DNA from: Candidatus Limnocylindrales bacterium
GTDB lineage: Bacteria; Chloroflexota; Limnocylindria; Limnocylindrales; CSP1-4
Direction: 5' to 3'
Assembly: GCA_035709325.1 (NCBI GenBank)
Contig: DASTEU010000220.1
Coordinates: forward strand, 1-28,176
Length of the DNA stretch: 28,176 nucleotides
In this document: in pieces, positions 1-28,176 of the stretch
How the letters are laid out: each line of letters begins with the position of its first letter
How positions within the stretch are numbered: position 1 is the stretch's first letter
Notes under the pieces: model-generated
What the model was told of the DNA's origin: nothing
What the model saw: only the letters and a program-made list of their open reading frames with translations
The model's database searches: none
Translations under genes and position numbers: made by a program

Positions 1-222
1 CTGATGAAGCGTCTGATCTTCGTGCGCGACACGACGCTCTTCACCCTGCCGCAGGGCCTCAATGCGCTCCGCGCCGCGTTCAACCCGCAGACCGGCGGCC
101 AGGGCGAGTTCCACCTCCTGATGGCGGCCAGCGTGGTCGTCACGCTGCCGATGATCATCGTGTTCTTCCTCGCGCAGCGCTACTTCATCGAGGGGATCGC
201 GACGACCGGGACCAAGGGCTGA
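1..222 (+). CDS. Carbohydrate ABC transporter permease (MalG/CUT1 type), C-terminal fragment, 5'-truncated by the window
   Basis: Translation ends ...LMAASVVVTLPMIIVFFLAQRYFIEGIATTGTKG*, the typical C-terminus of CUT1 permeases. The frame is open from base 1. Confidence 0.9.
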   Translation: MMKRLIFVRDTTLFTLPQGLNALRAAFNPQTGGQGEFHLLMAASVVVTLPMIIVFFLAQRYFIEGIATTGTKG

Positions 223-258
223 CTCGTCGCGGGGGGCGCCGCGCGACGCGGTCCTGTG

Positions 259-1269
259 TCAGCCCCGCGGCGGCGCGGTGGAGCCGCGAACGAGAAGCGT
301 CGGCTGGAGGCGGACCTCGACCGGCTCGTCCGGATGGGAGCCGGCCATCCGGGCCAGCAGGAGGTCGGCCGCCTCACGCCCGATCTCGAGCGTCGGCTGG
401 GCGACCGCCGTGATGCCCGGCTGGAAGATCGACATCCACGGGATGTCGTCAAAGGCGACGAGCGAGACGTCGGCCGGGATCGACAGGCCGCGCCGCTGGA
501 GCTCGGCGACCGCGTCCTCCGCCATCAGGTTGTTCGTGGCGAAGATCGCCGTGACGTCGGGTGCCCGGTCGAGCAGCCGCCGGGCCAGGTGTTCGGCCTC
601 GGTCGGGTGGCCGCTGCCGGCTTCGGTGAGCGCCTCGTCGAACGGGATCCCGGCCTTGGCCAGGGCCGCCCGGTAGCCGGCGAGGCGCTCCGGCCCTGTG
701 GTCCAGCTCATCTCGCCAAGGAGCAGGCCGATCCGGCGGTGGCCGAGTTCGATCAGATGGCTCGTCGCCGCCTCGGCGCCGGCCGCGTTCTCGATGACGA
801 CCGCGTCGCAGTCGCCGACGGCCATCCGGCGGTCGATCTCGACGACCGGGACGCCGAGCCCGATGAGGCGCTGAGCGATCGGGGAGACCGGGGCGACGAT
901 TACGCCGGCGACCCGCGAGCCGGTGAAGAGGTTCGCGGCGGCCAGCTCCTCCTCCGCCAGCCCGTCGCTGTTGGCGAGGATGATGTGGTAGCCGTGTGAG
1001 CGGAGCCGTTGTTCGACGGCGGTCGCGACGTCCGCGTAGAACGGGTTCCGCAGGTCGGAGATCAGGACGCCGATCGCCCGGCTCGTCCGGTGTCGCAGGC
1101 TCCGGGCGACCGTGTCCGGCACGTAGCCGATTCGTTCGGCAGCGATCCGGACCCGCTCCCGGACCGGCGCTGCGACGTAGCCCGCGCCGGTCACCGCCCG
1201 CGACGCGGTCGAACGCGAGACACCCGCCTCGCGGGCCAGATCGGTGATCGTCGGGCGCCGTCCCGTCAT
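259..1269 (-). CDS. LacI-family transcriptional regulator (336 aa)
   Basis: N-terminal HTH PTITDLAREAGVSRSTASRAV, hinge YVPDTVARSL, and a periplasmic-binding-protein-like core (AIFATNNLMA, IPADVSLVAFDD, ITAVAQP). Confidence 0.96.
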   Translation of the reverse strand: MTGRRPTITDLAREAGVSRSTASRAVTGAGYVAAPVRERVRIAAERIGYVPDTVARSLRHRTSRAIGVLISDLRNPFYADVATAVEQRLRSHGYHIILANSDGLAEEELAAANLFTGSRVAGVIVAPVSPIAQRLIGLGVPVVEIDRRMAVGDCDAVVIENAAGAEAATSHLIELGHRRIGLLLGEMSWTTGPERLAGYRAALAKAGIPFDEALTEAGSGHPTEAEHLARRLLDRAPDVTAIFATNNLMAEDAVAELQRRGLSIPADVSLVAFDDIPWMSIFQPGITAVAQPTLEIGREAADLLLARMAGSHPDEPVEVRLQPTLLVRGSTAPPRG

Positions 1270-1282
1270 CGGCCCGATCGCC

Positions 1283-3085
1283 TCAGCCCGCCGTCGTCCG
1301 GGCCGGCAGGCCCTGGGCCTGCCGGTAGTCGGCCCAGGTCCGGCGGAGCATCGCGTAGTCGCGCTCCTCGAACGCCTCGCCGGTCAGGTCGAGCGCCGTC
1401 GCGTAGTAGAGCGCCGGCACGCCGAGCGTCGGCTTCACCTCCGCGTAGGCCCGCCAGCCGGCGAGATCGGGCGCGCACCAGTCGTCGGTGTCGACGAGGT
1501 GGCCGGGACACGCGGCCCGGACGACCGCCGCCCGATAACGCATCTGGGGCACGACGTCGACGCGTGGACCCGGATCGTCGAGGCGGAGCGTGTCGTTCAA
1601 TCGGATCATGTCCACGGCGGAAGCGACGAGCGAATTCGGCGTGTGTCCAACGAGCAGCGCCTCCGGCTTGATGCGACGCGCCTCGTCGGCAACCGTGTCG
1701 AGGAGGCGGCGGAGAAGATCGACCCCCCACGCCCCTCCATGATGCTCCGTCGCGACCCCGCTCGGAGTGCGTGCCGTGAAGTCGATCTTGAGCCCGTCGG
1801 CGTCGAGCTGGTCGGGGGCGAGCATCCGGCGGATCGCCCGACGAACGGCGGCCTCGCCGTCGGGATGGGTCGGGTCGATGCCGAGCGGCGTCCCGGCCGT
1901 CGAGCGGACCGAGCACTCGGCGGGCAGCCCCTCCGGATCCCAGGCCTTGTACCAGAGCAACACGTGCTGGTCGCGTTCGCGACGCCGGGCGATCCAGCCG
2001 CGGAGGTCCGGCCACCTCGTCACGTCCGGCTCGCAGGTCCCGTAGGCGCTCATCCACTTGTCGTCGACGACGATCGTGCCGGGAACGACCCCGCGGGCCT
2101 CGAGGTGCCCGAGGAAGGCGTCGTAGTTGACCATGGTCGAGTAGGTCGGGCCGGCCCCGAACGACTCCCCAGCCGCGCGGGCCATCGCGCACTGCGCACC
2201 CCAGCCACAGAAGATCGGCTCGCGCCACCAGTCCGGGCCGCGGCGGGGCTCGGCACGCGCCGGAGCTCCGGCGGGACTCCGCTCCCGCCGGACGGGACTC
2301 CGCTCGCGCTGCGCGGCGATCGCCGCGTACGGGTCGTCCGCCCGGCCGATCGCGATCCGCGGCGAGCTCCACGCGCCGGCGACCGGGGTCTTGCCTTCGT
2401 AGTCGAGGACGAAGCCGAAGCCGCGGTCCACGGCCCGGTAGCCGAACCCGGTGAAGCCGGCCTCGCCCGCCACCTCGAGCCCGAACGTCAGCCAGGGCCC
2501 GGCCGGCATGGTCGTCGGCGACGCCGGAGCCGACCGGCTGGCGGCGTAGAGGAACGGCGCCGGGGTGAAGAACCAGTTGCCGCGCCCCGGCTCGGAGCCC
2601 GACACGACACCGATCAGCGCCGACTCCGACGCCGGCTTCAGGATCCGCGCCGGATGCGTCGGCGAGGAGCAGAAGAGGGTCTCGAACCAGGCGCCGCTCA
2701 TGAGCGTTCCCGTCGTCCGGGCCAGGACGGCCCGTCCGCTGAGGATCGAGACCTCCGTCGGCCGGCCCGTGCCCTCGACCTCGGCGTGGACGACCGGCCC
2801 GGTGTCGTCCGCCTCGATGACGAGCCGTCGCGCCACCCAGCGGCTGCTCGCGAGCGTCCACGTCAGGCGAACCCGGCGCTCACCGAGCGGCTCGAACGCC
2901 GGTCCGGCCACGGCCAGCGTCTCGTCGGGACCGTCGATCGTGTCGACCGAGGTGAGCAGGCGCAGCTCGGCCCAGCGCTCGCCGGCGACGTCGTCGAGGA
3001 CCGCGACCCCGGTACCGACCACGCCCGCCAGGCGATACCAGCTGCCCGTCACCGACCAGGCGTCGCCGTGGCGCTCGACCTTCAT
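1283..3085 (-). CDS. Putative clan GH-D glycoside hydrolase (GH31/GH36-like TIM barrel), about 600 aa
   Basis: The start is reassigned to the ATG at 3085 (MKVERHG), which overlaps the upstream stop (ATGA). Barrel motifs are EPIFCGW, IVVDDKWM, DADGLKIDFTARTP (nucleophile-type K-x-D, similar to GH31 YicI DCFKTDFGERIP) and MIRLND (candidate acid/base). Confidence 0.72.
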   Translation of the reverse strand: MKVERHGDAWSVTGSWYRLAGVVGTGVAVLDDVAGERWAELRLLTSVDTIDGPDETLAVAGPAFEPLGERRVRLTWTLASSRWVARRLVIEADDTGPVVHAEVEGTGRPTEVSILSGRAVLARTTGTLMSGAWFETLFCSSPTHPARILKPASESALIGVVSGSEPGRGNWFFTPAPFLYAASRSAPASPTTMPAGPWLTFGLEVAGEAGFTGFGYRAVDRGFGFVLDYEGKTPVAGAWSSPRIAIGRADDPYAAIAAQRERSPVRRERSPAGAPARAEPRRGPDWWREPIFCGWGAQCAMARAAGESFGAGPTYSTMVNYDAFLGHLEARGVVPGTIVVDDKWMSAYGTCEPDVTRWPDLRGWIARRRERDQHVLLWYKAWDPEGLPAECSVRSTAGTPLGIDPTHPDGEAAVRRAIRRMLAPDQLDADGLKIDFTARTPSGVATEHHGGAWGVDLLRRLLDTVADEARRIKPEALLVGHTPNSLVASAVDMIRLNDTLRLDDPGPRVDVVPQMRYRAAVVRAACPGHLVDTDDWCAPDLAGWRAYAEVKPTLGVPALYYATALDLTGEAFEERDYAMLRRTWADYRQAQGLPARTTAG

Positions 3086-4890
3086 CGGACGGTCACGAGC
3101 GCCTCGGCCTGCTGGCCGAAACGGACGCCGCCGACGGTCAGGTCGGCCGCGATCCGAGCCCGCCGAACCGGCCCGTCGCCGGCCCGCAGCCGGAACGCGA
3201 GCCGGGCCTCGCCGGCCGCTGCGATCCGCTCCCGGCGGACCGCCGGTTCGGCCGCCCAGCCGGCCGGCACCACGAGGCACACGTCCGCGTCCTCGATCCG
3301 CCCGAACGGGTTGTGCACGACGACCTCGAGCGAGAGCGACGCGCCCGGCGCCACGTCCGACCGGTAGGGCTCGATCCGGGCGCCGAAGCCGCCGGCCCCG
3401 AAATCGACCGAGTCGAGCGGCAGCAGCTCGCGATGGAGTCGGGCCAGCTCGGTCCCCGCCTCGAGCAGGTGATCGAGGTAGTCGTCGGTCACCGGCCGCG
3501 GCAGCCAGTGGCCGCTGATCAACAGGTCCGGCCGCAGGCGGCGGTAGAGCTCGGCGCTGTCACGGAAGTCGTCGAACCGGAACCCGTTGCGGTACTGGTA
3601 GTTAAGCAACTCGGGCCGCTCGCCGGCCACCCATCGTCCGTCCTGCTGGTCGCCGGTCGCCACGACCCGCCGGCCGTCGACCTCGAACTCGATCGCCGCG
3701 GCGAACAGGGTGTGGCCGGGCAGCGGGTGGACCGTGATCTCGTACTCCTGCCAGCGAACGGTCTCGCCGAACGCGAGCCGCCGGTCGACCGGGATCGGGT
3801 CGTACCACAGGCACGGCAGGTCGAAGCGACGCGGCGCCTCGAGCATCGGGACCATGTTCTCCGCCGCCCAGACCTGGGTCCCCTCGACGTCGCGGAGCAG
3901 GTTGAAGCCTGCGACGTGGTCGTCGTGGTAGTGGGTCGGGATGGCCACCTCGACGCGATCGACGCCGTGATCGCGTTTGAGGGCCGGGATCGTCTCGAGC
4001 CACGGTCGTCGGGACGACCGGTCCGTCCCCGCCGGGAGGCCGGTCGTGAAGTCGTAACCGAAGTCGATCAGGAGTGCCGCACCCGAATCGGACAGCAGGG
4101 CGTACGAGTTCGAGACGCTCGTCCGGTTGCGCAGCAGATGGCGCGAGATCTCGAGATAGGGTCGGGCCCGCAGCGACGCGAGCTGCCACTCGGGGCTGCG
4201 CAGGTCGATGAGGGCCTGGAGCCGGTCGTTGAGGAGCTCGATCGCCTCGGCCGGACGATCGATCGGCTCGCCGTGGGCCGGAAGGAGCCGATCCGGCTCG
4301 CGATCGAGCAGGTCGAGCCCCGAAAGGATCGTCGAGCCGAGACCTTCGATCCCGGTGTAGGTCCACTGCGTCGCGGCGAGCGACCAGACCTTGCCGGGGG
4401 CGGCGATGAGGTCGCCGGTGAAGGCGAGCCTCCGACCGTCGGTCTCCAGGAGGTAGCTGACCGAGCCGGGCGTGTGGCCCGGGGTCGGCAGGGCGAGGAC
4501 GTCGATCCCGCCGTAGCGCTGGGTCCGGTACTCGGCGACGTGGCCGTCGACGGGCACGGACTCGAGGATCGTGAACCGGTCCTCGCGCAGGTCGTAGATG
4601 TTGTCGAGCGGCCGCATCTGCCAGTGGTCGTCGGCAGCCGCGATGAGGTCTCGCTCCGTCGGCGGCGTCCAGATGCGGATGCCGGCCTCGCGGGCCCGGG
4701 CCAGGCCCTGCGTGACGTCGCGGTGGTAGTGGGTCAGGAGGAGGTCGCTGACGCGGTCGACACCGAAGTCGGCGAGATGGTCGAGGACGTCGCCGCTGCC
4801 GAAGTCGATGAGGATCGCGCTGCGTTCGTGACGGACGAGATAGACGTTGACGGTGTCGTCGATCCTGAAGACGTTCGATTCCAGTTGCAC
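3082..4890 (-). CDS. Tandem MBL-fold metallohydrolase with a C-terminal NEW3/NPCBM-associated Ig-like domain (602 aa)
   Basis: Two MBL motif sets: THYHRDV..PGHTPG..TGD..PAHG and THYHDDH..PGHT..TGD..SGHW. The last ~100 aa (LEVVVHNP..LVVPAGW..LAFRL) resemble a NEW3 beta-sandwich. GTG start. Confidence 0.85.
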   Translation of the reverse strand: MQLESNVFRIDDTVNVYLVRHERSAILIDFGSGDVLDHLADFGVDRVSDLLLTHYHRDVTQGLARAREAGIRIWTPPTERDLIAAADDHWQMRPLDNIYDLREDRFTILESVPVDGHVAEYRTQRYGGIDVLALPTPGHTPGSVSYLLETDGRRLAFTGDLIAAPGKVWSLAATQWTYTGIEGLGSTILSGLDLLDREPDRLLPAHGEPIDRPAEAIELLNDRLQALIDLRSPEWQLASLRARPYLEISRHLLRNRTSVSNSYALLSDSGAALLIDFGYDFTTGLPAGTDRSSRRPWLETIPALKRDHGVDRVEVAIPTHYHDDHVAGFNLLRDVEGTQVWAAENMVPMLEAPRRFDLPCLWYDPIPVDRRLAFGETVRWQEYEITVHPLPGHTLFAAAIEFEVDGRRVVATGDQQDGRWVAGERPELLNYQYRNGFRFDDFRDSAELYRRLRPDLLISGHWLPRPVTDDYLDHLLEAGTELARLHRELLPLDSVDFGAGGFGARIEPYRSDVAPGASLSLEVVVHNPFGRIEDADVCLVVPAGWAAEPAVRRERIAAAGEARLAFRLRAGDGPVRRARIAADLTVGGVRFGQQAEALVTVR

Positions 4891-4898
4891 GAACGCAG

Positions 4899-4924
4899 AG
4901 TCTAGCGACCGGTTCGGGCCTAGA
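4899..4924 (-). promoter_or_regulatory. Candidate -10 box (TAGACT) and overlapping imperfect inverted repeat (possible LacI operator) upstream of the MBL operon
   Basis: TAGACT at 4904-4899 lies 8 nt before the GTG start with no Shine-Dalgarno. TCTAG-N14-CTAGA surrounds a GACCGGTTC core. No good -35 box is visible. Confidence 0.4.
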
Positions 4925-4996
4925 GCGCCGCCATACCGGCGCCGGGCGTGCCGAGGCGCCGCCGACCGACGGGTCAGGCGGCCGCGATATGCGGAT

Positions 4997-5536
4997 TCAG
5001 GCGGACCAGAAGCGCTCCCAGGCGTCGGGATCGCCGGGAATCTCGACGACCCGCCCGAGTCGCCCGCCGGAGAGCTCGAAGACGATCAGCGTGGGCTGGT
5101 CGAGGCGCTGCTCCTTGCGGACCGCCGTCGTCCGCAGGTGGGCCTGGACGACGGGCCCGCCGCTCGCCTCCAGCGCGATCAGGTGCTGGCGGAACGTGCC
5201 GCGTGACTCGCGTCCGAGGCGACGATGGTAGTCGAAGACCGCGTCGGCTCCCTCCCAGACGCCGGCCATCGGACCGCGCGCGTCGACCATCCAGCTGATC
5301 TCGTCGGACCAGGTCCGGCTGGCGCGGTCGGCCTGACCGCTCCGGTAGAGGCCGATCGAGTCCCGAACGAGCTGGACCCACGGGTCGCGCGGCCGAGCGC
5401 GCTCGATGTCGGCGCCCACGTCGAGCGGCCACCGGGCGATCGTCGGGACCGGCCCCCCGGGGTCGCCCCGCCGCCGCCGGTGGACGGTCGTTCGCCGTTC
5501 CTGGCCGCGCTCCACCACCTGTTCCCCCAGCTCCAC
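4997..5536 (-). CDS. NTF2/SnoaL-like fold protein (about 179 aa)
   Basis: The C-terminal ~125 aa (WSDEISW..GPMAGVWEGADAV..LIVFELSGGRLGRV) fit a SnoaL-like domain. The GTG at 5536 follows a strong AGGGAGG RBS by 5 nt. Confidence 0.72.
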   Translation of the reverse strand: MELGEQVVERGQERRTTVHRRRRGDPGGPVPTIARWPLDVGADIERARPRDPWVQLVRDSIGLYRSGQADRASRTWSDEISWMVDARGPMAGVWEGADAVFDYHRRLGRESRGTFRQHLIALEASGGPVVQAHLRTTAVRKEQRLDQPTLIVFELSGGRLGRVVEIPGDPDAWERFWSA

Positions 5537-5678
5537 CGTCGCCTCCCTCGCGTCCGCCGCGGTCGTCTCCAGCCATCGCCCAGCCTGCGCCAGGGCAACG
5601 GCGGCCGGCGATCCCCCGAGGCGGTGGGACGTTGCACTCTCGTTGCGGCAGCCGCGCGGCCGAAGGGGCGGCTGCCGG

Positions 5679-6503
5679 TCAGCGGGCGGAGGTGGCGGCG
5701 GCGGACCGCGATCGGTTGCAGGCATCCCGCCAGGCAAGCCACGCACGGCCGGCCTCGACCGGCCAGTCGGGCCCGCCGAAGCCGAGGGTGAACTGGGAGA
5801 AGCCCATCCCGACGTACGTTTCGGCATCCTCGGCGAGGAAGCGCTCCAGATCGTCGGGCTGGACGCCGACACCCCACTCGATCTCGGTCGGGTCCCGGCC
5901 GACCATCCCACACCAGCGGAGGAGTGCGGCGACCTTCGGCTCCAGCTCGGCCGGCCGGTCCGGGAAGAACGCGTGCCAGCCGTCGGCATGTTCGGCGACG
6001 AGGCGGAGCGTCCGCCGCTCACCGACGCCGGCGATGAGCAGCGGCGGCCGGCGGACGGGCGGCGGGTTCAGCCGGTCGAGCCGTTGCTGGAGTGCCCGGA
6101 TCGACTCACCGAGATGGGCGATCCGGGTCCCGAACGTGCCGTACTCGAATCCATACTCCTCGTAGTCGCGCCGGTTCCATCCCGCACCGAGGCCGAGGAC
6201 GAGCCGGCCGCCGCTGATCCGGTCGACGGTCCGGGCCATGTCGGCGAGCAGGTGCGGATTGCGGTACGACGTGCAGCTGACGAGCGGCCCGATCTCGACC
6301 CGGCTCGTCGCCTCGGCCCAGGCGGCGAGGACCGTCCAGCACTCGAGGTGCGGGCCGTCCGGGTCGCCGTCGAGCGGGAAGAAGTGGTCCCAGTTGTAGA
6401 CGAGGTCGTAGCCCAGCACCTCGGCGCGGATCGCCGCGTCGCGGATAGCCGGGTAGTCGCCGTGCTGGGGATGGAGCTGGGCCGCGATGCGAATGGGTCT
6501 CAT
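5679..6503 (-). CDS. LLM-class (luciferase-like) probable F420-dependent oxidoreductase, MSMEG_2906-like (274 aa)
   Basis: QLHPQH..NWDHFFPLDGDPDGPHLECWTVLAAWAEATSRVEIGPLVSCTSYRNPHLLADMARTVDRISGGRLVLGLGAGW closely matches my recollection of the MSMEG_2906 family. Confidence 0.88.
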   Translation of the reverse strand: MRPIRIAAQLHPQHGDYPAIRDAAIRAEVLGYDLVYNWDHFFPLDGDPDGPHLECWTVLAAWAEATSRVEIGPLVSCTSYRNPHLLADMARTVDRISGGRLVLGLGAGWNRRDYEEYGFEYGTFGTRIAHLGESIRALQQRLDRLNPPPVRRPPLLIAGVGERRTLRLVAEHADGWHAFFPDRPAELEPKVAALLRWCGMVGRDPTEIEWGVGVQPDDLERFLAEDAETYVGMGFSQFTLGFGGPDWPVEAGRAWLAWRDACNRSRSAAATSAR

Positions 6504-6509
6504 GCCCAG

Positions 6510-6550
6510 ATCCTGAACCTTGACCCAAGGTCAAGGTCAAGCGGTAGACT
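6510..6550. promoter_or_regulatory. Bidirectional MerR-type promoter with operator palindrome CCTTGACC-caa-GGTCAAGG (6518-6536)
   Basis: Plus strand: TTGACC(6520-25)-19 bp-TAGACT(6545-50)-7 nt-ATG. Minus strand: TTGACC(6540-35)-19 bp-CAGGAT(6515-10)-6 nt-ATG. A 19-bp spacer containing a dyad is the MerR hallmark. Confidence 0.85.
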
Positions 6551-6557
6551 CCGCGAG

Positions 6558-7433
6558 ATGTTCACGATCGGCCCCTTCGCCCGACTCGCCGGCGTCTCGC
6601 CGAAGATGCTTCGCTCGTACGACGCGCTGGGGCTGTTCCGGCCGGTCTGGCTCGACCGCACGACCGGCTATCGCTACTACTCCCCGGCCCAGCTGCCGGA
6701 GCTGCGCCGGATCGCGGCGTTGCGCGACGTCGGGATCGGACTCGCCGAGATCGGCCGACTCGTGGCCGGCGGAGGCGACCTGCGGGCCGCGCTCGAGCGC
6801 CGGCGCGCCGAGCTCGAGGTAGAGCGGGCCGAGATCGACCGGCGCCTGGCCGCGCTCGACATCCACGTCCGGCACACAGCCGGCGGGGCGTTCGACCCAG
6901 CCGCCGGGCCGTTCGACCCGGCCGCCGGGCCGTTCGACGCTGCCGGCGGCGCGGGGGACGGCTCGGGCGGCGGCCTGGACGTCGTGGTCCGCCCGATCGG
7001 GCCGGAGCTCGTCGCCAGCCGCGAGGTCGGCGAGGCCGAGGACGACGCCGACGCCTTCTCGGAGCTCGAGACCTACGTTCGCGATCGCGGTCGTCGGGCC
7101 CGCCGCCCGCCGGGCGCACTCGTGGACGAAGGGTCGATCTGGACGATCTACGTCCCGCTGAGCGGCCCGGTTCCACCGAGCGGACGGATCGACGTCCGGC
7201 GCCTGCCGGCGTGCCGCGCCGCGACGCTCCTCGTCCGCGGCCCGTACGGGGGCATCGTCGGCGCTCGGGCGACGCTCGAGGCCTGGGTTGCGGCGGCGGG
7301 TCTCCGATCGGCGGCCCCGCTCCGGATCGTCTATCTCCAGTTCGGGGCCGAGCGGGCGCTGCGGATCCCGCCCGGCTATGTCGTCGAGCGGGCCACGGAC
7401 TACGTCACGGAGCTTCAGCTGCCGGTGGCGTGA
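6558..7433 (+). CDS. MerR-family regulator with a GyrI-like effector domain (BmrR-like), 291 aa
   Basis: MFTIGPFARLAGVSPKMLRSYDALGLFRP..TGYRYY is a MerR HTH, followed by a coiled coil. The C-terminus (RRLPACRAATLLVRGPY..YVTELQLPV) is GyrI-like. Confidence 0.93.
   Translation: MFTIGPFARLAGVSPKMLRSYDALGLFRPVWLDRTTGYRYYSPAQLPELRRIAALRDVGIGLAEIGRLVAGGGDLRAALERRRAELEVERAEIDRRLAALDIHVRHTAGGAFDPAAGPFDPAAGPFDAAGGAGDGSGGGLDVVVRPIGPELVASREVGEAEDDADAFSELETYVRDRGRRARRPPGALVDEGSIWTIYVPLSGPVPPSGRIDVRRLPACRAATLLVRGPYGGIVGARATLEAWVAAAGLRSAAPLRIVYLQFGAERALRIPPGYVVERATDYVTELQLPVA
6890..6950 (+). repeat. In-frame 21-nt tandem repeat (about 3 copies) in the MerR linker, encoding (FDPAAGP)n
   Basis: GTTCGACCCAGCCGCCGGGCC / GTTCGACCCGGCCGCCGGGCC / GTTCGACGCTGCCGGCGGC. 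Confidence 0.85.
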
Positions 7434-7437
7434 CCGT

Positions 7438-8334
7438 TCAGCGCAGCTCGAGCGTGGTCACGGCGAACGCGAACCGGCAGGTCGGCGTCGGGTGGAGTGG
7501 CTCGTCGAGGCCCGTCTCCTGGCAGGCGGCCGCCTCGGGGTGATCGAACGTGCCTGTGACGTTCGCGATCGATCCGCCGGCAATCGAGCCCGCGACGCCG
7601 GCCGACGGCTCGAGGTGGAGGATCAGCCATTCCTCGACGTCGAACGGCGCCGCGGTGAGCGCCGGATCGACGAGGAGGACCGGCTCCGGCCCGTCCACCC
7701 CGAGCCACGCGGGCTCGGTCTGAGGCCCGTCCCAGTCGCAGTTGCAGGGCACGACCCGGACCTCGAGGCTGATCGGCACGCCGGAGAAGCAGGCAAGGGC
7801 CGTACCAGGTGGGAGGGCGACGAGCTCCGCCACCGAGGCGGGCCGGGGCGGACAGGGGGCATCCGCCGGGCCGATCCACGCCTCGCCCTCCCGGCTCGCG
7901 GCGGCGATCCAGCCGAAGCCGCCGAGGACCTCGAACGAGAGCGGCACGACCTGGTACCACTCGTAGCCGGACGCGACCGCTGGGCCGTCGAGGACGAAGA
8001 GGGCCGTGCCGGTCGGGAGAACCGGCTCGTAGAGGATCGAGTCGTCGGCGATGCGAGGCTCGGAGCGGACGCGGACCCGATCGACGATCGTCACGACGAC
8101 CGAGTTCGGGAGCACGTCTCCCTCGACGCCGGCCGAGGCAGAGGCAGAGGCCGCCGCGGAGCCGTCCGGTCCACCCGAAGCCGGGACGGCCGATGGGACT
8201 GCAGCGTCCGCCGAGGCGGAAGCCGGCGGCGTGGCCTCGGCGATCGCCCCGCTCCTGATCGACGGCGTACCGCAGGCGACGACGAGGCAGAGAAGCAGGC
8301 CGGCGAGGGCGGGTGCGGGCCTGTTGAGCTGCAT
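7438..8334 (-). CDS. Hypothetical lipoprotein with an SH3-like segment and a Cys-rich C-terminal domain (about 298 aa)
   Basis: Start MQLNR (ATG 8334, GGGGAG RBS), lipobox LVVAC, Ala/Ser/Pro linker, SH3b-like RVRVRSEP..GTALFVLDGP..GYEWYQV, and six further Cys. Confidence 0.7.
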   Translation of the reverse strand: MQLNRPAPALAGLLLCLVVACGTPSIRSGAIAEATPPASASADAAVPSAVPASGGPDGSAAASASASAGVEGDVLPNSVVVTIVDRVRVRSEPRIADDSILYEPVLPTGTALFVLDGPAVASGYEWYQVVPLSFEVLGGFGWIAAASREGEAWIGPADAPCPPRPASVAELVALPPGTALACFSGVPISLEVRVVPCNCDWDGPQTEPAWLGVDGPEPVLLVDPALTAAPFDVEEWLILHLEPSAGVAGSIAGGSIANVTGTFDHPEAAACQETGLDEPLHPTPTCRFAFAVTTLELR

Positions 8335-8455
8335 CCTGGTTCGGGCTCCCCTCTGCGACCGGTCCGAAGCGGCTGGATCGTACGACCGTGACGCACGGGG
8401 GGCGTCTCTGTTACGGCTCGGCGATCCGGCCGTCGCCTTTCGCGTTCGCCGGTGC

Positions 8456-9349
8456 CTACGCGCCGGGCGCGGGCGCCCCTTCGGGAGCCCCATCGGCCGC
8501 CGCGTCCGCGCCGCTGCCCCGCAGGTAGCCGACGAGGCCGGTCCGCGGCGACAGCAGCAGGACCGCCAGGAAGATCGCCGTCTGGACGAGGACGATCGTG
8601 GCCCCGGACGCCGCGTCGAGCCAGAACGAGAGGTAAAGCCCGGCGATCGAGGAGGCGACGCCGACGACGATCGCGACCTGCATCAGGCGGCCGAAACGCG
8701 CCGTCAGGAGCTGGGCGGTCGCGGCCGGCGTCACGAGCATCGCGACGACGAGGATGATCCCGACCGCCTGGAGGCTGACGACGATCGCCAGGCTGACGAG
8801 CGCGAGCAGCAGGTACTCGAGGCGCCCGACCGGGATTCCCGACGCGGCCGCGCCGAGCGGGTCGAACGTGGCGTAGAGGAACTGCTTCCAGAGCAGGGCG
8901 ATGACCGCCAGGACGAGCGCCCCGAGGACGACGAGTGCGACGAGATCCGACGCGCTGATCGCGAGGATGTTGCCGAAGAGGAAGCTGAAGAGGTCGGCGA
9001 CGTAGCCGCTGATCGTGCTGAACATGAAGACGCCGAGGGCGAAGGTGCCGGCGAAGAGCACGCCGATCGCGGTGTCCATCCGCAGGAATCCGCGGCGGCT
9101 GACGAAGCCGATCGCGAGCGCGGTGCTCACGGCCGCGATCGCTGCGCCCAGGTAGAAGGGCACCTGGAGGATGAACGCTGCGACGACGCCCGGGAAGGCC
9201 GCGTGGCTGATCCCGTCGCCGATGAAGCTGATCCCCTTGAGGACGACGTACGTCCCGACGACCGCGCAGATCACGCCGACCAGCGTCGATGCGATGAGAG
9301 CGCGGATGAAGAACTCGTAGGCCAGGGGCCCGAGGATCGCGTCGATCAT
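8456..9349 (-). CDS. Zn/Mn ABC transporter permease (ZnuB/MntB family), about 297 aa
   Basis: GTYVVLKGISFIGDGISHAAFPG, FLFGNILAIS, VGIILVVAMLVTPAATA. The ATG at 9349 overlaps the upstream stop. Confidence 0.95.
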   Translation of the reverse strand: MIDAILGPLAYEFFIRALIASTLVGVICAVVGTYVVLKGISFIGDGISHAAFPGVVAAFILQVPFYLGAAIAAVSTALAIGFVSRRGFLRMDTAIGVLFAGTFALGVFMFSTISGYVADLFSFLFGNILAISASDLVALVVLGALVLAVIALLWKQFLYATFDPLGAAASGIPVGRLEYLLLALVSLAIVVSLQAVGIILVVAMLVTPAATAQLLTARFGRLMQVAIVVGVASSIAGLYLSFWLDAASGATIVLVQTAIFLAVLLLSPRTGLVGYLRGSGADAAADGAPEGAPAPGA

Positions 9350-10167
9350 CGGCCCGGCCCGTCGTGGTAGTGCTGCTCGCCCCGGCCCGCCGGCTGGTCG
9401 TGGTGGTGGGCGTCGTCGAGGCCGATCGTCGCCCCGTCGAGGACGAGCAGGTGCCCGCCGTACGTCCGCGACAGCAGGTTGCGATCGAGGACGAGCGACG
9501 ACGGGCCGTGGGCGATGACGGTCCGGTTGATCGCGACGACCCGCTGAAAGCGTTCCGCGGCGCACATGAGGTCGTGGGTCGTCGCGACGACGGTCCGGCC
9601 GGCCCGGGCCTGCGCCTCGAGGATGTCCATGATGTCCTCCTGGGTCGTCGCGTCGATGCCGGTGACCGGCTCGTCGAGGAGGAACAGGTCGGGTTCGGCG
9701 GCGAGGGCCCGGGCGAGGAAGACCCGCCGCCGCTGGCCGCCGGACAATCGGCCGATCTGGCGGTCGCCGAACGCGGCCATGCCGACGAGCTCGAGCGAGC
9801 TGCGCACCAGGTCGCGGTCGGCCTTCGATGGGCGGGCCAGGAGCGGCATGCGAACGTAGCGGCCCATCGAGACGACGTCGTTCACGCTGACCGGGAACTG
9901 CCAGTCAACGAGCTCGGCCTGGGGGACGTAGGCGATCCGGCGCGCCTCCTCGCCCGGCGCCCCGCCGAGCACGACGGCCGAGCCGGTTCGCGGCGGCAGC
10001 AGCCCCGCGATCACCTTGAGGAGTGTGCTCTTGCCGGCCCCGTTCGGCCCGACGATCGAGGTCAGCGTCCCGGCCTCGATCTCGAGGTCGACGTCGTGCA
10101 GGACGATCTGGCCGTCGTAGCCGGCGCTGACGTCGCGGAGCGAGATCGCGCTCGGCGCCGCGCCCAT
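9346..10167 (-). CDS. Zn/Mn ABC transporter ATP-binding protein (ZnuC/MntA family)
   Basis: Walker A GPNGAGKST, signature LSGGQRRRV, LLDEP, and a His-rich tail (DAHHHD). The ATG at 10167 has a GGAG RBS; the in-frame GTG at 10233 is an alternative start. Confidence 0.95.
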   Translation of the reverse strand: MGAAPSAISLRDVSAGYDGQIVLHDVDLEIEAGTLTSIVGPNGAGKSTLLKVIAGLLPPRTGSAVVLGGAPGEEARRIAYVPQAELVDWQFPVSVNDVVSMGRYVRMPLLARPSKADRDLVRSSLELVGMAAFGDRQIGRLSGGQRRRVFLARALAAEPDLFLLDEPVTGIDATTQEDIMDILEAQARAGRTVVATTHDLMCAAERFQRVVAINRTVIAHGPSSLVLDRNLLSRTYGGHLLVLDGATIGLDDAHHHDQPAGRGEQHYHDGPGR

Positions 10168-10229
10168 GGCATTCACTCCGGCCGCCCCGGCCGCTCCGGC
10201 TGCGACGGTGCCGGCCGCCCCGGCCCCCG

Positions 10230-11210
10230 TCACGGCGTCGTTCCCAGCGCCGCGACGGTCCGCTCCGTGTTCCATCGCATCATCCCTTCGTACGTGTCCA
10301 CCGGCGGGTCCCCGAGCGAATCGTTGTAGATGTCGCGGACGACCGCGACGCCGGCCTCGGCGGCGACCGTTTCGGCGAGATCCGGACTGAACTGCGCCTC
10401 GGTGAAGACCGCCCTGGCACCGGAGGACCGGATCGCCTCCACGAGTGTTGCGATCTCGCCGGCGCTGGGATCCTGGCCGGGCGCCTCGACGATGACCCCG
10501 ACGATCTCGAGACCGTAGGCCGCGGCGAAGTAGCCGAACGCCTCGTGGAACGACACGATCCGCCGGTTGGCCTGCGGGATCGAGGCGATCGCCGACCGGA
10601 TCTCCTCGTCGAGCGTCGACAGCCGGGCATCGTAGGCGGCCTGGCCCGATCGGTATGCCCCGGCGTCGTCCGGGTCGGCGGCGGTCAGGGCATCGGCGAT
10701 CCGGGCGGCGTACCGGCGGGCGTGGGCGACGTCGAGCCAGAGATGGGGATTGATCGCCTCGTCGGCATGGTCGTCACCCGCCGGCCCCGCCTCGTCGTGG
10801 GCGCCGCTCTGGAGGTAGTCGACGCCGTCGAGCCCCTCGCCCAGCTCGACGATCGGCGCGCCAGAGCCGGCGTCGGTCACGAGCCGGCCGAGCCAGTCGT
10901 CGAGGCCGAGCCCGTTGAGCACGACGAGGTCGGCTTCGGCGATCGTCACGACGTCGGAGGGGCTGGGATCGAACGTATGAACCTCGCCGCCCTTCGGGAC
11001 GAGGCTCGCGACCGAGACCCTGGTCCCGCCGACCTGGGCGACGAGGTCGGCCAGGACCGTCGTCGTCGCGACGACGCGCAGCGCGCCGGGTTCGGGACTC
11101 GCGGGCGGCGGCCCGGAGGAGCCCCCGCCGGCAGTCGAGCAGGCGGCGGCGAGCATCGTGACGGCGAGGCTGAGACTGAATCTCGTGATGGGGCGGAGCG
11201 CGCGGTTCAT
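10230..11210 (-). CDS. Zn/Mn ABC substrate-binding lipoprotein (ZnuA/TroA family), about 326 aa
   Basis: Lipobox LAAAC. Metal ligands EVHTFDP, NPHLWLD, SFHEAFGY and NDSL give His3Asp as in TroA, and there is a short His/acidic loop. Confidence 0.95.
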   Translation of the reverse strand: MNRALRPITRFSLSLAVTMLAAACSTAGGGSSGPPPASPEPGALRVVATTTVLADLVAQVGGTRVSVASLVPKGGEVHTFDPSPSDVVTIAEADLVVLNGLGLDDWLGRLVTDAGSGAPIVELGEGLDGVDYLQSGAHDEAGPAGDDHADEAINPHLWLDVAHARRYAARIADALTAADPDDAGAYRSGQAAYDARLSTLDEEIRSAIASIPQANRRIVSFHEAFGYFAAAYGLEIVGVIVEAPGQDPSAGEIATLVEAIRSSGARAVFTEAQFSPDLAETVAAEAGVAVVRDIYNDSLGDPPVDTYEGMMRWNTERTVAALGTTP

Positions 11211-11224
11211 CGTCGATGCCTCGT

Positions 11225-11677
11225 TCAGGCCGTCGCCCGGACCGGACCGGACTCGCTCGCGAGGCAGGCGGGGCAGAGGCCGAAGAGCTCGAGGCGGTGG
11301 TCGTCGACGCGATAGCCGGTCCGCTCGGCGACGTCGCGGACGAGGGCCAGCAGGCCGGCGTCGCGGATCTCGCTCGAGCGGCCGCATCGCGAGCAGACGA
11401 CGTGGTGGTGATGGGCCCGCTCGCAGCCAACCCAGGCGTGTTCACCGGAGGGCAGGTCGATCCGCTCGACGATCTTGAGCCGCTCGAGCGCCTCGAGCGT
11501 CCGGAAGACCGTCGCCCGCCCGACCCCCAGGCGGCGGGCCCGCGTCGCCGCCACGAGCTCGGCCGCGGTGAAGTGGCCGGGCTGCTCGACGATCAGCTCG
11601 GCGAGCGCTCGGCGCGGCTCGGTCAGCCGGAAGCCGGCGTTCTCGAGCGCGGCCAGGATCGGTGTCGGATCGCCCAT
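11225..11677 (-). CDS. Fur-family metalloregulator, Zur-like (150 aa)
   Basis: GFRLTEPRR..HFTAAEL..VGRATVFRTL..HHHHVVCSRCG..LFGLCPAC. It is the first gene of the metal ABC operon. Confidence 0.93.
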   Translation of the reverse strand: MGDPTPILAALENAGFRLTEPRRALAELIVEQPGHFTAAELVAATRARRLGVGRATVFRTLEALERLKIVERIDLPSGEHAWVGCERAHHHHVVCSRCGRSSEIRDAGLLALVRDVAERTGYRVDDHRLELFGLCPACLASESGPVRATA

Positions 11678-11683
11678 CCCGGC

Positions 11684-11712
11684 AGCCTATCACATATGAG
11701 ACTGTGTCTCAA
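11684..11712 (-). promoter_or_regulatory. Sigma70-type leaderless promoter overlapped by a candidate Fur/Zur box TGAGAC-tgt-GTCTCA (11697-11711)
   Basis: TTGAGA(11712-07)-17 bp-TAGGCT(11689-84)-6 nt-ATG. The 15-bp dyad covers the -35 box and spacer in an AT-rich patch. Confidence 0.8.
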
Positions 11713-11731
11713 TAGCTTGAAGCGTGGCGGC

Positions 11732-13012
11732 TCACGCGCCGCCGCGTGCCGTGCCGGAGAGCCCCATCCGGACGGCCGCGATCAGGAGCGCCGCGGTGCC
11801 GCCGACCGCGATCGCCAGGGCGACGGCGCCGACCTGGACGAGCAACCCCCCGCTCGTCGGCAACCCGACGGCGATCCCCGCGACCCCGGCGTTGGCCAGG
11901 ACGAGCCGCGCCGTGGCCGCCGAGCCGAGCAGCTGTCGCTGGCGGGCGTGCGTCGCGGGATCGCCCGGGCCGACCGCCGGCAGGAGGTGGGTCGCCGAGG
12001 CGAGGACGGCGAGGGCCATCCAGCCCGCGACCAGCGGGCCGGCCACGGCTTCGGTCGACCAGCTCGCCGGATCGGCGCCGAATGCGAACACGCGGCCCGC
12101 AGCGATCGCGACGCCGGCCTCGAACCAGGCGATCGCCGAGATCAGGCCGCCCATGGCGAAGCGATGCCAGCCCGGATCGGTCGTCCAGCGGCCTCGCCTC
12201 GCCCACGTCCGCCAGGCGTAGACCGCGAGCGCCGCCGCGCCCGCCACCACCGTCACGGCGCCGATTCGAGCGACGAGACCCGAGTCGAGGACGATGCCGG
12301 CCGCCACGACGGGTGGGCCGAGGGCCAGCCCGCCGACCGTGAGCCGGGCGCTCGGCCGGACCACGATCCGGGCGCCGACGACCGTCGGGAAGAAGTGGAG
12401 GAGCGTCGTCGCGATCACGAGCGAGACGAACCCCGCGAGGTTGAGCCAGGCGTGGGCCGGCTTGATCCGGAGCCAGCCGTCCACGAGCGGCGGCCAGCCG
12501 GCGGCGAACAGGGTCGCGATCGTCGCCCCGAGCGCGACCTCTCCGAGGGCGACGACGTACGCTCGGGTCACGAGCCCGCGACTCGGGCCGAGCGCCCGGC
12601 CGAGCGGCCGCAGGCCGGCGGTCGCGGTCAGCAGAACGCCGCCGACGAAGGCCGAGCCGCCGGCGACCGTGAGCCCCGGGATGCCACCGACGAACCCGAT
12701 CGCGACGGCGACGGCACCGGAGGCGATCGCGGCGACCGCCGCAGTCCGCAGCCGCGCGTCGCTGGGCGGTGCGGCGGCAAATGCGGCGACGAAGAACGGC
12801 AGGACGCCCGCGATCGCCGTCGAGGCTCCGCCGGCCAGGGCGAGGTGGAGGGGCAGCCAGAGGCCCAACCGGCTCGGGGCCGGCATCGCCAGGGTGAGAA
12901 GCGCGGCGATCAGGAACGCCACGGCCACGACGATCGCGCCGAGCGCGACGAGGCGGTCCCGGGAGCGGTCGATGGGCGGGGCGCGACGGCGAAGCGCGGC
13001 GGGGTCGATCAC
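11732..13012 (-). CDS. Polytopic membrane protein, NnrS-like; resembles the membrane domain fused to actinobacterial copper nitrite reductases (426 aa)
   Basis: About 12 hydrophobic helices. Motifs WLPLHLALAG and AHAWLNLAGFVSL..LLHFFPTV place His residues inside the membrane. Confidence 0.55.
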   Translation of the reverse strand: MIDPAALRRRAPPIDRSRDRLVALGAIVVAVAFLIAALLTLAMPAPSRLGLWLPLHLALAGGASTAIAGVLPFFVAAFAAAPPSDARLRTAAVAAIASGAVAVAIGFVGGIPGLTVAGGSAFVGGVLLTATAGLRPLGRALGPSRGLVTRAYVVALGEVALGATIATLFAAGWPPLVDGWLRIKPAHAWLNLAGFVSLVIATTLLHFFPTVVGARIVVRPSARLTVGGLALGPPVVAAGIVLDSGLVARIGAVTVVAGAAALAVYAWRTWARRGRWTTDPGWHRFAMGGLISAIAWFEAGVAIAAGRVFAFGADPASWSTEAVAGPLVAGWMALAVLASATHLLPAVGPGDPATHARQRQLLGSAATARLVLANAGVAGIAVGLPTSGGLLVQVGAVALAIAVGGTAALLIAAVRMGLSGTARGGA

Positions 13013-13058
13013 GGGACCTTCAGGCTACCCGGGTCGGCCCCACCGCGGCGGCGCCGGA

Positions 13059-13841
13059 TCAGGCCCGGGCGGCCTCCACCTTCTCCATCCAGCGGGCCGC
13101 CTCGGCCGGCATCTCGGACAGGATGACGAAGCCGCCGAAGAGCAGCGTCCCGTCGATCGTCAGCTCCGGCGCGTCGATCGGGCGGTCGGCGGTGGGCCGC
13201 CCGTCGGTCATGCCGCCGAGACCACGCGCGGTCGTCGTGACCCGCCACGTCTCGGGAACGAGAATCTGGCCGCCGCCGAAGATCGCGCGGACCCGGAGAT
13301 GGGCGCCCGCCGGGTCGAGGGTCGCCTCGCGCAGGTCGAGGGCGCCGCCGCCGTACCAGCAGTCGAGCGTGCCGCCGCGGAAGGCGCCGGCCCGGCTGCG
13401 GAAGGCGAGCGGCCCGAAGATCGCGACGGCGACGATCTCGTCGGCCGTCGGATCGGTCGTCTCGGTGGCGACGAGCTTGCCGCGCATCGAGATCGCAGCG
13501 ATCGCCCCGACGATCATCGTCAGGGTCAGCCCGCCGAAGAGCAGGCCGAGGGCGCGTCGGGCGAATGTCAGCATTCCAGGTTCCTCCTTGTCGGTCTTCT
13601 CGGGCCGTCGCAGCACGGCCGGCCGGGCGAGATGGGGCCGACTCGAGGCGAACGACCGGCCTCGTTCGGCCAGCGGCCGGGCCCGTTCCGCCAGCGGCCG
13701 GGCCCGTTCGGCCAGCGGCCGGATCGTCGCCGCGACGCGATCCCGGGCGTCGATCGCGCGCCGCGGGAACTCGGCGTCGGCGATCGCCTCGCTGACCCGA
13801 CGACGGGCGTCGACGGTTGAGGCGTGGATGGCGACACTCAT
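13059..13841 (-). CDS. LiaF-like (DUF2154-type C-terminal beta domain) membrane-anchored protein with two possible starts (13841 or 13574)
   Basis: One TM helix, then AIFG..FRGGTLDCWYGGGALDLREATL..RAIFGGGQILVPETW..LTIDGTLLFGGFVI. The ATG at 13574 has AAGGAGG and the ATG at 13841 has GGAGG. Confidence 0.7.
   Translation of the reverse strand: MSVAIHASTVDARRRVSEAIADAEFPRRAIDARDRVAATIRPLAERARPLAERARPLAERGRSFASSRPHLARPAVLRRPEKTDKEEPGMLTFARRALGLLFGGLTLTMIVGAIAAISMRGKLVATETTDPTADEIVAVAIFGPLAFRSRAGAFRGGTLDCWYGGGALDLREATLDPAGAHLRVRAIFGGGQILVPETWRVTTTARGLGGMTDGRPTADRPIDAPELTIDGTLLFGGFVILSEMPAEAARWMEKVEAARA
13663..13722 (+). repeat. In-frame 21-nt tandem repeat (2.9 copies), encoding (RPLAERA)n on the minus strand
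   Basis: CGTTCGGCCAGCGGCCGGGCC / CGTTCCGCCAGCGGCCGGGCC / CGTTCGGCCAGCGGCCGG. Confidence 0.9.
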
Positions 13842-14057
13842 CGAAAGGGTACCTCCGCTGGCGGGACCCGGCCAGCGTGGCGCCATTCAACGGTCCGAAC
13901 AAGTGCCGTTGGCACCGAACCCGCGCAAACCCTCGCGGCGGGCTGGCGCACTGCGGTCGGGCGTCGTCCTCGGCTGCGGTGGGATCGCCACCGACCGGAT
14001 CGATGAGGGGCTCGGCCGGCTCCGCCGCCGCCTTCGGGACCCGAGGCGGGCGGGCGC

Positions 14058-15341
14058 TCAGCCCGGCAGCGGCAGCGGGGGAGGTCCCTCGAGCGGCGGG
14101 AGGCCCAGCTTCGCGGCGAGGTAGGCGCCGTCGACGTGGGGTCCGAACAGCGTCGCGGAGGGCAGCTGGTGCTGCCAGGGCAGGCCGAGGAAGGACAAAC
14201 CCGGGACATCGCTGACGCCTCGGCGCTGTCGGGGAAAGCCCATGTCGTCGATGATCGGCAGGTCGATCCACGAGTAGTCGAGCCGGTAGCCGGTCGTCCA
14301 GAGGACCGTCGCGACGCCGGCCGCGGCGAGGTCCAGCTCGTCGGGCGCTGGCGGCTCGTAGTCGACCGGCTCGCGGTCGTCTGGCGGCACGTCGATCCCG
14401 GCCCGCTCGATGTAGGTCTCGATCGGAGGTCGGAAGCGCTCGTCGAAGAATCGGTCGGCGACGGCGAGCTTCGCCGGCAGGTCCGGGGCGAGGATCAGCC
14501 GCTCGCCGTCGACTCGCTCGATCCGCCCGAGCAGGGTCATCCCCTCTTCCGCGAACTTGCGCAGGTTGGTCTCGTACCCTCCGCGGTGGCCCGACAGGTG
14601 CGGATTGCCGGCAAGTCGGGCCCGCGGATCGGGCAGTTGGTCGACCGTCGGAAAGCCGACGCCGAGGGCGGGTCCGCGGAGGAGGAGCGACGCCAGCCAG
14701 CCGAACACGTCGTGGCCGCGATACCGCCGCGGGACCCGGCCTGCCGAACCGACCGAGAGGAACACCCGCCGCCCGGCCTCGCGGAGCTCCTCGGCGATCT
14801 GGACGCCGGACTGGCCGCTGCCCACGACGAGCACGCCGCCCGGCGGGAGCGCCGCCTCGGTGCGGTATTCGTGGGAGTGTAGCTGGGTCACCCGGGCCGG
14901 TAGGTCGCGCGCGATCGGCGGGATCCACGGGACCTGGAAGCCACCGGTCGCGACGACGACCTGGTCGGCCGTGATCCGGCCCTGGTTCGTCTCGAGGGTG
15001 AAGCTGCCGTCGGTCCTTCGAGTCAGACGGCGCACCTCCGTGTCGAGGGCGACAGGCGCTCCGATCGTCGCGGCATACCGGGCGACGCGCGCCACGACCT
15101 CGTCCCGGGGCATGAAGCCATGGGGGTCGTCGCCGTCGTAGGGCTGGCCGGGGAACGAGGCGCACCAGTTCGGCGTGACGACCCGGAACGCGTTCCAGCG
15201 ATCCTGCCAGCCGCCGCCGAGGCTCGATCGCCGTTCCAGCACGATGTGGTCGCGGCCGCCCCGGCCCAGGTACGAGCTCATGGTGAGCCCGGCCTGCCCG
15301 GCGCCGATCACCACCGTGTCGATCCGTGACGGGATGCCCAT
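14058..15341 (-). CDS. Flavin-dependent oxidoreductase/monooxygenase (FMO-like, MSMEG_0569/CzcO-like), about 427 aa
   Basis: Start MGIPSR (ATG 15341, GGAGG RBS). FAD motif VVIGAGQAG, then RWNAFRVVTPNW and VVVATG, NAD(P) motif VLVVGSGQSG, and WTTGY. Confidence 0.9.
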   Translation of the reverse strand: MGIPSRIDTVVIGAGQAGLTMSSYLGRGGRDHIVLERRSSLGGGWQDRWNAFRVVTPNWCASFPGQPYDGDDPHGFMPRDEVVARVARYAATIGAPVALDTEVRRLTRRTDGSFTLETNQGRITADQVVVATGGFQVPWIPPIARDLPARVTQLHSHEYRTEAALPPGGVLVVGSGQSGVQIAEELREAGRRVFLSVGSAGRVPRRYRGHDVFGWLASLLLRGPALGVGFPTVDQLPDPRARLAGNPHLSGHRGGYETNLRKFAEEGMTLLGRIERVDGERLILAPDLPAKLAVADRFFDERFRPPIETYIERAGIDVPPDDREPVDYEPPAPDELDLAAAGVATVLWTTGYRLDYSWIDLPIIDDMGFPRQRRGVSDVPGLSFLGLPWQHQLPSATLFGPHVDGAYLAAKLGLPPLEGPPPLPLPG

Positions 15342-15484
15342 GTAACCCCTCCGATCCGGTCGCGCCACCCGATCATGCCCCGCCGCGGTCGTTTCGGGAA
15401 GCCCGGGACACGAACGCGCCGCCCGCCCGCGGGGGGGGGCGGGCGCCGCGGCTGGTGGCGGCAGGGCCGAGCGCGGCCCGACTC

Positions 15485-16303
15485 CTACAGCTCGATCCGC
15501 GACATCCGGCTGATTGCGATGCCGGCCAGGCCGGCCGTGATGAGCGCCCATGAGACGGGCGTGATCCACGAAACCTCCGCCCCCGACAGCGCCGCGGCCG
15601 GCCACGCCAACATCGACGTCGGCAGGAACGGCGAGATGTCGAACGGCAGGAGGCCCCCGAACATCGCCGGAAGGGCGAAGACCGCCAGGCCGATTGCGAC
15701 GATCCCCGTCTGGGCCGGGACCACGACCCCGGCCGCGAGCCCGACGGTCGCGAAGAAGACGATCACCGCGGCGACGCCGATTGCCAGGCCCGCGAGCGCC
15801 TCGACCGGCGGCATGCCGTAAAGGCCGATCACGACACCGACCGTCACCGCGAGCGGGACCAGCCCGGCTGCCGCGACGAGGATCGCGCTCGACGAGGCCC
15901 ATTTCGAGAGCCTGATCGAACGCCGGGTCACCGGCTTGGAGGCGACCCAGGCAAGGGTTCCGGCCTCGCGCTCGCGAACGATCAGGCTCGCGACAGCGAA
16001 GATCGTGGCAAGAACGAAGATCTGGCCCGACACCGCCGCAAAGAGGTTGTCGAGCGGCTCCTGCGAGCCGATCTGCGGCGGCGCCACGTCCGGCGGCAGG
16101 CTGGCCGCGATCGTGGCCGTGATCCAGCCGTTCGCGGCGGACAGGACCATGAAGGCGCTGACGACCGCGAAGACGATCCAGACCCGACGGCCGCGGACCC
16201 ACTCGGTCGCGTCCTTGCGTAGCAGCGGCCGGAAGCCGGCCAGCCGGCCGAACGAGGTGGTTGCCGGTGCCGAAGCGGCGCCGGAGACGATCGAGGCGGT
16301 CAT
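15485..16303 (-). CDS. ABC-2-type exporter permease (272 aa)
   Basis: LLRKDATEW near the N-terminus, IVREREAGTLAWVASKPVTR motif and six TM segments. Its start is coupled to the ATPase stop. Confidence 0.9.
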   Translation of the reverse strand: MTASIVSGAASAPATTSFGRLAGFRPLLRKDATEWVRGRRVWIVFAVVSAFMVLSAANGWITATIAASLPPDVAPPQIGSQEPLDNLFAAVSGQIFVLATIFAVASLIVREREAGTLAWVASKPVTRRSIRLSKWASSSAILVAAAGLVPLAVTVGVVIGLYGMPPVEALAGLAIGVAAVIVFFATVGLAAGVVVPAQTGIVAIGLAVFALPAMFGGLLPFDISPFLPTSMLAWPAAALSGAEVSWITPVSWALITAGLAGIAISRMSRIEL

Positions 16304-17259
16304 GCCGCACGCTCCTTGGTATCGACGAGGCGGAGGAAGACGTCCTCCAGCGCGAGACGGACGAGGCCGTTCTCGATGAGGGTCAGGTCGCGGTCGGCCG
16401 CGAACCGGGTGATGCCGCGCTGAACGCGCGACGCATCGTCGGGGTGGATCCGGATGACGTACGTCCGGACGTCGCCGTCGCGGCCGGTCGCCTCGACCGA
16501 GAGCGCCCCCGGCAGGGCCGCCAGGTCGGGTGCCGTGCCGTCGTCGGCGCCGCCGATCGCGACCCGGAGCTGGTCAAGGGTGAAGCTCGCGAGCAGGTCG
16601 GTCGTCGCCGACTCGCGGACGAGGCGGCCGCCATCGAGGATGGCGACACGATCGCTCACGCGCTGGACGTCGTCGAGGATGTGGGTCGAGTAGAACACGG
16701 TCGTCTCGCCCTTCAGCCGGGCCATGAGGTCGAGGACCTCGCGGCGGCCGATCGGGTCGAGGGCGCTGACCGGCTCGTCGAGCAGGAGGACCGATGGCCG
16801 GGTCACGAGCGCCTGGGCGATGCCCAGCCGCTGGCGCATCCCGCCCGAGTACGTGCTCGTCCGCCGACCCGCAGCGTCGGCCAGCCCGACCGTGGCGAGG
16901 ATCCGGTCGATCCAGGCGCGATCGGTGGCCGAGGCGTCGGGCGCCAGCGAGGCGACGAACTCGAGGACTTCGCGCCCGGTCATCCAGTCGTAGAAGCGCG
17001 GCTCCTGGGCGAGGTAGCCGACGCCGTGTCGGTAGGCCTCGCCGGCTGCGAGCGGGATTCCCCCGACGCTGGCCGTCCCCGACGTCGGTCGGATGAGGCC
17101 GGCGAGGACCTTGAGGACGGTCGTCTTGCCCGCGCCGTTCGGGCCGAGGAAGCCGTAGATCGAGCCGGCCGGCACGTCGAGGTCGAGGCCGGTCACGGCC
17201 CGAACCTCACCGTAGTGCTTCGTGAGGCCGGCCGTCGTGATGGCCGATGAACTGGTCAT
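16300..17259 (-). CDS. ABC exporter ATP-binding protein (about 319 aa)
   Basis: Start MTSSS (ATG 17259, GGAG RBS). Motifs GPNGAGKTT, YSGGMRQRLGIA, LLDEP, STHIL and C-terminal LEDVFL. Confidence 0.95.
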   Translation of the reverse strand: MTSSSAITTAGLTKHYGEVRAVTGLDLDVPAGSIYGFLGPNGAGKTTVLKVLAGLIRPTSGTASVGGIPLAAGEAYRHGVGYLAQEPRFYDWMTGREVLEFVASLAPDASATDRAWIDRILATVGLADAAGRRTSTYSGGMRQRLGIAQALVTRPSVLLLDEPVSALDPIGRREVLDLMARLKGETTVFYSTHILDDVQRVSDRVAILDGGRLVRESATTDLLASFTLDQLRVAIGGADDGTAPDLAALPGALSVEATGRDGDVRTYVIRIHPDDASRVQRGITRFAADRDLTLIENGLVRLALEDVFLRLVDTKERAA

Positions 17260-17657
17260 GTGCTGGTCTCCGCGCTGGCGAGTCTCGGGCTGCTCGCACT
17301 GGAGACAGCCTCGCGTCGGGCGGGCTCGCTGTCGTCGGCCCGTGGTGCCGATCCCGGCACTCCGTTCAGCGCGACGGCGCTGGCGGCAGCGCCCCCGGCG
17401 GATCGGGCGACCTCGTCCCGGAGTCGCGGGTGCGGCAACTCGGCGCATGGACATTCGTCGCATTCGACGCCTGCGATGTCGCCGGCGCGCGGGCTCGCGG
17501 GCCGGCTCGGCTCGGCCCGCCCGAGTAGGGCGCCGAATGCACCGCCGATCCCGATGACCGTGGGTGCATACCGCCCGGCCGGGCGGTCGCCACGCTGCGC
17601 ATCGCCGCCGGGCGTCTCCGCCGAAGTCACCGCCGATCCCGATGACCGTGGGTGCAT
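17256..17657 (-). CDS. Possible small hypothetical protein (may be spurious)
   Basis: Its stop overlaps the ABC ATPase ATG (ATGA) and it contains a short hydrophobic stretch and CDECPC. However, its 5' part runs through non-triplet repeats and has no clear RBS. Confidence 0.25.
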   Translation of the reverse strand: MHPRSSGSAVTSAETPGGDAQRGDRPAGRYAPTVIGIGGAFGALLGRAEPSRPASPRAGDIAGVECDECPCAELPHPRLRDEVARSAGGAAASAVALNGVPGSAPRADDSEPARREAVSSASSPRLASAETST

Positions 17658-17829
17658 ATCGCCCCGCTGCGCATCGCCGCCGGGACCCTGGTCAGGCGCG
17701 GCGAGATGGCGGGCCGGGGCCAGGCTTGGCCGGGCGCGGCCAGGCCGGGGCCAGGCTTGCCCGGGCGCGGCCAGGCCGTCGCACCTTCGACGCGGCGTGA
17801 TGCATCCACAGTCATAAGGATCCGCGGTG
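17540..17829. repeat. Three copies of a ~30-nt element: two direct (17540-17570 and 17628-17658, 31 nt identical) and one inverted (17800-17829, 25/30 identical)
   Basis: Minus-strand copies read ATGCACCCACGGTCATCGGGATCGGCGGTG. The plus-strand copy reads ATGCATCCACAGTCATAAGGATCCGCGGTG. Confidence 0.88.
17712..17777. repeat. 31-nt tandem duplication built of GGCNN-like pentamers
   Basis: GGCCGGGGCCAGGCTTGGCCGGGCGCGGCCA at 17712 and again at 17743 with one mismatch. Confidence 0.88.
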
Positions 17830-17897
17830 AAATTCGCGCCGCCCCGGCGGCTGCGGCCGGCGCGGCCGGCGCACCCGGCGCGGCCGGCGCGCGAGGG

Positions 17898-18602
17898 TCA
17901 GTCGAGGCCGCTCCCGGGTCGGACGAGGCCCGCCTCGTAGGCGAGGACGACGGCCTGGGCGCGGTCCCGCAGGTCGAGCTTCAGGAGGGCGTGCGAAACG
18001 TGCGTCTTCACGGTCGGCTCCGCGAGAACGAGGCGGTCGGCGATCTCGCGGTTCGAGAGCCCCCGGGCGACAAGCTTGAGCACTTCCAGCTCACGCTCGG
18101 TCAGCTCGCGCAGGCGCTCGTGGCGTTCGCCGGCCGGTGCCGGCAACCGGTCCCGAAAGCGGTCCAGCAGCTGCCGCGTTACGGACGGCGCCAGCAGCGC
18201 ATCGCCGGCGGCCACGATCCGGATGGCCTGGGCGAAGTCGGCCGGCGGCACGTCCTTGAGGAGGAAACCGCTGGCCCCGGCCCGTAACGCCTCAACGACG
18301 TACTCGTCGGCGTCGAAGGTCGTCAGGATCAGGACCCGCGGCGGACGTCCGGCAGCGAAGCCAGCATCGCCGTCGCCGGACCGCCCGACGAGGCGACGGG
18401 TCGCCTCGACACCGTCCATCACCGGCATGCGGATGTCCATGACGACGACGTCCGGCGCCAGTCGGGCGGCCTGCTCGAGGGCCTGTCGGCCGTCAGTCGC
18501 CTCGCCGACGACCTCGATGTCGGGCTCGTCCTGGAGGATCATCCGGAAGCCGACCCGGACGAGCTGCTGGTCGTCGACGAGCAGGACGCGGACGGCCGTC
18601 AT
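17898..18602 (-). CDS. NarL/LuxR-family response regulator (234 aa)
   Basis: VLLVDDQ, DVVVMDIRMPVMDG, ILTTFD, GFLLKD and C-terminal HTH LTERELEVLKLVARGLSNREIA..TVKTHV. Confidence 0.97.
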   Translation of the reverse strand: MTAVRVLLVDDQQLVRVGFRMILQDEPDIEVVGEATDGRQALEQAARLAPDVVVMDIRMPVMDGVEATRRLVGRSGDGDAGFAAGRPPRVLILTTFDADEYVVEALRAGASGFLLKDVPPADFAQAIRIVAAGDALLAPSVTRQLLDRFRDRLPAPAGERHERLRELTERELEVLKLVARGLSNREIADRLVLAEPTVKTHVSHALLKLDLRDRAQAVVLAYEAGLVRPGSGLD

Positions 18603-19924
18603 CCGCCGGCCCCGGAGGTCGGCATGTCGCCGAGCGGCATGCCGCCGAGCGGCAGCCCGCCGAGCGGGAGGCGGGCGACGACCCGGAAGCCGCGACCGGC
18701 GGGACCGGCTTCGAGCTGGCCGCCGAAGAGCGCCACCCGCTCGCGCATCCCGATGAGCCCGTGGCCCGACTCGCCGGGCGTCCCGAGGCTCGGTTCGCCG
18801 CTACCGCCCTCGTCGACGACGCGGACCTCGAGCGCTGCCGGCTCGAAGCGGACCGCGACCCGGGCTCGCGCGCCGGGAGCGTGTTTGAGCGCGTTTGTGA
18901 GCGCCTCCTGGATGATCCGGTAGGCCGACAGCTCGATGCCGGGGTCGAGCGGCCGTCGTTCGCCGGTGATCGAGAGCTCGACCGGCATGCCGGCGGCCCG
19001 AACCTTCTCGAGCAGCTCGCCGAGCCGGTCGAGGCTGGGCATCGGGGCGAGGGAATCGTCGGGCGTGGCGGTGTGGGCGGCGCCTCCCGGGCCGTCGCCG
19101 GCCGCCCCGCTCCGGCCGAGGATGCCGAGCATCCGGCGCATGTCGGATAGCGCCTGGCGACCCGTCGCGTCGATCGCCTCCATCGCCGCCCGCGCGTCCG
19201 CCGGGCGGCGGTCGAGCGCCCGCAGCGCGGCCCCGGCCTGGATCACGATGACGCTGACGTGGTGGGTGACGACGTCGTGGAGCTCGCGAGCGATCCGCTC
19301 CCGCTCCTCGGCGACGGCCCGCTGGGCGCGCTCCTCGCGCTCGCGCTCGAGTCGGCGGGCACGCTCCTCGACGGTCCCGATGTGGGCCCGGCGGTCGCGC
19401 GCCCACGTCCCGAGGACCCACGCCACGAAGACCGCGAGCTCGGTCTGGACGAGGCCGCTGAGCGACGCGGGCAGTGAGGCCTTCCAGGCGATGAGCCCAC
19501 CGACCGCGACCGCCCCGACGATCGCGGCGATCGCCGAACGGCGCGGCTCGTAGCGCTCGGCGACCGTGAACAGCGCGATGAGGAAGCCGAGCGTCGAGTT
19601 GATTCCCTGGGTGGCGAGGGAGGCGTGGGCGATCGTCGCGCCGGTCGTCAGCACGAAGACCGACATGGGCCAGATGCGACGGAGCGCCAGAGGCAAGGTC
19701 TGGAGGAGCAGCAGGACGAGGCTCAGCGGATCCACCAGGCCGAGGTCTTGAGCCCCGCCCCACAACGTGACGAGCGAGAGGGCCGTCAGGCCCAGGGCGA
19801 GCAGCACGTCGACGGTCATCGGGCTGGCGGCGAGGCGTGCGCGGAGCCGGCCCGAGATGGCGCCGTTCGGGGGGGTCGCAGTCACGCCGACAAGCGTAGT
19901 GCGACTGAGAGCCTCGGACATCAT
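18599..19924 (-). CDS. Membrane sensor histidine kinase, HisKA_3 (NarX/LiaS-like), 441 aa
   Basis: N-terminal TM helices, H-box ERERIARELHDVVTHH, YRIIQEALTNALKHA, and DEG..GHGLIGMRERV. Confidence 0.96.
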   Translation of the reverse strand: MMSEALSRTTLVGVTATPPNGAISGRLRARLAASPMTVDVLLALGLTALSLVTLWGGAQDLGLVDPLSLVLLLLQTLPLALRRIWPMSVFVLTTGATIAHASLATQGINSTLGFLIALFTVAERYEPRRSAIAAIVGAVAVGGLIAWKASLPASLSGLVQTELAVFVAWVLGTWARDRRAHIGTVEERARRLEREREERAQRAVAEERERIARELHDVVTHHVSVIVIQAGAALRALDRRPADARAAMEAIDATGRQALSDMRRMLGILGRSGAAGDGPGGAAHTATPDDSLAPMPSLDRLGELLEKVRAAGMPVELSITGERRPLDPGIELSAYRIIQEALTNALKHAPGARARVAVRFEPAALEVRVVDEGGSGEPSLGTPGESGHGLIGMRERVALFGGQLEAGPAGRGFRVVARLPLGGLPLGGMPLGDMPTSGAGG

Positions 19925-19930
19925 CCCCCG

Positions 19931-19972
19931 GTCGCGATCCGATCGCGACGGCGGGAGCGCTCAGGGAGCGCT
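19931..19972. promoter_or_regulatory. Perfect palindrome GTCGCGATC-C-GATCGCGAC plus an 11-bp-period direct repeat GGGAGCGCT x2 upstream of the kinase gene
   Basis: The palindrome is at 19931-19949, 6 nt from the ATG. The direct repeats are at 19953-61 and 19964-72. Function is unknown. Confidence 0.4.
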
Positions 19973-20020
19973 TCGGTGCGCGGCGTCCGACCGCCGAGCC
20001 CGGCCGCCGAGCCGGGCGGC

Positions 20021-21421
20021 CTACCCGGCCACGCTCATCGCGCGCCCTGTGTCCAGGAGGAACGGCGGCAGCCAGGCCGGGATGTTCGAGAACGGCAGGA
20101 CGTCCGGGTCGAGGCGGATGCCGAGGGCCTCGGTCATGAACCGGCGGCGAGCCTCGATCCGCCGCCAGGCGTCCGGGAACGCGCCCGCGAACGCGTCCCG
20201 CAGCGACGCGTCGGCGAGGGCAATGCCGTCCTCGATGTTCGTCGTGAACCAGTCCGTGCCGGTCGCCGGGATGACGTCGACCTGGAACGCCATGCCCGAA
20301 CGCAGCTCGATCGTCGAGCCGGGTGCGATCGGCGAGTTGACCCACTCGTCGAGATGGATCTGATGGCCCGGGTTCAGGAAGATCCCGAAGAACGGGTCCC
20401 CGAGCCGGCGCTCGACGATCTCGTGCAGGGCGCCGCCGACCTGGCCGACGCGAAGTGCCTCGTACCATTCGACGATCGCGCCGAAGTACGGCCCGACGAG
20501 TCGCTCGACATAGTCGCGGATCCCGATGGGCAGCTCCTCCGCACCCTCGACGACGAAGCCGGCGCGGCAGTTGAGCGCGCCCCAGATCCCGAATGCGATC
20601 GTGAACCGGTCGCCCCGCTCGATCGGTCGGTCGCCCGGGCTCAGCAGCCCGAACGAGGCCCGCGGGCCGGCGCTGAGCATCAGATGGCATGAGAGCGGCG
20701 TGCCGTCCCACGCGAGCAGGCGAACCGCCTCCCGCTCCGTCATCCCGGGCCGCAGCCCTCGGAGCACGCGGAGGACGCCGCTCGACGTGCGGCAGGCGGC
20801 ATTCTCGAGCGCGGCGAGCTGCTCGACCTCGTTGATCACCCGGAGGCCGTCCCCCGAATCGATGAGCAGGTCGGTGGCGTTCTCGACGCTCCCGCTCGCG
20901 CCGGCCGCCGCGCGCAGCTCGTCGACGAGGTAGGCCGGCGCGTCGTGGCGGTCGAACCGACCGTAGGTCTTCCAGCCTACGACGCCGATGCGAGTGCCCG
21001 CCCGGACGCCGGCGTCGCGCAGGATCGCCTCGAGGGGCTGCGAGCGGTCCCGCGGCTGGCTCGGCAGGCTGAGATCCTGGAAGAGCACCCGCTCCATCGG
21101 CAGCGGCGCGGCGCCGGCAGTTCCGTAGCACTCGTTGCCGACGAGGATCAGCGGGTCGCCGGTCGGGGCGACGATGAGGATCGCCTCCTCGAACCGCGGG
21201 TCGAATCCGGTCAGCCACGCGAGGTTCGCGCTGTGCTCGCGGTCGGCGTAGACGACGAGCCGGTCGTAGCCGCGTTCGGCCGACCGGGCCCGGAGGCGCT
21301 CCAACCGATCGGCGTAGAGCCCGGCCGGCAGCTCGGGTGACGTCTCCGGCAGGCCGAAGTCCGGGAGGTCGATCTCGGTGAGGCGAGCGACGCGGGCCTG
21401 CCCGGGATCGCCGCTAGTCAC
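20021..21421 (-). CDS. M24 (aminopeptidase P/creatinase-like) fold protein with a degenerate metal site, about 466 aa
   Basis: Creatinase-N-like RLERLR..LVVYADREHSANLAWLTGFDP, then pita-bread-fold motifs NPGHQIHL, LRSGMAFQVD and NIEDG. The GTG at 21421 overlaps the upstream stop. Confidence 0.75.
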   Translation of the reverse strand: MTSGDPGQARVARLTEIDLPDFGLPETSPELPAGLYADRLERLRARSAERGYDRLVVYADREHSANLAWLTGFDPRFEEAILIVAPTGDPLILVGNECYGTAGAAPLPMERVLFQDLSLPSQPRDRSQPLEAILRDAGVRAGTRIGVVGWKTYGRFDRHDAPAYLVDELRAAAGASGSVENATDLLIDSGDGLRVINEVEQLAALENAACRTSSGVLRVLRGLRPGMTEREAVRLLAWDGTPLSCHLMLSAGPRASFGLLSPGDRPIERGDRFTIAFGIWGALNCRAGFVVEGAEELPIGIRDYVERLVGPYFGAIVEWYEALRVGQVGGALHEIVERRLGDPFFGIFLNPGHQIHLDEWVNSPIAPGSTIELRSGMAFQVDVIPATGTDWFTTNIEDGIALADASLRDAFAGAFPDAWRRIEARRRFMTEALGIRLDPDVLPFSNIPAWLPPFLLDTGRAMSVAG

Positions 21422-23085
21422 GGCGTCGTCGCTCCCGGCTGCCACGGCTCGACCTCCGTCGCACCGCGGCGCACCGTCACGAATCCGTCGGCGGTCACCG
21501 GAAGCCACGGCCCGACCGCTCCGTCCGGCCACGTCACGCGGACCTCCGCCCGCTCCGTCGCGCCGAGCCCGAAGTGAATCCAGCCGAGCTGGCCTCCGGC
21601 GTGCCCGCCGCCAATCGTGACCTCGCGTTCGACGGTCCGCCCGCCGGCCGCCACCGCCACCCAGGCGCCGATCGCGTCGCGGTTCGGCCGGTCCGGGTCG
21701 TCGAGCCGGACGCCGAGCCAGCGGCCGAGCGGCGCCGGGGCCTCGGGAGTGCCCGAGCCGACGCTCCGCCAGACCGCGACGGGTTCGCGGCGGTTCACGA
21801 CGACGAGGTCGAGCAGGCCGTCGAGGTTGAGGTCGACGAGCGCGGCGCCGCGGGCCTTCGCGAACGAGACGACGCCCGCGGCCTCGGCCCCCTCGACGAA
21901 CGTCCCGTCAGCCTTGCCGAGGAGCAGGTTGCTGGGGTCCTTCGCCGCGTAGTCGGCCATCGACTCGACATTGCCCTTGGCGACGAAGAGGTCAATGAAC
22001 GTGTCGTTGTTGACGTCCTGGAACTCGGCGTGCCAGGCGGTCGAGGGCAGGGACGTGTCGCCGGCGTACGGCCGGTGGGCGGTCGCCCCCCGCTCGACCG
22101 CGATGTCGGCATAGGTCGGTCGACCGGGGCCTTCGACGAGGGCCTGGAGCTTGTTGTCGCCCTGGCTCGTGAGGAACACCTCGGGCAGGCCGTCGCCGGT
22201 GAGGTCATGGCTGGCGATTCCCATGCCCCAGATCCGCATCCGGCGCCAGCCGTCGTCGGCGGTGTAGAGCGCCGGCTCCTCGCCGAGCGCGACTCGCCAG
22301 AGCTGCTCCTGGCCGTCCTGTGAATAGTGCTGGTCGTTCGTCATCCGGAGGTCGCGGCGGCCCGTCCGGCTCCAGTCGCTGAACAGGATCGAGAGCGTGC
22401 ACCAGCCGGGCGTCAGCGTCGTCGGGTTGCCGTACATCGGGCCCTCCGCCTTCGGGCGGATCAGCTCGTTGTCGGCGCAGCTCCCGGTCCACTCGCCGGT
22501 AGCGTCGAGCTCGAGGTAGTTCCCGAAAGCGAGCGTCGGCGAGGCCGCCTCGCCCTCCCACGTCGCGCTGAAGCCGACCGTCCAGGAGTCGCCGCCGTCG
22601 AAGCCGAGCGACGCGTTCGCCCGCTCGAACCGGCAGTCGCCGAGCCCTCGGAGGATGACGTTCTCGCCGAGCCGGAGGACGACGAGGTCGGTCCGGCCAT
22701 CGCCGTCGACGTCGATCGGATAGGCGCCCGTCACCGCGTCGAGGTCGGTCGCCGGATCGGGCAGCGCCGTGAAGCGCAGGGCGCCGCCGATCGGGGTGTC
22801 GTTGCGATAGAGCGCGGCCGACCGCGCCCCGCCGGCAAGGTAGAGCTCGGGCCGGCCGTCGTCGTTGCAGTCGAACGCCGCGACGCCGCCGCCCACGAAG
22901 AACTCGAAGTCTCCGTCGTAGACCTGCTCGATGCCGGCCGCGGCCGCCTCCTCCACGAACCGCGGGGCGGCGACGGCCGGCGTCGGCGCGGCCGACGCGA
23001 GGAGCACGGCCGCGCCGCCGACGAGGACGATCGCGGCCGTGCCGACCGCCGCGATGCCGATCAGGCGTCGGGACATCGCGGGCAT
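21418..23085 (-). CDS. Exported CRTAC1-family protein (FG-GAP/DxDxDG repeats plus ASPIC/UnbV domain), about 555 aa; start may be 23076
   Basis: N-terminal hydrophobic signal/anchor. Repeats DCNDDG, DVDGDG, DLTGDG, DVNNDT and DLNLDG. C-terminal NRDAIGAWV..GGGHAGGQLGWIHFGLG..VTWPDG is the ASPIC/UnbV signature. Confidence 0.9.
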   Translation of the reverse strand: MPAMSRRLIGIAAVGTAAIVLVGGAAVLLASAAPTPAVAAPRFVEEAAAAGIEQVYDGDFEFFVGGGVAAFDCNDDGRPELYLAGGARSAALYRNDTPIGGALRFTALPDPATDLDAVTGAYPIDVDGDGRTDLVVLRLGENVILRGLGDCRFERANASLGFDGGDSWTVGFSATWEGEAASPTLAFGNYLELDATGEWTGSCADNELIRPKAEGPMYGNPTTLTPGWCTLSILFSDWSRTGRRDLRMTNDQHYSQDGQEQLWRVALGEEPALYTADDGWRRMRIWGMGIASHDLTGDGLPEVFLTSQGDNKLQALVEGPGRPTYADIAVERGATAHRPYAGDTSLPSTAWHAEFQDVNNDTFIDLFVAKGNVESMADYAAKDPSNLLLGKADGTFVEGAEAAGVVSFAKARGAALVDLNLDGLLDLVVVNRREPVAVWRSVGSGTPEAPAPLGRWLGVRLDDPDRPNRDAIGAWVAVAAGGRTVEREVTIGGGHAGGQLGWIHFGLGATERAEVRVTWPDGAVGPWLPVTADGFVTVRRGATEVEPWQPGATTP

Positions 23086-23117
23086 TGAAGCACAACGGCC
23101 GCTGCCGGCCGGCCCGG

Positions 23118-24104
23118 TCAGCCGGCCGCCGCGTAGATTCGCTCGATCACCTGCATGTTGGCGACCGCGTCCTCGGGCGGCGTCGGCGTCGGCAGGTCGT
23201 CGAGGATCGCCTCGGCGAAGCGCTCGGCCTCGACGCCGTACGGATCGGCCGTGTCAAACGTGAACGTCTCGAGGGCCGGCGCCACCGGCGGGTCGCCGCC
23301 GGCCACGAGATGGACCCGGGTCGGCCGGTCCGGCGGGATGTTGAACGGGATCTCGACCGAGATCCGCCCGGTCGTGCCGTAGATGTCGACCCGCTGGTCG
23401 TCCTCGGCCCGGATCGAGCAGGTGAACGCCGCGACGCCGGCGGTGCCGAACTCGAGGAGTGCGCTCGTCACGACGTCCACGCCGTCCGGCGGCTCGCGCC
23501 GGATCGAGGCCTCGACCCGGGTCGGCTCCGCGGCGAACAGCATCCGCGACAGGTTGACGCAGTAGCAGCCGATGTCCATGAGGGCGCCGCCGCCGAACTC
23601 GCGGATGTTGCGGATGTTGGAGGCGTCCTCATTGAAGTAGGAGAACCAGCTCTGGATCGCCTGGAGCCGGCCGATCCGGCCGGACGCCACGAGATCGCGT
23701 ACGGCGACCCAGGAGGGATGGAGGCGGTACATAAAGGCCTCCATGAGGCGGACGCCCTCGGTCCGGCAGGCGTCGACCATCCGCTGCGCGTCCGCCGAGG
23801 TCAGGGCCAGCGGCTTCTCGCACAGGACGTGTTTGCCGGCCCTCGCGGCGGCGATCGTCCACTCTGCATGAAGGTGATTGGGGAGCGGGATGTAGACCGC
23901 GTCGACGTTCGTGTCGGCGAGGAGCGCCTCGTACGTCTCGTGGGCCCCCGGGATGCCCAGCTCGTCGGCGACCCGTCGGGCCTGGCCCGGCGCCCGCGAG
24001 GCGATCGCGACGACCTCGACCCGCTCGGCCGTGCGCATCCCGGGAACGACCTTGCGGCGGGCGATGTCGGCGGTCGAGAGGATCCCGATTCGGAGCTTCG
24101 ACAT
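23118..24104 (-). CDS. Gfo/Idh/MocA-family oxidoreductase (about 328 aa)
   Basis: Start MSKLRIGILSTADIA (ATG 24104). Motifs DAVYIPLPNHLH, HVLCEKP, MEAFMYR and GGGALMDIGCY. Confidence 0.95.
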   Translation of the reverse strand: MSKLRIGILSTADIARRKVVPGMRTAERVEVVAIASRAPGQARRVADELGIPGAHETYEALLADTNVDAVYIPLPNHLHAEWTIAAARAGKHVLCEKPLALTSADAQRMVDACRTEGVRLMEAFMYRLHPSWVAVRDLVASGRIGRLQAIQSWFSYFNEDASNIRNIREFGGGALMDIGCYCVNLSRMLFAAEPTRVEASIRREPPDGVDVVTSALLEFGTAGVAAFTCSIRAEDDQRVDIYGTTGRISVEIPFNIPPDRPTRVHLVAGGDPPVAPALETFTFDTADPYGVEAERFAEAILDDLPTPTPPEDAVANMQVIERIYAAAG

Positions 24105-24112
24105 CGGTCCGC

Positions 24113-24823
24113 TCAGCCCCACGACGTCTCGGTGACCGGGCGCATCGCGACCTCGAGGATCCGGTGGGTCCGCGGCCGGGTCAACACGAACAGGACCATC
24201 TCGGCGACGTCCTCCGGCCGCATCATGCCGGCCAGCTGGGGCATGTCCGGCGTCCGGCCGCGGCCCATCGCGAAGTCGGTCGCGACGCCGCCGGGACAGA
24301 CGTTCGTGCAGCGGACACCCCGTTCGCGGAGCTCGTGGTCGAGCGCGCGAGTCAGCCCGACCTGGGCGAACTTCGACGAGCAGTAGACCGCCTCGTTCGG
24401 GAGCCCGCGCCGGCCCGCCTCGCTGGCGATCGTCACGAGGTCGGCGGCATCGCTCTTCACGAGGTGGGGCAGGGCGGCCCGCACGGAGTAGATCGCGCCC
24501 TTCACGTTGACGTCGATCATCTCCTCGAGCTGGTCGGCCGGCAGGTCGAGGAACGGTCCGTAGGCCCCGACGCCGGCATTGACGACGAGGATGTCGAGGC
24601 CGCCGAACGCCTCGACGGTTGCGGCGACCATCGCCTCGAGCGAGGCCGGGTCGCGGACGTCGGTCGGCCGGGCGACGGAGCCCTCGATCCCGAGATCGTC
24701 GCCGCTCCGCGAGGCGAGCCCGAGACGGACACCCTCGGCGGCAAGCGCCCTGGCGGTCGCCGCCCCGATCCCGCGGCTCGCTCCGGTGATCAGCGCGACG
24801 CGGCCCTGCAAGGTTTCCACCAC
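24113..24823 (-). CDS. Short-chain dehydrogenase/reductase (about 236 aa)
   Basis: TGASRGIG, NAG and YCSSK motifs. GTG start with an AGAGGAGG RBS. Confidence 0.95.
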   Translation of the reverse strand: MVETLQGRVALITGASRGIGAATARALAAEGVRLGLASRSGDDLGIEGSVARPTDVRDPASLEAMVAATVEAFGGLDILVVNAGVGAYGPFLDLPADQLEEMIDVNVKGAIYSVRAALPHLVKSDAADLVTIASEAGRRGLPNEAVYCSSKFAQVGLTRALDHELRERGVRCTNVCPGGVATDFAMGRGRTPDMPQLAGMMRPEDVAEMVLFVLTRPRTHRILEVAMRPVTETSWG

Positions 24824-24866
24824 GCGTTCCTCCTCTGGCTGCCATCCTCCGAAACCGCAACCCGGC

Positions 24867-24925
24867 TTGACACCGCCCCGGCGTTGTAAGAGTCTGTCAC
24901 AGTTTGAAAGAAAGGAACACAAATT
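24867..24925 (+). promoter_or_regulatory. Candidate promoter (TTGACA-17 bp-GAGTCT) and AT-rich imperfect dyad AGTTTG-N13-CAAATT (possible ROK operator)
   Basis: -35 at 24867-72, -10 at 24890-95, dyad at 24901-24925. This is a striking AT-rich island in the divergent SDR/ROK spacer. Confidence 0.55.
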
Positions 24926-24928
24926 ACG

Positions 24929-26164
24929 GTGTCGATGCGCGGTGACGAGCTCGGGCAGCGAAGCGAGACGGTTCGTCGGGCGAACCTGGCCGCGATCGTC
25001 CGCCAGCTCCACACGCGCGGGCCCCAGTCGCGCTCGACGCTCGTCAGTCGGACGGGCCTCACCCGCAGCGCGATCCGCGGCCTGATCGGCGAGCTCGCCG
25101 CCGCGGGGCTCGTCTCCGAGCGGGCACCGGCGCCGCTCGGCACGCCGGGCCGCCCCTCGCCGATGGTCCGCCTCAACCCGGAGCGGGCGACCGTCCTGGC
25201 CCTCGAGATCGCGGTCGATTCGCTGGCCGCCGCGCTCGTCGGGATCGGCGGCCGGGTCGTCGCCATCGACCGCGTCGATCGGCAGCGCGGTCACACGTCG
25301 GTCGAAGAGATCGCGGCCGATCTCGCCGAGCTCGCCCGGCGCGTCGTCCCGGCCGGCCGCGACCCCTCGACCCTCGTCGCGATCGGCGTGGCGATGGTCG
25401 CCGTCGTCCGCCGCGACGACGGGCTCGTCGCGATGGCCCCGAACCTCGGCTGGAAGGACGTTCCGCTCGGCGCCCGGCTGGCCTCGGCGCTCGGCACCGA
25501 GACCCCGATCGTCGTCGCAAACGAGGCCGACCTGGGCGCACTCGCCGAGCACCGGCGAGGGGCGGCGGTCGACGTCGACGACGTCGTCTACATCTCGGGC
25601 GAGGTCGGCGTCGGCGGCGGGATCATCGTCGCAGGCCAGGCGCTGACCGGCGTCGCCGGCTACGGTGGCGAGATCGGCCACATGCCCCTGAACCCGGACG
25701 GCCTGCCGTGCCACTGCGGCTCGGTCGGTTGCTGGGAGACCGAGGTCGGCGAGCGGGCGCTGCTTCGGCGGGCCGGCCATCGGGTCGACGGCGGCGGGGC
25801 CGAGGTGGATGCGGTCCTCGCCGAGGCGTCGGTCGGCGACCCGCGCGCCCGGGAGGCGCTCGAAGAAGTCGGCCGCTGGCTGGGCACGGGACTCGCCGGG
25901 CTCATCAACATCTTCAACCCCGAGCTCGTGGTCCTCGGCGGCCTGCTCGGCCGGATCCATCCCTATGTCGCGGCGACCGTCGCGGCCGAGGTGGACCGGC
26001 GGGCGCTGCCGGCGTCGCGCGAGCTCGTCCGGATCGTCCCGGCCTCCCTCGGCGTGGACGCTCCCCTGCTCGGCGCCGCCGAGCTGGCGTTCGAGCCGCT
26101 CCTCTCCGATCCGGCGGCGTGGCTCGGCGCCCGTGGCGTCGTTCTGGAGCTGGCCAGTGCCTGA
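24929..26164 (+). CDS. ROK-family transcriptional regulator (XylR/NagC-like), 411 aa
   Basis: N-terminal wHTH (RANLAAIVRQL..SRSTLVSRTGLT) and ROK motifs APNLGW, NEADLGALAE, GVGGGII, GEIGH and the Zn motif CHCGSVGCWE. Confidence 0.95.
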   Translation: MSMRGDELGQRSETVRRANLAAIVRQLHTRGPQSRSTLVSRTGLTRSAIRGLIGELAAAGLVSERAPAPLGTPGRPSPMVRLNPERATVLALEIAVDSLAAALVGIGGRVVAIDRVDRQRGHTSVEEIAADLAELARRVVPAGRDPSTLVAIGVAMVAVVRRDDGLVAMAPNLGWKDVPLGARLASALGTETPIVVANEADLGALAEHRRGAAVDVDDVVYISGEVGVGGGIIVAGQALTGVAGYGGEIGHMPLNPDGLPCHCGSVGCWETEVGERALLRRAGHRVDGGGAEVDAVLAEASVGDPRAREALEEVGRWLGTGLAGLINIFNPELVVLGGLLGRIHPYVAATVAAEVDRRALPASRELVRIVPASLGVDAPLLGAAELAFEPLLSDPAAWLGARGVVLELASA

Positions 26165-26244
26165 GCCCGTCGCGACGGCGGCGCGGCCCGGCGAGTGCCG
26201 GTTGGCGCGCATTGTTCCTCGGCCGTTTCTTGCTAGCGGAGGGG

Positions 26245-26253
26245 TGATAGGTT
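26245..26253 (+). promoter_or_regulatory. Candidate extended -10 box (TGaTAGGTT) for the sugar ABC operon
   Basis: TGn-TANNNT about 55 nt upstream of the ATG at 26309, followed by a GGAGGAG RBS. Confidence 0.4.
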
Positions 26254-26308
26254 AGGCGACGAATCGAGTCCCGATCGGGAATGACATCGAGGTGGAGGAG
26301 AGTCCCCA

Positions 26309-27460
26309 ATGTCCCATCGTCGATTCTGGGCCCTCATCGCGACCATGGCGATCGCGATCACGGCCTGTACGAGTCCCGGCGCCAGCCCGGCCGGCAGCCC
26401 CGCGGGCAGCCCTGCCGGTAGTGCGGTCGCCGGCGACTGCCTCGTCGGAGTGTCCTGGAACAACTACCAGCAGGAGCGCTGGGCCAAGGCCGACGAGCCG
26501 GCGATCCAGGCGGCGCTCACGGCCGGCGGCGCTGAATACGCGCGGACGGACGCCCGCGACGACGAGAGCCAGCAGCTCACCGACATCGACAGCCTGATCA
26601 ACCAGGGTGCCGACGTCCTCATCGTCCTCGCCAAGGACTCCGTCGCGATCCAGCCGGCCGTCGACAAGGCGAAGGCCGCCGGCATCCCCGTCATCGCCTA
26701 CGACCGCCTGATCTTCGACAGCGAGACGTTCTACATCAGCTTCAACAACCAGGGCGTCGGCGCGTCGATGGCCGAGGTGATCACGCAGGAGGTCACCGAG
26801 GGCAACTACGTGATCATCAAGGGCCACCAGGCCGACCCGAACGCGGACTTCCTGCGGGCGGGCATGGAGCCCTTCCTCGAGCCGCTCGAATCCTCGGGCG
26901 CGATCGAGATCGTGTTCGAGGACTACACCGACACGTGGCGCACCGAGGCGGCCCAGGAGAACATGGAGACCGCCCTCAACCAGGTCAACAACGACGTCCA
27001 GGCCGTCATCTCCGAGAACGACTCGATGGCGATCGGCGTCATCGCGGCGCTCGACCGGGTCGGACTGGCCGGCGAAGTCCCTGTCACCGGCCAGGACGGC
27101 GACAAGGCGAACCTCAACCACGTCGCCCTCGGCAACCAGCTCGTGGACGTCTGGAAGGACGCCTTCGCCCTCGGCGAGACGGCCGGCAACGTCGCGGTCC
27201 AGCTCTGCGGCGGCACGGCCATGGCCGATGTCAAGGCGCCCGACACGCTGAAGGACCACGTCCGGCCGGACAGCCTCGACGCGGTGGACTTCACGACCGA
27301 GGATCCCGACGGGAACGAGGTCACCGTGAAGTCGATCATCCTCAAGCCCACCCCGGTCACCCAGGAGAACCTGAATCTCCCGATCGACCTCGGCTGGCTG
27401 ACCAAGGAAGAGGCCTGCGCCGACGTCGATCCGGTCACCGGACCGGAGGCGTGCAAGTAG
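26309..27460 (+). CDS. xylF: D-xylose-type ABC transporter substrate-binding lipoprotein (383 aa)
   Basis: Lipobox AITAC and (SPAG)3 linker. QERW, GIPVIAYDRLI, YISFNNQGVG, GNYVIIKG..DPNA, ENDSMA and VTGQDG are the XylF/ChvE pattern. The ligand is inferred. Confidence 0.8.
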   Translation: MSHRRFWALIATMAIAITACTSPGASPAGSPAGSPAGSAVAGDCLVGVSWNNYQQERWAKADEPAIQAALTAGGAEYARTDARDDESQQLTDIDSLINQGADVLIVLAKDSVAIQPAVDKAKAAGIPVIAYDRLIFDSETFYISFNNQGVGASMAEVITQEVTEGNYVIIKGHQADPNADFLRAGMEPFLEPLESSGAIEIVFEDYTDTWRTEAAQENMETALNQVNNDVQAVISENDSMAIGVIAALDRVGLAGEVPVTGQDGDKANLNHVALGNQLVDVWKDAFALGETAGNVAVQLCGGTAMADVKAPDTLKDHVRPDSLDAVDFTTEDPDGNEVTVKSIILKPTPVTQENLNLPIDLGWLTKEEACADVDPVTGPEACK

Positions 27461-27488
27461 GCCGCGTCTGAACACCCAGGTTCGTAGT

Positions 27489-27519
27489 CGGCCTGCCCGC
27501 GGGTCCCGCGGGCAGGCCG
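27489..27519. other. Perfect intercistronic stem-loop after the binding-protein gene
   Basis: CGGCCTGCCCGCGGG-T-CCCGCGGGCAGGCCG has 15-bp arms and no U-tract. Confidence 0.75.
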
Positions 27520-27561
27520 CATCCTGAGCGAGGACCGAAGGGGAGGCTCCAGGAGCACACG

Positions 27562-28176
27562 ATGGCTGAACTCGCCGAGCCGGCTCCGAAGGAGGCCGGC
27601 GGCAGCGGCCTTCGCCACCAGGCCGGGCGCCTCGTCACCCGAGCCGCCGACGCCGTCCGGGCGACCGAGATCAATCTGCGGCTGTTCGGGATGGTGGCCG
27701 CGCTCATCGTCCTGATCTTCGGCTTCGAGATCGCCCAGCCGGACCGCGACTTCCTCACCCCAGAGAACATCGTCACGCTCGTCGTCCAGTCGGCGACGAT
27801 CGCGATCATCGCGACCGGGATGGTCCTGATCATCGTGTCGCGCAACATCGACCTCTCGGTCGGCTCGGTCGTCGGCGTCGTCGCGATGGCCTACGCCCTG
27901 CTCATGTCCGACATCCTGCCCGACCTCATCGGCGTCGAGCACCCGCTCGACTGGATCATCGCCCTCGCGATCGGCATCGCGATCGGCGCCCTCATCGGCG
28001 GCTTCCAGGGCTTCGTCATCGCCTACATCGGCGTCCCGTCCTTCGTCGTGACCCTCGGCGGGCTGCTCGCGCTGCGGGGCCTCGTCTGGGTGATGTCGGG
28101 CGGTCCGACGGTCTCGGGCATCGACCCGACGTTCGTGCTCCTCGGCGGCGGGCCGCGGGGCTCGCTCGGGGGGACG
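27562..28176 (+). CDS. xylH: Sugar ABC transporter permease (XylH/RbsC type), 3'-truncated by the window
   Basis: ATG at 27562 with AGGAG RBS. Motifs FLTPENI, ATGMVLIIVSRNIDLSVGS and IGVPSFVVTLGGLL. Confidence 0.85.
   Translation, partial: MAELAEPAPKEAGGSGLRHQAGRLVTRAADAVRATEINLRLFGMVAALIVLIFGFEIAQPDRDFLTPENIVTLVVQSATIAIIATGMVLIIVSRNIDLSVGSVVGVVAMAYALLMSDILPDLIGVEHPLDWIIALAIGIAIGALIGGFQGFVIAYIGVPSFVVTLGGLLALRGLVWVMSGGPTVSGIDPTFVLLGGGPRGSLGGT

Follow-up and report, generated by a model that had tools for sequence, protein, structure and literature searches.

The locus considered here raises the question of what kind of element occupies the 638-nt intergenic region between the stop codon of a response-regulator gene and the start of an ABC transporter ATPase gene: the first-pass annotation had described a composite repeat at this place and had offered an unrecognised REP/BIME-like or MITE-like element, a structured RNA or an array of regulator sites as possible readings. 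The window, i.e. the whole stretch of DNA that was analysed, is the complete 28-kb contig C220 of a metagenome-assembled genome (MAG; G000: 2.55 Mb, 467 contigs, 72% G+C, 58% complete). The repeat cluster extends from 17531 to 17838; the features of the region are listed below by their window coordinates.

16300-17259, minus strand: ABC transporter ATPase gene (Pfam ABC_tran), start 272 nt from repeat copy 1
17531-17572, plus strand: repeat unit copy 1 (nhmmer E 4.6e-12; model R1 51.7 bits), with 5' block CGCCGAA..CACC followed by core GATGACCGTGGGTGCAT at 17553-17569 (nhmmer / R1)
17571-17586, no strand: perfect 16-bp palindrome CCGCCCGGCCGGGCGG, after copy 1 only (sequence)
17587-17612, plus strand: first copy of the 26-nt tail TCGCC(A/C)CGCTGCGCATCGCCGCCGGG (repeat search, 96%)
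17619-17661, plus strand: repeat unit copy 2, core at 17641-17657 (nhmmer E 1.4e-13; R1 54.1 bits)
17659-17684, plus strand: second copy of the 26-nt tail (repeat search)
17712-17778, no strand: 31-nt tandem repeat, 2.2 copies, 97% matches, spacer of the facing arms (TRF score 127)
17796-17838, minus strand: repeat unit copy 3, the inverted arm (nhmmer E 1.5e-10; R1 44 bits), with core TATGACTGTGGATGCAT on the minus strand at 17816-17800 (nhmmer / R1)
17848-17891, no strand: 9-nt tandem array CGGCGCGGC, 4.8 copies (TRF)
17898-18602, minus strand: NarL/LuxR-type response-regulator gene (Pfam Response_reg and GerE), its stop codon bordering the cluster

The direct copies 1 and 2 are identical over 31 nt (17540-17570 and 17628-17658) at a period of 88 nt, as had been described, and each carries the 26-nt tail thereafter; the perfect 16-bp palindrome was likewise found at the position given for it, and the difference between the 88-nt period of the copies and the 72-nt period of the tails arises because this palindrome sits after copy 1 alone. 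The same tail after both direct copies, together with a period gap that equals the palindrome, therefore points to a tandem duplication of copy plus spacer with subsequent alteration. Reverse-complemented, the inverted copy at 17800-17829 agrees with the 30-mer in 25 of 30 positions, again in accordance with the earlier description. The "pentamer array" said to lie between the copies does exist as an array, but its unit is better given as the 31-nt tandem repeat of 17712-17778. The inverted arm faces the ABC transporter gene and both direct arms face the regulator-gene end, the gap from the inverted arm to the response-regulator stop codon being filled by the 9-nt array; a HisKA_3 kinase gene is located upstream of the response-regulator gene. 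The 30-bp stem suggested for copies 2 and 3 can indeed be closed as a long one (fold of 17610-17850: z -3.5 and -4.0 versus shuffles, on either strand), albeit imperfect. Scans of 17150-18000 for sigma-70 promoters and intrinsic terminators found none.

Misassembly of the repeat cluster, a worry raised together with its first description, is excluded, because contigs of soil runs tile or span every junction without mismatch: 17434-17569, 17541-17653, 17627-17890 and 17632-17976 were recovered with zero mismatch in Logan contigs of three such runs, which belong to different studies (run X1, the best holder of the window sequence, may be the window's own source sample). Read depth over the core is raised approximately 10- to 20-fold, as expected for a multi-copy word, and the copy number of the 31-nt array varies among soil populations (the contig of run X5 is one unit short). 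The runs holding the stretch are nearly all soil metagenomes (12 studies), and no RNA run was among the 24 listed as holding it. At the orthologous locus of the sister species G249 and on two metagenome contigs the same plus ... minus arrangement was present; four lineages retain this layout at the locus of the window, the plus arms numbering one or two and the spacers being unrelated.

Iterated nhmmer searches revealed 29 convincing copies of the unit at 10 loci of the 58%-complete MAG, all of them intergenic, so that the window cluster is not a one-off local duplication. The unit comprises about 43 nt (family consensus cgccgAAagTCACCGCCGaTCCcGATGACCGTGGGTGCATa) and is built from a weakly conserved 5' block (CGAAAnTCAC), about 20 nt, and a strongly conserved core of 16-17 nt, in which 14 of the 16 positions of ATG.C.GTGG.TGCAT were invariant in 48 copies. 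The core is without clear dyad, its symmetry being limited to the outer GATG...CATC, and the arm is conserved in its interior and fuzzy at its outer tip; decayed copies were also present in G000 and G249. No common function links the genes neighbouring the loci (HNH endonuclease/CCA-adding enzyme, DinB, PLP enzyme, pantothenate kinase, subtilase, uricase, Kelch protein, glucose dehydrogenase, peptidase S9). That the window cluster represents an array of sites for the adjacent NarL-type response regulator, by which the ABC transporter would be controlled, is hardly conceivable in the light of these data: the position of the cluster between regulator and transporter would suit such a function, but the identical core recurs at nine other loci with unrelated neighbours and no two-component system nearby, and in G014 the two genes still flank the orthologous intergenic region, in which no repeat is present.

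Within the clusters the whole unit is repeated along with its spacer (at periods of 60, 64, about 110 and 163 nt), and the number of arms therefore grows by tandem duplication. Where a cluster contains both orientations, the plus copies are always on the left and the minus copies on the right, with their GCAT ends face-to-face; this convergent order was also found in 13 of 13 mixed clusters of the congener G003 and in 10 of 10 of G004. The resulting doublets consist of two convergent arms of about 43 nt and a variable spacer, often a tandem array, and measure about 110-330 nt overall. Most copies are located 40-300 nt upstream of a gene start, and several clusters begin 19-80 nt past a stop codon. 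Among 17 classified doublets, 10 were placed between tandem, 4 between convergent and 3 between divergent genes; owing to this split, the spread of the doublets looks like insertion into any intergenic region and not like a promoter-centred regulon.

The potential of the doublets to form a long stem on either strand and the start of several clusters shortly after a stop codon would be in line with a structured RNA, a hairpin terminator or an mRNA stabiliser as the primary function. Single units, however, folded no better than shuffled sequences (DNA folding of 48 units: mean z -0.10; 2 of 48 below -2) and, because of this equality, are not REP-type palindromes; only the doublet folds, by construction. 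RNAalifold applied to 29 copies found neither a consensus structure nor covariation, the core being invariant rather than covarying, and a search against Rfam at a permissive threshold gave matches at chance level (no family attained half of its gathering score, the best match having 21 bits versus 60). Furthermore, no terminator-like site was detected and the orientation of the units relative to transcription is inconsistent. The structured RNA of the first-pass annotation is accordingly not borne out, and a primary function at the RNA level is regarded as very improbable.

The repeat with the core of the window (type A, see below) has a narrow distribution. The sequence-only type A repeat model counted 29 copies for G000 and 27 for G249, as opposed to zero or one weak match in each of the remaining 41 congeners (which include assemblies of 3-10 contigs; the tallies also include G009, flagged as unpublished, with its zero repeat counts and weak XRE matches, on which no positive claim rests). 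More than two matches to the 17-mer core were confined to G000 and G249 among 401 genomes of the family, and in a set with one genome per species (185,579 species) multi-copy contigs occurred only in SMAG_U2354, the only other type A carrier (deposited as "Candidatus Limnocylindrales bacterium SMAG_U2354"), about 60 other single matches being at chance level. A plasmid collection yielded no match to the repeat (blastn), and viral contigs had 6 single exact 17-mer matches, none of them multi-copy. In G008 the single 17-mer match falls within the coding sequence of a metallo-beta-lactamase-fold protein (CTHGHPDH motif) and was read as a codon-usage coincidence.

The largest cluster of the MAG, on contig C352, differs from the others by a gene enclosed between its arms: three plus copies are followed by the gene given below and by two minus copies.

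1059-1475 of L017 (contig C352), minus strand: XRE/Cro-C1-type HTH gene, 139 aa (Pfam HTH_31/HTH_3/HTH_26)

Relative to the start of this gene, two units are positioned 83-207 nt upstream and three units downstream; its neighbours are a TrxR-like oxidoreductase gene on one side and an ABC exporter gene on the other. The gene linked to the repeats is this XRE-family HTH gene on another contig, not the response regulator beside the window cluster. The XRE protein has very few close relatives among 5.8 billion proteins, with the same neighbours wherever the context is known. An orthologue of 64% identity on a metagenome contig is again located between convergent copies, whose cores are slightly different; in G249 the contigs break inside the XRE cluster and the XRE locus is not assembled. 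Congeners without the type A repeat possess a syntenic XRE gene, yet its product is only 30-55% identical. Pfam searches of the XRE protein retrieved HTH families alone and no catalytic domain, the sizes of the orthologues ranging from about 90 to 140 aa (about 87 aa for those of type B); the nearest solved relatives by sequence are the controller (C) proteins of restriction-modification systems C.BclI (2b5a), C.AhdI (1y7y) and C.Esp1396I (3clc) as well as the antitoxins HipB/HigA (E 4.5e-9 to 1e-5). The HNH endonuclease encoded beside the C1 cluster was considered as cognate protein and rejected, since species devoid of the repeat show 90-93% conservation of this enzyme.

An enclosed single gene of this kind recalls the REP/REPIN elements that are mobilised by a RAYT tyrosine transposase, and the extragenic, convergent, hairpin-capable doublets with their variable spacers, lineage-specific sequence and vertical inheritance would agree with such elements (PMC3337134). 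However, the single units fold like shuffles, the flanked gene encodes an XRE HTH protein, and searches that recovered the positive controls gave no Y1_Tnp/RAYT (PF01797) match in either G000 (58% complete) or G249 (86% complete); rve (PF00665) was not found in the two genomes either, and the scanned ORFs flanking any copy contained no transposase domain, but both genomes are incomplete, so that the absence of a transposase is not proven by these searches. A REPIN/RAYT system in the strict sense thus has very little probability.

Within the genus, the XRE orthologue was positioned between convergent arms at 17 of 18 loci. The arms follow the same two-block plan throughout, their core being specific to the lineage as follows.

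Type A: GATGACCGTGGGTGCAT, in G000, G249 and metagenome contig L239
Type B: GATGCCGTTGGTTGCAT, in G003, G004, G011, G208, G300 and G427
Type B variants: GATGCCGTTCGTGGCAT in G015 and GATGCCGTTCTTTGCAT in G424
Type C: GCGAnTAGCCGCAT(A/G)T, sequence form also given as GCGAATAGCCGCATAT, in G358, G310, G174 and G236
Type C2: GCGAATAGCCGAATAT, in G018 and G024
Type D: TGATGCGAGTCGCGGGAATA, in G012

Where tested, the core flanking the XRE gene was the same as the core dispersed in that genome (4-55 copies). The type B core was present in 6-55 copies in ten species (55 in G208), nearly all of them arranged as plus/minus doublets 44-220 nt apart, and for the type C core the number of copies was 4-43 among five species; seven of the clusters of G236 are located within 13 kb of the XRE gene. 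With one exception, doublet loci are not common to different core types. G014 lacked a close XRE match, also beside its TrxR gene, as well as repeat copies of types A and B. A profile search with the XRE orthologues identified the TrxR-XRE-ABC synteny in five other genera, and 8-9 of the 20 loci examined outside the genus showed convergent arms of the form GATG-N9/10-GCAT with different centres; among these, the core of G163 is dispersed 25 times (versus 0-3 times in 14 congeners), and G106 possesses 28 copies as tight palindromes with two cores 5 nt apart. Between core types, the XRE proteins share 42% amino acid identity on average versus 83% for the adjacent TrxR C-terminus, whereas G208 and G011, which have the core in common, show 88% (XRE) and 86% (TrxR) identity. 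The XRE protein evolves far faster than its TrxR neighbour; the comparison does not disentangle XRE clades from core types and species phylogeny, which are confounded in the present data.

The age of the type A doublets can be read from the sister species. All 10 loci of G000 are orthologous in G249 (flanks 86-95% identical), and metagenome contigs of related strains map to the same loci; because the two species have all ten in common, nothing points to recent movement. In a comparison of the orthologous copies of both species, identity reached 98.6% in the core (282 of 286 positions), 84.5% in the 5' part and 74.9% in the alignable spacers, a contrast that is somewhat inflated by the anchoring of the alignment on the cores. 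Rare variant cores, e.g. GATGCCTGTGGATGCAT at the C256 locus, were passed on to the orthologues; this orthologous inheritance argues for purifying selection on each copy and against homogenisation.

Clean empty sites in relatives, for which a search had been recommended at the outset, were observed. Upstream of the conserved HNH gene, the intergenic region measures 32-60 nt in four congeners versus approximately 200 nt with the doublet in G249 (and in G000); at the PALP-JAB locus, downstream of the PLP-enzyme gene, about 25 nt in G236 and G014 are opposed to a doublet of 225-330 nt in the carriers; and the region between response regulator and ABC transporter has 155 nt in G014 versus 638 nt in the window, G014 being the sole outgroup for this locus since the adjacent gene pair was not found in type B/C species. 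The reverse case was represented by three doublet loci of G003 that are empty in G000. The PLP enzyme-JAB locus, empty in G236/G014, is occupied by doublets of type A in G000/G249 and of type B in G003/G208; this double occupancy may reflect an insertion hot spot or replacement in place. Comparison of filled and empty sites at the HNH and PALP loci revealed no clean target-site duplication, at most a diverged resemblance of about 12 nt in G208.

These findings bear on two further explanations. According to the first, the units form an ordinary regulon: they serve a global XRE regulator as operators and emerged separately at each locus, without a copying mechanism. The sites on both flanks of the XRE gene and the location of most copies upstream of gene starts would be expected from a regulon, but it is entire units of about 43 nt, beyond the cores, that different loci have in common; the flanking genes are unrelated in function, the cores differ among congeners, orthologous promoters across core types do not keep the sites, clean empty sites exist, and the 4 of 17 doublets between convergent genes have no obvious use as operators. 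A regulon of this ordinary type is therefore judged quite improbable. According to the second, the doublets form a classical MITE family of insertion sequence (IS) deletion derivatives, the transposase gene of which is missing from the fragmented MAGs, and the copies beside the XRE gene are an old insertion kept by descent. Inverted arms, small size, lack of coding capacity, empty sites in relatives and a copy number that varies among species agree with MITEs, and the loss of IS copies is usual in MAGs (G000 is just 58% complete). Against this stand the negative searches for a transposase gene beside any copy and for Y1_Tnp and rve domains in the incomplete G000/G249, the failure to see a clear target-site duplication at the HNH and PALP loci and the internal conservation of the arm with its fuzzy outer tip; moreover, a MITE family fails to explain that the arms flanking the XRE gene carry the genome's own core in every lineage, or that the core is conserved in situ. 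We consider this explanation unlikely. The first reading of the locus as part of a REP/BIME- or MITE-like family was hence correct in outline, with many intergenic inverted pairs and empty sites, and incorrect as to its RAYT or transposase partners, none of which was found.

The cluster in the window belongs to a dispersed, lineage-specific family of convergent doublets that enclose no gene and probably carry the sites of a co-evolving XRE protein. Indeed, the dispersed doublets resemble the two flanking arms of the XRE gene, joined minus the gene. The XRE gene is inherited vertically between the TrxR-like and the ABC-exporter genes; the core would serve as binding site of its product, and the two flanking arms would have been copied without the gene into other intergenic regions, presumably in the ancestor of the G000 species and its sister G249; the copies may since have been retained by selection on the core, with shifts of the arm number through tandem duplication. 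That the core is the XRE binding site, that the doublets were copied from the XRE-flanking arms and that changes of specificity were followed by new sets of doublets is, as a whole, favoured by us with moderate confidence. The assumed binding is weakened by the recognition helix (QTTISRLENG), which is nearly invariant despite the differing cores, which would leave helix 2 or the N-terminal arm as the seat of specificity, and by G358/G310 and G236, whose almost identical cores are paired with XRE proteins of just 47-49% identity. The copying enzyme is not accounted for by the XRE protein, since the latter is an HTH protein of about 90-140 aa without catalytic domain. With respect to the neighbouring genes, e.g. 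the downstream ABC transporter gene, it is possible that the window doublet separates the two operons as a roadblock or insulator, or controls the transporter as a remote operator. More tentatively, and with rather less confidence than would be needed to prefer it, a long-term partnership that extends across the present family of soil Chloroflexota (probably Limnocylindrales) may be envisaged between a fast-evolving, vertically inherited XRE protein and self-copying doublets that carry its sites: its architecture would be similar to that of REPIN/RAYT systems with a purely DNA-binding protein, each switch of specificity would be followed by a new wave of doublets, and the protein would either tame the elements or use them as docking sites (roadblocks, insulators, regulators).

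REP/RAYT systems, or MITEs that have a parent IS, account for most explanations of dispersed intergenic repeats in bacteria; the present repeats are tied to one gene only, which encodes a small DNA-binding protein without catalytic domain, protein and repeat change together between close species, and the core of each copy is conserved in place. If the XRE protein binds the core, the system would offer a tractable bacterial case of a DNA-binding protein that co-evolves with its own proliferating sites, and would raise the questions of what copies the doublets, which effect the binding has in dozens of unrelated intergenic regions and how specificity is switched. For MAGs, a search rule follows from the arrangement, namely to screen for small regulator genes enclosed by copies of a repeat that is dispersed in the same genome. 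Literature searches for the core sequence, for MITE-borne operators and for a pairing of repeat and protein found no description of such a system.

Among the known systems, REPIN/RAYT elements are extragenic inverted doublets with a poorly conserved spacer, accompanied by a single-copy RAYT gene that is flanked by the repeats (PMC3116915, PMC3337134). The present family resembles them in the repeat-flanked single-copy protein gene, in vertical inheritance, in lineage-specific sequence and in tens of copies per genome; it differs in the flanked gene, which encodes an XRE HTH protein and not an HUH/Y1 transposase, in units that are not palindromes, in arms multiplied by tandem duplication and in copy numbers of tens instead of hundreds. 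It is not a member of the REPIN/RAYT systems, because two of their defining features, palindromic units and the Y1 transposase, both fail. MITEs such as the Correia elements of Neisseria are small, non-coding and intergenic, are bounded by inverted repeats and have sites that are empty in relatives. The doublets share all of these properties, but neither a parent IS or transposase nor a clear target-site duplication could be found for them, their arm is conserved internally, and their core is conserved in situ between species. C proteins and HipB/HigA, finally, are small HTH proteins like the XRE protein, and in both cases the gene bears sites for its product, which are putative for XRE. For the former, the operators number one or two and adjoin the gene; in the present family, in contrast, the site-bearing unit occurs in 4-55 dispersed copies, with a sequence that varies among congeners.

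Doublets, in which two convergent arms face each other across a variable spacer, crowd near the XRE gene, the small helix-turn-helix gene between the TrxR-like and ABC-exporter genes; in the related genome G236, seven clusters were found within 13 kb. This concentration was apparent in three stretches:

G236:C1:534600-547150, doublets concentrated around XRE
G208:C3:1181000-1392000, doublets concentrated around XRE
G004:C5:1235000-1449000, doublets concentrated around XRE

The crowding suggests either local spread or a regional function, and it may also explain why all loci of the sister species G249 (11/11) have counterparts in the window's own genome, G000, which is itself only 58% complete. 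Among the non-carrier congeners, the sole exact match to the 17-mer, the type A core, was located at G008:C11:33387-33403 (L003:1490-1520) within a gene of the metallo-beta-lactamase fold; it was rejected as a repeat copy and ascribed to a codon-usage coincidence in the stretch encoding the residues CTHGHPDH.

The intergenic region between the PLP enzyme and JAB/MPN genes was occupied by a type A doublet in G000 and G249 and by a type B doublet in G003 and G208; G236 and G014 have the empty state, with about 25 nt. The loci compared were:

L013:1108-1478, G000 contig C79
L262, G003
L298, G208
L299, G236
L300, G014

The presence of different core types in one and the same region could reflect a hot spot or the replacement of the core in place.

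Very often, the spacer between facing arms is filled by a locus-specific tandem array (2-5 copies, period 9-31 nt), as in about 7 of the 12 doublets of G003. Such arrays were present at:

window 17712-17778 and 17848-17891
L017:1060-1130, the G000 contig with the XRE gene
L260, L265, L267, L268, L270 and L271, G003
L298, G208

The spacer array of the window is polymorphic among soil populations, and the doublets seem either to encourage slippage or, at the least, to permit it. In G000, the XRE reading frame extends across plus copy 3 and a tandem repeat of 21 nt (L017:1056-1165), adding approximately 36 residues. The frame of the 64% identical orthologue on the metagenome contig L239 closes with a TGA codon that overlaps the initial bases of the core. 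The C-terminal extension of the G000 protein is probably not functional. In G003 (L246:1684-2442, contig C3), the TrxR-to-ABC interval measures 3.6 kb rather than 1.3 kb and contains a direct repeat of 300 nt (72% identity), together with a four-copy array of 16 nt beside XRE.

On the ATPase side of the repeat cluster of the window, two features were distinguished:

14058-16310, minus strand, 750-residue reading frame downstream of the ABC ATPase
17260-17500, stretch of about 240 nt separating the ATPase start from the repeat cluster

The C-terminal half of the former resembles a flavin monooxygenase/Pyr_redox_3 domain and its first ~330 residues gave no Pfam match; it may represent a fused gene, or a pair of genes taken for a single frame. 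The latter, retained in four related lineages (conserved example: GCATGGACATTCGTCGCAT), probably contains the transporter operon's native control region.

Follow-up and report, generated by a model that had tools for sequence, protein, structure and literature searches.

Bacterial D-xylose loci, as in Bacillus, the Actinomycetota and the XylFGH system of E. coli, combine a ROK-type XylR, a XylFGH ABC importer of the CUT2 type, XylA and XylB. We know of no described xyl operon that includes a CRTAC1-like propeller, an M24-like protein of the creatinase/prolidase fold, a short-chain dehydrogenase (SDR), a Gfo/Idh/MocA oxidoreductase (Gfo) or a vanadium-haloperoxidase-like (VHPO-like) protein, and our literature search found no description of such genes in xyl operons. 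CRTAC1 itself has, to our knowledge, no known catalytic activity. The UnbV_ASPIC domain is also found in UnbV (E4) of enediyne polyketide cassettes, which we take from the Pfam name to be an exported propeller-type protein with the membrane protein UnbU (E5) as its partner. Among proteins of the M24 fold, creatinase has no dinuclear metal site.

The window analysed here is one whole contig of 28,176 nucleotides from a MAG that is 58% complete, the source being a soil bacterium. Genes were called as open reading frames with GC3 support. The seven-gene layout described in the first-pass annotation was exact throughout, including the gaps of 8 bp and 32 bp, the 4-bp overlap (GTGA) and the 105 bp that separate the two divergent gene groups. 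The window holds no gene for a glycoside hydrolase or an esterase.

The plus strand carries a ROK-family, XylR-like regulator (24929..26164; Pfam ROK 193.9 bits), an xylF-like sugar-binding lipoprotein of the CUT2 type (26309..27460; Peripla_BP_4 170 bits) and the 5' part of an xylH-like permease gene (27562..28176; BPD_transp_2 39 bits), which the contig end cuts. The xylF-like protein, with a lipobox (ITAC) followed by a Ser/Pro/Ala/Gly linker, scored 280 bits with the xylF model TIGR02634, which requires 389.55 for an equivalog, and 148 bits with ChvE; 'xylose-type', as it had been called, is therefore the right wording. The permease fragment scored 124 bits against the GguB model. The proposed check whether xylA and xylB follow downstream was positive: another contig of the same MAG, C293, carries the 3' end of xylA, xylB and xylG (opposite strand). 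The C293 xylB is 75% identical to that of a relative, and the gene arrangement matches the relatives, in which xylG/xylB/xylA adjoin xylH, with xylA/xylB directly beside xylG. An isomerase/kinase route of the usual kind is available to the imported sugar. The locus is a conventional isomerase-type xylose island, one half of which lies in the window.

The ROK protein, a repressor-like regulator, consists of an N-terminal winged-helix region (weak MarR_2/HTH_20 matches at residues 22-65) and a ROK sugar-kinase-like domain with the zinc motif CHCGSVGC. It scored about 148 bits against the NagC and Mlc models, below their cut-offs, and most Limnocylindria loci have an orthologue (58-70% identity) at the corresponding place. 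On reading the sequence of the divergent control region (24824..24928, 105 bp), we found TTGACA at about 24866-24871 together with a TAAGAG -10-like box, an inverted element TTTG-N13-CAAA (24903-24923) that spans the ROK ribosome-binding site and, on the opposite strand, GGAGG preceding the SDR start. Of 68 distinct regions upstream of ROK genes, 55 share this architecture, and the inverted element has a single copy in the 28-kb window, as it does in each related locus. This element is a putative operator; the ROK protein may regulate the locus, and the propeller and M24-like genes may be co-transcribed.

The propeller gene (21418..23085, minus strand; 555 aa) encodes an N-terminal anchor or signal, an FG-GAP beta-propeller with calcium loops and a C-terminal UnbV/ASPIC domain (Pfam FG-GAP_3 79 bits, UnbV_ASPIC 44 bits). 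Residues 11-29 are strongly hydrophobic (Kyte-Doolittle 2.43) and are preceded by an SRR motif, in line with the export signal reported earlier, which may be a signal peptide or a membrane anchor. Three of the five DxDxDG repeats previously listed stand as strict Dx[DN]xDG loops (residues 72, 125 and 418), while two are degenerate (DLTGDG at 294 and DVNNDT at 357). The AF2 model (pLDDT 91.3) superimposed on murine CRTAC1 (9etn) with a Z of 37.3 over 451 aligned residues (rmsd 2.9), and a structure search gave a TM of 0.69 and an E of 1e-22; the next-best propellers, at Z 28, were well under CRTAC1. Four Cys residues are near-invariant. Taken together, these results bear out the protein as extracytoplasmic and as a full-length structural homologue of CRTAC1.

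The M24-like gene (20021..21421, minus strand; 466 aa) has a GTG start that overlaps the propeller stop codon in the window. Its product matched Creatinase_N with 29.3 bits and Peptidase_M24 with 21.0 bits, the latter below the Pfam cut-off of 23. In the AF2 model (pLDDT 95.5), which matched the folds of prolidases, DoeA, creatinase, DddP and agropine synthesis cyclase, both bridging Asp metal ligands of prolidase align to alanines (Ala276 and Ala287) in segments that contain no acidic residue, and Ala occupies both positions throughout the family. His353, Asp382 and Glu397 are retained, and about 30 more polar residues are nearly invariant family-wide; the earlier label 'pseudo-M24' was well chosen. 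The family is small and separate: among 1.84 billion representatives, 412 matched at E<1e-30. By a Kyte-Doolittle scan only, the M24-like, Gfo and SDR proteins have no N-terminal hydrophobic segment. These features describe a cytoplasmic enzyme without a dinuclear metal site and with a conserved polar pocket; since creatinase also lacks such a site, the substrate is, by analogy, probably a small non-peptide compound.

To describe linkage, we used 80 species-level loci reached via the M24-like protein, and gene presence was counted in the 57 related loci whose flanks extend to 8 kb or more. Of 74 species-level loci, 73 have the propeller next to the M24-like gene: in 69 it lies upstream in the same orientation, in two the genes overlap, and in two (L153 and L176) their order is swapped. 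Importer genes are nearly always present (xylF in 55, xylH in 56 and xylG in 53 of the 57 loci), and the ROK (39), Gfo (40), VHPO-like (22) and SDR (20) genes are gained, lost, inverted or moved. The conserved core is thus xylFHG plus the propeller, in most cases with the M24-like gene behind it, and it persists through many local rearrangements. The four minus-strand genes, which had been proposed to form a unit, are not conserved as one. In the Limnocylindria sample, 13 of the 14 genomes with the M24-like gene also have the propeller; one genome (G264) has xylF and the M24-like gene with no propeller found. Eight fetched loci (six from Limnocylindria, and L191 and L197 from another Chloroflexota family) have a propeller orthologue beside xylFHG in a genome that gave no M24 search match. 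Eight Limnocylindria genomes carry the propeller and gave no such match, so the products of the pair are not strictly interdependent. All nine Limnocylindria genomes examined (93-98% complete) with neither pair gene also lack an xylF orthologue, in a search whose positive control (G016) gave a match. Within Limnocylindria the core is therefore gained or lost as a block.

The core is also shared laterally. Thirty of the 80 loci are labelled Actinomycetota, and Chloroflexota and Actinomycetota labels are mixed in one tight clade of the M24 tree. The RpoB of genome G456 best matched Streptomyces and Mycobacterium structures, whereas that of G016 did not; the two are 58% identical in RpoB, 71% in the M24-like protein and about 65% in the propeller. 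The core is thus common to Limnocylindria and Acidimicrobiia at about 70% identity, against 58% for RpoB. Co-occurrence across phyla, which the first-pass annotation had put forward as a check, holds insofar as the propeller and M24-like genes are non-randomly linked to an xylF-type importer in many species of two phyla. However, it covers one laterally shared orthogroup only, because distant M24-like members have no adjacent propeller: none was seen in the distant-member contexts examined outside Limnocylindria and Acidimicrobiia. The strong linkage derives entirely from a single orthogroup that spreads as an island; because its related copies are not independent, much of the adjacency could reflect shared inheritance.

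Our preferred reading, to which we give even odds, is that the region is one half of an isomerase-type island for xylose utilisation that moves laterally and in which the propeller and the M24-like protein, whose genes are often translationally coupled, form an accessory pair to sugar acquisition. Gene content, folds, metal-ligand loss, topology signals, linkage, joint presence and absence, and occurrence in two phyla were observed here; every biochemical step of the pair is inferred. The calcium-binding propeller, membrane-anchored or secreted and exposed on the cell surface, would serve the importer extracellularly in acquiring its substrate. It may capture a polymer or conjugate that contains xylose, or help to process it, and in many relatives a VHPO-like exoenzyme would take part. 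Inside the cell, the M24-like enzyme would act on a non-peptide bond (of amide, amidine or lactone type) of the imported material, and xylose isomerase and xylulokinase would handle the sugar afterwards. Weighing against this reading are the lack of glycoside hydrolase and esterase genes in the window, the xylF score below the equivalog level, the genomes or loci in which one pair gene occurs without the other or the propeller without xyl genes, the single copy of the putative operator, and those distant M24-like contexts that are not sugar-related.

The pair could instead be hitch-hiking, with a job unrelated to xylose (e.g., a role at the cell surface or in the envelope, plus an unrelated small-molecule hydrolase) and a place beside the xyl genes that reflects only a co-inherited and co-transferred island. 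We regard this as unlikely but as deserving real weight, since the close orthogroup is limited to Limnocylindria, a few other Chloroflexota and Acidimicrobiia, the whole block is gained and lost together, five propeller copies stand without nearby xyl genes, distant M24-like members lack the propeller, and no second copy of the ROK-upstream element precedes the minus-strand genes in the window. However, the adjacency outlasts many independent local rearrangements, among them a swap within the pair, inversions of ROK and Gfo, and VHPO-like genes that were inserted or inverted, and the two genes of the pair are translationally coupled in the window. Among seven informative contexts of distant M24-like members, moreover, four are sugar loci (ROK with a CUT2 ABC importer and Amidohydro_2; LacI with AP_endonuc_2 and an aldo-keto reductase; ADH with WbsX and AP_endonuc_2; an aldolase-SDR fusion with Gfo and Amidohydro_2) and three are not sugar-related. 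An unrelated sugar operon also has a CRTAC1-like propeller right after the permease. This maltodextrin uptake operon (MalK-ROK-SBP(X25)-MalF-MalG-[fusion]-amylase-amylase) occurs in five genomes of two genera of another Chloroflexota family, and its propeller, which begins 2 nt after MalG, is fused to a di-haem cytochrome c peroxidase (CCP_MauG plus cytochrome c).

That fusion also speaks for peroxide-linked surface chemistry, in which the propeller partners an H2O2-using enzyme (VHPO-like in xyl loci, the fused peroxidase in maltodextrin loci) and could present substrate for oxidative release or modification, make peroxide or shield the uptake site. In 22 of 57 loci a VHPO-like gene, whose product combines DUF6851 and VCPO_2nd behind an N-terminal anchor, immediately precedes the propeller; bacterial vanadium haloperoxidases of solved structure (9ptr, NapH3, 9l8x and 4cit) are relatives of this product. 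Weaker structural matches of the propeller include aldos-2-ulose dehydratase and an AA5 alcohol oxidase; such matches carry no functional weight. We consider this reading improbable: 35 of 57 loci lack the gene, none was found in the window or in the 58%-complete MAG (the partner would have been lost or be encoded elsewhere), the propeller has no evident cofactor site, and the PAP2/VHPO signature is common to plain acid phosphatases, so that the peroxidase chemistry is itself only putative. We rate as very improbable the oxidative (Weimberg/Dahms-like) handling of imported pentose that the first-pass annotation had favoured, with Gfo and SDR as the oxidising enzymes and the M24-fold protein as a hydrolase, e.g., a lactonase. 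The best NCBIfam match of Gfo (23118..24104, minus strand; 328 aa; GFO_IDH_MocA 96 bits in Pfam) is indeed the D-xylose 1-dehydrogenase Gfo6, but at 140 bits against a cut-off of 350. Its nearest solved relatives are 4had (uncharacterised), the sugar 3-ketoreductase KijD10 and aldose-aldose oxidoreductase, which fits sugar C1/C3 oxidation; the M24-fold agropine synthesis cyclase, to judge by its Swiss-Prot name, forms a lactone derived from a sugar, and some distant M24-like genes adjoin Amidohydro_2 and dehydrogenases. The SDR (24113..24823, minus strand; 236 aa; adh_short 168.5 bits in Pfam), a classical short-chain dehydrogenase, reached no NCBIfam cut-off, its nearest solved relatives being clavulanic acid dehydrogenase and a Thermus SDR. 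Against this pathway, 37 of 57 loci lack the SDR, which is absent from all 16 loci of the same genus, and 17 of 57 lack Gfo, of which there are two versions that are not orthologous to each other (70-76% and 37-41% identity) and which is sometimes inverted or relocated. Furthermore, the M24-like gene follows the propeller and not the dehydrogenases, xylA and xylB are present in the MAG and, in relatives, beside xylG, and no xylonate dehydratase (IlvD/Edd-type) or known lactonase was found in one relative's annotated 21-kb flank. SDR and Gfo are thus dispensable accessories with optional side-activities and no pathway backbone, and an oxidative pentose pathway is therefore unsupported.

With the accessory-pair reading preferred, the link of the pair to a sugar transporter in two phyla ties two orphan families to sugar acquisition. 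The M24-like protein shares the Creatinase_N and pita-bread fold with creatinase, the ectoine hydrolase DoeA, the DMSP lyase DddP and agropine synthesis cyclase (TM by target 0.64-0.81), but it is only 12-20% identical to these non-peptidase members, has about 60 extra C-terminal residues and has invariant residues of its own in the N-domain (D60, E62, H63, R76, E78, E79, N96 and E97) and C-domain (R286, H353, E359, W360, Q380, D382, E397 and D404). The propeller has in common with vertebrate CRTAC1/ASPIC (9etn) the full-length fold, the Dx[DN]xDG calcium loops, the C-terminal UnbV/ASPIC domain and an extracellular location. It differs in its low identity (only 17-19%), its bacterial N-terminal anchor or signal, its sugar-uptake context and its end at residue 555, with no further domain after UnbV/ASPIC. 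Unlike the enediyne UnbV cassettes, the locus belongs to sugar uptake and not to secondary metabolism, with no polyketide synthase or UnbU-like membrane protein in the window. Like known xyl loci, it has a ROK regulator that carries a DNA-binding region at its N-terminus and is encoded beside the transporter genes or divergently from them, a Peripla_BP_4 lipoprotein, a BPD_transp_2 permease and an ATPase, with xylA/xylB adjacent in relatives and on C293 here; unlike them, it has a binding protein under the xylF equivalog cut-off, the extra conserved propeller and M24-like genes, and optional SDR, Gfo and VHPO-like genes.

The window takes in the whole of contig C220 (28,176 bp, 72% G+C), and its MAG is 58% complete. 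Near-identical proteins carry names that assign it to Chloroflexota, Candidatus Limnocylindrales. Using codon-position G+C to tell true genes from the numerous spurious open frames, we recovered the gene set of the first-pass annotation in full. The minus strand encodes a short-chain dehydrogenase (SDR, 24113-24823), a Gfo/Idh/MocA oxidoreductase (Gfo, 23118-24104), an FG-GAP/UnbV_ASPIC protein (the propeller, 21418-23085) and a Creatinase_N protein with a weak M24 match (the M24-like protein, 20021-21421), the genes being spaced by 8 bp, 32 bp and finally a 4-bp GTGA overlap. Across a spacer of 105 bp, the divergent set on the plus strand encodes a ROK protein (24929-26164), a xylF-like lipoprotein (26309-27460) and the first 205 codons of a permease (27562-28176). 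When 19700-25100 was scanned for terminators and promoters, no sigma-70 match was found and the only hit was a weak GC hairpin, in the 32-bp gap between the Gfo and propeller genes. Genes for a HisKA_3/DUF7134 histidine kinase, a LuxR-type response regulator and an ABC-2 exporter (17898-19924 and 15485-17463) lie 3' of the M24-like gene. We weighed their inclusion in the unit and decided against it; they probably form a separate module, because they follow the M24-like gene in only two close-relative loci (L046, of the same genus, and L092) and are absent from that position in all other loci examined. Elsewhere the window encodes, among other things, a Zn-uptake system and a LacI regulator; no glycoside hydrolase was found among its genes.

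The binding protein scored 280.2 bits on TIGR02634 (xylF), below the equivalog cut-off of 389.55, and 182 bits on PRK10355, below the cut-off of 504; xylF was its best-scoring model, and we therefore call it 'xylF-like'. Between its lipobox Cys and the binding domain lies a Ser/Pro/Ala/Gly repetitive linker (GSPAGSPAGSPAGS-like, 26375-26440), as would suit a binding protein that is tethered to a monoderm cell. The permease matched BPD_transp_2. Whether xylA and xylB follow downstream had been left as a check, and they do. A further contig of the same MAG, C293 (3392 bp; L212 1-3392), carries the 3' end of xylA, xylB and, on the opposite strand, xylG; its xylB is 75% identical to that of a relative, and the window, which breaks off within xylH, very probably continues on C293. 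The genes are contiguous in relatives; in one of them, xylA and xylB are followed by an opposite-strand set of xylG, xylH, xylF and the ROK gene, and next by the Gfo, propeller, M24-like, histidine kinase and response regulator genes. This convergent xylAB/xylGHF layout was found repeatedly among related loci. Since xylA and xylB are both present, the imported sugar has a normal isomerase/kinase route, and we consider it highly probable that the locus is an isomerase-type xylose island.

To follow the island across relatives, we compared 16 loci of the same genus, all of which keep ROK-xylF-xylH opposite Gfo-propeller-M24. The SDR gene is absent from all 16, and their Gfo genes fall into two groups, with 70-76% and 37-39% identity; SDR-Gfo is present in other genera and in a second family of the class. 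With a 12-sequence M24 alignment, a scan that took a single genome from each species gave 80 loci (L103-L182), all of them from close relatives (identity of 68% or higher). The propeller gene adjoins the M24-like gene in 73 of the 74 loci with enough upstream sequence, with the order swapped in two. Flanking sequence of 8 kb or more was available for 57 loci, and among these xylH was found in 56, xylF in 55, xylG in 53, Gfo in 40, ROK in 39, a 620-aa extra gene in 22 and SDR in 20. Strand and position vary between loci for the ROK, Gfo, SDR, 620-aa extra and xylAB genes, and the propeller-M24 pair and its proximity to xylFHG persist despite these variable genes. Thus, of the linked module and the co-occurrence proposed in the first-pass annotation, the association of propeller, M24-like protein and xylF stood, while the SDR and Gfo proved optional and the ROK gene inconstant.

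A reverse search for propeller orthologues in 400 Chloroflexota genomes showed that 13 of 14 M24-bearing Limnocylindria genomes also carry the propeller, and that eight Limnocylindria genomes have the propeller with no M24 match. At eight fetched loci from genomes with no M24 match (six from Limnocylindria, two from another Chloroflexota family), the propeller orthologue lies beside xylFHG; five propeller copies stand alone. In addition, nine Limnocylindria genomes (93-98% complete) have neither gene of the pair, and all nine also lack a xylF orthologue; the positive control matched. Because of these joint absences and the linkage counts, of which all the strong ones come from related genomes and are hence non-independent, we conclude that the unit gained and lost is the transporter with the propeller, usually with the M24-like gene, and that both dehydrogenases are optional.

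Actinomycetota labels, mostly Acidimicrobiia, were attached to 30 of the 80 loci. The phylum labels of two such cases were checked, with RpoB compared by tblastn. The RpoB of genome G456 matched Streptomyces and Mycobacterium structures far best (1775 bits; Firmicutes, 1530), and that of the Limnocylindria genome G016 scored highest against Firmicutes. Identity between G456 and G016 is lower for RpoB (58%) than for the accessory genes, at about 70% (71% for the M24-like protein and about 65% for the propeller). The M24-like gene occurs in about 10% of the sampled genomes of the class of G456, always at 64-81% identity, and a single tight and well-supported clade of the M24 tree mixes Chloroflexota with Actinomycetota labels. 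The sharing of the island by Limnocylindria and Acidimicrobiia (L103-L182; genomes G456 and G457) would fit lateral spread.

The ROK domain was recognized at 193.9 bits (Pfam), sub-threshold MarR_2/HTH_20 matches cover residues 22-65 of the protein, and a CHCGSVGC zinc motif is visible in the translation. Upstream of the gene, window positions 24866-24923 include a promoter-like TTGACA/TAAGAG (also written TAcGAG), and a TTTG-N13-CAAA inverted element lies at 24903-24923, over the ROK ribosome-binding site. The element is kept in 55 of 68 distinct ROK upstream regions, with one-base variants in four more, and it occurs once per locus; a second copy was sought before the minus-strand genes, xylF and xylA and was not found. 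TTTG-N13-CAAA may be the ROK operator, and it gives no proof that the minus-strand genes share the regulon. In the Acidimicrobiia version of the island, the ROK protein is only about 50% identical and its gene is inverted, as is the Gfo gene; ROK genes of this type have another upstream motif, CCAACAAA.

Four stretches of the propeller matched FG-GAP_3 (78.8 bits, cut-off 26.9), and residues 471-533 matched PF07593 UnbV_ASPIC (43.8 bits, cut-off 23.4), a part that can be aligned to CRTAC1 by sequence. Five calcium-type DxDxDG repeats had been proposed; three Dx[DN]xDG loops are strict and the other two are degenerate. The AlphaFold model (pLDDT 91.3) is multi-bladed and all-beta, and its residues 38-542 aligned with murine CRTAC1 (9etn_A) at Z 37.3 and rmsd 2.9 over 451 residues, compared with Z 28 for the next-best propeller structures; Foldseek gave E 1.2e-22 and TM 0.69 against 9etn. 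The protein is a true member of the CRTAC1/UnbV family. A hydrophobic N-terminal segment (residues 11-29), four near-invariant Cys and the loops would fit an exported calcium-binding protein. Weaker structural matches were to an integrin-like fungal lectin, aldos-2-ulose dehydratase and an AA5 oxidase, and all that these show is a capacity of such propellers for sugar binding or conversion.

The model of the M24-like protein (pLDDT 95.5) shows a two-domain creatinase/prolidase fold with about 60 additional C-terminal residues. Foldseek matched it to PepE, Pyrococcus prolidase and Xaa-Pro dipeptidases (E 4e-20 to 1e-17), with further fold matches to DoeA, creatinase, DddP and agropine synthesis cyclase. 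The designation 'pseudo-M24' was borne out: PF00557 scored 21.0 bits and did not reach its gathering cut-off of 23, and alignment to 1wn1 placed Ala276 and Ala287 at both Asp-ligand positions, with no acidic residue in either segment. Across the family these columns are never acidic (Ala/Cys/Asn/Gly/Thr and Ala/Ser/Gly/Thr/Val). His353, Asp382 (in place of Glu) and Glu397 are kept, and about thirty further polar residues, many in the N-terminal domain, are near-invariant. The gene has thus not decayed but encodes a conserved, enzyme-like pocket, and its product is no dinuclear metallopeptidase. Among 1.84 billion, the search gave 412 representatives at E<1e-30, which makes this a small family, and an ESM Atlas look-up returned only 'hypothetical / Creatinase_N / M24' clusters.

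More distant M24-like contexts were sampled through seven contig look-ups and three Chloroflexota loci, and in these no propeller was found next to members at 32-46% identity. Four of the seven informative contexts are sugar loci, containing ROK, a CUT2 ABC importer and Amidohydro_2; LacI, AP_endonuc_2 and an aldo-keto reductase; ADH, WbsX and AP_endonuc_2; or an aldolase-SDR fusion, Gfo and Amidohydro_2. The other three are not sugar-related. Around L076 6605-8686 (minus strand), in a distant Chloroflexota genome, the M24-like gene is divergent from a Gfo gene and a class II aldolase-SDR fusion of the type known from rhamnose catabolism; carboxylesterase, DUF1684 and Amidohydro_2 genes lie on its other side.

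Whether the propeller and M24-like protein act together as a functional accessory of sugar acquisition is, in our judgement, evenly balanced, and this is the reading we prefer. The specific division of labour that we propose, in which the propeller would capture or process material outside the cell and the M24-like protein would cleave a non-peptide bond inside it, is far less certain. Alternatively, the pair could simply be carried within the island; we think such hitch-hiking unlikely, setting the relatedness of the sampled genomes and the lone propeller copies beside the retention of the pair next to xylFHG amid variable neighbours. The first-pass annotation had proposed a module in which the two dehydrogenases and the M24-fold hydrolase handle the imported sugar oxidatively, which we took as an oxidative pentose (Weimberg/Dahms) pathway. 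The Gfo scored 140 bits on NF041392 (D-xylose 1-dehydrogenase), for which the cut-off is 350. No xylonolactonase, xylonate dehydratase or downstream enzyme was found among the window's genes or in a relative's 21-kb locus, for which 23 genes were called; the SDR and Gfo are optional, and xylA and xylB are present. An oxidative pentose pathway is thus not supported, and we consider it very improbable.

An accessory role in sugar acquisition also has to be weighed against peroxide-linked surface chemistry. In 22 of the 57 loci, the 620-aa extra gene lies directly before the propeller gene (for example, L079 12343-14202, minus strand); it is inverted in some relatives. Its product combines an N-terminal anchor with DUF6851 and VCPO_2nd domains; its solved relatives are bacterial vanadium haloperoxidases (VHPO), with which its SGHS and GGIH motifs align. 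The VHPO-like gene is not in the window and was not found in its MAG (58% complete). Independently, genomes of another Chloroflexota family encode a CRTAC1-like propeller and a di-haem cytochrome c peroxidase (CCP_MauG and cytochrome c) as a single fused protein. The fusion (987-1001 aa) is an open frame in five genomes of two genera (L201 9341-12304; also L204-L207) and begins 2 nt after MalG in a maltodextrin-type operon, MalK-ROK-SBP(X25)-MalF-MalG-[fusion]-amylase-amylase, the last two being alpha-amylases. A CRTAC1-family propeller is therefore embedded in a second, unrelated sugar-uptake operon, and twice the propeller's partner comes from an H2O2-using family. Additional CRTAC1-like genes lie near other ABC importers and carry little weight, because importers are common there. 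Peroxide-linked chemistry at the surface seems to us improbable. We attach a similarly low probability to the wider joint claim that CRTAC1-like propellers with H2O2-using enzymes serve sugar ABC importers. Under that claim, the propellers would be a general and hitherto overlooked class of extracytoplasmic accessory factors of these importers in monoderm soil bacteria, partnered by the VHPO-like protein in xylose islands and by the fused di-haem peroxidase in maltodextrin operons. By oxidation, propeller and peroxidase would release or alter sugars that are bound in polymers of plants or soil, and in the cytoplasm the metal-site-less M24-like protein would resolve the sugar conjugate that this yields.

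To our knowledge, neither the bacterial CRTAC1/UnbV propellers, which are related to a human protein and to E4 of enediyne clusters, nor the metal-site-less creatinase/prolidase-fold family has an experimentally assigned function. Our literature search found no description of bacterial CRTAC1/UnbV function, of links to xylose or haloperoxidases or of xylose use by Limnocylindria, and no biochemical work on the CRTAC1/UnbV or M24-like family. Comparative genomics now ties both orphan families to xylose-type sugar uptake, an easily manipulated process, and names XylF and the VHPO-like exoenzyme as candidate partners, with soluble domains that can be expressed. The island also illustrates the transfer of a whole sugar-use module between soil Limnocylindria (Chloroflexota) and Acidimicrobiia, which are abundant and uncultured. 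If the peroxidase link holds, it would point to non-hydrolytic sugar release in soils; if the wider claim is true, it would give the CRTAC1/UnbV family its first molecular function, with a possible bearing on animal CRTAC1 and enediyne E4.

Compared with known systems, the regulator resembles the ROK-type XylR repressor in having a ROK domain with the zinc motif and an N-terminal DNA-binding region. The transporter corresponds to the XylFGH importer (CUT2) in that permease and ATPase share one operon with xylA/xylB adjoining, as seen in relatives and on C293, whereas the window's binding protein falls short of the xylF equivalog model. The M24-like protein shares Creatinase_N and the pita-bread fold with the M24 metallopeptidases but does not have their full set of five ligands, Asp, Asp, His, Glu and Glu. 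As for CRTAC1, an FG-GAP-type propeller with calcium loops, a C-terminal UnbV_ASPIC domain and full-length structural likeness are all found in the window's protein.
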